Below are positions 1 through 64,000 of a stretch of DNA of 64,000 nucleotides, piece after piece. Location of the stretch: contig JAFWDK010000019.1 of NCBI GenBank assembly GCA_017513085.1, positions 96,001 through 160,000 on the forward strand. The letters run 5' to 3'. The notes below the pieces were generated by a model. It worked only from the letters and a program-made list of their open reading frames with translations, searched no databases and was not told the DNA's origin. Position numbers and translations under genes: made by a program. Numbering within the stretch: the stretch's first letter is position 1; each line of letters begins with the position of its first letter. The DNA is from Clostridiales bacterium. Lineage in GTDB: Bacteria; Bacillota; Clostridia; Saccharofermentanales; Saccharofermentanaceae.

Positions 1-57
1 GGAGTTTCCGAGGCGTGTCTTAGCATCAATTTGTCCGGTCAGTTCAGAAAATGCCAT
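1..57 (-). CDS. holB: DNA polymerase III delta' subunit, 5' end only (runs off window)
   Basis: ATG at 57 reads MAFSELTGQIDAKTRLGNS (F..L.GQ clamp-loader start). Position after tmk-darA matches conserved Firmicute order. Confidence 0.6.
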   Translation of the reverse strand, partial: MAFSELTGQIDAKTRLGNS

Positions 58-60
58 AGC

Positions 61-390
61 TTACATCTTCTCGAAGTGTTCGACGTTGACCACGAACACG
101 GTTGCGCCGCCTACTGTAACATCGACCGGGTACGGCACATAAGAGCCGCCCATGGCAGAAGGCGTAATATTGGTATTGATCGCTGATTGTCTGCTGGAAG
201 AATACTTACGGATCAGATCAAGGACTTCCTGCTGCTTCTCAGCCTCCACAACGATCATCAGGGTCGTGTTTCCGGAACGGAGAAATCCACCTGAAGAATT
301 CAGTTTAGTCACACGGAAACCTGCTTTATTCAACTCCGCCATCAGACGGGGTGTATCCTCATCATGTACAATCGCGAATACCAGTTTCAT
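61..390 (-). CDS. darA: PII-like cyclic-di-AMP receptor (DarA/PstA/YaaQ, DUF970)
   Basis: MKLVFAIVHDED, GGFLRSGNTT and VGGATVFV motifs; start overlaps tmk stop. Confidence 0.9.
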   Translation of the reverse strand: MKLVFAIVHDEDTPRLMAELNKAGFRVTKLNSSGGFLRSGNTTLMIVVEAEKQQEVLDLIRKYSSSRQSAINTNITPSAMGGSYVPYPVDVTVGGATVFVVNVEHFEKM

Positions 391-1010
391 CGTCCTAATA
401 CCTCCCATACAGCAAGACGCACCTTGCGGTAAATCTCGTCAGGCGCATCCATCGCACTGATACACTGTATCCTTTTCTCACTCTTTGCCAGTTCGAGATA
501 ACCATCCCGAACTTTCTTCATGAAGGCGAGTCCCTCAGCTTCCAGCCGGTCTTCCGCACCTTCTCTTCCGTTTCTCCGACGGTAGGCCTCTTCTTCCGAA
601 AGATCGAAAAGAAACGTGATATCCGGCGCCAGGCCTGCCGTACTCCAACGATTCAGATAATCGATGGCGGACAGTTCCAAGCCTCTGGCATATCCCTGAT
701 AGGCAACTGTCGAATCATAGAAACGGTCACAGATCACGACCGTGCCTTTTTCAAGCTCCGGTCTGATCTTCTCTTCTACGATCTGCGCACGCGCTGCTTC
801 ATAAAGCAGGAGCTCCGTACGCGCATGCATCTTGCTGTTCGCTTTATCCAGAAGGATCGTACGGATCTTCTCCCCGATACCGGTCGCTCCGGGTTCACGG
901 ATCAGAATGTACGGGATCCCTTCTTTTCGGAGATCATTCGAAAGCATCTCGATCTGCGTAGATTTTCCGGAACCATCGATTCCTTCAAAGGTAACGAACA
1001 AACCCTTCAT
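387..1010 (-). CDS. tmk: Thymidylate kinase
   Basis: FEGIDGSGKST P-loop; DRFYDSTVAYQG motif. Confidence 0.97.
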   Translation of the reverse strand: MKGLFVTFEGIDGSGKSTQIEMLSNDLRKEGIPYILIREPGATGIGEKIRTILLDKANSKMHARTELLLYEAARAQIVEEKIRPELEKGTVVICDRFYDSTVAYQGYARGLELSAIDYLNRWSTAGLAPDITFLFDLSEEEAYRRRNGREGAEDRLEAEGLAFMKKVRDGYLELAKSEKRIQCISAMDAPDEIYRKVRLAVWEVLGR

Positions 1011-1058
1011 GCTTTCCTTACGACCTCCTTTAACCTTTACAAATATTATATAACATAA

Positions 1059-1559
1059 TCAGTCTAACTTCACAGAATGGATGCTGGCAATTTCCAACCA
1101 GATATCCTTTTCGATCCGCTCGTTATCCTTCTTGATATCTTCGAGCGTTTCTTCCGCAGGACGACGCGGTGCACGGTTCCAGTTCTTACGGGAACGTCCC
1201 TCGCCCTCCCGGTTTTCTCTATGCTCCTGATTATTGCGGTCGTAATCTCTCTTATTGGAGCGGTACTCCCGTCTCTCCTGATTTCTTTCCGCATTCTTCT
1301 CGGAATTTCTCTCCGGATTTCTGGCTCTGTTCTCAGAACGTCTCTCTTCTTTATCCTTCGGCGCTCCGTTCTCATTTTCGTTTCCGGAACGGTTATTGTT
1401 ACGGTATCCGCCATTACGGTTCTGACTATTTCCGTGATTGCCCGGCTTTCTTCTTCTGTTTCTGTTTCCACCGTTACCACTTCTCGGCGCCTGATTTCCC
1501 CCGGTCGCAGAGACTGCCTGATTCTGATGATTCGGCTTATTGTTTTCTTGCTCGGCCAT
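1059..1559 (-). CDS. Hypothetical N/R/E/G-rich disordered protein with short helical C-terminus
   Basis: 166-aa ORF with GGAGG RBS upstream; low complexity, ending EETLEDIKKDNERIEKDIWLEIASIHSVKLD. Confidence 0.7.
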   Translation of the reverse strand: MAEQENNKPNHQNQAVSATGGNQAPRSGNGGNRNRRRKPGNHGNSQNRNGGYRNNNRSGNENENGAPKDKEERRSENRARNPERNSEKNAERNQERREYRSNKRDYDRNNQEHRENREGEGRSRKNWNRAPRRPAEETLEDIKKDNERIEKDIWLEIASIHSVKLD

Positions 1560-1622
1560 TCTTTTCCTCCCATCATCTAAAACGGATTGAACATCTTTAT
1601 TATATCGGTTTTCGGCTTTCTA

Positions 1623-2093
1623 TCAACTGTCAATGTCAGACAAGGGTCCGAAGTACCTGACCTCTTTGCTCCATTTTTCAGGGATCGTCTCCTCTCCCCG
1701 GAGGAATCCGAGCGGCACCTGAACAAAGCCTCTCTCCTCCATGCGCGGATGCGGCACCGTCAGTCTCTTGGTATCGATCCTCTCCTGTCCGTAGGTCAGA
1801 ATATCCAGATCGATCGTTCTTGGCCCCCAATGGATCTTCCTTACACGGTGAAGCGCACTCTCGATCTTCTGACACAAGTCCAGAAGCGCCACCGGCGAAA
1901 GTGAAGTCTCAAGTCTCACACAAATATTCAAAAAAGGATCCTGTTCCGTATACCCGACCGGATCCGTCTCAAAAACCGGAGAACACTTCACATTTGAAAT
2001 CTTCGGATCTTCCCTGAGCATCCGGACGGCTTTTGTAAGATTATCCATCCGGTCTCCCATATTGCTTCCCAAAGAAAGAAACGCTTCTGTCAT
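1623..2093 (-). CDS. folK: HPPK (2-amino-4-hydroxy-6-hydroxymethyldihydropteridine diphosphokinase)
   Basis: LSLGSNMGDR, WGPRTIDLDIL, PHPRM motifs. Confidence 0.96.
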   Translation of the reverse strand: MTEAFLSLGSNMGDRMDNLTKAVRMLREDPKISNVKCSPVFETDPVGYTEQDPFLNICVRLETSLSPVALLDLCQKIESALHRVRKIHWGPRTIDLDILTYGQERIDTKRLTVPHPRMEERGFVQVPLGFLRGEETIPEKWSKEVRYFGPLSDIDS

Positions 2094-2470
2094 GCTCGTC
2101 CCTCCAAGTCATTGCGGGATCTCGTGATCTCCACACCCATGGATTCAAAATCGCCCTTGATTGGTGCAAGTGGTTTTTCAATCTTCACCGTGATCTTTTC
2201 CACTTCGGCAAAAGCACTCATCACATTCTTCATGATTTCTCCGGCCATGTATTCGATCAGATCACACTGCATGGGCTCCACCGTGTTTTTCACGATCTCA
2301 TAGACCTTACTGTAATCGATGGTATCCTCGAGTTTGTCTGTCTTCCACGCCGGGATCGACGGAACAAAAAGAATAAGAGAAACCACAAACGTCTGTCCAT
2401 TTTTCTTCTCTTCTTCCAAAACCCCGCTATGGCTATTGAAGCGCATCGCATTCATGAGAATCTTATCCAT
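2090..2470 (-). CDS. folB: Dihydroneopterin aldolase
   Basis: HSGVLEEEK..GQ.F, DKLEDTIDYS, KPLAPI motifs. Confidence 0.93.
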   Translation of the reverse strand: MDKILMNAMRFNSHSGVLEEEKKNGQTFVVSLILFVPSIPAWKTDKLEDTIDYSKVYEIVKNTVEPMQCDLIEYMAGEIMKNVMSAFAEVEKITVKIEKPLAPIKGDFESMGVEITRSRNDLEGRA

Positions 2471-2474
2471 CGTC

Positions 2475-3344
2475 TTATCCTTCCATTGCCTTCCACATGG
2501 TCAATGCCTGTGCCGTGCCACGCACATCGTGAACGCGCACGGAAGCGGCATGTTCCTTCGCACAGTAACAGGAAACTGCTATCGTTGCTGCGTCCCGGTC
2601 TTCAACCGGCACTCCACCTAATGTCGCGCCGATGAAACGCTTCCGTGAAGCGCCGATCAGCATGGGATATCCTTTATTTGAGAAACAGGAAATGCTTCTG
2701 ACAAAATCGATCGATTCATCGGTCTGTGTTCCGAATCCGATTCCAGGATCGAAAAGGATCGATTGGATCGGGATCCCCGCACGGATCGCCCGCTCCAGTC
2801 CTTTTTCAAAGAAATCCTCGCATTTTTCCCGGATCGTGCCCTCACCGGAAAAGATATCCGGACGCGTATAGTTCGCCATCAGGACAAGTCCGGCATGGTT
2901 GTCGGCTACGACTTTCGCCATATCCGGATCATACATAAGTCCCCAAACATCGTTTATGATAGATGCTCCAAAAGCAAGCGCCTCCCGGGCTGTCTTGCTT
3001 TTATAGGTATCCACGGAGATCGGAACCGACACATGCTGTGCGATCAGCTTCAAAGCAGGGATCAGGCGGGACAGTTCTTCGTCCGCCGAAATCGGCTCCG
3101 CCCCGGGTCTTGTCGATTCGGCGCCAATGTCAATGATATCCGCGCCATCCTTTTCCATCTGGATCGCTCTGGCCAGAGCCTGTTCCGGAACGAAGAAATT
3201 CCCTCCGTCAGAAAAAGAATCCATCGTGACATTCAAAATACCCATTACAAGCGGACGTTCCCGGAAGGAAAGCACCTTGTCACGGAAACACCATTCTTTC
3301 TTGCCGGCATTATCGATCAGTTGTTTTCTCAGTTCGTCTGTCAT
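2475..3344 (-). CDS. folP: Dihydropteroate synthase
   Basis: MGILNVTMDSFSDGG, DIGAESTRPG, DPGIGF, SRKRF, RVHDV motifs. Confidence 0.97.
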   Translation of the reverse strand: MTDELRKQLIDNAGKKEWCFRDKVLSFRERPLVMGILNVTMDSFSDGGNFFVPEQALARAIQMEKDGADIIDIGAESTRPGAEPISADEELSRLIPALKLIAQHVSVPISVDTYKSKTAREALAFGASIINDVWGLMYDPDMAKVVADNHAGLVLMANYTRPDIFSGEGTIREKCEDFFEKGLERAIRAGIPIQSILFDPGIGFGTQTDESIDFVRSISCFSNKGYPMLIGASRKRFIGATLGGVPVEDRDAATIAVSCYCAKEHAASVRVHDVRGTAQALTMWKAMEG

Positions 3345-3363
3345 GCTCGTCCTCAGCTGCTCC

Positions 3364-3987
3364 TCAGATTACATTTCTCGGGCGGTTGATCAGTGCCAGT
3401 GCCTCGGATCTCGTTCTTGCATCCGAGCGGCATCCTCCACGCATTGCAGACGTTACCGTCTTGGAACCCGGCTTACGGATACCGCGCATCGTCATGCAAA
3501 GGTGCTCCGCCTCGATCACCACGCAGACGGAAAGCGCATCGACAGCCTCCTGGATCGTATCCGCAATCTCTGAAGTAAGTCTCTCCTGCAACTGTGGCTT
3601 GCGCGAAAGCGTGTCCACGATCCTGGCAACTTTGGAAAGGCCGAGGATCTTACCGTTTCTCGGTACATACACAACATGTGCTTTGCCATGGAACGGAAGC
3701 AGGTGATGCTCACACATAGAATAAAAAGGAATATCTCCGATCAGGATCATCTCGTCGTTGCCGGTTTCCGTAAATACCTTGACGTCTTTACTGATGTCAC
3801 GATGCAATCCGGAAAACACTTCACCATACATTCTGGCTACACGGTTCGGCGTCTCCTTGAGTCCTTCACGGTCCGGGTCTTCGCCCACCGCAATCAGGAT
3901 CTCTCTGACCGCCTTCTCTATACGCTCCAGATCCATGCCCTTCCGGCTTTCTTCCGGCACACGGAAATCATCATCATACACACTCAT
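3364..3987 (-). CDS. folE: GTP cyclohydrolase I
   Basis: [33 protein letters not shown] motifs. Confidence 0.97.
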
Positions 3988-3999
3988 TTTTTCTTCTCC

Positions 4000-4995
4000 T
4001 CAAACTCCATATTGATGCCTGTATTCCATCGGGGTCATCCCCTTCTGTTTGCGAAATGCCACATTGAATCGCTGCGGACTCGAAAAACCGACCTGCGTCG
4101 CAATACCACTGACCTTGATCTCTTTCTGGGTAAGAAGCCGGCAGGCGGCCTCGATCCGGATCTGCATAAGATAATTCATCGGACTGATACCGAATTCATC
4201 GCGAAAAGCTCTGGTGAAATATCCTTGGCTCAAGAAGACATATGAAGCCGTCTCCGCCACGGTCACGCCACGCTCATAATTCTCATCGAGATAGTCACGG
4301 GCGATCAAGACCAGTTCTCTTGCCTTGCCGTTTTTCACACGGAGGCTCTCCTCCCACTCTTCCCGAAGCGCGCGAGACAAAGTGATCAGAAGTTCCATCG
4401 TCAAGAACTGCATCATCATATCTTTGGCATAAGCATCCTGACGGCTTTCCTGCATGATCCGCTCTGCCAGCGTACCGATCGCCGTACGGCTTTTGCCCGA
4501 AATGATCAGATATGACGTATCGATCTTGGTATCCTTTTCACCCTGGGCAAAATCCAGGAAATATTCCAAAGGAAGCTGGGAAACATTTTCCTGAAGGAAA
4601 GGAACCGTAGGTCCGCCCTTCAGCCTTCCGTTATCCATCGGCTGAGACTCCTTCGGCTTCGAAAGCAAAGCTTCCTGTGCTTTTTGAATATCAGAAGAAA
4701 AACCGAAATACAGAACGACCATGTCTGCCGGGCCTTCCAGTACCCGGACAGAGTGTGTCACCTGCGGACGGATCACCAATGTGGAACCCTTCGTTACCAG
4801 GACGGTCTTTCCATTGATGTTGAATTCGCACTTTCCTCTTCTTAGATACATCAGCTCGTGGGAGGTATGTCTACTGGCAGTCGGGAAAGGCGTAGAGGTC
4901 TCGTAACAGTGTTCCACACCTTCAAACACTACGGGAATCGAGCCGGAAAACTCAAGAAGACTCTTCTCAAATGCCGGTAACAGATCTTCTACCAT
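4000..4995 (-). CDS. AraC family transcriptional regulator with N-terminal cupin
   Basis: RHTSHELMY...RPQVTHS cupin; C-terminal double HTH (YFTRAFR...IATQVGFSSPQRFNVAFRK..GMTPMEYR); AGGAGG RBS. Confidence 0.93.
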   Translation of the reverse strand: MVEDLLPAFEKSLLEFSGSIPVVFEGVEHCYETSTPFPTASRHTSHELMYLRRGKCEFNINGKTVLVTKGSTLVIRPQVTHSVRVLEGPADMVVLYFGFSSDIQKAQEALLSKPKESQPMDNGRLKGGPTVPFLQENVSQLPLEYFLDFAQGEKDTKIDTSYLIISGKSRTAIGTLAERIMQESRQDAYAKDMMMQFLTMELLITLSRALREEWEESLRVKNGKARELVLIARDYLDENYERGVTVAETASYVFLSQGYFTRAFRDEFGISPMNYLMQIRIEAACRLLTQKEIKVSGIATQVGFSSPQRFNVAFRKQKGMTPMEYRHQYGV

Positions 4996-5013
4996 GTTGT
5001 ACCTCCTGATCGT

Positions 5014-7500
5014 TTATGTTAAAAAGCGGATATTGTCTATATAGATTGCGCCTGAGCGCTGTCTGTCAAAAATCGTGAAGCGAAGGTCACTGATCTCCAT
5101 CTCATCGAAAGACGACCAGTTCAGGGTGATCGTCTGCCAGCGGAGCCCGATCGCGATCGTGGCCTCACCGCGGAAGCCGGTGATCTGCATGGTCTTCTCT
5201 GCCTGATCCGGATTAAAGACATCCAGACAGATCCTTCTGGCTTTGGAGAAGCGCAGCGGCGCCATGCAGGACGCATAGGAAAGCACCGGTCCGAAAGACA
5301 AAAGACTGTTCTCGGTCTCATATTCGATACGAAGAGAAGCCGCACCCTGGGTCTTGTTCATGACCTCACGGAAGATCTCGGCCTTTCCTTTCGTCACCTG
5401 ATATGTCGGTAGTTTTTCAAAATCACTATCCCAGGTTCTCTTTCCGATAAAAGACAGGTCTTCGCATGCGGCAAATGTCAGGTCCGGGCAATACTCGGAC
5501 GGGATGCGGTCGAAGCGGAACGGAAGCACCGGAATATCGATACGGTTACGGAATGTAGCCTGATGCGGGATCGGGCTGTATCCGTATGTAACGCCTACCG
5601 GGTTCTCGATCTCATCGTTCCATACCATAACGCGTACGCCATGCAGTATACGAGCCTGAGCCGGAACATACACGCGGCTTTCGTCGCAAATAGCAAAACC
5701 GCGAAGGATCGCTTCGTTTTCGGCAAGACGCAGACCGTCGACTGTATTATCAAAAGAAAGCATGATCTTGTTTCCGATCACTTCCACACCGACACACTCC
5801 GGCGAGGAAGAAGGCATCTTCGGGGTAAAGTGCAATCCTAACGCGATGCAGGAAAGTCTTCTTCCCAAAGCAAAGGATACAGCTTTATCGGTAAGCAGCA
5901 TATCGTGCTGGCTCAAGATTCCGATCGGCATCGGGAAACTTCTCCTGATCGCCGAAAGGCGTTCATTAAACTCCACATGCTGATACGGTTTTTCCGGATC
6001 GATTGCATCCGGATGCAGTCCCAGTATGATAAAAGACGGTACCTGAAGCTTATCTTCGATCTCACGCGGACCAAACACACGAGCCAGATCGATCAGAAGC
6101 TGTCTGACCATCGGCACATATTCTTTTCCGATCTGTGCATCCGAAGCATCAGGAGCAAACACGATACCACGGATACTGCTGTCACAAAGCGGTGCCAGTT
6201 TATGGTTATACAGTACGGACATCAGATCCTCCGGTCCCACAAGTGGCCGGTGGCTGGCTTCCGACACAAGAGTCTCATCTTCAACTTCAGCCTTCTGAAG
6301 AATAGATGAGATCAGGTCATGGTTGCTCTTGATCTCTCTGGCCACTTCCTCATCCGGGAATTGGAGAGGCTTCTCATCCTTCTTGTCCGGATCCGTTTCT
6401 GTATCTTCCAGAGGAGCTTCATAATCCAATTCAGTCCCGGCTTTTCCGTTATCCTCAGACTCTTCACTCTTCTCAGCCTCCTCGGACTTCTCGTCAGCTG
6501 TGTTCTCAGCTGCGTTTTCTTCCGTCTTTTCGTTCTCGTCTTCAGACGAATCTTCTTCAGATTTCTTATCCGGCAGTCCGCCCTGATCGTCTTCAAAAGC
6601 AAGCGCGCCTTCCGGATCGATCGGTACCTCGCAAGTTTCCTCATCTTCGAAAACAAAGGATTCCTCACTTGTTGCCTCACCGTCTTCATCCGACTTTGTA
6701 TTGTCTTTCAGAAGGCTGCCTGAAAGGATCGCGTTCTTCTTCTCCTTCAGACGGAGCACATTGGCGCGGAAACCTTCCACATCAAAATACAGATTGCGTT
6801 CGGAAAGATAATTCTTAATGACTTCGCTACTGTCCACACCATCATGTGAAAGCCAACGGTAGATCGGCGCATACTCTTCCGCCAGATCCAGGATACCTAC
6901 CGGATAGTGCAGTTGTTCAGCCAGATGATATGCAAAGGAAAAAGCAACTGATGAAACTCTGGCCAACTCTCTGGTATCACGGATGCGGATCCAGTTGTTC
7001 TGCTGTTGCATGAAGATCGGCTCATACGAGAGTTTCTCGATATCTTTTAAAGCATTTCTCTCCGGTGTATAAAAACGGATCAGCGGCATAACCTGCTTCT
7101 TGAGCGGCGTTCTCGGCGCTGCGCTCTCAGCGATCGATGTTCCGAAAGGCTTTCCACCGAACATGACCCATACGTCACCGCATCGGCAGTCTTCGATCGT
7201 CAGTTTATTGGTCAGAGACCGGAATTCTAAAGTATAGGCGTCCGTGGAAGACCGGTACGGCGGCATCTCAAATTGGAAACTGCCGTCTTCTTCCGATGTG
7301 GTCTCCAGGCTCAGGATAACACCATAGTCTGTATCCAGCTTGGATACTTTACGTCCATCCGTAGGATCCTTCTTAACTTCCAAAGTTACCGGAACATTCG
7401 GTTTTCCAACCTCTCCGCGAAGTTTTACAGGTACGCCCTGCTGAAAGACCATACCCGGTGAGATCCACGAAGGAAGACGTATATCATTCGTTTGCGTCAT
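5014..7500 (-). CDS. Degenerate sialate O-acetylesterase-like protein with acidic insertion and C-terminal carbohydrate-binding-like domain
   Basis: RLPSWISPGMVFQQ, GDVWV, SSVAFSFAYHLAEQLHYPVGI, LYNHKLAPL..SIRGIV and LPFRFD match the SIAE scaffold; catalytic motifs substituted. Confidence 0.75.
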   Translation of the reverse strand: MTQTNDIRLPSWISPGMVFQQGVPVKLRGEVGKPNVPVTLEVKKDPTDGRKVSKLDTDYGVILSLETTSEEDGSFQFEMPPYRSSTDAYTLEFRSLTNKLTIEDCRCGDVWVMFGGKPFGTSIAESAAPRTPLKKQVMPLIRFYTPERNALKDIEKLSYEPIFMQQQNNWIRIRDTRELARVSSVAFSFAYHLAEQLHYPVGILDLAEEYAPIYRWLSHDGVDSSEVIKNYLSERNLYFDVEGFRANVLRLKEKKNAILSGSLLKDNTKSDEDGEATSEESFVFEDEETCEVPIDPEGALAFEDDQGGLPDKKSEEDSSEDENEKTEENAAENTADEKSEEAEKSEESEDNGKAGTELDYEAPLEDTETDPDKKDEKPLQFPDEEVAREIKSNHDLISSILQKAEVEDETLVSEASHRPLVGPEDLMSVLYNHKLAPLCDSSIRGIVFAPDASDAQIGKEYVPMVRQLLIDLARVFGPREIEDKLQVPSFIILGLHPDAIDPEKPYQHVEFNERLSAIRRSFPMPIGILSQHDMLLTDKAVSFALGRRLSCIALGLHFTPKMPSSSPECVGVEVIGNKIMLSFDNTVDGLRLAENEAILRGFAICDESRVYVPAQARILHGVRVMVWNDEIENPVGVTYGYSPIPHQATFRNRIDIPVLPFRFDRIPSEYCPDLTFAACEDLSFIGKRTWDSDFEKLPTYQVTKGKAEIFREVMNKTQGAASLRIEYETENSLLSFGPVLSYASCMAPLRFSKARRICLDVFNPDQAEKTMQITGFRGEATIAIGLRWQTITLNWSSFDEMEISDLRFTIFDRQRSGAIYIDNIRFLT

Positions 7501-7744
7501 AGTTTTGACACCTTTCCAAAATTACACATATCTATTCTATCTTACCTATTATACGACAACTTTTCCAAACTTGCCCGAATTTCCTGAAGAATACTTAGAA
7601 TATGCAAAGAAATCATATTCTGAAATCTATGTTCGCCCCGGCAGTGCTTTTTACGCCAAGAATATTTAAATAATCTTTAGTTTCAAAAAGCCAGGAAGTA
7701 CAATCCAAGTGCATGGTATTTCCGGGGGGTGAGGAGGTGAATAA

Positions 7745-8026
7745 GTGGAAGATATCGTGTGTATGGGGAGAGTCTTGCGAACTCTTCGCCGGGCACGAGA
7801 ATTATCCCAGGTCGAAATCGCATTAAAGGCAGAACTGAACCTGTCTTACTACAGCCGGATTGAACGTGGGGAAGCCAATCCGACGATAAAAACAGTATTA
7901 AAGATCTTAGCCACATTGGACGTGCCGTATGAAGACTACTGGGGTATGGTCTCGCTCGAAAAGCAGCACTTTAATGCTGATCCGCTAACTGACGAAGATC
8001 ACGGGTCAGAAGATGTCCGGAAATAG
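7745..8026 (+). CDS. XRE/Cro-C1 family HTH protein
   Basis: LSQVEIA..AELNLSYYSRIERGEANPTIKT; GAGGAGG RBS before GTG. Confidence 0.88.
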   Translation: MEDIVCMGRVLRTLRRARELSQVEIALKAELNLSYYSRIERGEANPTIKTVLKILATLDVPYEDYWGMVSLEKQHFNADPLTDEDHGSEDVRK

Positions 8027-8110
8027 TAATATGCCGTGATACCAGTCCATGAAATCAAAGATCATATGACATCATATCCGCTGGTCACGGCATCTTTTCA
8101 AATATAGGAA

Positions 8111-8890
8111 TCAACCCAGAGGTGCAATCACCAATTCAATACCGAAATCACGGATCTCTTGTGCCTGCTCATCCGAGATACCGGAATCCGTGATCAGAAC
8201 ATCAATGCGATCCGCCGGAATAAACGAAGAGGTCGAATCCGCATTCAGTTTGCTGGAATCCACCAGTGCGATCCTGCGCTTGCACTTCTCGGCGAAGCGC
8301 TTCTTCAGTTCCAGTTCATAGAAGTTATGTCCGGTAAGTCCGGAAGTCAAGGAGAATCCGTTTCCCGATACAAAATAACTGTCGCCACTGATACGGCGAA
8401 GCATCTCTTCGCAAAGCAGTCCTTCGATCGCTCCGGAATGCGGGCGAAGCACACCGCCCACCAGGACCGTGCGGAAATTACTGTATCTTTGGATCTCCAT
8501 AGCTGTATGGATTCCGTTCGTTACGATAGTAAGATTTTCCAGTTTGCTGATAAATGGAATCATATGAAAAGTTGTGGAACTTGCATCGATGAAGATCGTC
8601 TCACCTTCACGGACAAACTTTCCGGCCTCTCTGCCGATCGCCGTCTTCTCCGCGACACACATCACGCTTCGGCGCATATAGTTTTCCGGTGCGGCAGATT
8701 GCTTTACGGAATCGGAGATCGACGCTCCACCATGAAAACGCACGATCGCGCCTTCACGTTCGAGGTCACGAAGATCACTTCTGACCGTCGCTCCGGTCAC
8801 ACCCAATCTCTCTTCGAGATCGGTCGTTGCCACTCGGCTTTCTTTTTCCAGGATTTCGAGGATTTTCTTCCTTCTGTCAACATTAATCAT
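8111..8890 (-). CDS. DeoR/GlpR family sugar-responsive regulator
   Basis: RRKKIL...GVTGATVRSDLRDLE...RFHGGA and IFIDASSTT; true start ATG 8890 (ORF-track extension overlaps the tRNA). Confidence 0.93.
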   Translation of the reverse strand: MINVDRRKKILEILEKESRVATTDLEERLGVTGATVRSDLRDLEREGAIVRFHGGASISDSVKQSAAPENYMRRSVMCVAEKTAIGREAGKFVREGETIFIDASSTTFHMIPFISKLENLTIVTNGIHTAMEIQRYSNFRTVLVGGVLRPHSGAIEGLLCEEMLRRISGDSYFVSGNGFSLTSGLTGHNFYELELKKRFAEKCKRRIALVDSSKLNADSTSSFIPADRIDVLITDSGISDEQAQEIRDFGIELVIAPLG

Positions 8891-8933
8891 ATCATTCCCA
8901 CCCCTCGTCCTATTCTTTCGTAGAACGCCACAT

Positions 8934-8962
8934 ATGATAAACGCGTTTCTATCGTTTGTCAA
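8934..8962 (-). promoter_or_regulatory. Sigma-A promoter of DeoR gene
   Basis: TTGACA-17 nt-TATCAT on minus strand. Confidence 0.65.
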
Positions 8963-8993
8963 CGTTTTCTTTTCATTTGCTTTCATTACGAAA

Positions 8994-9031
8994 TAAAAAA
9001 AAGACTGTTTCCACATTTGGGAACAGTCTTT
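8994..9031 (-). terminator. Intrinsic terminator after tRNA-Gln
   Basis: AAGACTGTTCCC-loop-GGAAACAGTCTT followed by T-run. Confidence 0.8.
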
Positions 9032-9105
9032 TGGCTGCCGAACTAGGATTCGAACCCAGACAGACGGTGCCAGAAACCGGAGTGCTACCCTTACACAATT
9101 CGGCA
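9032..9105 (-). tRNA. tRNA-Gln(CUG)
   Basis: Acceptor stem TGCCGAA/TTCGGCA, loop TT-CTG-GC, GGTTCGAATCC T-arm, encoded CCA. Confidence 0.93.
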
Positions 9106-9127
9106 ATGTTGTTAATCAACGCTAGAA

Positions 9128-9156
9128 AGTATACCAAAAGATTTCGGCAAGTGCAA
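9128..9156 (-). promoter_or_regulatory. Sigma-A promoter of tRNA-Gln
   Basis: TTGCAC-17 nt-TATACT with TGn extension. Confidence 0.65.
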
Positions 9157-9167
9157 TACCTTTTTCT

Positions 9168-9785
9168 TTATTTCCCGGAAGGCCTTGCAGTCGGCATATC
9201 CGGAGCGCCGGAAAGAGGTTTCATCAACCCGAGTTCCTCTGCTTTCTTTCTTACCAACTCAATGTCTTTCCAGAGTTTGATACGCTCGTTATTGTTCCGA
9301 AGGATGTATGCCGGATGAAACGTCGGCATAATATAATACCCGTTCTTCTCCAGGAATTGTCCACGGATCTCCGTCATCTTAGCCATCTTATCCCCGGTAA
9401 AAAGAGTGTAGGCAGTCTTTCCCAGAAGCACTATGATCTTCGGTTTTGAGATCAGGATCTGCTTACCGAGAAGTTTCTTGCAGGCCTTCGCTTCTGCTTC
9501 AGTAGGCACGCGGTTCTCCGGCGGGCGGCACTTCACCACGTTTGCAATATGAAAGTCTTCCATAGAAAAACCCTGCGCATCCAAAAGAAGCTGTAAGAGC
9601 TGACCTGCCTGGCCGACAAACGGGAGACCCTGCTCATCCTCGTTGGCACCGGGACCTTCTCCGATAAACATGATCGGAGCCACCACGCTGCCACGATAGA
9701 TCACAACGTTTTTTCTGGTTTCGGAAAGCGGACATGCCTGACAATTCCGACACTCTTCAACAAAATCGTTCCAGGATATTTTCAT
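9168..9785 (-). CDS. Uracil-DNA glycosylase family 4 (Fe-S)
   Basis: Cxx[33 protein letters not shown] motifs. Confidence 0.93.
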
Positions 9786-9802
9786 AAGATCACCAACAGG
9801 TT

Positions 9803-10147
9803 TTAACGCAAAACAACAACAGTAATACCATCGTTACCCTTGGCCCAATCCGGGTCATTACGGAAAGCGGGACACGCCTCCACGATGGATCTTCCCAAAG
9901 TCTCGAAAGGACCGAACTGCTCACCCGGGCAGAATGCACGGATACGTCCCTCATCTTTCATGGTACGAAGCAATTCCAGTGTAGCCGTCTTGATCACACC
10001 GCCTTTACCTGTGGAACCATAACCATGTACAACCTTGACCTGGTTGACTCCGACACGGCGCAAAGTATTCAGTTCCAAACGCAATTTACGAATGGCAACA
10101 TCGACTTTCGGCATTCCTTCTTTGATATTGATGATACTTGCGGCCAT
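9803..10147 (-). CDS. Stand-alone Smr domain protein
   Basis: KVVHGYGSTGKGGVIK and terminal GNDGITVVVL typical of the Smr fold. Confidence 0.8.
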   Translation of the reverse strand: MAASIINIKEGMPKVDVAIRKLRLELNTLRRVGVNQVKVVHGYGSTGKGGVIKTATLELLRTMKDEGRIRAFCPGEQFGPFETLGRSIVEACPAFRNDPDWAKGNDGITVVVLR

Positions 10148-10241
10148 AATATACCTCTACTCTCGACTTACACAATTATTATATCACATTTTTCATTTTT
10201 TTCATGTTTGAAAGTGTAGGCATTTTGCTATAATAGCAGAC

Positions 10242-10958
10242 ATGAGGATCGATAAAATTTTGGCAAATTCAGGCTATGGTACACGCTCGCAAGTAAAGGA
10301 ATTCTTGCGATCCGGTCGTGTTACGCTCAACGGAGAAGTCGTCTCCGACCCGGGTTTTTCCGTATTTGACAAAGATATTTCCTCCATCTGTCTGGATGGT
10401 TCGCCGATAGCGGCTTCCCAGCATCTGTATTTTTGTTTAAATAAGCCTGACGGCTATCTTACTGCTATGAGCGACGACCGTCTGCCTTGCGTAGGTGATC
10501 TTCTTCCTGATCATTTGAAAACGAAAAAACTTGCTCCGGTCGGACGATTGGATTATCACACGACAGGGGTCCTTCTCATTACCAACGACGGCGATCTGTC
10601 CCATAAGCTCACCAGTCCGAAATGGCACAAAGAAAAAGTTTACCTGGTCTCCTACGAGGGAGAAGCTCTCACGGAAAAAGAAGTCGAGTCCTTCTCGAAA
10701 GGGATCACGCTACTCGAGAAAGGTCATGAACCGGAAAGATTGAAGCCGGCTAAACTGATCCTTCTGTCACCCGGCCAATGCCGCCTGGTACTGACGGAAG
10801 GAAAGACACATCAGGTCAAGCGCATGCTCGCATCCCAGGGCCGAAGCGTCGTTGCCCTGCACAGAGAGAGCATCGGATCGCTGCGTCTTCACGAGGGACA
10901 AAAGCCTGGAGAAATGTATGCGTTAAGCAGCGAAGAAATCGACTCGCTAAAAGACTAA
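10242..10958 (+). CDS. RsuA-family pseudouridine synthase
   Basis: S4 domain MRIDKIL; NKPDG, GRLD, EGKTHQVKRM. Confidence 0.93.
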   Translation: MRIDKILANSGYGTRSQVKEFLRSGRVTLNGEVVSDPGFSVFDKDISSICLDGSPIAASQHLYFCLNKPDGYLTAMSDDRLPCVGDLLPDHLKTKKLAPVGRLDYHTTGVLLITNDGDLSHKLTSPKWHKEKVYLVSYEGEALTEKEVESFSKGITLLEKGHEPERLKPAKLILLSPGQCRLVLTEGKTHQVKRMLASQGRSVVALHRESIGSLRLHEGQKPGEMYALSSEEIDSLKD

Positions 10959-10961
10959 GTA

Positions 10962-12035
10962 TCAATCGTTGGACTCAGCATATGGATGAAGCTCGAGGTA
11001 ATCCTTACGGATCTTATCCATATCTTTCAGCATGTTCATAAGGAACTCTTTTGAACGGTCCAATTCATCACCGCCTGCATTGAGTCCGATCACGATCGAA
11101 GTATCGGATTCTTTCCAGAGAACCGAAACACCCAGTGCTTTTTGATCGATCTTATCCTTGATGATAAATCCATAGACATGCTCTTCATAGGATTTTTCAG
11201 TCAATTCTGGAAGTTCGACGCCGCTGGATGCGATCTTATCTCCGAATTCTTCTACGAAGCGGGCCTGCGAGTAAATGTACGGCTGAATATGCGCAAGCTC
11301 CTCCTGTGTCCAGGTATTCTTCATCTGCTCATAAAGGTCATCCAGAGAAAGCATGGTCTCACTGGAAACATAGCTCGGTACGGTATACGCATCGTAGATC
11401 AGAATAGACGGTCGGACTGCCATCAGTCCGGCTTCACGCTGAAGCGCATATACATCGATCTCCGCGCCTTCCTGATTATCCGAGACTACATCGACATAAG
11501 TCACTTCCGGATTTTTAAATGAGGAATGCGAAGTAGTGATATCGCTAAGGATGCTCGCATCCACATCAAAATGACCGATACCGGTAACACGGACATCCAG
11601 ACGAGGGCTGAGGAAAAAGAACCGGACAACCGCTACAAGAAATATTATGACAGCGATCGCGACCACGAACTTCGCCCACTCGTAATGGAAGAACTCTCCC
11701 CACTGCTTCTTACTCTTTCCGAAATACCGCTTGGCGGAAGCCGCCTCTTTCTCTTCCGCGGCTTCTCTGTCACGTCTTCCGGAAGCAATATGATACGCAG
11801 CAGAAATGTCTGCCAGTTTCTGTTCATTCTTCTGTGCCTTATAGGTCTTTCCAAGTTTCCAGAAACGATCGTCCAGATCGCTTCTTTTCGCCCACGGGGG
11901 AAGATCAAAATAATTCAGCGCCTCTTCCTTGGTCATGCTCTCGATGCTCGGATCAGGGCGGATCGGTTCCTCCTTGGGCTCAACATTATTGTTCTGTGGT
12001 TCTTTATCAGCCATTCTTTTTCCCTTATTGTCCAT
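10962..12035 (-). CDS. Single-pass membrane protein with N-terminal J-like domain (alternative start 12014)
   Basis: MTKEEALNYFDL...ISAAYHIA segment, TM helix FVVAIAVIIFLVAVVRFFFL, large C-terminal soluble domain. Confidence 0.7.
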   Translation of the reverse strand: MDNKGKRMADKEPQNNNVEPKEEPIRPDPSIESMTKEEALNYFDLPPWAKRSDLDDRFWKLGKTYKAQKNEQKLADISAAYHIASGRRDREAAEEKEAASAKRYFGKSKKQWGEFFHYEWAKFVVAIAVIIFLVAVVRFFFLSPRLDVRVTGIGHFDVDASILSDITTSHSSFKNPEVTYVDVVSDNQEGAEIDVYALQREAGLMAVRPSILIYDAYTVPSYVSSETMLSLDDLYEQMKNTWTQEELAHIQPYIYSQARFVEEFGDKIASSGVELPELTEKSYEEHVYGFIIKDKIDQKALGVSVLWKESDTSIVIGLNAGGDELDRSKEFLMNMLKDMDKIRKDYLELHPYAESND

Positions 12036-12079
12036 TCTTTCTTTTCAGATGGAAAAGCACGCAATCTGCGTGCCTTCCG

Positions 12080-12793
12080 TTATTTTTTCTTCATTTCTCT
12101 CTTGAAAGCTCTGAAGTCCGCTAACGCCGCCCAGCCGATCTTGAAGATCTTCTTAATGTTGATGGAGTTCTTGCCTCCTTGTCTGGGTTTGAACGTAATC
12201 ACACGGAGCGTATAGTTCTCTTTATAGTAAGCAAAGAATGTGGTCAGCATAACGTTCGGAAGATTGTAGTCTTCTCTGAACCGCCCCACATATTTATTGA
12301 CCAGCGTGCTCTTCATGAGACGGAAAGGAGCATTGGAATCCTTCACTTTAACACCGAAATGCAATCTGAGCAGGAAGCAGAGGAACTTCTCGACGAACTT
12401 TCTTGATTTTCCATCCCCACGGACCACACGGTTTCCGAGGATCGCATCATACTGATTTCTCAATTCCCAGAAAGCCTGGAATTCATTCGGATCTGTCTGA
12501 CCATCCGAGTCAGTCTGAAAAATATAATCCGCGCCGTTAGCCACCGCATACTTATACATCGCGATCAGCTTCGGACCATGCTGCTTGAGGCAGTCTGACA
12601 TGATCTCCAGCTTCGGGTACTTCTGTTGTAAGGAGACCAGGATCTCATGCGTTCTATCCGAACTGCCGCTATCTGCCACAACCATCCGGGAGCCCTCTCC
12701 CTTATCTTCAATGATCGGATACCAGTCACTTACGACTTTCTCGATATTGGCTTCCTCATTATATGCCGGCATTACAATATAAAGATTATCCAT
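12080..12793 (-). CDS. GT2 glycosyltransferase (polyprenol-phosphate type)
   Basis: IVMPAYNEE, DSGSSDRT, QTDSDGQ; ATG 12793 with AGGAG RBS. Confidence 0.9.
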   Translation of the reverse strand: MDNLYIVMPAYNEEANIEKVVSDWYPIIEDKGEGSRMVVADSGSSDRTHEILVSLQQKYPKLEIMSDCLKQHGPKLIAMYKYAVANGADYIFQTDSDGQTDPNEFQAFWELRNQYDAILGNRVVRGDGKSRKFVEKFLCFLLRLHFGVKVKDSNAPFRLMKSTLVNKYVGRFREDYNLPNVMLTTFFAYYKENYTLRVITFKPRQGGKNSINIKKIFKIGWAALADFRAFKREMKKK

Positions 12794-12854
12794 ATTCCGT
12801 GCTCCTGTGTTCGCTTGATTATCTTTTATTATATCATTGCTTGTCCGGTTTGTG

Positions 12855-13979
12855 TCAGGCAAGTTCTCTCTTCACAAGCGCCAACGCCGAGGCAACGACA
12901 GCGTCCATGTCATAGTACTTGTACTCGCCCAGACGTCCGCCGAAAATGACCTTCTGTTCTTTATCTGCGAGTTCGCGGTACTTGGCGTAAAGCGCACCAT
13001 TTGCTTCGTCATTCACCGGGTAATACGGCTCGTCGCCCGGCTTCCACTCGGAACTGTACTCACGGCTGATCACGGTCTTCGGAAGATCACGGCCTTCTTC
13101 ATCCTTACCAAATGTAAACCACTTATGCTCAATGATCCTTGTCCAGGGTGTTTCCCGATCAGTATAGTTCACTGCCGCGTTGCCCTGGAAATTCGGCTTA
13201 TCCAGCAGTTCGTTCTCGAATCTTACCGAGCGGTACTGAAGATAACCCAGGGAGAATGCATAATAAGCATCGATCGGTCCGGTGAACAGGACCTTGTCAG
13301 CCATCGCATTCCACTTCTCCTTATCATCCAGATAATTCGTATTCAAGCGCACCTCGATACCTTCGAGCATGTTTTCGACCATCTTGGTGTAACCCTTGGT
13401 CGGAATACCCTGATAAAGAGCATTGAAATAGTTATTGTCAAAAGTCAGGCGTACCGGAAGGCGCTTGATGATAAACGCCGGCAAGTCTTTGCAGTCACGC
13501 CCCCACTGCTTTTCCGTATAACCCTTTACCAGTTTTTCAAAGATGTCACGGCCCACCAACGAAATCGCCTGCTCCTCCAGATTGGAAGGTTCTTTGCCCG
13601 CCATCTCGGCTTTCTGTTCATCGATCTTCGCCTGTGCCTCTTCCGGCGTCACAACGCCCCACATTTTATTAAACGTGTACATATTGAACGGCAAAGAGAA
13701 AAGCTCTCCTTTATAGTTCGCGACCGGACTATTGGTAAAGCGGTTAAAAGCGGTAAACTGATTCAGATAGTTCCATACTTCTTCATTGTTCGTATGGAAA
13801 ATATGCGCACCATAAGTATGGACTTTGATCCCTTCCACATCTTCGCAGTAGACATTTCCGGCAATGTGCGGACGCTTCTCGATCACCAGCACACTCTTGC
13901 CGCGCGCTTTTGCCTCATGAGCAAAAACTGCTCCGAAAAGACCTGCTCCTACTACCAGATAATCATACTTATTTTCCAT
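12855..13979 (-). CDS. glf: UDP-galactopyranose mutase
   Basis: VVGAGLFG, YGAHIFHT, YTEKQWG, EPYYPVN, GRLGEYKYYDMD. Confidence 0.97.
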   Translation of the reverse strand: MENKYDYLVVGAGLFGAVFAHEAKARGKSVLVIEKRPHIAGNVYCEDVEGIKVHTYGAHIFHTNNEEVWNYLNQFTAFNRFTNSPVANYKGELFSLPFNMYTFNKMWGVVTPEEAQAKIDEQKAEMAGKEPSNLEEQAISLVGRDIFEKLVKGYTEKQWGRDCKDLPAFIIKRLPVRLTFDNNYFNALYQGIPTKGYTKMVENMLEGIEVRLNTNYLDDKEKWNAMADKVLFTGPIDAYYAFSLGYLQYRSVRFENELLDKPNFQGNAAVNYTDRETPWTRIIEHKWFTFGKDEEGRDLPKTVISREYSSEWKPGDEPYYPVNDEANGALYAKYRELADKEQKVIFGGRLGEYKYYDMDAVVASALALVKRELA

Positions 13980-14721
13980 TCTGCTTCGCCGCCTTTCTTC
14001 TTTCCCGACGCAATGCGGAAACTTTTTTTCTTATTTTAAATGTATCCTTGAACACCAGCCAGATGTCCGAAAACTTGATTCGGGAAAAACCACCCTGTCT
14101 CGTAAACACAAGGCGGATCGGTCTCTCGATGATTTTAGCGCCTAATTCATTCGCCACCGCTAGGATCTCAATATCGTACGCAAAGCCCTTCGTCATAACA
14201 TCTTCTATTATACCCTTAAGAAGACCGGCCTTAAAAAGCTTAATGCCGGTTTGCGTATCATGTACTTTCAACCGGAAAAGCACCCGCAGCATGACGTAAT
14301 AGCCGAAGCTGACAAATTTTCTGATAAAAGGATACTCCAATTGCGATTCTTTATGCATCTTGGACCCGATCACCACATCTGCCTGCTCGGATTCCATGTG
14401 TTTCAGAAAATCTTCGAAGTGATCCGGTGAAAGATCCAGATCCGAATCGAGAAACGCAATATTCTCTCCTTGCGCGGCTTTGACGCCCTGCTTGATGGCA
14501 TTGCCCTTACCGCCGTTCGGCTGATAGGTCACGACCTTGATCCGATCGCACTCGGCTTTCGCTTTTTCCATTTCTTCCAGCGTATTGTCTTTACTGCCGT
14601 CATTCACACAAACGATCTCAAAATCTTCGCAGAACGAAGAAATGATCCGGTTCGTCTCCAGAAGATTCGCATAAATGTGCTCACCTTCGTTATAAGCCGG
14701 CATTACTACAGACAAAATCAT
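13969..14721 (-). CDS. GT2 glycosyltransferase (DPM1/Alg5-like)
   Basis: VVMPAYNEG, NDGSKD, NGGKG, DSDLD, DTQTGIKLF, FAYDIEIL. Confidence 0.9.
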   Translation of the reverse strand: MILSVVMPAYNEGEHIYANLLETNRIISSFCEDFEIVCVNDGSKDNTLEEMEKAKAECDRIKVVTYQPNGGKGNAIKQGVKAAQGENIAFLDSDLDLSPDHFEDFLKHMESEQADVVIGSKMHKESQLEYPFIRKFVSFGYYVMLRVLFRLKVHDTQTGIKLFKAGLLKGIIEDVMTKGFAYDIEILAVANELGAKIIERPIRLVFTRQGGFSRIKFSDIWLVFKDTFKIRKKVSALRRERRKAAKQNGK

Positions 14722-16364
14722 ACATATCCTCCCTGTTCGATCCGGTTCGTCTCTGACATATAGATCAGAAACGGTCCGGACGATGTTACAAAAGTATATT
14801 CAGACAATAATGTTTCCGGGACCCGTACGACCGAGTTGACGGAAACGATCAGCATATTTCTCTTTGGTGCGTCGGTCAGGTAATCGAAATAAAGATAATC
14901 TCCGCCCTCGTGAAAAACACTTACCGGATTCCAGCCCGCCAGCGTCTTATAAACATGGTCGGTATCGATCACCCGGAAGTTTCTCGTTTCCAGGGCAATG
15001 TCCCCGCCATATCCGTAGATCACGTCCGGAGCCTGTTCTTCCACGATCTTCATGACCGCATCGTATGCATCTACATCGATGGTTCTGTTATTATACAACC
15101 GATGGTCCAGTATGTGGGAACCAAGGACTGCCAACAGAAGCACTATCATACCAATATACTTGAAAAGTGCCCGCGAGGAAAGAGAATCCACAAAAAAACC
15201 ACATGAAAGTGTCATAACGATCAATACGGGGATAAGATAGCGGTACTCGAATATCTTCGCGGAATACGTCATTTTCAGAAGGAAAAACATCAGAACATTA
15301 AGTCCTGTCAGAAACACAAAAAACGCCTGCGGCACCGACTCGGAGAAGTGCTTTTTCGTATGTCTGCAAAGCATAACAAAAGATAAAAGGAGAACCGTGG
15401 TAACCACCAGAGCGAGAATGTAGTCTATGCCGTTTCGGGAAAAGACCTGTACAGCTCCCGCTTCGGATGTCGGCAGGGATCCGGTCAGCTGAAGGAATCC
15501 AAGGAATACGGAGGAGATGTTTTTTCCGAGATTTTCCAGCGGTATCAGCTCCATTAGGCTGTCGCGGCTCTCAAATTCGATAGCGTATTTCTGAAGGATC
15601 TTTCCAAGAAGCGTTGCGGCAAGCGCAATATAGAAAAAGCAAGCCAAGGATCGTCTTGCGATGGACAGATCATTCTTGACACAGATCATTACGATCAGGA
15701 GTACGAATAACGGAAGCAAAACAGTCACCGCCATATAAAAGCCGCTGGAAAGAGCCGTGAGAAAGAGCATGAGCTCGGTGGCAATGAAAAGGACCAGTTT
15801 GGACCGCTTCGGTTTTTCTCCGTCTTTTAGATCTATGATCACTTTTATCACCATCAGAAGGATACACATCTTAACGATACATGCGCCGAAATTGACGAAC
15901 ATGCAGGAATAGTAGCCCAGGTCATTGGCGTTGTTGAACGTGATATCCAGATAACTCATTGAAACAAGGTTCAGCGAGACGGCTCTGGCAAGAAGGCTGA
16001 ATTTCAAACCTTTCATAACAAAATAGAAAAGCAGGAAAAAAGCGATATCAAAAAACCACACCGCTAATCCATAAGCCAGAAACAAGTCCTTGATAAAAGA
16101 ATGAAAGAATGCCGCCAGCGGGATCGGTGTGTCGAACTGCAGTGTCGTCGTCTCCATAAAGTCAGAAATAAACAGTGTCTTCTGCTTTGTCATCTCTGAA
16201 GCTTTCAGAAGCGAGGCGCTTGCATCAAAACCAAGATGGCTTCTGGTCATAAAAAGACAATCGTAAGAAAGAAAAATAAACTGCATAATAAAACACAGAA
16301 AAAACAACAACATGAAAACATCTTCGGCACGGAATCGTTTCAGTCGTTTTTTCAGTTCCATCAT
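14718..16364 (-). CDS. Polytopic membrane protein, probable GT-C fold glycosyltransferase
   Basis: Many hydrophobic segments, acidic first loop (LGFDAS), RYLIP motif, soluble C-terminal tail; AAGGAG RBS before ATG 16364. Confidence 0.6.
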   Translation of the reverse strand: MMELKKRLKRFRAEDVFMLLFFLCFIMQFIFLSYDCLFMTRSHLGFDASASLLKASEMTKQKTLFISDFMETTTLQFDTPIPLAAFFHSFIKDLFLAYGLAVWFFDIAFFLLFYFVMKGLKFSLLARAVSLNLVSMSYLDITFNNANDLGYYSCMFVNFGACIVKMCILLMVIKVIIDLKDGEKPKRSKLVLFIATELMLFLTALSSGFYMAVTVLLPLFVLLIVMICVKNDLSIARRSLACFFYIALAATLLGKILQKYAIEFESRDSLMELIPLENLGKNISSVFLGFLQLTGSLPTSEAGAVQVFSRNGIDYILALVVTTVLLLSFVMLCRHTKKHFSESVPQAFFVFLTGLNVLMFFLLKMTYSAKIFEYRYLIPVLIVMTLSCGFFVDSLSSRALFKYIGMIVLLLAVLGSHILDHRLYNNRTIDVDAYDAVMKIVEEQAPDVIYGYGGDIALETRNFRVIDTDHVYKTLAGWNPVSVFHEGGDYLYFDYLTDAPKRNMLIVSVNSVVRVPETLLSEYTFVTSSGPFLIYMSETNRIEQGGYV

Positions 16365-16440
16365 GCTTCTCCTTCCGCATTTTTGACCAAATAATATTTT
16401 ACCATCATTCGGGATACTCTTGCAATTTACAGGATTTATC

Positions 16441-16483
16441 AAAAAAGACTGCCCCGTTTCCCGAAAAGGAAACAAGGCAGTCT
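16441..16483 (-). terminator. Intrinsic terminator after sugar ABC operon
   Basis: AGACTGCC..GTTTCC / GGAAAC..GGCAGTCT followed by TTTTT. Confidence 0.8.
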
Positions 16484-16513
16484 GAAAAACCGTAAACAGG
16501 ATCGGAATTCCGA

Positions 16514-17713
16514 TCAGGTATTCTTCGCCAGAAGCTTACCGCCACGCTTACTTACTACGTCGAAGATAACCGCAGCGAGAAGAACGAGACCTTTTACGAC
16601 CTTCTGCATGTTCTGGTCAACGCCCATGGAGAACATACCGAGGTTGATGACACCCATAAGAAGGGCACCAATGATAACGCCCGGAACTGTTCCGATTCCG
16701 CCGTAAGCGGAAGCACCACCGATGAAGCAGGATGCGATAGCGTCCATCTCATAGTTCTGACCATATGTCGGCTGAGCCGATGTCATACGGGCAATGGTGA
16801 TCATGCCGGCCAAAGCAGAGAGCAGACCCATGTTTGTGTATGCCAGGAAGTAAACCTTGTTCGTGTTGATACCGGAAAGCTTGGTTGCCTTCTCGTTACC
16901 ACCTACCGCATAGAAATAACGGCCGGTAGTGGTATTCGATGTAATGTAAGAATAGATGATGATAACACCGATAACGATCAGCAGAACGTTCGGGATACCC
17001 TTATGCTGTGCAAGACGGAATCCGAAAACAGCAATAACCAGAGAAATGACGATCAGCTTTGCGCACCACGGTGCAAACTTCTCGACTTCATACTGCTTCT
17101 TCACACGCTTTCTTCTGCTGTTCACTGTAATGAAAACATAAATCGCGATAGCGATCGCAGAAGCCAGAACACATGTGATATTTACGGAGTTGTCACCGAA
17201 AAAGTCCGGAACATAGCAGTTAGCACCACCACCGAAAGTTTTTACGAATCCTGTATAATTCTGAAGAGAAACTGTCATACCGTTCAGCACAACATTACTC
17301 AATCCACGGAAAATCAACATACCGGACAATGTTACGATAAAAGGCGGAATACGCACATGTGCGATCCAGAAAGCCTGCCAGGCACCGATCAATGTACCGA
17401 TGACAAACATAATGATTACTGTAAGCACCGGGTTCATGTGGACAGAATCAAGGAGTTTCGCACCGACTGCGCCGACAAAACAAACTACCGAACCAACGGA
17501 AAGATCGATGTTACCACCCGTCAGGATGCAAAGGAGCATACCGGTGGCCAGTACGAATACATAAGCGTTCTGGGAAATCAGGTTACTAACGTTACTTGGC
17601 AGAAGGATCGCGCCTCCTGTCTGAATACTAAAGAAAATGATGACCAGGATCAACACGATGACCATGGTGTACTTATTGATGAAACCAAGTACTTTGTTTT
17701 TACTATTCATCAT
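16514..17713 (-). CDS. gguB: Multiple-monosaccharide ABC permease (MmsB/GguB type)
   Basis: [40 protein letters not shown]. Confidence 0.9.
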
Positions 17714-19287
17714 TCCACTCCTTCCAATACTTTACTATCTTCTTCGACATCATTTTTCGAGTCATCGCTGTTGATGATCATTGCCATGATCTTCTCCTGC
17801 GTTGCTTCCTCGCCGGAAAGTTCACCGACGAACTTTCCTTCACTCATAACGTAGATACGGTCGCACATACCGAGAAGCTCCGGCATCTCTGAGGAGATCA
17901 TGATGACCGATTTACCTTCGCTGACAAGCTGGTTGATGATACAGTAGATCTCGTATTTTGCACCTACATCGATACCACGTGTCGGTTCATCGAGGATCAG
18001 GATATCCGGATCAGCAAACATCCACTTCGCAAGAAGCACTTTCTGCTGATTACCACCACTGAGGTTACCTACCAACTGCTCAACTGTCGGACATTTCGTC
18101 TTGAGCTTGTTCTTGTACTCCACAGCAACACGATATTCTTCATCGCGGTTGATAATACCATGATTGCTGACGCCCTTCAGGTTCGCCAATGTCGTATTGG
18201 TCTTGATCGCATTGGAAAGGATCAATCCGTTTCCTTTACGGTCTTCCGTAACATAAGCGATCTTATTCTTGATTGCTTCCTCAACTGAATTCAGATGCAA
18301 TTCCTTGCCATCTTTGATGATCGTACCGGTTATGTTTTCTCCATAAGATTTACCGAAGATACTCATGGCCAGTTCCGTACGACCAGCGCCCATAAGTCCG
18401 GAGATACCAAGCACCTCGCCTTTCTTCACGTTAAAGCTTACGTTATCCACGATCTTTCTTTCAGAATAAAGCGGATGATATGCGCTCCAGTTATGAACTT
18501 CGAGACACACCTGACCGATATTTGAAGTACGCTTCGGGAAACGGTCTGCAATTTCTCGACCAACCATGCCTTTAATGATACGTGGTTCGGAGAAGTCGTC
18601 CACACCCTTTACCAGTGTTTCGATCGTCGAACCGTCTCGAATGACCGTGATCTTATCGGCAACATAGGAAACCTCATTCAATTTGTGAGAAATAATGATC
18701 GAGGTCATGCCTTCTTTTTTGAACTTAAGCATCAAGTCCAAAAGATGCCGGGATTCGGATTCATTCAATGAGGATGTCGGTTCGTCAAGGATAAGAAGCT
18801 TTGCATTCTTGGCCAGTGCTTTTGCAATCTCGACCAACTGCTGCTTACCTACTCCGATATCTTTGATCAATGTACGGGAAGATTCAGAGAGTCCGACGAT
18901 TCGGAGATATTCATTTCCCTTTCCGTAAGTTTCATTCCAATTAATCTTGTAGCGGGATCCCTGTTCATTTCCGAGGAACATGTTCTCGCCGATCGTCATG
19001 TAGGGAACCAGGGCAAGTTCCTGATGAATAATAACAATACCCTTACGCTCACTGTCTTTAGTATTGGTAAAGTGACACTCTTCACCATCGTAGAAAATCT
19101 GTCCTTCATACGATCCGTACGGGTAAATTCCACTCAGTACGTTCATCAAAGTGGATTTTCCTGCGCCATTTTCTCCAACCAGTGCATGGATCTCCCCTTC
19201 TTCGACCTGAAGATTAACATTATCCAGTGCTTTTACACCTGGGAAGGTTTTGGTAATGTTTTTCATTTCCAGCAAAATTTTTGCCAA
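17710..19287 (-). CDS. gguA: Multiple-monosaccharide ABC ATP-binding protein (MmsA/GguA type)
   Basis: [17 protein letters not shown], tandem ABC domains; TTG start with AGGAGG RBS. Confidence 0.92.
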
Positions 19288-19417
19288 TGTTATCCCTCCT
19301 TGTAATCCATGTTCGTTCAAATAATCTTGCATGAACAAGTCCCCTTAAATCCTTTTTTCGAAGATATAAGGGGACTCGCCATGTCGTTACGTCATACTAA
19401 CTTTTCGCAATCTGATA

Positions 19418-20476
19418 TTATGCGAGATCAGCCTCTTTGTAGTAACCGGAATCAACAAGGATCTTCTTGTAGTTGCTGGCATCAGCAAATACCGGTGTGC
19501 AGAGGAAAGAAGGAACAACAATTACACCATTGTTATATGTTGTAGTATCGTTCGTCGGAGCTTTCTTACCGTCCATGATAGCCTTAACCATCTCAACAAC
19601 CTGATCTGCCAGTGTACGTGTATCCTTAAATACGGACATAGACTGCTTGCCCTTGATCATGTTCTTAACGTTTGCGATATCGCAGTCCTGACCTGTGATG
19701 ATCGGATAATCACCTGTGTAGCCGGCTTCGAGAGCATTCGCAACACCAAGAGCTGTGGAGTCGTTGGAGCAAAGAACTGCATCCAGCTTTGTGCCATCAG
19801 CATAGTTACCGGAAATGATAGCATCCATTCTGGACTGAGCATTTGCGGTAGACCATTCAGCTGTAGCAACTGTTTCGAAATCAATCTGACCGGACTTAAC
19901 ATTGAGCGATTTGCCAATGTACGGCTTCAGAAGATCCATAGCGCCATTGTAGAAGAATCTGGCGTTGTTATCACCCGGGTCACCTGTGAAGATTTCCAGG
20001 TTGTAAACACCATCTGTGGAATCCAGCTTCAGTGTGTCAATGATGTACTGACCCTGGATAGCACCAACTTTGTAGTTGTCGAATGTAGCATAGTAAGCAA
20101 CAGCATCTGTGTTCATGATCAAACGGTCATAAGCAATTACAGGGATGCTCTTCTCTTTTGCTGTAGCAAGAACTGTACCAAGGGAATCACCTTCGATGGA
20201 AGCGATTACGAGAACCTTACATCCACCATTGATCATGCTCTCGATCTGGTTCTGCTGTGTCGGGATGTCGTTACCTGCATACTGCAGATCTACTGTGAAG
20301 CCGGCTGCTTCCAGCTTCTCTTTCAGATAAGCACCATCCTGGTTCCATCTCTGAAGATCCTTTGTAGGCATCGCAACGCCGATCTTTTTGCTATCCTGCT
20401 TCTTCGCGCATCCAGCCAGTCCAGCTGAAATGAGCATTGCTCCAGCAAGAAACAAACTCAAAAACTTCTTTTTCAT
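19418..20476 (-). CDS. chvE: ChvE-type sugar-binding lipoprotein
   Basis: Lipobox LAGC; GVAMPTKDLQRW, AYDRLI, YATFDN, TGQD, VFKDTR. Confidence 0.9.
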   Translation of the reverse strand: MKKKFLSLFLAGAMLISAGLAGCAKKQDSKKIGVAMPTKDLQRWNQDGAYLKEKLEAAGFTVDLQYAGNDIPTQQNQIESMINGGCKVLVIASIEGDSLGTVLATAKEKSIPVIAYDRLIMNTDAVAYYATFDNYKVGAIQGQYIIDTLKLDSTDGVYNLEIFTGDPGDNNARFFYNGAMDLLKPYIGKSLNVKSGQIDFETVATAEWSTANAQSRMDAIISGNYADGTKLDAVLCSNDSTALGVANALEAGYTGDYPIITGQDCDIANVKNMIKGKQSMSVFKDTRTLADQVVEMVKAIMDGKKAPTNDTTTYNNGVIVVPSFLCTPVFADASNYKKILVDSGYYKEADLA

Positions 20477-20593
20477 GTTTTACCTCCGATTTTAGCTTGC
20501 GCCATAATTTCGTAAGTACAGGATAGCACAACATCAATCGTCTGTCACATGAAATTTAAAAATTTTTCCCTGTTTTTTGTTCATTTGTCACAA

Positions 20594-20634
20594 AAATTCG
20601 CAAAAACCGCCTAAAATACGACTTTTGCGAATTT
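20594..20634 (-). terminator. Inverted repeat after ppk1 (probable terminator)
   Basis: AAATTCGCAAAA-17 nt-TTTTGCGAATTT, perfect 12-bp arms. Confidence 0.5.
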
Positions 20635-20660
20635 CGAAAACTTTCATAATTGACTTAATA

Positions 20661-22832
20661 TTATTTGATTTGAAGATCTTCCTGACTGTCGATTTTTTTC
20701 TTTCCTCGAAGGTCAAGTTTATGGTAATCCCCGTTTGCATCAAGGAAATGGCTTCTTACCGTATCTTCCAGTTCGATATTCAACACTTCCATCACTCTCG
20801 CCTTACAATCCGGGTCTTCTACCGGGAACAAAAGCTCGACTCGGCGGATCAGATTTCTTGGCATCCAGTCGGCAGAGGAAAGATAAATATCTTCCTGTCC
20901 CTCATTGTAGAAATAGTAGATACGGGAGTGCTCCAGGAAACGTCCGGTGATCGACCTGACCGTGATATTTTCGGATAGTCCGGGAACTCCTGGCCGTAAA
21001 CAGCAGATTCCACGGACGATCAGATCGATCGGAACACCTGCACAGGATGCGTCGTAAAGAGCGTCAATGATCGTAGCATCCACAAGAGAATTCATCTTGG
21101 CGATAATGCGGGCTTTCTTTCCTTCTCTTGCTTTCTTGGCTTCCTGATGGATCTTTTCCAGAAAATAGCCCTTCATTTTAGTCGGTGCCGGGATCAGTCT
21201 CTTCCACTCCGGCGGTTCCGAGAAACCGGAGAGTGTGTTGAAGAACTCGGATGCATCCACGCCGAATGTTTCCGAAGCGGTAAACAATCCGATGTCTGTA
21301 TAGATCTTCGCCGTGATGTCGTTATAGTTGCCTGTTGCAAGATGCAGGTATCTCCTGATTCCTTCATCCTCATCTCTCACGACCAGCGTGATCTTACTAT
21401 GCGTCTTCAATCCGACAAGTCCGTATATTACGTGACAGCCGGCTTTTTCAAGCATTTTCGCCCAGTTGATATTGTTCTCTTCATCGAACCTTGCCTTCAG
21501 TTCAACAAGCACCATGACCTGTTTTCCGTTCTGTGCCGCTTCCGCAAGGAAACGGATGATCGGAGAACTCGAACTTACCCGGTAGAGCGTCTGCTTGATC
21601 GCTAAGACCTTCGGATCTTCAGCCGCCTGGCGTACAAATTCGATGACAGGATCGAAGCTCTCATACGGGTGATGGACCAGTCTGTCTTTTTCACGGATCG
21701 CGTCAAAAATGTTGACACCCTCCGGGAACATTCTCGGTTTAGCCGGTGCAAACGAGTGATAGCAAAGTGCCGGGAACTCATCACTGACGCGGGAATACAC
21801 TTTCATAAGGAAAGTCAGATCGATTGGGCCGCTGACCTCGAAAACATCTTTTTTCGAGATCTTTAACGAAGACGTAAGAAGTTTCAAAAGACGAGGATCG
21901 ATATCGTCATTCACTTCCATACGGATGATCTCGCCAAAACGGCGTTTCCTTACCTGCTCCTCAATTTCCTTGAGAAGATCTTCCGCCTCATCCTCATCGA
22001 TATCCAGATCGGCATTTCGCATAACACGGTAGAATCCGGAAGCCAGCACATCCGCTCCGGTGAAAAGCGAGGAAAGATTGGCCCGGATGATCTGTTCGAT
22101 CGGAACCATGCAGACACCGGAAGAAAGCCTCATTTCGAAAAGCCGCGGCACGACCGCCGGTACCTGCAATGTGGCAAACCGGTAAGCCGGCTCATAGACT
22201 TTCCCTTTCTTCTGCTGTTTCAAAAGCCGCTCCTGCTTCTGTTCTTCCGTTTCATCGATCAGGACACAAAGATTCAGCTGCCGGTTATAGATCAACGGAA
22301 ACGGACGGGATGCATCCACGCCCATCGGCGTCAGGATCGGATACAGCGTAGACTGGAAATACTCATCACATACCTCTTTCGCATGATCATCCAGATCATC
22401 GTAATCATTAATATAGATGTCGTGATTTTTCAAAGAAGGGACCAGCGAACGAGTATAGGTCGAATACATGAGCGCCATGGTGTTTCTGGCTTTCTCGTCG
22501 ATCTGTGTCAGCTGTTCCTTGACCGTTCGTCCTGAAATGTCTCTTTCGTTGTAATCTACGCTGAGAAGATCACGAAGCGAGGCAACACGAACGATATAAA
22601 ACTCATCCATGTTCGATGCCGTGATCGACAGAAATTTCAGACGTTCCAGAAGAGGATTCTTCGTATCTCGGGACTCAAAAAGGATACGGTTGTTAAACTC
22701 CAGCCAGCTCAGTTCACGGTTGAAATAGCGGCCGGAATCGGCTTCGATATCCGCATTATCCATAGCTGAATGGGCAACCTCACGTCTGACCCCTTTCAGC
22801 ATCTTTTCTTTTTTCTCTTTCTTCGTACTCAT
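20661..22832 (-). CDS. ppk1: Polyphosphate kinase 1
   Basis: YFNRELSWLEFN, HHPYESF, ELKARFDE, KTHSK, RFLEHSR, SADWMPRN. Confidence 0.97.
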   Translation of the reverse strand: MSTKKEKKEKMLKGVRREVAHSAMDNADIEADSGRYFNRELSWLEFNNRILFESRDTKNPLLERLKFLSITASNMDEFYIVRVASLRDLLSVDYNERDISGRTVKEQLTQIDEKARNTMALMYSTYTRSLVPSLKNHDIYINDYDDLDDHAKEVCDEYFQSTLYPILTPMGVDASRPFPLIYNRQLNLCVLIDETEEQKQERLLKQQKKGKVYEPAYRFATLQVPAVVPRLFEMRLSSGVCMVPIEQIIRANLSSLFTGADVLASGFYRVMRNADLDIDEDEAEDLLKEIEEQVRKRRFGEIIRMEVNDDIDPRLLKLLTSSLKISKKDVFEVSGPIDLTFLMKVYSRVSDEFPALCYHSFAPAKPRMFPEGVNIFDAIREKDRLVHHPYESFDPVIEFVRQAAEDPKVLAIKQTLYRVSSSSPIIRFLAEAAQNGKQVMVLVELKARFDEENNINWAKMLEKAGCHVIYGLVGLKTHSKITLVVRDEDEGIRRYLHLATGNYNDITAKIYTDIGLFTASETFGVDASEFFNTLSGFSEPPEWKRLIPAPTKMKGYFLEKIHQEAKKAREGKKARIIAKMNSLVDATIIDALYDASCAGVPIDLIVRGICCLRPGVPGLSENITVRSITGRFLEHSRIYYFYNEGQEDIYLSSADWMPRNLIRRVELLFPVEDPDCKARVMEVLNIELEDTVRSHFLDANGDYHKLDLRGKKKIDSQEDLQIK

Positions 22833-24376
22833 CGAATCTGCCTCCGAACTTTAAGAAGTGCTTTTACCGAGAAGAACTGCGTAAACAGATCGGTATGGTT
22901 TTCGAAAAACCATTTGTCATATGTCATGTCATAATTTGTATCGCCGCTAATGGTCATCACGCCGTCAGGACTGAGGCTGACCGTGATCTCATGGAGCTTC
23001 TGCTTATGCGAAGCGTCCAGAGCATCAGCCAGACGAAGGATCGCCGTCAGTTTGGATACCAGGACCTGGTCTTCCGTGGATATGTCTTTATAACGTTCAT
23101 CCAGATAAAAATCCGGATCCACATAAAATCTGCCGACCAGAGCCGTGATCTTTCTTTCCTTCTCGGAAATGCCGATCAGCTCGGTCCTGTCTATAATGCT
23201 GTATGTAGACGGACTCGGGTTGGAAATGTTGATAAACTTACCCACCTCATGACAGATCGCGGCCACGCGAAGAAGTGTTCTCTCCCGGTTATTCATGCCG
23301 TGGATCTTGCGTGTGGCATCAAAGATCGCCATCGCTGCGCTTTCTACGAATGTGATATGTTTCTTTTCCGATTTATAACGCTTGGCAACATGGCGCGCTG
23401 CCGATACAATGTCCGAGTTCGGATCCGCTACCAGATCATAATGCTTATGCGTCCATGCGTAATCGTACATCACTCCTTCGGTCAGAGAAGCATCCGGCAT
23501 ATGCACGCCCTCGATGCCGGTATAGTCCAGCATCTTCTTAACCATCAGCGCGGTCGGAAGAAGAAGCGGCGCAGTAGCCGGTGTAATATCCAGTTTTCTG
23601 GCAAGTGCTTCCGGACTGGTATGAAGCAGCGCATTGACAATGTCATCAAACTGCTCCTTGCTCAAATGGCAGTATTCTCGTGGAGACTCCCCGGCAAGTG
23701 CTTTAATAAAACCGATATCACTTCCGAAAACGATCAGATTCTTATACTTGATATTCTTCGGCTCGATCGCGTGATACTCCGCCAGATCCTGCGAAACATA
23801 CTCTTCCAGCACTTCGGTATAATGCGTGGTCTGCTTGGCCAGATCGGACAGCAGTTCACTGATACGAAGGGAACCCAGCATCGTATTCTGGCTGAAGATC
23901 AATTCGGATTTGTCGTAGAGCGTCGCCTGCATGCTGCCCGAACCGATATCCAGTACCATCGTTCCCGAAGAAACCAGATTCATAAAGCCCGGCTGACTCT
24001 CCTTGACCGCCAGATTATGGAAATACCGTTCTCTCGCATTATCCAGCACCTGCACCTTGATCCCCGTGCGCACACGGATCTGCTCAATGACCATAGCCCG
24101 GTTGCTCGCTTCGCGAAAAGCACTTGTCGCCACGCAAACAACATCTTTGATCTTGTACTCTTTGATCTTCTGCGCGAACCCTTCCAGGATCTCGATCAGT
24201 TCTGCAGACTGCGGCTGCGAGATCACGCCTTCAGTATATGCTTTGGACACGATGGACAGATATTTCCTTACCGATTCGATCTCTTTGGGCATACTTTTGT
24301 CACCCAATTCGAAGATCTTCATTCTTAAGGAAAGCGACCCCATGTCGATGACCGCCAGCAAACTTTTCTTACTCAT
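22829..24376 (-). CDS. ppx: Ppx/GppA exopolyphosphatase with HD-like C-terminus
   Basis: AVIDMGS, VATSAFREASN, LDIGSGS, CHEVGK, LRLADALD; overlaps ppk1 start. Confidence 0.88.
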   Translation of the reverse strand: MSKKSLLAVIDMGSLSLRMKIFELGDKSMPKEIESVRKYLSIVSKAYTEGVISQPQSAELIEILEGFAQKIKEYKIKDVVCVATSAFREASNRAMVIEQIRVRTGIKVQVLDNARERYFHNLAVKESQPGFMNLVSSGTMVLDIGSGSMQATLYDKSELIFSQNTMLGSLRISELLSDLAKQTTHYTEVLEEYVSQDLAEYHAIEPKNIKYKNLIVFGSDIGFIKALAGESPREYCHLSKEQFDDIVNALLHTSPEALARKLDITPATAPLLLPTALMVKKMLDYTGIEGVHMPDASLTEGVMYDYAWTHKHYDLVADPNSDIVSAARHVAKRYKSEKKHITFVESAAMAIFDATRKIHGMNNRERTLLRVAAICHEVGKFINISNPSPSTYSIIDRTELIGISEKERKITALVGRFYVDPDFYLDERYKDISTEDQVLVSKLTAILRLADALDASHKQKLHEITVSLSPDGVMTISGDTNYDMTYDKWFFENHTDLFTQFFSVKALLKVRRQIR

Positions 24377-24449
24377 GAAGTACTCCTCATCCGTCAAGAT
24401 TTCTTACATTATAAACGTCAAAAATGGCAATTCCGTTAACAATCGGGAG

Positions 24450-25562
24450 TCAGGAATTCAGATATGCCTCAATGACTTTACCCGTCATCTCTTTCGTTCC
24501 AAGGATCTTATCCTGCTTCGAAAGAGATATGTCGACCGTCCGATATCCATCTGCCAGTACACTTCGGACCGCCTGTTCCACTTTGGCCGCCTCATCAGGA
24601 AGATTCAATGAAGAACGGAGCATCATGGCCGCCGACAGGATAGTCGCCAACGGGTTCGCGATCCCCTTCCCTGCAATATCCGGAGCAGACCCGTGTACCG
24701 GTTCGTACATGCCCGGTTTACCGGGTGCGCCGAGAGACGCCGACGGAAGCATACCGATCGACCCTGTGATCATTCCGGCCTCGTCAGAAAGAATATCACC
24801 GAACATATTACTGGTAACGATCACGTCCATCTCCGGCGCCTGTCTCAGAAGCTGCATCGAAGCATTATCCACATACATGAATTCCACATTGACTTCCGGA
24901 TATTCCGGCGCGATCCTCTCCGTCACTTTTCTCCAAAGACGGGAGGTTTCAAGGATATTCGCTTTATCGACCACAATAAGACGCTTCCGTCTTTGCATCG
25001 CAATGGTAAATCCTACCTTCAGGATCCTCTCGATCTCCGCCTCGCTGTATCGCTCCACATCGAAAGCTTCAATTCCCTTCGGCGTTCCGTCCGAAAGCTG
25101 CTCCTCCGAAGGTCCGATTCCTCTTTCTCCGAAATAAATACCTCCGGTCAGTTCCCGTACGATCATGATATCTACGCCATCTTTAACAATATCCTCACGA
25201 AGCGGACTCGCCGAGCGAAGCTCCGGGAAAAGAACAGCCAGCCGAAGATTGGCGAAAAGTCCCAACTCTTTACGCAATCCCAGAAGTGCCGCCTCCGGGC
25301 GCTTCTTTCCGGGAAGGCCGTCCCACTTCGGACCGCCGACCGCGCCAAGAAGTACCGCGTCACTTTCTTTGGCACAGTTTAAAGATTCTTCCGGAAGTGG
25401 ATCATCAACCTGATCGATCGCACAACCACCTGCAATGACCTTCTGAAAAACGAACTCGTGTCCACTCTTCTTTCCTACTGCCTGAAGCACCTCGCATGCA
25501 CTATCCGTCACTTCCGGGCCGATCCCGTCTCCCGGGATCACGCAGATAATAAATTTGGTCAT
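24450..25562 (-). CDS. leuB: 3-isopropylmalate dehydrogenase
   Basis: PGDGIGPEV, RELTGGIYFG, NMFGDILSD, EPVHGSAPDIAG. Confidence 0.96.
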   Translation of the reverse strand: MTKFIICVIPGDGIGPEVTDSACEVLQAVGKKSGHEFVFQKVIAGGCAIDQVDDPLPEESLNCAKESDAVLLGAVGGPKWDGLPGKKRPEAALLGLRKELGLFANLRLAVLFPELRSASPLREDIVKDGVDIMIVRELTGGIYFGERGIGPSEEQLSDGTPKGIEAFDVERYSEAEIERILKVGFTIAMQRRKRLIVVDKANILETSRLWRKVTERIAPEYPEVNVEFMYVDNASMQLLRQAPEMDVIVTSNMFGDILSDEAGMITGSIGMLPSASLGAPGKPGMYEPVHGSAPDIAGKGIANPLATILSAAMMLRSSLNLPDEAAKVEQAVRSVLADGYRTVDISLSKQDKILGTKEMTGKVIEAYLNS

Positions 25563-25576
25563 TACTGTCACCTTCT

Positions 25577-26071
25577 TTATTTGCTTAGTTTATTTTTCGT
25601 ATAACCCACCAGGCCGTCCGACTTGATGATTTCAGAAATAAATGCAGGAAAAGCATTTGCCCGGAATACCTGATTAGAAGTCAGATCCATGATCACCCCG
25701 GTATCAAAATCCACGGAGATCTCATCTCCGTCATCGATCCCCTCATAGGCTTCCTTACACTCCAGGATCGCAAGTCCCGTATTGATACTGTTTCTATAGA
25801 AGATCCTGGCAAAGGAAGGCGCGATCACGCAAGCGATCCCACTTGCTTTGATCGCGATCGGCGCATGTTCACGCGAGGAACCGCAACCGAAGTTCGGTCC
25901 CGCAATGATAATATCTCCCGGTTTCACCCGATTGATGAATTCCGGATCCAGATCCTCCATACAATGCTTCGCCAATTCTTCTTTAGCCGAAGTATTCAGA
26001 TATCTTGCCGGAATGATCACATCCGTATCCACATTTGCTCCATACTTGATCGTACGACCGGTAATCTGCAT
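25577..26071 (-). CDS. leuD: 3-isopropylmalate dehydratase small subunit
   Basis: [33 protein letters not shown]. Confidence 0.93.
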
Positions 26072-26129
26072 ATTAATCATTCCTTTCATCATGATTCCGT
26101 CTCCCGTGAAACGGAAATTCTCTACTTAT

Positions 26130-27413
26130 TTATACGATCGGAAGTTCATCCGGACTTCCTATATATCCCAAAACAGCCGAAGCAGCCGCGACCTCCACAC
26201 CGGCCAGATACACTTCGGAATCCTTGTGTCCCATTCGACCGACGAAATTCCGGTTGGTAGTCGACACACACTTTTCACCCTTGGCCAGAACGCCCATGTA
26301 TCCGCCAAGGCAAGGACCGCACGTAGGTGCGGAAACCACACATCCCGCGTCAAGGAAGATCTCAAGCAGACCTTCTTCGAGCGCCTGCCTGTAAACTCTC
26401 TGCGATCCCGGAAGAATGATCGCACGCACCCCTTCTGCGACCTTTCTCCCCATAAACACACACGCGGCTTTCCGGATATCTTCGATCCGGCCGTTGGTAC
26501 AAGAGCCCACCACGACCTGATCGATATAGATCTTGGAAAAAGTTCCCAGTTCGCGAACATTAGACGGCAAATGAGGGAAAGCGACAACAGGACGTACCTC
26601 AGAAAGATCGATCGTGATCTCCTGATCATAAACCGCATCCTCATCCGGATACAGCCACGACGGCGCACCCGCATAACCCAGCACACGCTTCTTTACATAA
26701 TCCAGGGTACGCTCATCGATCGGGAAGATTCCATTCTTCGCGCCACACTCTATCGCCATATTGCAGATCGTCAGCCGGTCCGCCATCGAAAGTGCCGCTA
26801 CACCCTCTCCGCAGAATTCCAGCGACTTATAAAGCGCACCATCCACACCTATCTTTCCGATCAACGACAGTATGACATCTTTTCCGGACACATGCTTACC
26901 CAGCCTTCCGGTCAGGTTCACCCGGATCGCGCCCGGAACACGGAACCAAGTCTTTCCGGTCGCCATCGCGCAAGCAAGATCCGTAGAACCGACTCCGGTG
27001 CTGAAAACGCCCAGTGCGCCGTATGTGCAAGTATGGGAATCCGCGCCGATAATGCAGTGACCCGGCAAAGCCAGACCGTTCTCCGGGATAATGACATGTT
27101 CCACACCCATGTCTTCTCTTCCCTGCTCATAATAATGGGTAATGCCCTGTTCTCTTGCAAACTCCCGCATCTTCTTGCATTGTTCGGCTGACTTGATATC
27201 TTTATTCGGTGCAAAATGATCCGGCACCAGAACGATCTTGTCTTTATCAAAAACTTTGTCAAAAGCACTTTCACGGAAACAGTCGATGGCAGGCGGAGTG
27301 GTGATATCATTTCCCAGAAGCAGATCAAGGTCTGCTTCGATCAGGTCACCTTGTTTGACCTCATTCATTCCTGCGTGTGCCGCAAGGATCTTCTGCGTCA
27401 TTGTCATACCCAT
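26130..27413 (-). CDS. leuC: 3-isopropylmalate dehydratase large subunit (short type)
   Basis: [39 protein letters not shown]. Confidence 0.94.
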
Positions 27414-27550
27414 GTCCTGTACCACCTTTCCCAATTGCGTTCCTTCTTTTATGTTACTTGCAAACTTTGTAACGTGCAAGAATAACTACCAGAATTTCTT
27501 GACATTGTGGTATAATAAGAAAAATTTCTTATGGTTTGGTGAGGTGGCTT

Positions 27551-27934
27551 ATGGCACGTGGTTTTTTTGCAACAAATCCCTCTTATGGTAATAATGGAGC
27601 TGGCATGAATACGGCATCCACAATGGATCTTCGCGCATACGGCGAAGAAATCGCTCATCTCAAGGGGCAGGTCGCCAGACTAAACATGATCACGGAAGGT
27701 CTTTGGACGATCCTCAAGAACGAAGGACACACCGACGAGGAACTGGTATCGATCCTCTCGGAATTAGATACGAATAAGAAGAACAAGAAGAGTGCGATCG
27801 AGCAGGGAGAAGAAACACCGACGAAGCGCAGAGAATGCCCGAACTGTCATGTCCCGCTTCAGAATACCGATTCGATCATTGACCGTTGCATCTACTGTGG
27901 TCATGAAGTGATCGGAAATCCTTTTGACGATTGA
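27551..27934 (+). CDS. Hypothetical protein with C-terminal zinc ribbon
   Basis: GAGGTG RBS; CPNC...CIYC; extended -10 TGGTATAAT at 27508-27516. Confidence 0.75.
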   Translation: MARGFFATNPSYGNNGAGMNTASTMDLRAYGEEIAHLKGQVARLNMITEGLWTILKNEGHTDEELVSILSELDTNKKNKKSAIEQGEETPTKRRECPNCHVPLQNTDSIIDRCIYCGHEVIGNPFDD

Positions 27935-27961
27935 TCTTCTCTTCTTTAGGAAGGAAGAAGA

Positions 27962-29893
27962 ATGCCTTTACTATCTGTAAATAAAGTTTCGAAAACTTAC
28001 CACTCACGCCTTCTTTTAGATGGCGTGTCTTTTTCTGTCGAACGCGGAGATAAGATCGCGCTCATCGGAAATAACGGAACCGGAAAATCCACGTTGTTCA
28101 AGATGATCCAGGGCAAAGTGGAACCTGACGAAGGAGAGATCCTCCATCACGGAACTGCAATCGCCGGTTATCTTTCCCAGAACATGGATGAACTGGATCT
28201 AAGCGGAAGCCTTCTCATATCCGAAGAGCTCGCCGATATTTCAGACAAGATGCATGATGCGGAGTTCCGGCTTTCCACTTCTGACGCGGCCACTTCCCAA
28301 TCCTTGCTTCGCGAATATGAGCAGCTGACCGCCCGTTTCGAAGCATTGGGCGGTTACGATTACGAACCCCGCATGAAAGCCGCATTGGCAGGTCTCGGTC
28401 TTTCCAACATCGACTGGACCCGTGACGTAACCAGTTTCTCCGGTGGCGAAAAGATGCGCATTTGTCTTGCCAGACTCATCGTCTCCCGTCCGGACATTCT
28501 CCTGCTCGACGAGCCGACCAACCATCTGGACACAGAAGCCATGGAATGGCTGGAATCATTTATCCGTTCATATGGCGGCGCCGTTCTTCTCATTTCGCAC
28601 GACCGTTACTTTATCGATCACACGGTCACGAAGATCTTCGAACTGGAAAACTCTCACATTACTGCCTATCGCGGTAATTACACTGACTACAAGGAACAAA
28701 AACAGCGTTTTCTTGATGACCAGCGCCAGCTGATCGCAAATCTTGAAAAAGAACTTCACCGTCAGGAAGGTGTGACTCAGACCATGCTTTCCCATAGAAA
28801 CATTTCCGGGTATCACGCACGCGAAAAAGTCGTAGCCAAGCTGTCTGATCGTCTTGCCGAAGAACGGGCGAAGATCACCGGCGGTCCTCTTCGCATGAGT
28901 TTTAAACTGATGCCGGAAGAACGTTCCGGCGACGAAAACAAGAAACTCCTGGAGGCCAGAAAGATCGGCAAGACTTTCCCTGACGGAAAAGTGCTTTTTA
29001 CAGACGTATCTTTTGAGATCAAAGCTTCCGACAAGTTTTTCCTGGTAGGTCCGAACGGGTGCGGTAAGACCACCATGCTCTCCCTTCTTCTGGGAAAAGT
29101 GGATGACTTCGACGGCGATGTCCTTGTTTCCGGATCATCGCGGATCGGATATATGGGACAGTTCGTCCCGTTTGAAGATGAGTCCCGGACGATCCTGGAC
29201 GAACTCATGACACGAAGTGAACTCAGCGAAAAATCAGCCAGAAACCTTCTGGCCCGATTCGGGTTTCGTGATATCGACGTCTATAAAGAAATCTCCGTCC
29301 TTTCCGGCGGCGAACGTTCCAGACTCTACCTTTGCTGCCTGCTGGAAGAAAAACCGGAACTTCTCTTTCTCGACGAACCGACTAACCATCTGGATATCGA
29401 TTCCCGTGAAGTTCTTGAGGACGCTCTCGCCGAATACAATGGTGCGATCCTGGCCGTCAGCCATGACCGTTATTTCATTGAAAAATGCCGTAGCAAGATC
29501 CTCGGCTTTTTCGGTACCCGCGTAGACCTGATGGATAGTTACGAGCAGTACCGGAAGAAATATGCTGCGTTTACCGCTTCAGAAGATGAAAACCGTGCCA
29601 GAGCCGCTTCCGAACTCCGTGCGGCGGAAAAAGAACGCAAGTCAGCTGAACGTGATGCTGCCAAAGAACGTACACCGGGAGTCAACCGTGCACAGGAGCG
29701 TCGTGAAAACGCCAAGCGCAAAGAACGGATCCGTTTCCTTGAGGGGCGCATCGCCGAACTGGAAGAGGAACAGAAAACGCTGGAGGCTTCCTTCGGTCCG
29801 GATACCTCACCGGAAGACTATGACCGGTATGCCAAAAATGCCGAGGAACTGGAAAACATGTATACCGAATACATGGACCTGGAAGGCTCCTGA
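27962..29893 (+). CDS. ABC-F family ATPase
   Basis: Two ABC domains (GNNGTGKST, GPNGCGKTT, DEPTNHLD twice), linker, coiled C-terminus, no TM segments. Confidence 0.93.
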   Translation: MPLLSVNKVSKTYHSRLLLDGVSFSVERGDKIALIGNNGTGKSTLFKMIQGKVEPDEGEILHHGTAIAGYLSQNMDELDLSGSLLISEELADISDKMHDAEFRLSTSDAATSQSLLREYEQLTARFEALGGYDYEPRMKAALAGLGLSNIDWTRDVTSFSGGEKMRICLARLIVSRPDILLLDEPTNHLDTEAMEWLESFIRSYGGAVLLISHDRYFIDHTVTKIFELENSHITAYRGNYTDYKEQKQRFLDDQRQLIANLEKELHRQEGVTQTMLSHRNISGYHAREKVVAKLSDRLAEERAKITGGPLRMSFKLMPEERSGDENKKLLEARKIGKTFPDGKVLFTDVSFEIKASDKFFLVGPNGCGKTTMLSLLLGKVDDFDGDVLVSGSSRIGYMGQFVPFEDESRTILDELMTRSELSEKSARNLLARFGFRDIDVYKEISVLSGGERSRLYLCCLLEEKPELLFLDEPTNHLDIDSREVLEDALAEYNGAILAVSHDRYFIEKCRSKILGFFGTRVDLMDSYEQYRKKYAAFTASEDENRARAASELRAAEKERKSAERDAAKERTPGVNRAQERRENAKRKERIRFLEGRIAELEEEQKTLEASFGPDTSPEDYDRYAKNAEELENMYTEYMDLEGS

Positions 29894-29900
29894 CGATGTC

Positions 29901-30449
29901 TTAAAGACCTGAAGACAGTCTTTCAAAAAAATCATGCATCTCTTCGGGAGTTTTCTCCTCGTACTGCGTCAGCCACTGACGCACGAGGAAGTAAGAAGAC
30001 CATCCCATACAGTTGCGTATCATCTCATGCTCGGCCTCATCCTTGATCAGCAGATTCTTTCTTTCTTCAATAAAACCGTCCACAAACCAGGTAAAAAAAT
30101 CTCTGGCTGTATTTTCAACATGGGCATCCGCCTCTGCGCTGAATAGTATCTTCAATTCATCCCGTACGGAATAGATATATATAAGGACTTTTTTCCGCTT
30201 TTCTCCTATAGTCTTATTCGAGTCAGCCAGAAAAATTTCTCTCACTTTCTTTGCATGATCAATTCCGATTTCCAAAAGAATATCTCTCGGTATCACATAG
30301 TGGTTATAAAACGTAGTGCGATTGACCTGTGCCTCCCGGCACAACTCACTTACCGTTATCTTCTCCAGAGGCTTTTTCTTCAGGCAACGGAAAAGCCCCT
30401 CTTTCAACATTCTTTTCGAGATCGTCACTCGCAGATTCTGCTCCTTCAT
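29901..30449 (-). CDS. TetR/AcrR family regulator
   Basis: KITVSELCREAQVNRTTFYNHY HTH. Confidence 0.92.
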   Translation of the reverse strand: MKEQNLRVTISKRMLKEGLFRCLKKKPLEKITVSELCREAQVNRTTFYNHYVIPRDILLEIGIDHAKKVREIFLADSNKTIGEKRKKVLIYIYSVRDELKILFSAEADAHVENTARDFFTWFVDGFIEERKNLLIKDEAEHEMIRNCMGWSSYFLVRQWLTQYEEKTPEEMHDFFERLSSGL

Positions 30450-30602
30450 ACGCTACTCCTGATTCTCACTTTTAAACCGACACTTTTATACAATGTGTCG
30501 ATTTCACAACACTTGTCCATATAATGCTGATTGTAACTTCAACACCTGTCGATTACAATAATTTTGTGAAATGGAGCAATATCATTTCCCATTTATGCCT
30601 AA

Positions 30603-30647
30603 AAAATGATGCATCACTTGACAAAGGTCCAAGTGATGCATCATTTT
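30603..30647. terminator. Long perfect hairpin, terminator of deacetylase gene
   Basis: AAAATGATGCATCACTTG-9 nt-CAAGTGATGCATCATTTT (18-bp arms). Confidence 0.75.
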
Positions 30648-30689
30648 GTATACAGATTAATACTCTTCGTTACCGATCGTTCGGAATTC

Positions 30690-31742
30690 TTACGAATACA
30701 GCTTCTGCTCAATATAGATCTTGCCGTTACTGTATACATAACGTACACCGATAACTCCGCCTCCTGGTGCCGCTGTAGCTTCTTCAGCTGTATATCCACC
30801 GCTGATCGCCTTGTCTACAGTAAGATCTGTCTGGGCAGCCAGAAGTTCCGATACGGTTACGAATGTGAATCCCTTCTCCTTCAGACCTTTGATCATTGCC
30901 GGAAGAGAATCCACCGTTGACTTATGCACATCGTGTAAAAGGACACAGTCGTTAGCAATTGCATGCTCCACAACATAATTAGCCGTGTACTCCGCGTCGC
31001 CATTCGCCGGCTTCGCCCAGTCACTCGGACAACTGGAGTCATTCCAGTTCACAATAAACTGATGGTTTTCTCTGGCATAGTCGAAAAGACCTTTCTGCTT
31101 CGCACCTGCGCCCGTCGGCGGACGGATGACCGTCGCCTTCTGTCCGATTTTAGCCATCAGGACGTCATCACACTTCTTGAGTTGATTGATCGCTTCGTCA
31201 TATTCCACCTTGGAAAGCGTGGCATGGCTCCATGTATGGTTACCGATCTCGCATCCCTGGTCCACCATTCTCTGGAGAACAGAAGCATCCGTTCCATCCA
31301 CACACTGTCCGATCATAAAGAAGGTCGCGGTGATACCTTCCTCTTTCAGCGTATCCAGAACCTGTGTCGTATACTGGCTCGGACCATCATCGAAAGTCAG
31401 CGCGATAAGCTTCGCGCCCTCAGGATAAGTAGCTCTGCTCACTGGAACCGCCTCGGCAGTCGTCGCACTCGTATCAGGTGTTGTATCTGCTTGAGTCTCG
31501 GACTCGGAAACATCAGTATCGGATGACGGCGCAAGCGTTGCTTCTCCCGTCGTAGTTGTTGGTGAAGACTCATCTTTAGCTGATACCTTGTTGATCGAAG
31601 AGATCAAGAAAACAAAGGCACAAAAGAGGATCATAAACACAGTAAAAAGACATAGAGCCGTGTTCCGCAAAGCATTCAGCTGCTTCGTCAACGTCCGCTT
31701 AGGATTCTGACTCGGTTTACGCGGCATTTGTGAGTAACTCAT
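30690..31742 (-). CDS. Membrane-anchored polysaccharide deacetylase (CE4/NodB)
   Basis: N-terminal TM, S/T-rich linker, TFDDGP, NHTWSH, RPP, LLHD. Confidence 0.9.
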   Translation of the reverse strand: MSYSQMPRKPSQNPKRTLTKQLNALRNTALCLFTVFMILFCAFVFLISSINKVSAKDESSPTTTTGEATLAPSSDTDVSESETQADTTPDTSATTAEAVPVSRATYPEGAKLIALTFDDGPSQYTTQVLDTLKEEGITATFFMIGQCVDGTDASVLQRMVDQGCEIGNHTWSHATLSKVEYDEAINQLKKCDDVLMAKIGQKATVIRPPTGAGAKQKGLFDYARENHQFIVNWNDSSCPSDWAKPANGDAEYTANYVVEHAIANDCVLLHDVHKSTVDSLPAMIKGLKEKGFTFVTVSELLAAQTDLTVDKAISGGYTAEEATAAPGGGVIGVRYVYSNGKIYIEQKLYS

Positions 31743-31865
31743 GGAAATGGCCTCCTTGATTCCTAAATCATCATTTTCCAGTCTGATTATAGCATACCTT
31801 TATATAGTACAACACCGAAAAAGCACTTCCATCACTATTTTGTCACATAGTTATAATCCTGCTGA

Positions 31866-31905
31866 AAATATATAAGAGGCTGGCTCACTTTCATGAGACA
31901 GCCTC
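31866..31905 (-). terminator. Terminator after fba
   Basis: GAGGCTG.CTCA / TGAG.CAGCCTC stem followed by T-rich tract. Confidence 0.65.
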
Positions 31906-31936
31906 GTGATGTTCATGCAATTATGGTCTTCGACGA

Positions 31937-32905
31937 TCAAGCCTTACCATCAGAACCCAGAACGTACTTGATCTTATGAGCAACCATATCCTTAACAGCC
32001 TGACGAGCCGGCTTCAGATATTGACGAGGATCGAAGTGATCCGGATGCTCTGCGAAATACTTACGGATGTTACCTGTCATAGCAAGACGGATGTCAGAGT
32101 CGATGTTGATCTTGCAAACAGCCAGAGTAGCTGCCTTACGGAGCTGTTCCTCCGGAATACCAACTGCATCCGGCATATTTCCGCCATACTGGTTAACCAT
32201 CTTAACGAATTCCTGCGGAACAGAAGAAGAACCATGGAGAACGATCGGGAAGCCCGGGAGCTTCTTCATGCACTCTTCAAGAACGTCGAAGCGGAGCGGC
32301 GGCGGAACGAGGATACCTTCCTCATTTCTTGTGCACTGAGCAGCTGTGAACTTGTAAGCACCATGGGAAGTACCGATAGCAATAGCCAGGGAGTCACAAC
32401 CTGTTCTGCTTACGAACTCTTCAACTTCTTCCGGACGTGTGTAGGACTCATGACCAGCCTCTACAACAACTTCATCCTCGATACCGGCCAGTGTTCCGAG
32501 CTCAGCCTCAACAACAACACCGTGAGCGTGAGCATACTCAACAACCTGCTTGGTCAGAGCGATATTGTCCTCGAAAGACTTGGAGGAAGCATCGATCATG
32601 ACGGAAGTAAAACCACCATCGATGCAGGACTTACAGAGTTCGAAGGAATCACCATGGTCAAGGTGCAGAGCGATCGGGATCTCCGGATTCTCAGCTACAG
32701 CAGCCTCAACGAGTTTTACAAGATAAGTGTGATTAGCATAAGCTCTTGCGCCCTTACTAACCTGAAGGATAACCGGGCTCTTCAGTTCGCCTGCAGCCTC
32801 TGTGATACCCTGAACGATTTCCATGTTGTTTACGTTGAAAGCACCAACAGCATAACCGCCATCATAGGCTTTCTTAAACATTTCAGTAGTAGTTACTAAT
32901 GCCAT
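31937..32905 (-). CDS. fba: Fructose-bisphosphate aldolase class II
   Basis: GAFNVNN, HLDHG, SVMIDAS, EAELG, GTSHGAYK, VLHGSS. Confidence 0.96.
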   Translation of the reverse strand: MALVTTTEMFKKAYDGGYAVGAFNVNNMEIVQGITEAAGELKSPVILQVSKGARAYANHTYLVKLVEAAVAENPEIPIALHLDHGDSFELCKSCIDGGFTSVMIDASSKSFEDNIALTKQVVEYAHAHGVVVEAELGTLAGIEDEVVVEAGHESYTRPEEVEEFVSRTGCDSLAIAIGTSHGAYKFTAAQCTRNEEGILVPPPLRFDVLEECMKKLPGFPIVLHGSSSVPQEFVKMVNQYGGNMPDAVGIPEEQLRKAATLAVCKINIDSDIRLAMTGNIRKYFAEHPDHFDPRQYLKPARQAVKDMVAHKIKYVLGSDGKA

Positions 32906-32968
32906 AATGAATCTCTCCTTTATGATTAATACTTATATATGTATGCAAAATAATTTACACCATAGGTT

Positions 32969-32997
32969 ATTGTAAAGTGAAGAGTGCTTTTCGTCAA
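32969..32997 (-). promoter_or_regulatory. Sigma-A promoter of fba
   Basis: TTGACG-17 nt-TACAAT. Confidence 0.65.
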
Positions 32998-33035
32998 TGA
33001 AAAATCTTTAAACTCTCCGCATTTTCAAGCAAGGA

Positions 33036-33857
33036 TCACTCCTCGTCTTTCTTTGTTTCCTCTTCGATTTCCGCCTTGACTTCTTCTACTGCCTCATCAA
33101 CAGTTTCTTCCGCCTTGGCTGCCTCTTCTTCGAGGATCTTGGCTGCTTCTTCCTCCGCCTGCTCCTGCTTAGCCTTGATCTGAGCAGCCTTTTCTTCTTT
33201 CTGTTCATTCATGGCGCTGTTTACCAGAGAAGTGAAATCCTCTCCGCTTGCGTCTTTGGCCTTTTCGTCGTCGGTCTTGAGGGCATCGTACTTTTCCTTA
33301 GCCTTGTATACGGAAGAAACCAGTTTTGCTTCCTTAAGAAGCGTATCAAAGTCCTCCTGGGTCGCCAGATCCTTGGAAGATGTCTGATAGCAGACTTCTT
33401 CATATACATTGTCCAGAACAAGATAGTCCAGTTTTTTCATGTTTGCGCCCAGCGCGGAATTCTGAAGCATCTGGGTAGCACGGTCTGCAGCACCCTCACG
33501 TGCATCGAAGGAATCATACGGGATCTTGATCTTGGAAAACATATAACGAAGAACAACTTCGTTATTCTTATAGTCCATCGCCACACGATATTTAGCAATC
33601 ACGAAAGTGTGAATAAACACAATAGCGGCAATCAGGAAGATCACGCCGGAAACCGCCCAGATCAGGATACTCGGTGTTTCACCGCCGACCAGGAGATATC
33701 CGACCAGACCGCAGATCAATACCATCACGATCAGTGTAATGATCCTTCTTTTCAGGATCTGGGACTTAGACGCCGGGAAACAGTGAACTGTATTCTTCGG
33801 AAGCTTATCCAGGTCCTCCTGCGGGATCTCGATTATTTTCTCTTCATTTTCACTCAT
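33036..33857 (-). CDS. Hypothetical two-TM membrane protein with acidic/Ala-rich coiled tail
   Basis: GGAGG RBS, two hydrophobic helices, E/A/K-rich C-terminus; 21 nt after valS stop. Confidence 0.75.
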   Translation of the reverse strand: MSENEEKIIEIPQEDLDKLPKNTVHCFPASKSQILKRRIITLIVMVLICGLVGYLLVGGETPSILIWAVSGVIFLIAAIVFIHTFVIAKYRVAMDYKNNEVVLRYMFSKIKIPYDSFDAREGAADRATQMLQNSALGANMKKLDYLVLDNVYEEVCYQTSSKDLATQEDFDTLLKEAKLVSSVYKAKEKYDALKTDDEKAKDASGEDFTSLVNSAMNEQKEEKAAQIKAKQEQAEEEAAKILEEEAAKAEETVDEAVEEVKAEIEEETKKDEE

Positions 33858-33878
33858 ACGCAAACCCTCCAAATTGCA

Positions 33879-36533
33879 TTACTTTTTCAAAGCATTGATT
33901 CTCGTCGTAACATTATCAAGCATCTCCTGATACTTCGCCTGCTTTTCACGTTCAGCGGCAATAACTTTCTCCGGAGCTTTCTTGACGAACTCCTCATTGG
34001 CGAGCTTACCGTTTACCCGCTTCATTTCACCTTCAAGTCTTTCCTTCTCTTTACCGAGGCGTTCCAGTTCCTTATCGATATCGATCAGATCCTCAAGCGG
34101 GATATAGATCTCACCTGCGGAACAAACACAAGCAACCGCTGTATCCGGAATACCTTCCTTATCAGCCTTGGTCTCCACTTCGGTAACGTTAGCAAGACGC
34201 TGCAGGAATGCTTTACCGTCAATAAACATGTTGCGGTTCTTCTCTTCGGAAGAAACAAGGATCATGCCGATCTTACGGGACGGAACAACACCCATATCTG
34301 TTCTTACATTACGGATGGAACGGATCGCATCCATAAGGATCTCCATCTGCTTCTCTTCCTCCAGGAATACTTCGTTCTCACGATACTCCGGCCAGTCAGA
34401 GATCATGATCGACTCGTCCTTCTCCTTCAGAACAAGGTAAGTATACACTTCTTCCGTCAGGAACGGCATGAACGGGTGCAGGAGCTGCATGGAACGACCG
34501 AGAACATCGTTAAGGATGTACTGCGCTTCTTTTCTCGTGCTGCATTCCTTATCGAAGAGACGAGACTTCGCAATCTCGATATACCAGTCACAGTATTCTT
34601 CCCAGATGAAGGAGTTGATCTTCGAGAGCGCCACACCGAATTCATAGTTATCGAAGTTATCGGTGACTTCCTTGATGACCTGATTCATACGGGACAAGAT
34701 CCACTTATCTTCAAGGGTATACTTAGAAGGATCCACATCATCAAAAGTAAGATCTTCTTCGCAATTCATAAGAACGAAGCGCATCGCGTTCCAGATCTTA
34801 TTACCGAAGTTTCTTCCGGCTTCGATCTTATCCTGCTGGAAACGCTGATCGTTACCCGGCGCATTACCGGTAACCAGTGCATAACGCAGGGCATCTGCAC
34901 CAAACTGGTCGATGATCTCCAACGGATCGATTCCGTTACCCAAAGACTTACTCATCTTTCTGCCCTGAGAGTCACGAACCAGACCATGGATCAGAACAGT
35001 ATCAAAAGGTGTCTCCTTCATGTGTGCGCAACCTGCCACGATCATACGGGAAACCCAGAAAGTGATGATATCGTATCCGGTAACCAGAGTATTCGTCGGA
35101 TAATAGCGCTTCAGGTCTGCTGTCTCTTCCGGCCAGCCCAATGTAGAGAAAGGCCACAATGCCGATGAGAACCATGTATCAAGAGTATCAGGATCCTGAC
35201 GCATCGGCTTTCCGCACTTCGGACAAACCGCGCTGTCTTCCTTGGTCACAACCAGTTCTCCACAATCATCGCAGTAGAAAGCCGGAATACGGTGACCCCA
35301 CCACAGCTGACGGGAGATACACCAGTCACGGATATCCTCCATCCAGTTGAAATAGTTCTTCTCGAATCTTTCCGGAACGAACTTTGTCTTACCGGAGCGT
35401 ACAGCTTCGATCGCCGGTTCTGCCAGAGTCTTCATCTTTACGAACCACTGCAGGGAAACTCTCGGTTCAACAGTCGTACCGCAACGGTAGCAGGTACCTA
35501 CGTTATGGGCATGCGGCTCTACCTTGATGAGGAAACCGCCCTCTTCGAGATCCTTGACGATCTCTTTTCTCGCTTCATAGCGATCCATGCCGGCATACTT
35601 CGGATAATCATCCGTGATCTTCGCGTCTTCAGTAAGAACCGTGATCACTTCGAGGTTATGGCGAAGTCCTACTTCAAAGTCATTCGGGTCGTGTGCCGGA
35701 GTGATCTTAACGACACCGGTACCGAATTCGATATCCACATAACTGTCTGCAATGACAGGGATCTTCCTTCCAACGAGCGGGAGAACGAGCATCTTGCCGA
35801 CAACATCCTTATAACGCTCATCTTTCGGGTTTACAGCTACCGCAGTATCACCGAGGAGAGTCTCCGGACGGGTAGTAGCAAGTTCCAGATATCCTGAACC
35901 ATCCTCGAAAGGATAACGCAAATGCCAGAAAGAGCCCTGCTGATCTTCGTATTCAACTTCGGCATTAGAGATCGAAGTCAGGCATTTCGGGCACCAGTTG
36001 ATGATGCGCTCGCCACGATAGATCAGGCCTTCGTTATAGTACTTGATAAAAACTTCTTTTACAGCTTTAGAACAGCCTTCGTCCATGGTGAAACGCTCAT
36101 GGGACCAGTCACATGAAGAACCGATCTTCTTAAGCTGTTCAACAATACGTCCGCCATACTGTTTCTTCCATTCCCATGCACGCTCCAGGAACTTATCTCT
36201 TCCCAGATCGTCCTTGGTCAGGCCTTCTTCTTTCATCGTCGCTACGATCCTCGCCTCAGTTGCGATAGATGCGTGGTCTGTTCCCGGAACCCAAAGAGTC
36301 TCGAATCCCTTCATTCTCTTATATCTTACAAGGATATCCTGAAGAGTATTATCCAGCGCATGACCCATATGCAGCTGACCGGTGATATTCGGCGGCGGCA
36401 TGACAATACAAAAAGATTCTTTGCTGGGATCGACGACCGGCTTAAAGTATCCTTTCTCCATCCATGTGGAATAGAGTCTACTCTCCGCTTCCTTCGGATC
36501 AAAAGCCTTGCTGATATTATCTGTACGTGCCAT
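33879..36533 (-). CDS. valS: Valine--tRNA ligase
   Basis: PPPNITGQLHMGH, DWCISRQLWWGH, KMSKS, C-terminal coiled coil. Confidence 0.98.
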   Translation of the reverse strand: MARTDNISKAFDPKEAESRLYSTWMEKGYFKPVVDPSKESFCIVMPPPNITGQLHMGHALDNTLQDILVRYKRMKGFETLWVPGTDHASIATEARIVATMKEEGLTKDDLGRDKFLERAWEWKKQYGGRIVEQLKKIGSSCDWSHERFTMDEGCSKAVKEVFIKYYNEGLIYRGERIINWCPKCLTSISNAEVEYEDQQGSFWHLRYPFEDGSGYLELATTRPETLLGDTAVAVNPKDERYKDVVGKMLVLPLVGRKIPVIADSYVDIEFGTGVVKITPAHDPNDFEVGLRHNLEVITVLTEDAKITDDYPKYAGMDRYEARKEIVKDLEEGGFLIKVEPHAHNVGTCYRCGTTVEPRVSLQWFVKMKTLAEPAIEAVRSGKTKFVPERFEKNYFNWMEDIRDWCISRQLWWGHRIPAFYCDDCGELVVTKEDSAVCPKCGKPMRQDPDTLDTWFSSALWPFSTLGWPEETADLKRYYPTNTLVTGYDIITFWVSRMIVAGCAHMKETPFDTVLIHGLVRDSQGRKMSKSLGNGIDPLEIIDQFGADALRYALVTGNAPGNDQRFQQDKIEAGRNFGNKIWNAMRFVLMNCEEDLTFDDVDPSKYTLEDKWILSRMNQVIKEVTDNFDNYEFGVALSKINSFIWEEYCDWYIEIAKSRLFDKECSTRKEAQYILNDVLGRSMQLLHPFMPFLTEEVYTYLVLKEKDESIMISDWPEYRENEVFLEEEKQMEILMDAIRSIRNVRTDMGVVPSRKIGMILVSSEEKNRNMFIDGKAFLQRLANVTEVETKADKEGIPDTAVACVCSAGEIYIPLEDLIDIDKELERLGKEKERLEGEMKRVNGKLANEEFVKKAPEKVIAAEREKQAKYQEMLDNVTTRINALKK

Positions 36534-36630
36534 CTTATCCCTCCAAATCTGAAATAGAAAACGCTCCATGCTTGCTTATTTTAAGCGGAAAAGCACGAGC
36601 GTTTCCAAAAGAATATTTTACTACAAATAC

Positions 36631-38316
36631 TTATTTCTGGCTATCTCTTTTTCTTATTTCTGCGCGCTTGATCTTTCCGCTAGTGGTCTTCGGCAACTCA
36701 TCGACGTATTCCACGACTCGCGGATACTTATAAGGCGCCGTCGTCTTCTTAACATGGTTCTGAAGCGTCTTGGTCAATTCCTCCGACGGGGAATAACCCT
36801 TAGCCAGCACGATAGTAGCCTTTACGGCAAATCCTCTGACCGGATCCGGAACGCCTGTTACCGCGCACTCCAGTACAGCTGGGTGTTCCATCAAGGCACT
36901 CTCGACCTCAAAAGGTCCGATACGGTAACCGGAAGACTTGATTACGTCATCCACACGACCGACATACCAGAGGAAACCGAGCTCATCGCGGTAAGCGGTA
37001 TCACCTGTATGATACAGTCCGTCATGCCAGGATTTCTCCATCGCTTCCGGGTTCTCCTCGTAGCGCAGAAGCAATCCAACCGGACGCCCACCGTACTCTT
37101 CGCTTGTACGGATGCAGATCTCACCTGTCACACCGGTCGGGCACTCGTTGCCATCCGGATCGACTACTGCAACATGGAAGCCGGGTACCGGGTAACCCAT
37201 GGAACCGGTTCTTGGAAGTACCCACGGGAAATATGTTCCGCAAACAACGGATGTCTCGGACTGGCCGAAACCTTCGTAGATCTTGCAACCGGTATTCTTC
37301 AGCCACTGGTTATATACCTCAGGATTCAACGCCTCACCGGCTGTGCAGCAATGCTTGAGATGTGAAAAGTCATATCCCTCGAAGCTCTCTTTGATCATGA
37401 AACGGTACATCGTCGGCGGTGCGCAGAAAGTCGTGATCTTATAATCGCAGATCTTCTTCAGGATATCCGCACCATTAAACTTATCGAAATCATAGATGAA
37501 CAATGTCGCTTCACCGAACCACTGTCCATAGAACTTACCCCACATGCACTTCATCCAGCCTGTATCGGAGATCGTAAAGTGAAGCTTTCCGTCTTCTACA
37601 CGATGCCAGAATACACCCGTAAACAAATGTCCCAGCGGGAGGGTATGGTCATGGAGAACCATCTTCGGGTATCCCGTCGTTCCGGACGAGAAGCACATCA
37701 GCATCGGGTCAGTTACGATCGTTCCCTCTTCGCCTGTTGGTCTTGTCCACTCGTCACTCTGCTTGGCAACTTCCGCATCAAAATCGATCCAGCCGTCTTT
37801 CTTCTTGCCCCATGTTACGCAACGGATGACCTCATGATCGTACTGATCCTGATCTTCGTCAAAACGCTCTGTGCAATCATCATCGCCCGTGATGACCGCC
37901 ATCTTGATATGTGCGCTGTTGATACGGTAAACATAGTCTTTCGCCATCAACTGGTTGGTCGCCATAACCGTTACGGCACCGATTTTATGGAGAGCCAGTA
38001 CGGAAAACCAGAACTGGTATCCTCTCTTCAAAACCAGAAGAACGCGGTCGCCCTTCTTGATGCCCTGGCTCTTAAAGAAGTTCGCTGTCATGTTGGAGTA
38101 TTTTCTGACGTCTCCAAACGTAAAACGCTTTTCTTCGTTATGCTTGCTGACCCAGAGGATCGCCGGCTTATCCGGTGTTCTCTCTGCAATCACATCCATA
38201 ACATCGTACGCAAAGTTAAATGTTTTCGGATAAGTAACCTTGTAGTTCTTCTGTAAATCGTCCAGTGTAACGAAATCGTCTCTGTTTCGTCCTACAAAAT
38301 CTTCATAAATCGCCAC
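36631..38316 (-). CDS. AMP-forming acyl-CoA synthetase
   Basis: FSSGTTGYPK, EGFGQSET, YHTGD, GYRIGPFEVES, PKTTSGKIKR. Confidence 0.92.
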   Translation of the reverse strand: MAIYEDFVGRNRDDFVTLDDLQKNYKVTYPKTFNFAYDVMDVIAERTPDKPAILWVSKHNEEKRFTFGDVRKYSNMTANFFKSQGIKKGDRVLLVLKRGYQFWFSVLALHKIGAVTVMATNQLMAKDYVYRINSAHIKMAVITGDDDCTERFDEDQDQYDHEVIRCVTWGKKKDGWIDFDAEVAKQSDEWTRPTGEEGTIVTDPMLMCFSSGTTGYPKMVLHDHTLPLGHLFTGVFWHRVEDGKLHFTISDTGWMKCMWGKFYGQWFGEATLFIYDFDKFNGADILKKICDYKITTFCAPPTMYRFMIKESFEGYDFSHLKHCCTAGEALNPEVYNQWLKNTGCKIYEGFGQSETSVVCGTYFPWVLPRTGSMGYPVPGFHVAVVDPDGNECPTGVTGEICIRTSEEYGGRPVGLLLRYEENPEAMEKSWHDGLYHTGDTAYRDELGFLWYVGRVDDVIKSSGYRIGPFEVESALMEHPAVLECAVTGVPDPVRGFAVKATIVLAKGYSPSEELTKTLQNHVKKTTAPYKYPRVVEYVDELPKTTSGKIKRAEIRKRDSQK

Positions 38317-38319
38317 GGA

Positions 38320-38883
38320 TCAAATATCTCCCTTCATAACTATCGCCAGGAATTTACACGGCTTGTTGTTATTTGCCTTCATGGCATGCGGATAATCGGA
38401 ATTGAAGTAGACGCTGTCGCCTTCGTTCAGTTCATATACGATATCTCCGATATAGAAAGTCATAGAACCTTCGACCACATAGTCGAATTCCTGTCCCTCG
38501 TGGGCGTGCTGGGTCGGCTTTTCAATATCGTTCGGCTCAACGGTAACCAGGAAAGGATCTGCAATTTTCTTTCTGAAAGTAAATGCCAGATGCTTATAGT
38601 TATACGCTGCACGGCGGTCGATCTCGAATCCTTCTCCCTTTCTTACCACGCAGGCAATGGAGAGCTTCGGTGAGTCGCCTACCATGATGTCGACCATATC
38701 GACACCGAGAATCACCGCGACATTATTAAGAAAAGAGACAGAAAAGTCCTTCTTTCCCTGTTCATAAAGAATGTAATCTTCTTCGGATACTTCACATCTT
38801 GCTGCCATGGTGGCCACATCGATCTCTTCGATTTCACGAAGTGCGGCAATTCGCTCGCCGATCTGACGCAATTGATCTGTCAT
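38320..38883 (-). CDS. XRE-HTH plus cupin regulator
   Basis: IGERIAALRE HTH; HAHEGQEF...EGDSVYF..PH cupin; AGGAGG RBS. Confidence 0.9.
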   Translation of the reverse strand: MTDQLRQIGERIAALREIEEIDVATMAARCEVSEEDYILYEQGKKDFSVSFLNNVAVILGVDMVDIMVGDSPKLSIACVVRKGEGFEIDRRAAYNYKHLAFTFRKKIADPFLVTVEPNDIEKPTQHAHEGQEFDYVVEGSMTFYIGDIVYELNEGDSVYFNSDYPHAMKANNNKPCKFLAIVMKGDI

Positions 38884-39046
38884 AGCTATTCCTCCTGATA
38901 CATAATAGGCATAATTCCGGATAATTTCCCAGAGTATTAGTCCTATTATAATAGATTTCACCTTTCAAAGTGTCAACTGACAAAATCATCAAATGTATTG
39001 TATAATGAAAAAACAATAAGATTTCGAGCATTTTTCGGAGGTTTTT

Positions 39047-40036
39047 ATGGACAACCAGGCAACCGCAGCAGACACAACCGTATGTTCCAGAATCATTAAC
39101 AATGTTAACCAGGTCATCGTCGGAAAAGACAAGCAGATCGAACTCCTTATGGTCGCTCTTCTTGTCGGAGGCCACGTTCTTCTCGAAGACGTTCCTGGAA
39201 CCGGCAAGACCAAAACTGCGCGTGCGCTGGCACAGTCTTTGAAACTAGATTTTAAGCGTGTACAGTTCACGATCGACCTTTTGCCGTCAGACCTTACCGG
39301 CATTAACTATTACGATCGGAGCGCCGAGAAATTCGTATTCCGTCCGGGTCCGCTATTCACAAATATCCTTCTGGCAGACGAGATCAACCGCGCCACCGCC
39401 AGGACGCAGTCCAGCCTTCTGGAATGCATGGAAGAAAAGCAGGTCACCGTAGATGGGCAGACCCATGTTCTCCCGCCTCCGTTCCTGGTCATCGCTACCC
39501 AGAACCCGATTGAATCCCAGGGTACATTCCCTCTTCCGGAAGCCCAACTCGACCGTTTCCTGATGCAGCTTTCCATGAATTATCCGACACACGAAGAGAG
39601 CATCGCTATCCTTAAGCGTTTCGCGACAGACGACCCGCTGACCACCTTGTCATCCGTGGCTTCACCGGAAGAGCTTCTCGCGATGCAGCAGGAAGCCAAA
39701 CAAGTCTTTGTTGCCGACGCCCTTTACGAATATGCCACAGCAATCGTGGAAGAGACCCGGAATCATCTGCAGGTCCGCGTAGGCGCCAGCCCGCGAGCAC
39801 TTCTCGCATACGTTTCCGCGGCAAAAGCACTTGCTCTTCTCCGTGGCCGTAAGTTCTGCACGCCTGATGATTTCAAGAGACTTTCCGTGCCTGTACTGGC
39901 ACACCGTCTCTCAGTCCACGCTTCCGCTTCATTTTCATCAGAAGGCGCATTTATGAGCCAGCACGATATGGCAGCTTCCGTAATCAAGTCGATCGTGGAT
40001 AAAGTTCCTTGTCCGACGGAGGATTTTTCCCGCTAA
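39047..40036 (+). CDS. MoxR family AAA+ ATPase
   Basis: HVLLEDVPGTGKT, LADEINRA, ATQNPIE, LPEAQLDRF. Confidence 0.95.
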   Translation: MDNQATAADTTVCSRIINNVNQVIVGKDKQIELLMVALLVGGHVLLEDVPGTGKTKTARALAQSLKLDFKRVQFTIDLLPSDLTGINYYDRSAEKFVFRPGPLFTNILLADEINRATARTQSSLLECMEEKQVTVDGQTHVLPPPFLVIATQNPIESQGTFPLPEAQLDRFLMQLSMNYPTHEESIAILKRFATDDPLTTLSSVASPEELLAMQQEAKQVFVADALYEYATAIVEETRNHLQVRVGASPRALLAYVSAAKALALLRGRKFCTPDDFKRLSVPVLAHRLSVHASASFSSEGAFMSQHDMAASVIKSIVDKVPCPTEDFSR

Positions 40037-41163
40037 TGACGATCGTAGTCTTTCTGATAATTGTGGGGCTGATGGTAGTGGCCGAATTCATTTACTACCG
40101 CAGACACGCCTTTGACGACATTGATCTGGACGTGCAGTTTTCGCGCCCTATCGCCAATCACGGCGAGATCATCGAAGTGATCGAGGTTTCCCAGAACAAC
40201 AAGAGACTACCTCTTCCATTTCTGCTTCTCAAATTCGAATCACCAATGGTTCTGGAGTTTCAGGATATGACCAACACATCGGTCTCTGACTATCTTTACC
40301 GCGAAGATATGCTGACCATGAAGCCCTATTCGAAGCATACCCGGACAATTAAGGCCCGCTGCTCACATCGCGGATATTATGCCTTCGCGCGCGTCAATAT
40401 CACCACGGCCGACCTTCTTCTCATGGCAAAGCTGACGAAAGAATTTCCTTCTAATGCTTCGATCACGATCCTTCCTGAACTGGTCGATCCATCTTCGATA
40501 AAAACATTATTATCTGTTACTTTCAGCGAAGTCGTGCAAAGAAGAACGTTGCTCACCGATCCGTTTACTTTTGCAGGGATCCGAGACTACCAGCCCTGGG
40601 ATCCGATGAAATCCATCAACTGGACTGCCACTGCCAAGGCCGGTGATTTTATGGTCAATACAAATGCTTCCACATCCATGAAGCAGGTTTCCATCTACGT
40701 AAATCTAGAGTATTACAACATGAAGAAGTCCGACTCCTTGCTGGAAAAGTCTATCAGTTTGGCTTATTCGTATATTCTGGAGCTTTCCAAGCTCGGCATT
40801 CCTACAGCTCTTTATACTAACGGAATGGACATCTTAAACGATACTCCCGTTATTTCCCGCACCAATTGCGATCTGTCCAATGTCTCGCAGCGCGGTATCG
40901 AGCTCGCCAGGATCGACCTTGAAAAAGAAGTTCTTCCCTTTCCGCAGCTTTTGGAAGAAAACGCGATGAAACTTAAAGATGAGTTCATTGTCGTGATCTC
41001 GCCCAAATACGATGGCAGTTTTATTCCTGCCCTTCTGAGACTGAAGAGTCACGCTTCGTCTATGCTTTGGGTAATGCCTGCTTACAAGGCGTCACCCAAG
41101 CCCGCAATCGACAGTGCTCTTCAACAGAATTACTTCAGATGGGAGGTTTTAGGCCATGACTGA
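40036..41163 (+). CDS. DUF58 domain protein
   Basis: RGYY, GIRDYQPWDPMKSINWTATAK; TAATG coupling to moxR. Confidence 0.85.
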   Translation: MTIVVFLIIVGLMVVAEFIYYRRHAFDDIDLDVQFSRPIANHGEIIEVIEVSQNNKRLPLPFLLLKFESPMVLEFQDMTNTSVSDYLYREDMLTMKPYSKHTRTIKARCSHRGYYAFARVNITTADLLLMAKLTKEFPSNASITILPELVDPSSIKTLLSVTFSEVVQRRTLLTDPFTFAGIRDYQPWDPMKSINWTATAKAGDFMVNTNASTSMKQVSIYVNLEYYNMKKSDSLLEKSISLAYSYILELSKLGIPTALYTNGMDILNDTPVISRTNCDLSNVSQRGIELARIDLEKEVLPFPQLLEENAMKLKDEFIVVISPKYDGSFIPALLRLKSHASSMLWVMPAYKASPKPAIDSALQQNYFRWEVLGHD

Positions 41164-42382
41164 TCTGCGCAAAAAAGAACCGATATTTGTCGGTCAAGGG
41201 TTTGGCGTCGACTTCCTGATGTCACTAATGTTTTTCTTCGGCATCTCTTCCTTGGGCATCTTCCTATTATGCTATGTGCATGTTATCCGTGTCCCCTACG
41301 AGGCCCAGTTCAGTGCGCTCATCGTAGTACTGGCTTATGTTTTCATCAGACGGCTTCGCATTGGTCTTGGGGCCATGCTTTTGCTTCACATCTTTGCCAC
41401 GTGCTTTTTCCTTGCGGCCTTCTATTTCGTTTCCGGGCAAACCGATGCCGCGCGCGGTATAGTGATCTATCTGGCCTGTCTTTTGGTTCTTAATATCATA
41501 TACTCGTTCAAGCAGCGTTTAAGCCGCTCTCAAACACGAGTAACGAATGATGGTTTACTGTTTGCTTTGATCATGCATGTGGCACTCTTTGCCGTATTTG
41601 TCGCCACAGGCTATCATTTCCGTCTGAATATGATCACGATGAATGCCGTCATTATGGTGACTTGTTTCTTTGTCGCCAGACAGTTCGATACTTTTGAAGA
41701 TCAGTATTACCACAACATTCATTCCGCCACGCAGCCGGTTCAATCCATAAAAAAGCAAAACCGCCTGCTCGTCATCCTGGTCGTTGCCGGCATCGCCTTT
41801 GCTGTGATCATGTTAAAGGTATTCCCGATCGACGAACTCTCCCGCCAGTTGTCGCGCATTCTCATCGCCATTTTCAGTTGGATAGCTAAGTTTCTGCCTT
41901 CAGGAGGAGAAGAAGGCCCGGCAGCATCCATAGGTATGCCGGACGAGCCTCCGGAGCCGGAAGACACAGAAGGTATGGAGAATTCTCTTCTGGTCAACAT
42001 ACTGGCCGCCATATCCATTATCATTGTAGCGACCTTACTCTTCATCTTCATCGTAACCATGATCAGGGAGATCATTAAGCGATTCAAGAAGATAGATGCC
42101 GTCGAGACGACTGTCGAAAACGACGCGGTTGTTGATATCATTGAGCACATAGATTCTAAGAACAAAAATAAGATTTCCACGCGTCATGACTTTGGTCAAG
42201 GATACGAGAGAGAGATACGAAAGAAGTATTATAAGAGGGTCACTGCTGCCATAAAAGCCGGTCTTCCTATCAAAGCTTCTTCATCGCCACGTCAGATCGA
42301 GCGGATCATAAAAAAATCGGGAGATCCTTCCATTACTGAATTGACCTCCCAATATGAATCTGTCCGATACAACAAGAAATAA
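41156..42382 (+). CDS. Polytopic membrane protein, DUF4129-like C-terminus
   Basis: About 8 hydrophobic helices; IRKKYY...LTSQYESVRY tail. Confidence 0.65.
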   Translation: MTDLRKKEPIFVGQGFGVDFLMSLMFFFGISSLGIFLLCYVHVIRVPYEAQFSALIVVLAYVFIRRLRIGLGAMLLLHIFATCFFLAAFYFVSGQTDAARGIVIYLACLLVLNIIYSFKQRLSRSQTRVTNDGLLFALIMHVALFAVFVATGYHFRLNMITMNAVIMVTCFFVARQFDTFEDQYYHNIHSATQPVQSIKKQNRLLVILVVAGIAFAVIMLKVFPIDELSRQLSRILIAIFSWIAKFLPSGGEEGPAASIGMPDEPPEPEDTEGMENSLLVNILAAISIIIVATLLFIFIVTMIREIIKRFKKIDAVETTVENDAVVDIIEHIDSKNKNKISTRHDFGQGYEREIRKKYYKRVTAAIKAGLPIKASSSPRQIERIIKKSGDPSITELTSQYESVRYNKK

Positions 42383-42395
42383 GACGATCGTTATC

Positions 42396-43361
42396 TTAGA
42401 TCTTCAACATATCATCGATCATGGCCAGAGCACCATATAGGATCGAATCATCTCCAAGCGCGGCATTCTTGATCTCAACAGTATCGCGGATAGACGGCAT
42501 GCTGTAAAGATCCACTTCTTTCAAGATCTTCGGCAGGAAAACATTTCCCATTGCTTCGATTACGCCTCCGCCTAAAATGACGACCTCCGGACTGAAAGTA
42601 TTGATCAGGTTACCTATACCGATCGCCAGATAATGACATGCACGATCGATTGCCTCGACGGCTACCTCATCGCCCTCCTCATAAGCTGCTTTTAACGCCT
42701 TGCTCTTCAAGATACCCTTATCGATCGCTTTCTCCAAGGAAGTCTTTCTTCCTCGTGCTATCTGTGTCTTAGCATAATCGATAATGCCCTGCTTACTGGA
42801 AAAAGCTTCCAGGCATCCCCGCTGACCGCAGTTACACTTCGGGCCTTCCGGATTCAAGATCATATGTCCGCACTCAGCACCCTTGTCATTGAATCCGGTA
42901 TAAAGCTTTCCGTCCAGGATCAATCCGGATCCCATTCCGGTTCCGACAAAAAGACCGACTACCTGTTTCTTCCCCATAGCCGCGCCGTATTTCCATTCAC
43001 CGTATACACCGACATTTACATCGTTACCGATAAAAAACGGTACATGGAACTCATCTTCGATTGCTTTTTTGATAGCATAATTCTTCCAAGGAAGATTAGG
43101 AGAAAAAAGCACGATACCCTTCTCGATATTAATGACTCCCGGTGCTCCGGCCGCGATGGCATACACATCGGAGATCTTGATCTTGAAATCGGAAAGCAAT
43201 TCTTTAACAAGTTTAATGATCGTATTCTCGATATTTGCGGAATCATCTCCGCCGGATTTGGTCTTCTTCTTAACTCGATGAACCAGCTTCCTATGCGAAT
43301 CGAAAATTGCGCCAAGAACTTTGGTACCGCCGATATCCAGGCAAATAAAATACTTCTCCAT
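42396..43361 (-). CDS. ROK family sugar kinase
   Basis: DIGGTK, GNDVN, GTGMG, ECGH, CNCGQRGCLE. Confidence 0.92.
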   Translation of the reverse strand: MEKYFICLDIGGTKVLGAIFDSHRKLVHRVKKKTKSGGDDSANIENTIIKLVKELLSDFKIKISDVYAIAAGAPGVINIEKGIVLFSPNLPWKNYAIKKAIEDEFHVPFFIGNDVNVGVYGEWKYGAAMGKKQVVGLFVGTGMGSGLILDGKLYTGFNDKGAECGHMILNPEGPKCNCGQRGCLEAFSSKQGIIDYAKTQIARGRKTSLEKAIDKGILKSKALKAAYEEGDEVAVEAIDRACHYLAIGIGNLINTFSPEVVILGGGVIEAMGNVFLPKILKEVDLYSMPSIRDTVEIKNAALGDDSILYGALAMIDDMLKI

Positions 43362-43362
43362 A

Positions 43363-43728
43363 TTACTGCTCCTTTCGCTTGATCAACTCATCGACCAGGT
43401 CATACAACCGCTGCACTCCATTTTCCAGATTGAAATAATGGAAGATGTACGGCACAAGAAGGACCAGGATCAGTCCTTCCAGAATCAGGATATATAACGA
43501 TTGTACCACGACAAAAACACCAAACACAATCAGTGCAGCCAGCGCAAAAAGCACTGTCACGATGAGATGGATCAATCGCTCATGCTGGAAGTAGAGAAGC
43601 CATCTTTCCGTATAAGAAAGCAGGCCGATAAGATCCTGCCTGGCATTCTCTTTTCCGCCTGCTTGCGCATCATAATCCGAAAGAAACTTCTCTACACGTA
43701 AGATCAGTTGTTTCAGTTTTTTCGCCAT
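43363..43728 (-). CDS. Small two-TM hypothetical protein
   Basis: FQHERLIHLIVT...HYFNLENGVQRLY; tight spacing to clpX and ROK gene. Confidence 0.75.
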   Translation of the reverse strand: MAKKLKQLILRVEKFLSDYDAQAGGKENARQDLIGLLSYTERWLLYFQHERLIHLIVTVLFALAALIVFGVFVVVQSLYILILEGLILVLLVPYIFHYFNLENGVQRLYDLVDELIKRKEQ

Positions 43729-43748
43729 AAGTCACCCTGCCTTATGAA

Positions 43749-45059
43749 TCATGCACCCTTCTCTTCCGACTTGTCACGGGCGCGCTGTTTCTTCGGTTTG
43801 GAACCCTTGATCAACTCCGGTTTCTTATTCTCCGTAACACATTCCTTGGTTACGATACACTTGACCGCATCCTGTTGGGACGGAACATCGTACATGATAT
43901 CCATCATCAAGTCTTCCAGGATCGCGCGAAGACCTCTCGCGCCGGTCTTTCTCTCAATTGCTTTCTTAGCGATCTCCACCACAGCATCGTCTTCAAATTC
44001 AAGTTCGACGCCATCCATCTTCAGCATCTTCCAATACTGCTTAAGGAGAGCATTCTTCGGTTCACGGAGGATACGGATCAGCGCCTCCTCATTCAAACCG
44101 TCAAGCGTAACATTGATCGGCACACGTCCGATAAACTCCGGAATCAGGCCAAACTTCATCAAGTCCTGCGGCACAAGTTCCGAGAGCCATTCCCCGGCCT
44201 GTTTTTCCGCATTGGAAACGATCTCCGCACCAAAGCCGAAGTTCTTCTTACCTACACGCTGCTCGATGATCTTTTCCAATCCGTCAAAAGCACCGCCGCA
44301 GATAAACAGGATGTTTGTTGTATCGATCTGGATAAACTCCTGATGCGGATGCTTTCTACCACCTTGCGGAGGCACATTCGCAACCGTACTCTCCAGGATC
44401 TTCAGCAATGCCTGCTGAACGCCTTCACCACTAACATCTCTCGTAATCGAAGGATTCTCGGACTTCTTTGTGATCTTATCGATCTCATCGATATAGATGA
44501 TGCCACGCTGCGCAGCTTCCACGTCGTACTCGGCAGCCTGAAGAAGCTTCAAAAGAATATTCTCTACGTCCTCACCGACATAACCGGCCTCAGTCAAAGT
44601 CGTCGCATCCGCAATGGCAAAAGGAACATTCAGCGCTCTGGCCAACGTCTGCGCCAAAAGCGTCTTACCACAACCCGTAGGTCCGATCAGGAGAATATTA
44701 CTCTTTGTAAGCTCGATATCATCCGAAGCGTTAAACTTTGAGAAGACACGCTTATAGTGGTTATATACAGCCACTGACAACGCCTTCTTCGCCTGCTCCT
44801 GTCCGATAACATACTCGTCCAGAGCAGCCTTCAACTCCGCCGGTGTCGGCAGATGGTCTTTCTTCGTACCTTTATTGTACTTGGTATTCTTAAACCCGAC
44901 TTCATCCTCTGCCAGAATGGACTCACAGATCATCACGCATTCATTACAGATATAGATGCCCGGCGGCCCCGCCAGCATACGTGAAACTTCCTGCTCACTT
45001 TTTCCACAGAAAGAGCAATGAATAATGCCATCAAAATCCAGAATGTCGTCTTTACCCAT
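43749..45059 (-). CDS. clpX: ATP-dependent Clp protease ATP-binding subunit
   Basis: CSFCGK zinc finger, [28 protein letters not shown] loop. Confidence 0.97.
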
Positions 45060-45204
45060 ATTTACTCCTTAAAAAGCACGCGAAGGATAAACCTGCCCGC
45101 GCCTGTTCTCTTATATCATGTTACCCGAAGTATTCATCCGTTTCAATGTTAGAATCATCAAATTATATTACGAATCCTTTTCAATTTACCGCCTACGAAA
45201 AGAC

Positions 45205-45252
45205 AAAAGAAAACTGCCCCTTCATGATGTTCGCTCATATCAGGGGCAGTCT
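45205..45252 (-). terminator. Terminator after tig
   Basis: ACTGCCCC / GGGGCAGT stem followed by TTTCTTTT. Confidence 0.7.
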
Positions 45253-45274
45253 TGTTTCATTTTGCTAAAAGAGC

Positions 45275-46609
45275 TTACTCTTCGGTCTTCTCGTCAGCCT
45301 TTTCTTCGGCCTTCGGCTCTTCCTTAGGTTCTACCTTAACAGCCTTGGCAGCCAGAGCATCTACTGTCTTTCTGCCAACGATGCTCTCACGCAGGAAGGA
45401 ATCATTATCCTTGATACGCTCCAGCAGATCCTCTTTCTTCATACCATACTGTTCAGCAAGCTTTCCGGCTTCCTCATCAATATCCTCATCAGTAGCTTCG
45501 ATGTTCATAGCCTTTGCACAAGCCTCAAGAACGAGAGAGCTCTTCACACGTGTTTCAGCCATTGTCTTCAAGCCTGTACGATACTCATCCATGGACTGAC
45601 CCATGTACTTGAGGTATGTCTCCAGCTCGATGCCCTGTGCACGCATACGATAAGATTGCTCGTCGATCATGTTGCTGATCTCTGTCTCAACCATGCACTC
45701 CGGAATATCAACCTTGGCATTCTCACAAACAGCCTTGACCACTTCATTCTCGAAGCTGTCCTTAGCCACTTTCTCAGCCTGCTCAGTCTGAGACTTCAGA
45801 ATATCAGCCTTGTATTCCTCGATCGTATCAAACTCACTGACATCCTTTGCAAACTCATCATCAAGCTCAGGAAGTTCCTTAACCTTGATGTCATGAAGTT
45901 TGATCTGGAATGTAGCTTCCTTACCCTTGAGCTCCTCAGCGTGATACTCTTCCGGGAAAGTAACGGTGATCGGGAATTCCTCGTCGATGTTGTGACCGAT
46001 CAGCTGCTCTTCAAAACCAGGGATAAAGGACTTGGAACCGATCTTCAGATCATGGCCCTCAGCCTTACCGCCTTCAAAAGCAACGCCGTCTACGAAACCT
46101 TCATAGTCGATCGTAACGGTATCGCCATCTTCAACCGCACGTCCCTCAACCGGAACCATACGACCGCTTCTGTCCTGTACACGCTTGAGTTCTGCTTCAA
46201 CAGTCTCATCTGTCGGAGCGATGTAACGGTATTCCGCCTCGACGCCCTCGTACTGACCAAGCTCAACTTCCGGCTTAACCGTAACAGAGATCGTGTACTT
46301 CATGCCCTTATCTTCGCCGATCTCCTGAATGTCGAGTTCCGGACGGGAAACCACTTTCAGGTCAAATTCCTTGATTGCTTCGGCATACTGGGGATTGACA
46401 CAAAAATCGATTGCATCATCATAGAAGACTCCCTCACCGTAGTATTGCTTAACGAGCTTATAAGGAGCCTTACCCTTACGGAAGCCCGGAATCTGGAAAC
46501 GATTCTTGTTCTTGTTGTAAGACTTCATCATAGCGGCCTTAAAGTCCTCTGCAGAAGCCTCCAGGGAAATCACAACGATATTGTTGTCTTTCTTCTCGAT
46601 CGATGCCAT
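45275..46609 (-). CDS. tig: Trigger factor
   Basis: IPGFRKGKAP signature, FKBP domain FIPGFEEQLIG; GGAGG RBS before ATG 46609. Confidence 0.97.
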   Translation of the reverse strand: MASIEKKDNNIVVISLEASAEDFKAAMMKSYNKNKNRFQIPGFRKGKAPYKLVKQYYGEGVFYDDAIDFCVNPQYAEAIKEFDLKVVSRPELDIQEIGEDKGMKYTISVTVKPEVELGQYEGVEAEYRYIAPTDETVEAELKRVQDRSGRMVPVEGRAVEDGDTVTIDYEGFVDGVAFEGGKAEGHDLKIGSKSFIPGFEEQLIGHNIDEEFPITVTFPEEYHAEELKGKEATFQIKLHDIKVKELPELDDEFAKDVSEFDTIEEYKADILKSQTEQAEKVAKDSFENEVVKAVCENAKVDIPECMVETEISNMIDEQSYRMRAQGIELETYLKYMGQSMDEYRTGLKTMAETRVKSSLVLEACAKAMNIEATDEDIDEEAGKLAEQYGMKKEDLLERIKDNDSFLRESIVGRKTVDALAAKAVKVEPKEEPKAEEKADEKTEE

Positions 46610-46713
46610 ATGTATATCCTCCATAAAATGAATGCTAATTACACGGACAATAAGTTTATCACAGTCTTTATCGCATTTCAATCTTAATTTCCTTACTCTT
46701 ATTAAAAAAGCAA

Positions 46714-46741
46714 GAAAAAAGAGACTGCTTAGCAGTCTCTT
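46714..46741 (-). terminator. Terminator after tRNA-Arg
   Basis: AAGAGACTGC-TAA-GCAGTCTCTT followed by TTTT. Confidence 0.75.
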
Positions 46742-46745
46742 CAAT

Positions 46746-46822
46746 TGGCGCGCCCGGCAGAGATCGAATCCACAACCTTCTGATCCGTAGTCAGACACTC
46801 TATCCAGTTGAGCTACGGGCGC
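46746..46822 (-). tRNA. tRNA-Arg(ACG)
   Basis: GCGCCCG TAGCTCAACTGGATAGAG, TCTGA-CT ACG GA-TCAGA, TTCGA T-loop, CGGGCGC-G-CCA. Confidence 0.95.
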
Positions 46823-46847
46823 ATATATGCCGTTTCACAGCATGAGT

Positions 46848-46876
46848 ATTTTAGCCCTCAGAAATATAAATGTCAA
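46848..46876 (-). promoter_or_regulatory. Sigma-A promoter of tRNA-Arg
   Basis: TTGACA-17 nt-TAAAAT. Confidence 0.75.
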
Positions 46877-46934
46877 TGGTCTTTTTCGAAAATCTTTGCA
46901 AGGCCTTCTCACACCCGGGTTTCTACCGAAAAAA

Positions 46935-47855
46935 TCAAGCTTTTTCAAGTGCTTTTTCCTCATAAAGAGGAATCTCGATCTCGATCTTAAACAACCCGTC
47001 GTCCACGGACGCACGGATATTGCCATGCAGACGTTCCACCAATCCTTTGGCTATCGCAAGACCCAGTCCTGTCGATGTGGATGTTCTGGCCTTGTCACCT
47101 TTATAGAAACGCTCGAAGATCTTATCGACATCGATGATCTCTGTCTCTTTTTTATCGTTATAGCAGCAGAAATACAACTTTCTGTCTCTTTTTTCAAGTT
47201 TCAATCCAAGCCGGTTCTTACCATGTTCCAGCGCATTTTTGACGATGTTCTGGACTACACGGCGAAGCGCAACTTCATTTCCCAGGATCGGCAGGTCTTC
47301 CTCACAGAAAGACACTTCCGGCTCCAGGCCTCTCGTTTCGAAATCCTCGTAGAATGCCAGGACCGTCCCGCACACACACTGTCTGCCATCCATCTTCACG
47401 CAAGAAAGCTCATAATTCTGATCCTGCATCTTAGTATAAGTAAAAAGCTCTTCCAGAAGTTCTTTGAGACTGGAAATGCGTTCCTGTATGATCTTCATGT
47501 AATGCTCTTTTTCTTCGGCAGAATCAGACATTACAAGAAGCTGTACATAGCCGTCCAGAGAAGTCAGCGGAGTACGGATATCGTGAGAAAGATTGGCGAT
47601 CGCTTCCTTGAGATTATTCTCATTTCGTTCAATGAGGATACTCTCATCCTGATATCGGTTACAGATATCGTTCACACGCATGACCAGCTCATTTACTTCT
47701 TTATAAGGTACCTCGGAAGTAAGCCTCTGATTAGAAGAATGCTTCTGCATGACCTCAAGCTGATGACAGTTCTTCTTGATCTGTCTTCGGTATTGGACAA
47801 AAGCAATAAGTATTGCTCCCAACAAAACTGAAACGATGATCACTGCCCAGATCAT
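46935..47855 (-). CDS. Sensor histidine kinase without extracellular domain
   Basis: Single N-terminal TM; SHDIRTPLT H-box, NIVKNA, IFERFY, GLGLAI. Confidence 0.93.
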   Translation of the reverse strand: MIWAVIIVSVLLGAILIAFVQYRRQIKKNCHQLEVMQKHSSNQRLTSEVPYKEVNELVMRVNDICNRYQDESILIERNENNLKEAIANLSHDIRTPLTSLDGYVQLLVMSDSAEEKEHYMKIIQERISSLKELLEELFTYTKMQDQNYELSCVKMDGRQCVCGTVLAFYEDFETRGLEPEVSFCEEDLPILGNEVALRRVVQNIVKNALEHGKNRLGLKLEKRDRKLYFCCYNDKKETEIIDVDKIFERFYKGDKARTSTSTGLGLAIAKGLVERLHGNIRASVDDGLFKIEIEIPLYEEKALEKA

Positions 47856-48664
47856 TTCTTTTCACCCCATTTCAGGTCTCTATTCGATATCACGATCGAT
47901 GTGATCACAATCACAAAAACACTGACGATCAAACAAAAAAGTATAAAACCAAATGCGTCTGTTCTGTTTCGGATCGTCTGCAATTCTCCTAAATATCTCT
48001 TAAAATCCAGCAAGCTGACAATGGCATGTAAAAATGCAATCGGCTGCGTTACGGTATCTATAATTCCGATCGCGTTAGTCAGCACGACAAGAATAACAGG
48101 AAGAAGAACAGATTGCGAAATCAGATAGATTGAATACATAAGCGTGATCAGCATTGCAATAAAACAGATGTATATCGCAAAGAAGATAATAAACTCCTGC
48201 ATCGGCGGGCACACTACACTTCGCTGAGCCACAACTATATGGATCAGAAGAATGAGAATACTTGCGCCGGCAAAAATACAAGAACTGATAAACAATGTGA
48301 TCAGATTGCTCAAATAAACGCGAACCCTTGTGCGCGAAACCGCGCAGATCCTTTCGAAACCCAACCCTTTCTTTTCCCGACGAAAGTATATTAAGCAGTA
48401 TGCCAAAAAGACAGATACACTTTGAAGTGAAACCAGCTTACGACGAATCTGGTCAAGAAGGTTTACCTCTCTCTCAGAAAACGGAGAATAGAAATCTTGT
48501 ACAGCTCTTCCCAAAGCCTCAAAGCGTCCGGTATAAACAAAGTTCTGATAATATCCCCTTGGCATATTGATCCAAAGCACAAAAAGACTATAGAGAATAA
48601 GAATACTCCACATCGTCCGATCCCGCAGCATTTTATAATTGTTCATCTTCATCAGCTGATACAT
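47852..48664 (-). CDS. ABC-2 type permease (divergent)
   Basis: About 6 TM helices; ends NRDLK; coupled to HK by ATGA overlap. Confidence 0.75.
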   Translation of the reverse strand: MYQLMKMNNYKMLRDRTMWSILILYSLFVLWINMPRGYYQNFVYTGRFEALGRAVQDFYSPFSEREVNLLDQIRRKLVSLQSVSVFLAYCLIYFRREKKGLGFERICAVSRTRVRVYLSNLITLFISSCIFAGASILILLIHIVVAQRSVVCPPMQEFIIFFAIYICFIAMLITLMYSIYLISQSVLLPVILVVLTNAIGIIDTVTQPIAFLHAIVSLLDFKRYLGELQTIRNRTDAFGFILFCLIVSVFVIVITSIVISNRDLKWGEKK

Positions 48665-48673
48665 TCCGACCTC

Positions 48674-49438
48674 CTACGCCACATCCCGACGATGGCGTAC
48701 CGCTACCGTTACACCCGAGAAAAATATCGTCACCACTACAAGTAACGGAACAATAACATGGAAATTGGTATAGTTCATTACCAGCTCTCTCGAATCAGTT
48801 GCTTGCATTCCCTCCCAAATAAAGTACGTCATATGACTGACTATCGGTAATGATGATTGAGATATACCAAGCAAGCAGCACAGATCCACCTCCACACTTA
48901 ACAGGAAGACCTCGAATAAACCCGTACAAGCACCAAAGCCAAAGAGTGCACCTCCAAGACGGCTATGTGTAGCTTCGGTAAAAAAACAAGTAAAAGCTGT
49001 CCGGGCAAAAGAGATCAGACTAAAAGCCAAAAACAATTTTGCCAGGTCGGAAGGACTGCTTTTTTCAACATTTGCCATGGGTAGCGCCATAAGAAGAAGA
49101 CAGAAAGCCACTATCAGAACGTTAAGGAAAGCATTTGCGATCAGAGCACTGATTATTCCGGTGCAAGAGGTTTTCCAGTCATTGACCTGAAAAGGGACCT
49201 CCTTATCAAATCCGGAAGACGGAAACATCCCATACCAACTGGCAGCGGCCAGCGGAAGGATGGTTAAATATCCGAACAAAATGTAATAGGGCAAGTAACC
49301 GGTATTCACAACTTCAAAAGAACCGGAGAAAACAGTTAACGTGCAGAAACCAACCCACAAAAGAATAATCACAGCAAAAAAGCGAAAACTTTTGCTCCGA
49401 ATTGCCGAAAAAATCTTCGCGCGGATCAATGCGATCAT
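48674..49438 (-). CDS. ABC-2 type permease (divergent)
   Basis: About 6 TM helices; ends RRDVA; overlaps ATPase stop. Confidence 0.75.
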   Translation of the reverse strand: MIALIRAKIFSAIRSKSFRFFAVIILLWVGFCTLTVFSGSFEVVNTGYLPYYILFGYLTILPLAAASWYGMFPSSGFDKEVPFQVNDWKTSCTGIISALIANAFLNVLIVAFCLLLMALPMANVEKSSPSDLAKLFLAFSLISFARTAFTCFFTEATHSRLGGALFGFGACTGLFEVFLLSVEVDLCCLLGISQSSLPIVSHMTYFIWEGMQATDSRELVMNYTNFHVIVPLLVVVTIFFSGVTVAVRHRRDVA

Positions 49439-50346
49439 GTTTTCGCGCCTCCGGTGATGGAAAGGAAATAATCCTCCAAAGCCTCGTTCTTAACCGCTAT
49501 ACTTAAAGTCTTGATATTGTTCTTAGCAAGCTCCAGCACGATTTCGCCGCTCTCGGTCAATCGTTCGAATACTTGAATAATACTTTGATCCACAACCTTG
49601 TATTCCGTAATGCCCATTTGTTCCAAAACCGTGCATGCCTTGGTAGGGTCACTCGGACGTATCTCAATACGTTCACTGCATCGCTTCAGCAATTCCTGAT
49701 GCGTGAATTCGTCGATCAGCTGACCATTATGAATAATTCCATAACGTGTCGCTATCTTAGAAAGCTCTTCCAAAATATGACTGGAAATAAGGATCGTGAT
49801 ATTTCTTTCCTTAGATAATCTTCCGATCAGTTCACGGATCTCCACAATACCCTGCGGGTCAAGACCATTGATCGGTTCATCCAGCAGCAGGATATCCGGT
49901 CTGCCGACCAGAGATAATGCGATACCCAGTCTCTGCCGCATACCCATTGAGAGTTTCTTGACCTTCACATTTTCCTTGCCGGACAGTCCGACATCATTAA
50001 GCAACTCATGAAGATACCCGTCATCATTCATACCAAGGGAAAGTGCCTGGATCTTCATATTACTGAACGTAGTCATGGAATTAAAAAGCCCCGGGCTTTC
50101 AATTAATACCCCGACACGGTCGCGAAGCTTCACCGTATTGGAAGCAGGTTCACCAAAAATCGTAAACTGGCCGGCCGTAGGCTTGGATAGTCCGGCCAAC
50201 ATTTTAAAGAAAGTCGTTTTACCGGCACCGTTTCTTCCGATCAAGCCATAGATCTCGCCTCGCTGAACATGGATCGATACATGATCGACAGCATTGATAT
50301 TGCCGTATTTTTTCGTCAGATTATCGGTTTCAAGAATATACTCCAC
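49435..50346 (-). CDS. BcrA-like ABC ATPase (third in transcription order)
   Basis: GRNGAGKTT, LSMGMRQRL, DEPINGLDPQG, ISSHIL. Confidence 0.93.
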   Translation of the reverse strand: MEYILETDNLTKKYGNINAVDHVSIHVQRGEIYGLIGRNGAGKTTFFKMLAGLSKPTAGQFTIFGEPASNTVKLRDRVGVLIESPGLFNSMTTFSNMKIQALSLGMNDDGYLHELLNDVGLSGKENVKVKKLSMGMRQRLGIALSLVGRPDILLLDEPINGLDPQGIVEIRELIGRLSKERNITILISSHILEELSKIATRYGIIHNGQLIDEFTHQELLKRCSERIEIRPSDPTKACTVLEQMGITEYKVVDQSIIQVFERLTESGEIVLELAKNNIKTLSIAVKNEALEDYFLSITGGAKT

Positions 50347-50371
50347 GGTTTTTCCCCCTTCATCTCATCTC

Positions 50372-50400
50372 ATTATATTTATGGTGAACTCAATCGTCAA
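50372..50400 (-). promoter_or_regulatory. Near-consensus sigma-A promoter for ATPase-permease-permease-HK unit
   Basis: TTGACG-17 nt-TATAAT. Confidence 0.75.
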
Positions 50401-50409
50401 TTCAAAACG

Positions 50410-50446
50410 AAAATAGAACACATCCGGGGAGTGGACATGTTCTATT
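50410..50446 (-). terminator. Terminator after second ABC module
   Basis: AATAGAACA...TGTTCTATT stem followed by TT. Confidence 0.65.
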
Positions 50447-50489
50447 CTCTGTTAGAGGGTATTATGCTTAGAAAGATCCTGCAAATTTA

Positions 50490-51281
50490 TTATCGTACAT
50501 CTCTCTTCTGCTGAATGAACATTGACAGTCCAAGAGCAACTACGATGTACACAGCTGCGGTGACAACTACACGAATGAGTGTACCGTTGGAAGCTTCATT
50601 CGAAACGGCACTAAATGCACCTTCAAGGAAGAAATCGGAAGGAAGAAGCTTCGGATTGTTGAAGAGTTTGTTGGCACCCAGATCAAGCAATTTGGAGATC
50701 AGGCTCAGAACTCCTGTTGTGATGAGCAAGGAAGGAACCAGGCCTCCGGCAGAGCTTCTGAACACTGTTGTAAAGAAGAAGAACACTGCGGAGAATGCTG
50801 CATAGAAGAGGTAGACGATCAGCATGATCTTACCATAAGCAAGCATATCGCCAAGAACGAAACTGTTCATAAATACTACGGAAAGCAATGTGAAAGTGCC
50901 GTAAGAGACAGCCATAATTGCCGTTACACCGATCATTGCGGACAACCATCTGCAAAGTGTCTGCTTCCACTTATTCTTGGTAATACCGATAATGTTCTTA
51001 TCGAAACCACACTTCTGTTCCGCATTTGTAAAGATAACGACAAAGATTGCAAGAATGATCAGAAGGTCTGTTCCACGCAGGAAGCCGGTGATGGTCTTCA
51101 TCATGTCCATGCCGCCTTCCATCTGGATAATTTCACCCAATCCCCAATTAAATGGATCATCTACATAGATCTTCATGATTCCAAAATCCAGGATTGCAAT
51201 TGCTACGGCTACGATAGCCAAAACCCAGGTAGATACCGCTTTTCTCATGCGGAACAGATTCATTTTAATTAGATTACGCAT
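50490..51281 (-). CDS. ABC-2 type permease
   Basis: MRNLIKMNLFR, GFDKNI, ends KRDVR; about 6 TM. Confidence 0.85.
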   Translation of the reverse strand: MRNLIKMNLFRMRKAVSTWVLAIVAVAIAILDFGIMKIYVDDPFNWGLGEIIQMEGGMDMMKTITGFLRGTDLLIILAIFVVIFTNAEQKCGFDKNIIGITKNKWKQTLCRWLSAMIGVTAIMAVSYGTFTLLSVVFMNSFVLGDMLAYGKIMLIVYLFYAAFSAVFFFFTTVFRSSAGGLVPSLLITTGVLSLISKLLDLGANKLFNNPKLLPSDFFLEGAFSAVSNEASNGTLIRVVVTAAVYIVVALGLSMFIQQKRDVR

Positions 51282-52185
51282 TCTCTTTTCCTCCTGTCAG
51301 CTGGAAGTAATAGTCTTCCAGAGCTTCACTCTTTAATGCAATTTCATTTGTCTGAATGTTTTCTTTTGCCAAAGCTATTGTGATCGCACCGCCTTCGTTC
51401 AATCTCTCGTAAATATTGATGGTGCCATCCTTCACTTCGAGTTTTGAGAATCCCATTCCGTTCAGGATGTTCATGGTCTTCTCAATATCATTTGTCTTCA
51501 GTTCCAGACGTTCGGTGCATCTGCTGAACAATTCTTCTTTACTTGCTTCTTCAAGAAGCTTGCCCTCGTGGATGATACCGTAGCGTGTCGCTACCTTACT
51601 GAGCTCATCCAGGATGTGGCTGGAAATGAGGATCGTAATATTTCTGTCGTGGCAAAGATGTGTCAAAATAACTCTCATCTCTGCGATACCTTGTGGATCA
51701 AGACCATTGATCGGCTCGTCCAGGATCAGGAGTTCCGGTTTATTTACCAGAGCCATTGCGATTCCCAATCTTTGCTTCATACCCAGAGAAAACTGCTTTG
51801 CCTTTTTCTTTCCGGTATTTGTCAATCCGACTTCTTCAAGAAGTCCCTGTAAGTATTTATCATCTTTAATTCCCAAAGCGATTGCTTTGGTTTTCAGATT
51901 ATCAATCGCTGTCATGTTCGGATAAAGACCCGGATTTTCAATCAGAATGCCGACCTTGGCTTTCATCTTCTCGGTATTCTCGCCATTCTTACCGCGGATC
52001 TCGAAGGAACCGGATGTCGGGCGGGAAAGTCCGCCGATCATTTTCATTAATGTTGTTTTACCTGCGCCGTTTCTACCGATCAAACCGTAGATATCGCCGC
52101 GCTGTACATGGATGGTAACTTCATTGGATGCTTTGTAGTGACCATACTTTTTTGTCAGTGCATTTGTTGTCAAGATGTAATCCAT
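51274..52185 (-). CDS. BcrA-like ABC ATPase (second)
   Basis: GRNGAGKTT, FSLGMKQRL, DEPINGLDPQG. Confidence 0.93.
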   Translation of the reverse strand: MDYILTTNALTKKYGHYKASNEVTIHVQRGDIYGLIGRNGAGKTTLMKMIGGLSRPTSGSFEIRGKNGENTEKMKAKVGILIENPGLYPNMTAIDNLKTKAIALGIKDDKYLQGLLEEVGLTNTGKKKAKQFSLGMKQRLGIAMALVNKPELLILDEPINGLDPQGIAEMRVILTHLCHDRNITILISSHILDELSKVATRYGIIHEGKLLEEASKEELFSRCTERLELKTNDIEKTMNILNGMGFSKLEVKDGTINIYERLNEGGAITIALAKENIQTNEIALKSEALEDYYFQLTGGKENA

Positions 52186-52306
52186 TTTCTTGCCCTCCTT
52201 TAGCTTACGAATTCATTCTACCGATGAATTCCTAACGAATCGCCAAGGAGTGGTTTATTATTCAAAAAGAAACGTTAAAGAAAAAGTTAAGTCCATAAAA
52301 CGCAGT

Positions 52307-52341
52307 AACGGCAGTCCTTTTCAATTATCAGGGCTGCCGTT
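52307..52341 (-). terminator. Terminator-like hairpin after first ABC module
   Basis: AACGGCAGCCCT / AGGACTGCCGTT stem. Confidence 0.6.
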
Positions 52342-52422
52342 TGGAGTAAAAATAATATAATTACCCGTTCTGTATACCTTATATATTTATAAACATATAA
52401 CTAAGAAATAGATCCTAAACTA

Positions 52423-53283
52423 TTATTTCAAATCTCTCTTTCTGTTCACGAGAATCGCAAGTCCAAGACCGAATCCGATATAAGCCAGAGCAACAAGGAT
52501 CGATCTGACTGTATCTCCGGATGACATTTCGGCATTATAAGAAAGATATACATTATCCAGACAATAATCGGAAATCTTAAAGTAATTCGCCTCATTCACA
52601 CCCACGACATCCATCAGGATATCCTGTGCATTGGCTCCGCTAAGATTTGCAATCAGTATGTCGATCAGTCTTTCCACCGTCTGAAGAAGACCGGAAGCGA
52701 TGATGATACCGATAACCATACCTCCGGCCGCACTCCTAAAGAGTGACGTGATCAGGAAAGTCATCGTTACAAAAGCAACAAAGCAGATATACGTTACCAG
52801 AAGTACTCTAAAATAGTCTCCCCACTGACTGTTCGAGAAATGCTTCAAAATAATCGCATTGCTGAAAAGAGTCAGGAAAGAATATACAAAGAAGATACCG
52901 GAAACGACAGTGATCAAAGACGTCCACTTCGCCCAGGTGAATTTCCACTTCTCTTCAAACAGATTGTAAGTATTCTTAATAAATCCTTTTGAATAATCCG
53001 AATTTACGAAAATAACCGTAAAAATCGTTATCAGAATATTAAACGCATCACTGGTAGATACATGAAACGTATGAAGAGTGGCCGGGTAAACCGAAGAAGC
53101 CTTATAATTCGACTCTGCAGTAATACCTGCAACACTCATCAGGATCTCATCATTAAAAACAAAGAAAGCCAATGCGGAATTGATAAAGAAAAACACTCCC
53201 AAAAGAATGCCGATCACAAGAGTCGACGTTGCCTTGGATGATCTGTAAATGTGCATTTTATAAAGATTAAGCATTCGGCTCAC
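52423..53283 (-). CDS. ABC-2 type permease
   Basis: DYSKGFIKN, ends KRDLK; about 6 TM. Confidence 0.85.
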   Translation of the reverse strand: MSRMLNLYKMHIYRSSKATSTLVIGILLGVFFFINSALAFFVFNDEILMSVAGITAESNYKASSVYPATLHTFHVSTSDAFNILITIFTVIFVNSDYSKGFIKNTYNLFEEKWKFTWAKWTSLITVVSGIFFVYSFLTLFSNAIILKHFSNSQWGDYFRVLLVTYICFVAFVTMTFLITSLFRSAAGGMVIGIIIASGLLQTVERLIDILIANLSGANAQDILMDVVGVNEANYFKISDYCLDNVYLSYNAEMSSGDTVRSILVALAYIGFGLGLAILVNRKRDLK

Positions 53284-54178
53284 CTCCCGTCAGCTGGAAA
53301 TAGTATTCTTCAAGAGATTGGCCTTCTTTTCTCATCTCCAGAGTCTGCACATCCGATTTCGCCAATGCCATGGAGATCGCGCCCATCTCTTCTACTCTTT
53401 CCCTGATTTCAAAATGCTCGCCGGTAAATGTATAGTCCGTGATCCCAAGAGAAGCCAGGATCTGTTTTGTCTTTTCGACATCACTCGTTCTAAATACTGC
53501 ATAAGCCTTACATCTTTGCAGAAGATCCTCATTCGTCGCCTCATCGATCAGTTTTCCATGATGGATGATGCCATAGCGGTCAGCGATCTTCGACAACTCG
53601 TCAAGAATGTGACTGGAAACTATGATCGTGATCTTTCTTTCCGTACACAATCTTCTGATCAAAGTACGGATCTCCGCGATACCCTGCGGATCGAGGCCAT
53701 TGATCGGCTCGTCAAGAAGAAGGAGTTCCGGAGAGTTTACCATCGCCAGAGCAATTCCCAGACGCTGCTTCATACCAAGCGAGAAATTCTTTACCGGCTT
53801 CTTCTCCACTCCGCCAAGTCCGACCAGAACCAGAAGCTGTCTCAAGTAGTTGTCATCTTTCATGCCGAAAGCAAGTGCTTTTGCCTTCAGATTCTGAAAA
53901 GCACTGAGATTCTGATAAATGCCGGGATCTTCGATCAAAACGCCGACACGCGGCATCATAGCCTTTGTTGACTCTCCATTCACACCGGTAATGGTAAAAG
54001 AACCTTCCGTTGGAAAAGAAAGAGTCCCCAGCATCTTAAGCAAAGTAGTCTTTCCTGCACCGTTTCGTCCGATGAGGCCGTAAACTTCGCCACGGGCAAC
54101 ATGGATCGAAACCGCGTCAACGGCGGTAACTTTGCTGAACTTTTTTGTGATCTTATCTGTGGTCAGAATATAATCCAT
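53267..54178 (-). CDS. BcrA-like ABC ATPase (first)
   Basis: GRNGAGKTT, FSLGMKQRL, DEPINGLDPQG. Confidence 0.93.
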   Translation of the reverse strand: MDYILTTDKITKKFSKVTAVDAVSIHVARGEVYGLIGRNGAGKTTLLKMLGTLSFPTEGSFTITGVNGESTKAMMPRVGVLIEDPGIYQNLSAFQNLKAKALAFGMKDDNYLRQLLVLVGLGGVEKKPVKNFSLGMKQRLGIALAMVNSPELLLLDEPINGLDPQGIAEIRTLIRRLCTERKITIIVSSHILDELSKIADRYGIIHHGKLIDEATNEDLLQRCKAYAVFRTSDVEKTKQILASLGITDYTFTGEHFEIRERVEEMGAISMALAKSDVQTLEMRKEGQSLEEYYFQLTGGEPNA

Positions 54179-54192
54179 CGTTCACGACTCCT

Positions 54193-54873
54193 TTATTTTG
54201 CTAATTTATAACCAATACCCCAAACTGTCTCGATAAACTCAGTATCTGTAAACTCTTTTAATTTCTTTCTTATATTACTGATATGCACATTGATCGTTTT
54301 ATCTTCTCCGATATAGATCTCGTTCCATGCACAGTCATAGATATCCTGTTTGGTGAATACTCTCTTCGGATGCGCGACAAGAAGCTCCAGGATCTGGAAT
54401 TCACGCTTGGTCAGCTGAACTTCGTTGTTGTTCACCAAAACCGTGAACGATTCTTCGTCAAGCGTCAGTTCCTTGTATTCCAGTTTCGTGCCGTTGGATT
54501 CTCCGCTTTTTTGAGAAGACCGGCGGATCTGAACTGCGACACGTGCCAGAAGTTCAGGGATCTCAAAAGGTTTCGTGATATAGTCTTCTGCACCGGAAGT
54601 CAGCATCTCGACCTTGGTATCCATCTCGTCCTTAGCCGATACAACAATGACAGGAGTATCCTTGATTGCTTTCAGTTTCGGGAAAAGCTCATCACCACAT
54701 AGACCCGGAAGCATCATGTCCATAAGGACAAGATCAAAATTGTCTTTTTCAAAATAGAGTAGCGCCTCTGTTCCGGAGAATGCCTGCTGGCACTCATAGC
54801 CGTTCTTTTTCAAAGCATCGGCCATCAGATGGTTGATTTCCGTATTGTCTTCAACGATCAGTATTTTCTTCAT
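54193..54873 (-). CDS. OmpR-family response regulator
   Basis: ILIVED, DMMLPG, DYITKPF, INVHISNIRKKL, ETVWGIGY. Confidence 0.95.
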   Translation of the reverse strand: MKKILIVEDNTEINHLMADALKKNGYECQQAFSGTEALLYFEKDNFDLVLMDMMLPGLCGDELFPKLKAIKDTPVIVVSAKDEMDTKVEMLTSGAEDYITKPFEIPELLARVAVQIRRSSQKSGESNGTKLEYKELTLDEESFTVLVNNNEVQLTKREFQILELLVAHPKRVFTKQDIYDCAWNEIYIGEDKTINVHISNIRKKLKEFTDTEFIETVWGIGYKLAK

Positions 54874-55006
54874 AATTAAAACCCTCTTCTTCCTAGTCAC
54901 TCTAGAATATCATACCACATTTCCACTTTGCCTATATCTTTTTCCTAACCTTACTATCGAAAAAATGTTATACTCTAACACATATCGATGAAACGAGGAC
55001 GCACTC

Positions 55007-55744
55007 ATGCAGAAAGATGCTGTTTCCGGAAGATTGCTCCTTCCGAATCTCTATAACGCCCGAGACTTAGGAAACATGCCTTATGGCGATGGCAGAAAAA
55101 CTGCTTCGTGTCGACTGATCCGTTCCGATGCACTGGACCATCTTACCTCCTCCGAAGCCGAGGAGCTCTCCCGATATCCTGTCAAAGCCGTCATCGATCT
55201 TCGCTCGGAAGCGGAAGCAGAAGCCCATCCGGACACGATACGGGACGATCCACGCTTTACGTACTACAACATCCCGCTTTTGGTCATCAACGCTGACGAC
55301 GTCGGTGAATCATTTATTCAGGCTGTCATTTCGTCGTCTTTGGGAGATATGTACGTATGGCTTTTCGAGAACGCCAAAGACCGCATCGCAAAAGTACTGC
55401 GCACTATTCTAAAAGAATACCCCGGAGCAGTGCTTTTTCATTGTGCGCACGGAAAAGACCGAACCGGACTTATTGCTGCGATCTTCTATCTTCTCATGGG
55501 CGTGTCTTACGAAGAAATCATCAAGAATTATGCTGTCTCCTATGAGTATGTCCGAGAACTGGTTGCGCCACTCATGGCCGGCACACCGGATCACGTCCAC
55601 CACATTTACCGAAGCGATGCTTCCAATATGGAGAAACTTCTGGCTCATTTTGACAAGGCTTACGAGGGAAACGTAGAAAAATATCTTCTCTCTTGCGGTC
55701 TAAGTTCACAAGAGCTGGAAAGCTTGAAACAAGTGCTTTTGTAA
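55007..55744 (+). CDS. Tyrosine/lipid phosphatase (MptpB/LipA-like)
   Basis: NARDLG, IDLRS, HCAHGKDRTG active site. Confidence 0.9.
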   Translation: MQKDAVSGRLLLPNLYNARDLGNMPYGDGRKTASCRLIRSDALDHLTSSEAEELSRYPVKAVIDLRSEAEAEAHPDTIRDDPRFTYYNIPLLVINADDVGESFIQAVISSSLGDMYVWLFENAKDRIAKVLRTILKEYPGAVLFHCAHGKDRTGLIAAIFYLLMGVSYEEIIKNYAVSYEYVRELVAPLMAGTPDHVHHIYRSDASNMEKLLAHFDKAYEGNVEKYLLSCGLSSQELESLKQVLL

Positions 55745-55754
55745 CAGTGTGAAA

Positions 55755-57146
55755 TCAATTTGAACGGCACCAGGCAAGAAGGATCTCCGATATCGGGAGT
55801 CCGCCTTCGCCGGAATTTTGCTCCGTTTCTTCAGAATTCTCTTCCGGATCCGCTACAAGGATAGAAAGCTCATAGCGCTCATTATCTACTGTAAGGTCCA
55901 AATCGTAGTCGGTCTTATCGGCGAACGGATACCGTTCCAGGATATCCCAGGTCGTGCTGTCGCTTGAAATCGAAGTACCGATCGTAACTTTCGACGTGTC
56001 CCAGATGCGGAAATGCACAAAGTTGCCTTCCCAGTCCGATTCATCGTTATAAATGCCATATATCGTGATAGCAAAGCCTTTGTACCTGACAAGAATATTT
56101 CTGTACGAGACTTCATCGCCATCCCAGCGTTTCTCGGTCTTGATCACCGGGCCGCACGAAATGGAGATCGGAGTCCCCAGAAAAGTCTGGATCTGCGCGG
56201 AGGTCGCATTTTCACCGATTCGGATAGCACGGTGCCCGTTATAGTACAGATACAGATCTGCTGTCTTCAATTCACTTGTAATCGAATCATCAACAGAGAT
56301 CTCATTGGATGAATTATAAGTAAAGTGAACATATCTGGACTTAGTCTGAAGCTGGGTATCAAATACTTCCGGCTGCATAAATACAAGATTCGCCGCATTT
56401 AATGAGCAAAGTTCATAACCGGAAAAGTCCGTCTTCACATTACTGGAATAGAATCGGATCATCTCTTTAGCCTTAGACGTAAGCACTGTATCGGATTCGC
56501 GAAGCGAGTCATCAATACCGGTATTGCGCAACAAAGATACCACATCACCCAGATTGCCATTCTGGTACGCTTCAAAATAGTGCACGGAAAAAGCATAAAT
56601 ATTCATACATCTTCGTGCCCATTGGCGGCTCAAATATACCGTCCCGTTAGCTTTTTGCTGCAGATAAAAATAGATCGGCACGGAAGAAAGGCGCTCGCGG
56701 TTCGTGCCGACTTTGATCGGAATACAGGTGTTGTAGATCGTCACGTACTCTTTCGAGCCGGTTTTCAGCATTTCGGCGATCAAGTCTTCCCGCTCTTTCC
56801 CGTAGGCAATGTCAAATCCATTGATCACTCCGCCTGCCGGGATCATCTTGTTTAAGACAGAGATATACTCGTAGTATTCCGAAAAGCTCATACCATCCCG
56901 CTGACTCTCAGGGATCTGATAAAAATACGTTTCTGATTCAGCAATATCGAGCATGGAACTGACGACCAGTCGCGCCATTTCCGGAATACCGATTTCTTTT
57001 TCGGAAAAGACCTTGGAATGACAAGCCGAGACAGACGCAAGGACAAAGATCGCAAGTAAAAGCATTGCGACTTTTTTTCGGAGAGATCTGCCTCGTTGTC
57101 CGTCCTTCTTCGCCATACTCAGTCTGTTTTCGTCCTTTCGCTCCAA
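55755..57146 (-). CDS. Hypothetical lipoprotein
   Basis: Basic N-terminus, hydrophobic stretch, lipobox-like VSAC; 463-aa ORF. Confidence 0.7.
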   Translation of the reverse strand: MERKDENRLSMAKKDGQRGRSLRKKVAMLLLAIFVLASVSACHSKVFSEKEIGIPEMARLVVSSMLDIAESETYFYQIPESQRDGMSFSEYYEYISVLNKMIPAGGVINGFDIAYGKEREDLIAEMLKTGSKEYVTIYNTCIPIKVGTNRERLSSVPIYFYLQQKANGTVYLSRQWARRCMNIYAFSVHYFEAYQNGNLGDVVSLLRNTGIDDSLRESDTVLTSKAKEMIRFYSSNVKTDFSGYELCSLNAANLVFMQPEVFDTQLQTKSRYVHFTYNSSNEISVDDSITSELKTADLYLYYNGHRAIRIGENATSAQIQTFLGTPISISCGPVIKTEKRWDGDEVSYRNILVRYKGFAITIYGIYNDESDWEGNFVHFRIWDTSKVTIGTSISSDSTTWDILERYPFADKTDYDLDLTVDNERYELSILVADPEENSEETEQNSGEGGLPISEILLAWCRSN

Positions 57147-57174
57147 TCTGTGTCGCTAAGATCAGCCAGCCTTA

Positions 57175-58071
57175 TTATACTGCGTTTTTTCCCCGGCGTT
57201 GTTTCACCGCTTCAAAAACTACGATACCTGCAGCAACTGCCGCATTAAGGCTGTTGACCGATCCCGCCATGGGAATGGAAAGAAGGTAATCGCACTTGTC
57301 CTTAATATTCTTACTCATGCCTTCCCCTTCACTTCCGATAACTATGACCATCGGTCCGCTCCAGACATCATCGCTATAGAGATTAGTTCCTTCAGCGTCT
57401 GTACCGGCTACCCAGAAGCCTTTATCCTTCAATTCCAGAAGTGTCCTGGAAAGATTTTTGACTCTGGCAACAGGAACATACTCAATAGCTCCGGCAGATG
57501 CTTTGGCAACCATAGAATCCAGTCCGATCGAACGGTGCTGCGGTATGATTACGCCATGAACACCGGCAGCGTCAGCAATACGCAGGATCGATCCCAGATT
57601 ATAAGCATCCTTCAGTTCATCCAAAGCCAGGAGCAGAGGTGCTTCACCTTTGTCCTGCGCCTTTTGAAGGATCTCATCGATATCGACGTATTCGTGGCTG
57701 GCTACCTGAGCAATCACACCTTGATGGTTTCTTGTCTGGGACATGTTATCCAGATTCTGTCTGGGCACTTCCATGATCGGCACTTTCTTCTCTTTTGCCA
57801 GATTGATGATACGCGCAAGCACCGGATCCGGTCTTGCCCCGTCCTGGAGTTTAAGCACATACAGTTTATTGATTTCACGCCCGCTCCGGATCGCTTCCAA
57901 AACCGGGTTTCTTCCTTCTATACGGTCATCTGTCGGTGTGTTTTCCGATGTTCCCTCAAAGTTATTTCCGACCTTGGGAAGGTCAACAAACAAACCCTTA
58001 GCCTCTCTCGGGCGGCCAATATCATGCCCGTTCCTTCTAGGTGAACGATTACCGAAATTACCAGAACGCAT
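57175..58071 (-). CDS. rlmB: 23S rRNA (G2251) 2'-O-methyltransferase
   Basis: IEGRNPVLE, NHQGV, NLGSILR, GSEGEG, SLNAAVAA. Confidence 0.93.
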   Translation of the reverse strand: MRSGNFGNRSPRRNGHDIGRPREAKGLFVDLPKVGNNFEGTSENTPTDDRIEGRNPVLEAIRSGREINKLYVLKLQDGARPDPVLARIINLAKEKKVPIMEVPRQNLDNMSQTRNHQGVIAQVASHEYVDIDEILQKAQDKGEAPLLLALDELKDAYNLGSILRIADAAGVHGVIIPQHRSIGLDSMVAKASAGAIEYVPVARVKNLSRTLLELKDKGFWVAGTDAEGTNLYSDDVWSGPMVIVIGSEGEGMSKNIKDKCDYLLSIPMAGSVNSLNAAVAAGIVVFEAVKQRRGKNAV

Positions 58072-58086
58072 ACTGCTCTCCTTGTC

Positions 58087-58503
58087 TTATTTGCTTTCCT
58101 TATTCTCCTGCTCACAAATCAGCATAATGCGGTTTAGCAGAAGATCCAGACGTTCTTCTTTATTGGTCAGATACAAGTATCCGATCAGAGTCTCAAGGCC
58201 GGTTGCATATTTATAATCGGCCGGACTCGCATTCTTAGCCATACTGCCCTGATGTCCGTTCTTGCCTCTCCGGAAAACATTCTGTTCCTCCTCGGTCAGT
58301 TCATCCATCAGCGCGCGTACCGCATTGGCCTGTGCCGGAGCACTTACGTATTTCACGGATTTCTTATGCAGCACTCCCGACTGGCCGCCGATTCGTGCCA
58401 CGATATGCATACGCACATACAATTCATAGACAGCGTCTCCAACATACGCCAGCACAGACGTCGGGACCTCTCGTATATCCTCCGGCGGGATCGGGATCAT
58501 CAT
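58087..58503 (-). CDS. mrnC: Mini-ribonuclease III
   Basis: LAYVGDAVYEL, VSAPAQA, ATGLETLIGYLYL. Confidence 0.93.
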   Translation of the reverse strand: MMIPIPPEDIREVPTSVLAYVGDAVYELYVRMHIVARIGGQSGVLHKKSVKYVSAPAQANAVRALMDELTEEEQNVFRRGKNGHQGSMAKNASPADYKYATGLETLIGYLYLTNKEERLDLLLNRIMLICEQENKESK

Positions 58504-59927
58504 TTTTTCGTCACCTGCGGACCTTGCGGTGTATCCTTGATCTGATAGCCCATCTCGGAAACCTGATCGCGAAGTGCATCGGCCTTGGCAAAATCCTTAT
58601 TCTTCTTCGCTTCCACTCTCTGCTGAACCAGATCCATGATCTCGGCAGGAATGCCACTGTCTTTGTTCAGGAGTTCGCGGATATCCAGACCCAGCACGCC
58701 CATCAGCTCGCAGATCATGTCGGCCGCAGTTCTGATCGAAGAAGCCGAAACGTCCTTGGCTGTAAGATGTGTATTGAGTACACGAACAAGAGTATAAACA
58801 GAAGTGATCGCATCCGCCGTATTCATATCATCGTCCATATTGGCAATAAAAGATGTCTTTGCCTCCGCAGTCGCATCGGCAAGTTCTCTCTCTGCACCTT
58901 CGTCAGGCGTCAGGCCTGCCTCCGCCTCGTGACTTAACACAAAGTCCGAAGACTCGACTGCCGTCTCGATCCTCTCCAGTCCATTCTGCGCAGATTGCAA
59001 AAGCTCATCACTGAAGTTGATCGGCATTCTGTAGTGACCGGAAAGGATAAAGAAACGAATGACCTCATACGGAAACTTCGCCACGATATCACGGATCGTA
59101 AAGAAATTTCCGAGAGATTTACTCATCTTCTCGTTATTCACATTTACAAATGCATTATGCATCCAGTAATGGGCGAACGGGCATCCGTTTGCCGCTTCAC
59201 TCTGAGCAATCTCATTCTCATGGTGCGGGAAGATAAGATCCTGTCCGCCGCCATGGATATCCACAGTCTTGCCAAGATATTTTCTGTTCATCGCCGAGCA
59301 CTCGATATGCCAGCCCGGACGTCCATCGCCCCACGGAGACGGCCAGAATGGTTCGCCTTCCTTCTTAAACTTCCAAAGCGCAAAGTCAGCCGGATTTCTC
59401 TTTCCCTCGTAGGAAGCACCACGTTCGCCGGCTCCGGCTACCAGGTCCTCGAGATTATAGTGGGAAAGCTTACCATAGTCTTTAAACTTCGGAACATCGT
59501 AATACACGCCGTCGCCCTCGATGATGTAAGCATATCCTTTGTCCATCAGGTCAGAGATCAGATTAATGATTTCATCCATCGTTTCCGTAGCTCTCGGCTG
59601 GTATGTCGGACGCTTGATGCCCAAAGCATCCGCATCCTTATAGTATTCCGCGATATAGCGGTCTGCGATCTCTTTAACCGTAGTACCCTCTTCGTTAGCT
59701 CTCTTGATCATCTTGTCATCGATATCGGTAAAATTCTGGCAGAATGTTACTTCATATCCTCTGTACTCAAGATAACGGCGCAAAGTGTCAAATGTTACAA
59801 ACGGACGGGCATTTCCAAGATGGAAGTAGTTATATACCGTCGGGCCGCAAGCGTAAAGCTTCACCTTGCCCTCTTCCATCGGTACAAATTCTTCCTTCAT
59901 TCTCGACATCGTATTAAAAATTTTCAT
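58500..59927 (-). CDS. cysS: Cysteine--tRNA ligase
   Basis: CGPTVY, HLGN, GRPGWHIECSAM, FPHHENE, KMSKS. Confidence 0.98.
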   Translation of the reverse strand: MKIFNTMSRMKEEFVPMEEGKVKLYACGPTVYNYFHLGNARPFVTFDTLRRYLEYRGYEVTFCQNFTDIDDKMIKRANEEGTTVKEIADRYIAEYYKDADALGIKRPTYQPRATETMDEIINLISDLMDKGYAYIIEGDGVYYDVPKFKDYGKLSHYNLEDLVAGAGERGASYEGKRNPADFALWKFKKEGEPFWPSPWGDGRPGWHIECSAMNRKYLGKTVDIHGGGQDLIFPHHENEIAQSEAANGCPFAHYWMHNAFVNVNNEKMSKSLGNFFTIRDIVAKFPYEVIRFFILSGHYRMPINFSDELLQSAQNGLERIETAVESSDFVLSHEAEAGLTPDEGAERELADATAEAKTSFIANMDDDMNTADAITSVYTLVRVLNTHLTAKDVSASSIRTAADMICELMGVLGLDIRELLNKDSGIPAEIMDLVQQRVEAKKNKDFAKADALRDQVSEMGYQIKDTPQGPQVTKK

Positions 59928-60127
59928 TTTCTATTCCTCCAATATTTTCGTTTTTTCCGACAGGAAATGGTTTCCTTATGTGCCCAAGCAAATACTATCG
60001 CTCCGACACGCAAGTACAGACACGGCAACATCGTGCGTGAGCAAATGCATTCGCGCCGATCCTGAACAAAAACGATCTTTTCGGATAGGGATAAAAAGCA
60101 TGAAAATACGGGTAAAGGACAGCAGAT

Positions 60128-60159
60128 AAAAGCAAGCCTGCCAAGGCAGGCTCACGCTT
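60128..60159 (-). terminator. Terminator downstream of 6S RNA
   Basis: AGCCTGCC / GGCAGGCT stem followed by TGCTTTTAT. Confidence 0.6.
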
Positions 60160-60222
60160 CGTGACCAGTTTTGAATCTATCCAACGATCCATTCTTCTTC
60201 CCGCTCTTTTTTGCAAATAAAA

Positions 60223-60388
60223 GCCCAAAACCGCTACCCACTTTTGACACCTAGCTACAGCCAGGTGGGTACCCTGCGGCAGTCTAAGATCTTCCTAAAG
60301 GAAAATACTAGGCCTGATCGTCTCTGCTTCGACGCGGATTCCCGTTTATGTCATGAAGGTTCAAAAACATGAGCATCAGCTTTAGGTT
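60223..60388 (-). ncRNA. ssrS: 6S RNA
   Basis: Terminal pairing CCTAAAGCTG/CGGTTTTGGG, TTGAACC and GGTACCCACCT elements typical of Firmicute 6S; own promoter upstream. Confidence 0.8.
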
Positions 60389-60394
60389 GACTTT

Positions 60395-60423
60395 ATTATA
60401 TCAATATATACTTCAATTGTGAA
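60395..60423 (-). promoter_or_regulatory. Sigma-A promoter of 6S RNA
   Basis: TTCACA-17 nt-TATAAT with TGn extension. Confidence 0.7.
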
Positions 60424-60441
60424 GAAAAAGACTGTTACCAA

Positions 60442-61236
60442 TTAGTGACATTTCGTAATTTTTTTGGTGTCTTTTTCGTCGTTTTGACGGGAAGCAACGC
60501 GATGTGAGGCGCATACAACTCCCAGAACTTCGCCGGCGCCGGCTTCAATCAGAGTCTGGGCAGCCTCATGAATTGTCGCTCCCGAAGTAAGGATGTCATC
60601 CACCACAAGGAGCCGCACACCCTCAATATCCCATTCCGGCTCTACGCCAAAAGCACCTTCAATATTCTTCTGGCGGACCAACGGATCATTAAAACGGCTC
60701 TGCTGCTTCGTATGTCTTTTACGATAAAGCACATTTTCAAGAAGCGGGATTTGAAGGATCTGCGCAATCTCCCGAGCAATCACAGCAGCCTGATTATATC
60801 CTCTCTTCTCCAGCCTTTTCGAAGATAGCGGAATCGGAACAATGGCATCCGGAAGATAAGGCAGATCATGAAGAAGTTCTCGTCCCATCAGTTTTCCGAG
60901 TGCCGTCCCGCAGTATTCACCATCATGAAACTTTAACCGTCGGAGCAAAGAAGTAACCGGCATCTCATAATGAAAAAGCACCCAAACCTGAAGGTCCGGT
61001 ATCTTATCTTCGTCATACGGATCGGAAAGGCAGGGATGAACCCTTTCTTTTCCTATGCGGATCGGAAGTTTGGAAAGACAGGTCTTGCAAAGACCCATCT
61101 GTAAAAGTCCAGGGGTACAGTTCTGTCCTTCAGTCAGAACTCGTCCACAGACGATACAGATCGGAGGAAAGAAATAACGGACGACCGACTTCCAGAATGC
61201 TCTATCCGGAAAAGCAAAGAAATGGTCCGGACTCAT
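60442..61236 (-). CDS. comFC: ComF/ComFC family phosphoribosyltransferase-like protein
   Basis: CIVC..CKTC zinc motif, RGYNQA, VVDDILTSGAT. Confidence 0.88.
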   Translation of the reverse strand: MSPDHFFAFPDRAFWKSVVRYFFPPICIVCGRVLTEGQNCTPGLLQMGLCKTCLSKLPIRIGKERVHPCLSDPYDEDKIPDLQVWVLFHYEMPVTSLLRRLKFHDGEYCGTALGKLMGRELLHDLPYLPDAIVPIPLSSKRLEKRGYNQAAVIAREIAQILQIPLLENVLYRKRHTKQQSRFNDPLVRQKNIEGAFGVEPEWDIEGVRLLVVDDILTSGATIHEAAQTLIEAGAGEVLGVVCASHRVASRQNDEKDTKKITKCH

Positions 61237-63026
61237 GATTTTTCCTCTTTTTTCTCTTCCGAGTCTTCCTCTTTTCGGTCAGTCAGAAATACTTTTAAAG
61301 CAGTCTTCCTTTCATCCGAATATGGTCTGGCGACCATGCGTTCCACCGTTCGGGTATCGCCGAGTATCCAAAGTTCCTGTTTTGCTCTTGTCACTGCAGT
61401 ATAAAGGAGATTCCGGTTGAAGATCGGACCATATTCATCCGGTAGCACCAGAAGCACATACTTCCACTCTGCCCCTTGAGCTTTATGCACTGTCAGAGCA
61501 TAAGCCAGTTCCAGATCCTGAACATTCTTAAGCGGATAAGTAGTATACCTTCCATCGTCAAAACTCACATCCACGCCAAGATCGGAATACCGGTATATCT
61601 TGCGGATAAAACCGATATCCCCGTTAAAAACGCCATCGTTGGAACTCCCGTCCGCGTTGTAACAAGGCAGGCGGTAGTTGTTTTTTACCTGGATCACCCG
61701 ATCGTTCATAGCGAAAAATTTCTTCACATTCTCACTCGGAGAAAGCGCGACTCTTGCACCGTTTCGTCCCGAGTACTGCCGCTGAAGAAAATCATTGATG
61801 CTCTCCGTGCTGAGAGCTCCGTTCTTCTTCGGGCAAAGAATGGCCATATCGCGCCAGACATCCATATGAAGATCCGGATTCAATGATTTCACCCATTGAC
61901 TGATATGAAACATTACTTCATCTTTTTTGCACGGGATCAGATGGCAATCTGTTCCTTCCTCTTCCGTAAAGTCTAAAGGCATTCCATGAAGGATCAGCGA
62001 AGCGTTCTTCACGATCTTACTGTTCTGAAGCTGACGGAAATTCTCCACCAGGGTACACACCGTAACCAATTTAGAAGCAATCAGATCCGCTAAGATCCGT
62101 CCTGCTCCGACAGAAGGCAACTGGTGGGAATCTCCCACCATGATCACGATTGCTTTGTCGGAAATACCGGAAAGAAAAGCAGAAAAAACCGTGGCGTCGA
62201 TCATGCTGGCTTCATCGAGAATAAAAACTTTTCCCGGATGTTTATTATCCTCGTTGAAAAAGAACGTCGTTTCATCAGACTCCTCGTCATATTCCGCACC
62301 CAAAAGCCGATGGAGAGTCTGCGCATAAGAATGCGTCACCTCGGACAGACGCTTAGCTGCTTTGCCCGTAGGCGCCGCACAAAAGACATCATCCGGGAAC
62401 TGGTTGACATAGTACTGGTAAATGACTCGCAAAATCGTAGTCTTTCCGGTACCCGGACCGCCATCCACCACAACAAAACGTTGTTTGAGAACACGTCGGA
62501 CTACCTCTTCCTGTTCAGGTGAAAGGTGGAATGTCTCGTTGATCTGCGACCACTTCAAAGCACGTTCCAGAAGATCTTCATCGATCTTTCTTTCTCTCAG
62601 GTTCCAGTTCAGGATCCGATGCGCAATATCCGCTTCCGCGCAAACCGCCGTATAATCAGCTACCCACACGTCTTCCTTTGACTTCGCGGCTCTTTCAAGC
62701 GAAGAAAAAATATGAAGCCGTGATTTTTCCTTATTCCAGTAGCAAAGCGCCAGCAGCTTCTGATCGATCTGCTGAGCGATCCAGGCCGGCACGATGCTTT
62801 GAACAAAATTCTTCTTATACTCCCCGCACTCTGCAGTACCCTTAAATGAGCAAAAAGTGCAAGGCAAAGAAAAATCACACTGATTCAATGCCCGCCGCAG
62901 GATGGAAGATATTTCATTCTTCCAATCCTGAAGCCGCATGAATGTGTGACCGTTCTTATCAAGGACTCCTTGAAATGAGCGGAGCAATGAATCATTTACA
63001 AAATTTTCCAGGCATAACCCTTCCAT
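61233..63026 (-). CDS. recD2: RecD2-like SF1B helicase, N-terminally shortened
   Basis: GGPGTGKTT, APTGKAAKR, DEASM, GD..QLPSVG, YALTVHKAQGAE, LYTAVTRAK; ATG 63026 has RBS (alternative TTG 63044). Confidence 0.85.
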   Translation of the reverse strand: MEGLCLENFVNDSLLRSFQGVLDKNGHTFMRLQDWKNEISSILRRALNQCDFSLPCTFCSFKGTAECGEYKKNFVQSIVPAWIAQQIDQKLLALCYWNKEKSRLHIFSSLERAAKSKEDVWVADYTAVCAEADIAHRILNWNLRERKIDEDLLERALKWSQINETFHLSPEQEEVVRRVLKQRFVVVDGGPGTGKTTILRVIYQYYVNQFPDDVFCAAPTGKAAKRLSEVTHSYAQTLHRLLGAEYDEESDETTFFFNEDNKHPGKVFILDEASMIDATVFSAFLSGISDKAIVIMVGDSHQLPSVGAGRILADLIASKLVTVCTLVENFRQLQNSKIVKNASLILHGMPLDFTEEEGTDCHLIPCKKDEVMFHISQWVKSLNPDLHMDVWRDMAILCPKKNGALSTESINDFLQRQYSGRNGARVALSPSENVKKFFAMNDRVIQVKNNYRLPCYNADGSSNDGVFNGDIGFIRKIYRYSDLGVDVSFDDGRYTTYPLKNVQDLELAYALTVHKAQGAEWKYVLLVLPDEYGPIFNRNLLYTAVTRAKQELWILGDTRTVERMVARPYSDERKTALKVFLTDRKEEDSEEKKEEKS

Positions 63027-63091
63027 CGTTCCCTCACCATTCAAGAAACCTATGAGTCCGGCAAAAACCGGCTATTCTGCAGTTGTACTTC

Positions 63092-64000
63092 TCAGATTCC
63101 TGCCTTCTGACGGAGGATCTCCGCCTTGTCGGTCTTCTCCCACGGGAAGCCGGCATCGTCACGGCCAAAGTGACCATAAGCAGCTGTCGCTTTATAAATC
63201 GGTCGACGGAGGTCGAGATCACGGATAATGGCAGCCGGACGAAGATCAAAAGTCTCATTTACCAGCTCAGTAATCTTTTCGTCAGAAATCTTTCCTGTTC
63301 CAAACGTATCCACCATGATCGATACCGGACGGGCAACACCGATCGCATAGGCAAACTGGATCTCGCACTCTTCCGCAATACCGGAAGCCACGATATTCTT
63401 CGCAATGTAACGGGCTGCATATGCAGCGGAACGATCCACCTTCGTCGGATCTTTTCCTGAAAAAGCACCGCCGCCGTGACGGGCGTATCCACCATATGTA
63501 TCTACGATGATCTTTCTTCCGGTAAGACCACTGTCACCCTGCGGGCCGCCTACAACAAAACGTCCTGTCGGATTGATGTATATCTTTGTGTTCTCATCCA
63601 CATACTCTTTCGGGAGGATCGGGAAGATAACATGCTCCTTGATCTTCTCGGCCAGTTCTTCCTGGCTGACTGTATCAGAATGCTGGGAAGAGATGACAAC
63701 TGCTTCAATACGCTTCGGCACACGACCGTCATACTCAATGGTGACCTGGCTCTTTCCGTCCGGACGGAGGAAAGGAAGTGTGCCGTCTTTTCTGACCTGA
63801 GTCAGACGACGTGTCAGTTTATGTGCCAGCGAGATCGGCAACGGCATAAACTCAGGTGTATCGTTATTTGCATATCCGAACATCATGCCCTGGTCACCGG
63901 CACCGGTATCCAGTTCACTGTCATCAATATGTTCTCTTGCTTCCAAAGACTTATTTACGCCCTGAGCAATATCCGGAGACTGTTCATCGATTGAAGTCAG
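63092..64000 (-). CDS. metK: S-adenosylmethionine synthetase, 3' part (starts beyond window)
   Basis: [35 protein letters not shown]. Confidence 0.97.

Follow-up and report, generated by a model that had tools for sequence, protein, structure and literature searches.

The known dedicated cis-regulators of folate (vitamin B9) synthesis are the THF riboswitches (THF-I, RF01831, and THF-II, the 'folE motif'), which are RNA and not protein; in the available part of PMC6800512, the THF-II class is described as commonly lying upstream of folE. The regulons used for B9 in the available text of a review-type genomic study (PMC6593275) comprise the THF riboswitch only and no transcription factor, while BirA, BioQ, NrtR, NiaR and PdxR are listed there for other vitamins. 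Our literature search yielded no report of a protein that regulates folate synthesis. The locus presented here has an AraC-type gene upstream of folE. Its product would resemble BirA, BioQ, NrtR, NiaR and PdxR in being a dedicated protein regulator encoded beside a vitamin biosynthesis operon, but an AraC-type folate regulator is absent from the list in the available text of PMC6593275. For the product of the first gene in the cluster, an 828-aa protein, the nearest relatives are the CE20 acetylesterases (XacXaeA/XAC1771, 7kmm; PpCE20_II, 9ega; Fl8CE20_II, 9h4u) and mammalian SIAE (8f9o).

The window, that is, the whole 64,000-nt stretch of DNA analysed, contains six ORFs on the minus strand in the order 828-aa gene, AraC, folE, folP, folB and folK (Table 1). 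They are spaced by 18, 12, 19 and 4 nt and then overlap by 4 nt. The coordinates in the ORF list agree exactly with the six same-strand genes and gap sizes of a preliminary description, whose naming of AraC and the fol genes was confirmed by Pfam and NCBIfam matches, all four fol products scoring above cut-off. Shine-Dalgarno sites are present at the junctions, AGGAGG 5′ of AraC and GAGGAG 5′ of folE, the latter overlapping the AraC stop codon. The 12- and 18-nt gaps leave no room for a THF riboswitch before folE or AraC, and an Rfam scan of the window gave no THF riboswitch at the gathering score. The host is a gut or rumen-type Clostridia bacterium. Its genome encodes folC and DHFR elsewhere, and the operon is without the dihydroneopterin-triphosphate pyrophosphatase step.

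Table 1. Features of the folate gene cluster (positions in the window)
Feature	Position	Strand	Evidence or remark
Consensus -10 box TATAAT	7548..7553	-	47 nt before the start codon (ATG) of the 828-aa gene
828-aa CE20/SIAE-like pseudo-esterase gene (P0001), operon gene 1	5014..7500	-	ORF and translation
Residues 1-273: N-terminal beta-sandwich and first half of SGNH-like domain	6682..7500	-	alignment
Residues 274-412: acidic insert, predicted disordered	6265..6681	-	35 Glu and 17 Asp in 139 aa
Residues 413-668: second half of SGNH-like domain and CE20-type C-terminal beta-sandwich	5497..6264	-	alignments
Residues 669-828 and stop codon: extra C-terminal CBM-like beta-sandwich	5014..5496	-	Foldseek
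AraC-family regulator (P0002), 331 aa	4000..4995	-	Pfam HTH_18, AraC_binding, Cupin_2
folE, GTP cyclohydrolase I, 207 aa	3364..3987	-	PF01227 5.2e-74; TIGR00063 234.7 bits (cut-off 181.6)
folP, dihydropteroate synthase, 289 aa	2475..3344	-	PF00809 9.3e-75; TIGR01496 281.3 bits (cut-off 162.6)
folB, dihydroneopterin aldolase, 126 aa	2090..2470	-	PF02152 3.4e-32; TIGR00525 108.7 bits (cut-off 72.15)
folK, hydroxymethyldihydropterin pyrophosphokinase, 156 aa	1623..2093	-	PF01288 2.8e-40; TIGR01498 148.4 bits (cut-off 54.1)
Promoter-like TTGATA-16-TATAAT at folK 3′ end	1599..1626	-	11/12 consensus matches, consensus match only

The -10 box upstream of the 828-aa gene (GTATAAT, 7548-7554) likely marks the operon promoter, although the -35 position (GGGCAA) is a weak match. 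Of 79 related loci, 65 carry GTATAAT in the 130 nt preceding the orthologous gene and 5 more carry TATAAT there, whereas the 150 nt preceding AraC contain TATAAT in 1 of 78 loci, and those preceding folE in 0 of 84. The preliminary description had named as a counter-case an internal promoter driving folE independently of AraC; these counts speak against one of consensus type, while a non-consensus promoter may lie within the operon. A terminator scan of positions 1-9200 gave 10 terminator-like sites vs. 8.7 ± 2.5 in shuffled sequence, and the three minus-strand sites inside the cluster (5716-5702, 5240-5223, 4614-4602) are 5-bp stems in coding sequence, in line with the earlier remark that no obvious terminator separates the genes. 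The gap sizes, the Shine-Dalgarno sites and the absence of any credible terminator are consistent with a single operon. Contigs from an RNA library were fragmentary: one (4547-5125) spans the junction of the 828-aa gene and AraC, the RNA nature of the run being a guess, and the contig over the AraC/folE junction includes just 23 letters from the AraC side. In 9 loci an upstream DeoR gene overlaps the 828-aa gene orthologue by 4 nt and the -10 box is absent, so the transcript must begin further upstream there; in those loci DeoR could be the relevant regulator.

We retrieved 80 related loci with motif patterns of the pseudo-esterase clade; this set is therefore uninformative about genomes without the pseudo-esterase. 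The six genes were on one strand and uninterrupted in 78 of the 80, the other two being cut by contig ends, and the order was kept even where the 828-aa protein was only 38-45% identical. Within the window's family the proposed adjacency of both leading genes with the fol genes thus proved conserved. The gap between the 828-aa gene and AraC ranged from 7 to 161 nt (median 17, at most 30 nt in 59/79 loci), and that between AraC and folE had a median of 15 nt (at most 30 nt in 71/79). The flanks took insertions (folK to tmk, 417-2363 nt) and the six-gene core was never interrupted. An even sample of the class gave the same picture, as the window's genome and all 11 other family genomes have 828-aa gene-AraC-folE-folP. 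Collinearity in the family extends over 12 kb to the genes around the core (RsuA, Smr, UDG, DeoR ... tmk); part of the adjacency is thus general synteny, and the relatives are not independent samples.

A different arrangement was observed in the sister family. There, in all 5 genomes examined, folE-P-B-K directly follows a full-length orthologue of AraC (53-56% identity) with no 828-aa gene at that place, and the 828-aa gene orthologue adjoins valS on a different contig. Since the sister family has AraC-fol without the 828-aa gene, AraC-folEPBK is an old unit and works without the 828-aa protein alongside. Judged from this distribution, the 828-aa gene is a later add-on to the 5′ end of the operon, recruited only in the window's family. 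We give somewhat better than even credence to the combined explanation that the cluster is one operon with an old AraC-folEPBK core under AraC control, to which an 828-aa binding protein was recruited later.

An alternative, which we regard as unlikely, is that the fol genes are not under AraC control: the adjacency would be inherited order, and AraC would act on targets elsewhere or on the 828-aa gene only. AraC regulators often adjoin carbohydrate-active genes, and the collinear 12-kb neighbourhood fits such a reading. So does the upstream motif search across the family, which detected no shared operator and gave one conserved motif only, the -10 box, and so do two genomes of a third family that hold folE near tmk without any AraC. 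Against it, the AraC-folE juxtaposition persists in two families with differing surrounding genes (upstream of AraC lies a cpaB-like gene in the sister family and the pseudo-esterase in the window's family), the AraC-folE gap is too short for a promoter, and insertions occur in the flanks of the core but never at this junction. Elsewhere in the class, the 17 AraC relatives that rank next (31-35% identity) all lack a fol gene within about 1.5 kb.

The AraC protein matches HTH_18 (2.1e-22), AraC_binding (1.1e-7) and Cupin_2 (3e-7), and combines an N-terminal cupin sensor and helical dimerisation region with a C-terminal double helix-turn-helix, as in classical AraC/XylS-type regulators (E. coli AraC, RhaR, BgaR). 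The regulatory domain of its AF2 model (pLDDT 79) is similar to those of E. coli AraC (1xja, TMt 0.74; 2arc, 0.68), BgaR and RhaR, although sequence comparison gave no close relative of known structure for the sensor domain. The HTH helices hardly vary among 57 orthologues and across both families, and cupin residues H43, E47 and H81 are likewise almost constant; this His/Glu/His set, which resembles a cupin metal site, distinguishes the protein from classical AraC. As with the classical regulators, its presumed targets are neighbouring genes, but here these serve the synthesis of a vitamin and not the breakdown of a sugar or aromatic compound, and the regulator gene is itself part of the operon, preceding folE. 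On this comparative evidence, AraC-folEPBK is a good candidate case of folate synthesis under a dedicated protein regulator. Judging by its association with these genes, the regulator most likely tunes its own transcription and that of the pterin branch, and would do so in response to a small molecule. p-Aminobenzoate is one candidate ligand because no PabB-type enzyme was found in this genome, whose sole chorismate-binding enzyme, TrpE, is encoded in a trpE-G-D cluster; a pterin or folate end product is another.

The 828-aa protein gave no match in Pfam and NCBIfam even at E<10. Its family profile matched the CE20 structures 9ega (7.7e-65), 9h4u (3.9e-64) and 7kmm (1.1e-57); it also matched mammalian SIAE, at about 1e-30. 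The AF2 model (pLDDT 82, pTM 0.78) aligned with 7kmm in Foldseek (E 2e-28, TMt 0.83). By profile and predicted-fold comparison, the protein belongs with the CE20/SIAE acetylesterases, with which it shares the N-terminal beta-sandwich, a split SGNH-type domain with the same insertion point, and the following beta-sandwich. Its catalytic blocks are degenerate: block I reads G115-G-K-P-F119 where CE20 has GQSNM, block III is FAPDASD in place of WYQGES(N/D), and the block V DxH segment is deleted together with the catalytic histidine. Among the block V strings, the six found most often in the clade (28/73 members) all have the short HD(L/M)LLP..K form. Serine occupies the catalytic column in 0 of 73 clade members vs. 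7 of 10 distant orthologues; the (I/L)HP histidine is retained in 3 of those 10, and both residues in 2. At the position where, by profile alignment, bacterial CE20 enzymes bear a beta-sandwich ancillary domain (its role is treated in PMC12313940, as far as that text was available), the clade has the acidic insert instead (11/94/178 aa, minimum/median/maximum, vs. 3/6/42 aa in distant orthologues), and pLDDT is below 50 over residues 274-392 and 403-412. CE20 profile matches stop at about residue 665, and the CBM-like domain beyond, nearest to CBM11 1v0a (E 9.9e-6, TMt 0.50), CBM4-2 3jxs (0.48) and CBM22 4xup (0.50), is absent from the matched CE20 structures. Also unlike CE20, the protein has no signal peptide, homology beginning at residue ~4 vs. 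~20 in the crystallised chains, and its gene sits in a folate operon, not in a polysaccharide utilisation locus. Profile search, predicted fold and motif counts thus bear out its first reading as SIAE-like, non-catalytic and CBM-bearing. In the closest pair dN/dS was 0.047 for the 828-aa gene, 0.031 for AraC and 0.068-0.144 for folP, folB and folK; being under strong purifying selection, the 828-aa protein is clearly functional, and it probably acts by binding and not by ester hydrolysis.

The preliminary description had proposed a sensor/regulator pair, in which the esterase-like protein binds a carbohydrate or metabolite and signals to AraC by contact, coupling it to folate synthesis. All 79 loci showing both genes have them side by side, the low dN/dS and invariant motifs near the former active site (KDPTDGR, RCGDVW, FAPD, HDLLLP, HFTPKMP) fit a retained binding cleft, and serine loss coincides with the move beside AraC in the sampled genomes, though as a single evolutionary event. 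We nevertheless find this pairing doubtful: the orthologues are unlinked in all 5 sister-family genomes, where AraC still heads folEPBK, a situation that the preliminary description had itself given as refuting its proposal, AraC has a complete cupin sensor domain of the classical type, and catalytic erosion is also seen in unlinked orthologues. What stands of the proposed undescribed system is the AraC-fol link, correctly singled out as unusual; it is old, recurs in two families, and may be an undescribed control of vitamin B9 synthesis. Improbable, finally, is a new folate or pterin role of the 828-aa protein (for example as a binding or delivery protein for p-aminobenzoate, pterins or folylpolyglutamates, or through a novel reaction in the remodelled cleft), which would account for its fixed place at the operon head and fits its co-transcription, by gene order, with fol genes in all family members seen, the strong constraint with clade-specific invariant His, Cys and Asp, and the pyrophosphatase step and PabB match missing from operon and genome, respectively, but which is opposed by structural neighbours that are all carbohydrate esterases and CBMs, with no resemblance to folate- or pterin-binding folds, and by the housekeeping context of orthologues elsewhere (radical-SAM/DUF2344 on one side, valS on the other), unrelated to folate.

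In the favoured explanation of an old AraC-folEPBK core, the six genes would form one operon starting about 47 nt upstream of the 828-aa gene, as sequence and comparison suggest. The 828-aa protein would be a cytoplasmic CE20/SIAE descendant that lost the catalytic Ser and His, gained the acidic disordered insert and kept the CBM-like domain, tied to folate control so far through co-transcription only. At the opposite end of the cluster, the promoter-like site overlapping the folK 3′ end may start a separate downstream unit (orf166, tmk).

The ORF listing bore out the six minus-strand genes of the preliminary description, both in position (see the table) and in spacing, which read 5′ to 3′ is 18, 12, 19 and 4 nt, the last pair of genes overlapping by 4 nt. 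The four folate genes, folE, folP, folB and folK, all passed curated equivalog cut-offs. Ribosome-binding sites were recognized at the junctions, with AGGAGG ahead of the AraC gene and GAGGAG lying across the AraC stop, ahead of folE. The earlier remark that no obvious terminator separates the genes also held, as the scan returned no credible one: terminator-like hairpins were not commoner than in shuffled sequence (10 vs. 8.7 ± 2.5), and the three found on the coding strand of the cluster were 5-bp stems within genes. An Rfam scan of the whole window gave only two tRNAs above threshold. The THF riboswitch RF01831 had no match in the whole genome, a result that is uninformative since the control genomes gave none either.

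Coordinates of the cluster, its flanking region and the valS locus in the window
Feature	Position	Strand	Remarks
orf166	1059-1559	minus	Arg/Asn/Glu-rich, low complexity
promoter-like TTGATA-16-TATAAT	1599-1626	minus	near-consensus; folK end, just upstream of orf166
folK	1623-2093	minus	TIGR01498 148.4 bits, cut-off 54.1
folB	2090-2470	minus	TIGR00525 108.7 bits, cut-off 72.15
folP	2475-3344	minus	TIGR01496 281.3 bits, cut-off 162.6
folE	3364-3987	minus	TIGR00063 234.7 bits, cut-off 181.6
AraC, 331 aa	4000-4995	minus	cupin plus double helix-turn-helix
828-aa gene	5014-7500	minus	ORF, first of the cluster
GTATAAT (consensus -10 box)	7548-7554	minus	47 nt ahead of the 828-aa gene start; -35 poor
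8-bp inverted repeat AGAATATG/CATATTCT	7597-7621		XRE/828-aa intergenic region
XRE-type HTH gene, 93 aa	7745-8026	plus	HTH_3 1.9e-13; divergent from the 828-aa gene
DeoR-family long ORF	8111-9106	minus	overlaps tRNA-Gln(CTG)
tRNA-Gln(CTG)	9032-9105	minus	
valS	33879-36569	minus	
AMP-binding enzyme	36631-38316	minus	precedes valS
cupin protein	38320-38961	minus	precedes valS

To follow the cluster through the window's family, the Saccharofermentanaceae, we compared its gene order in related genomes. All ten same-genus genomes fetched carry the divergent XRE gene and then the esterase-like (828-aa) gene, AraC, folE, folP, folB, folK, orf166 and tmk. A scan with two clade peptide motifs, one genome per species, yielded 134 confirmed relatives, of which the best 80 loci were used; by their record titles these are rumen, horse-faeces and digester metagenome genomes plus one isolate. 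The sample was drawn with the narrower alignment of big-protein relatives (A2) and is thus biased toward the pseudo-esterase clade. All six genes lie on one strand in 78 of the 80 loci, the other two stopping at a contig edge, and the order is kept even where identity has fallen to 38–45% for the big protein and ~50% for AraC. The gap has a median of 17 nt between the big gene and AraC and 15 nt between AraC and folE. Insertions occur at UDG/DeoR, DeoR/big gene and folK/tmk (417–2363 nt for the last of these), and never within the six-gene core. Among 399 scored genomes of the even class sample there were 11 further members of the window's family, each with the order big gene-AraC-folE-folP. 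At the protein level, FolE is 80–98% identical across the family (loci L041–L130) vs. values down to 34–65% for FolP, FolB and FolK; AraC, at 50–96%, lies above the latter three. The product of orf166 found no match in the family search; its conserved C-terminal stretch of ~30 residues reappears as the end of a 360–398-aa ORF in the same position in the sister family.

As the genomes compared are relatives, the big protein served to select the 80 loci and the RsuA, Smr, UDG and DeoR region is collinear as well, AraC might be merely syntenic with the fol genes. We consider this unlikely: all five genomes of the sister family carry a full-length AraC orthologue (53–56% identity, 98–99% coverage) directly ahead of folE-folP-folB-folK. 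The gene preceding it is of SAF/RcpC type in four of them and an unrelated divergent ORF in the fifth, and the sister-family AraC has its own promoter-like TGnTAT(G/C)AT ~20 nt ahead of its start. At the level of sequence comparison, the signal for an AraC-fol association is solid. The best AraC relatives elsewhere in the class sample (17 loci, 31–35% identity) have no fol gene within ~1.5 kb.

The preliminary description had proposed that the 828-aa protein and AraC act together as a sensor/regulator pair. Their adjacency throughout the window's family agrees with this, but the two orthologues are unlinked in the sister family, an outcome that the description itself had named as refuting the idea, and we regard such a pair as rather improbable. 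A co-fold of the 828-aa protein (residues 6–265 and 421–828, as two chains) with AraC gave a score of 0.00 and a mark of 0.32 with no controls and weighs neither way. Since the sister family has AraC-fol without the big gene, whose orthologue stands beside valS elsewhere, AraC-folEPBK is the older unit; by gene order, a single move, in the window family's ancestor, brought the esterase-like gene ahead of AraC. We lean, with slight preference, towards a single operon in which AraC, as a local regulator that senses a ligand, is dedicated to the pterin branch of folate synthesis and was inherited from the ancestor of the two families, and the pseudo-esterase is a lineage-specific first gene, probably non-catalytic.

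The surroundings of the big protein's orthologue (27–33% identity, 694–766 aa) were compared in ten genomes belonging to three other families of the order. In none of the ten was an AraC or fol gene seen within the ~14 kb fetched around it, and despite its place at the head of a fol cluster in the window we give very little credence to a new role of the protein in folate metabolism itself. Upstream of the orthologue a Radical_SAM_N2/DUF2344 pair or fusion was found in 8 of 10 genomes, in three together with RNase G, and valS follows on the same strand in 9 of 10. These ancestral neighbors are scattered in the window's genome, where valS lies within the window and the DUF2344 gene ~75 kb away; beside valS, the AMP-binding enzyme and the cupin protein hold the place taken by the esterase-like gene in other families. 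As for folE, it was detected in 5/5 genomes of one other family, 2/5 of another and 0/6 of a third; in the two genomes of the second family it follows tig-clpP-clpX, without AraC. Loci of the small-genome family of the order with folE after tig-clpP-clpX are L132 (7709-8581) and L137 (1087-2460). FolB and FolK are fused in that family, once with an added isochorismatase domain, and folP was not detected nearby.

Searches of Pfam and NCBIfam with the 828-aa protein gave no match even at E<10; Pfam SASA (PF03629), which misses the window protein, matches 3 of 10 distant orthologues. There were 213 homologues, the best 120 of which are unnamed or "hypothetical protein" entries from Clostridiales-type metagenome genomes, and sampling of 40 genomes across the window's order gave one in 36. 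When a profile of 27 family members (alignment A1) was compared with the PDB, it matched the CE20 structures 9ega (7.7e-65), 9h4u (3.9e-64) and 7kmm (1.1e-57), with mammalian sialic acid esterases at ~1e-30. Foldseek with the AlphaFold model (pLDDT 82, pTM 0.78, from 83 sequences) ranked 7kmm first (E 2e-28, TMt 0.83), then 9ega, 9h4u and SIAE 8f9o-r. By profile and fold, the likeness to CE20 comprises the SGNH domain and the flanking beta-sandwiches, while the C-terminal ~160 residues resemble modules of CBM11, CBM4 and CBM22 (TMt ~0.5). The label of a SIAE-like protein with a CBM was thus right. As a missing folate enzyme (e.g., dihydroneopterin triphosphate phosphatase) the protein found no fold or motif support.

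CE20 catalysis depends on the GQSNM serine and the histidine of a DxH motif, and the block I nucleophile of Fl8 is Ser112 (PMC12313940). Block I of the window protein reads G115-G-K-P-F119 instead of GQSNM, and FAPDASD stands at the YQGES(N) position. Serine occupies the block I column in none of the 73 proteins of the window's clade vs. 7 of 10 distant orthologues. At block V, a 12–16-residue (I/L)HP segment is missing in all 17 clade members of A1 and in the commonest clade forms. Only three of ten distant orthologues keep its histidine and two keep both residues, so catalytic erosion is widespread in the cytoplasmic branch. With the serine and the DxH histidine segment gone, the earlier non-catalytic reading seems well founded, and esterase activity on O-acetylated carbohydrates by the canonical mechanism is predicted to be absent. 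In contrast to bacterial CE20 enzymes, which carry an ancillary beta-sandwich (X448) in the SGNH domain, the 828-aa protein has at this insertion point a disordered acidic stretch of 139 aa (35 Glu and 17 Asp, pLDDT <50); the median insert length is 94 aa in the clade vs. 6 aa in distant orthologues. Its sequence opens directly at the CE20-homologous strand, with no hydrophobic leader, so the protein is presumably cytoplasmic. Comparison with the closest relative gave dN/dS values of 0.047 for the big gene, 0.031 for AraC, 0.027 for folE and 0.068–0.144 for folP, folB and folK; judged by substitution rates, the big gene is not decaying.

The AraC regulator has HTH_18 (2.1e-22; 79.7 bits, cut-off 33.6) and HTH_AraC (1.9e-17) matches, and its N-terminal domain was recognized by AraC_binding (1.1e-7) and Cupin_2 (3e-7). 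Its AlphaFold model (pLDDT 79) shows the classical AraC layout, in which the regulatory half resembles E. coli AraC (1xja, TMt 0.74; 2arc, 0.68), BgaR and RhaR, and the DNA-binding half matches AraC-type domains at Foldseek TMt 0.78–0.86; by sequence, solved relatives were found for the DNA-binding half only. The two recognition helices hardly vary among 57 orthologues drawn from both families. In the cupin, H43, E47 and H81 are invariant and H46 is kept in at least 90% of these orthologues; this set of residues looks like the metal site of a cupin or, failing that, a ligand pocket that has stayed fixed. What the ligand might be is hinted at by the rest of the genome, which is 99.4% complete. 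The folC and DHFR genes lie away from the operon, and loci for folate/chorismate genes were located on contigs C6 (L168), C26 (L169) and C19 (L173). PF00425 picked up no PabB; the genome's one chorismate-binding enzyme, TrpE, is encoded together with trpG and trpD (trpE-trpG-trpD), so that p-aminobenzoate may need to be imported. This makes p-aminobenzoate one plausible ligand of AraC, and the possible lack of its synthesis makes a substrate-sensing switch worth considering.

Neither an AraC regulator next to its target operon nor a pseudoenzyme derived from a hydrolase is a new kind in itself. The folate pathway as the target of a protein regulator would be new, as would the CE20-derived, cytoplasmic and catalytically stripped architecture. 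Sulfonamides and trimethoprim act on folate synthesis, and folate is a vitamin traded in gut communities. In the literature searched, the dedicated bacterial regulators of folate synthesis are riboswitches, and no paper found on AraC with folate genes or on Saccharofermentans with folate describes a protein regulator of the pathway; the B9 entry in a comparative study names the THF riboswitch only (PMC6593275). An AraC regulator kept with folE-P-B-K in two families would add a new regulon type, and its ligand and operator would help to predict folate production, and its timing, among gut and rumen Clostridia. The 828-aa protein, in turn, offers a clean case of a carbohydrate esterase fold without catalytic residues yet strongly selected, relevant to how pseudoenzymes evolve and to CAZy-style annotation, by which it would otherwise be labeled an esterase. 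A more speculative idea, to which we attach a low probability, is that in this family of gut bacteria associated with plant fibre the former acetylesterase became a non-catalytic receptor of (acetylated) carbohydrate or a related metabolite and partners AraC, so that a nutrient signal, in addition to a pathway metabolite, would switch on folate synthesis. If true, a vitamin pathway so far known under riboswitch control only would have a protein switch with two inputs, assisted by a pseudoenzyme.

Within 130 nt upstream of the big gene, GTATAAT was found in 65 of 79 loci and TATAAT in five more; at the nine others, the DeoR gene upstream runs 4 nt into the big gene. Ahead of AraC, a TATAAT within 150 nt occurred once among 78 loci, and ahead of folE in none of 84. 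A single promoter before the big gene would account for this distribution, though a non-consensus internal one may also exist. Neither 10-mer enrichment (1 mismatch, 65 dereplicated upstream regions, both families) revealed a shared AraC operator, yielding only -10-box variants, nor did information content anchored on the -10 box (55 dereplicated promoters) show a conserved column upstream of about -16. Footprints at the genus level comprise GCGAAA at the -35 position and CGAAC(G/A)(T/A)AG ~70 nt upstream, assignable neither to AraC nor to the divergent XRE specifically.

All six genes were represented, at low depth, in RNA-labeled contigs from four runs. The junction between the big gene and AraC (4995/5014) was bridged by one contig, from a run whose RNA nature is a guess; at the AraC/folE junction (3987/4000) a contig had 23 letters on one side vs. 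the 31 required for bridging. Coverage of the intergenic bin 7507-7747 was close to nil in each of the four runs, and a pair of contigs, one from each of two studies, stops at 7488-7489, although contigs cannot reveal transcript ends.

The XRE gene was found in closer relatives only, and its product might act as a further local regulator at the operon promoter; the inverted repeat next to it is not kept in the nearest relative. As the long DeoR ORF overlaps tRNA-Gln(CTG), translation of DeoR probably begins near 8890 instead. Of the 80 related loci, 69 have DeoR upstream in the same orientation; in nine of these it ends 4 nt inside the esterase-like gene, and there the two may be co-transcribed. 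Many relatives also carry, between DeoR and the XRE/esterase-like gene and on the opposite strand, a second AraC-family gene that is absent from the window and 22–35% identical to the operon AraC (e.g., loci L059, L066, L067, L072, L080, L084 and L089).
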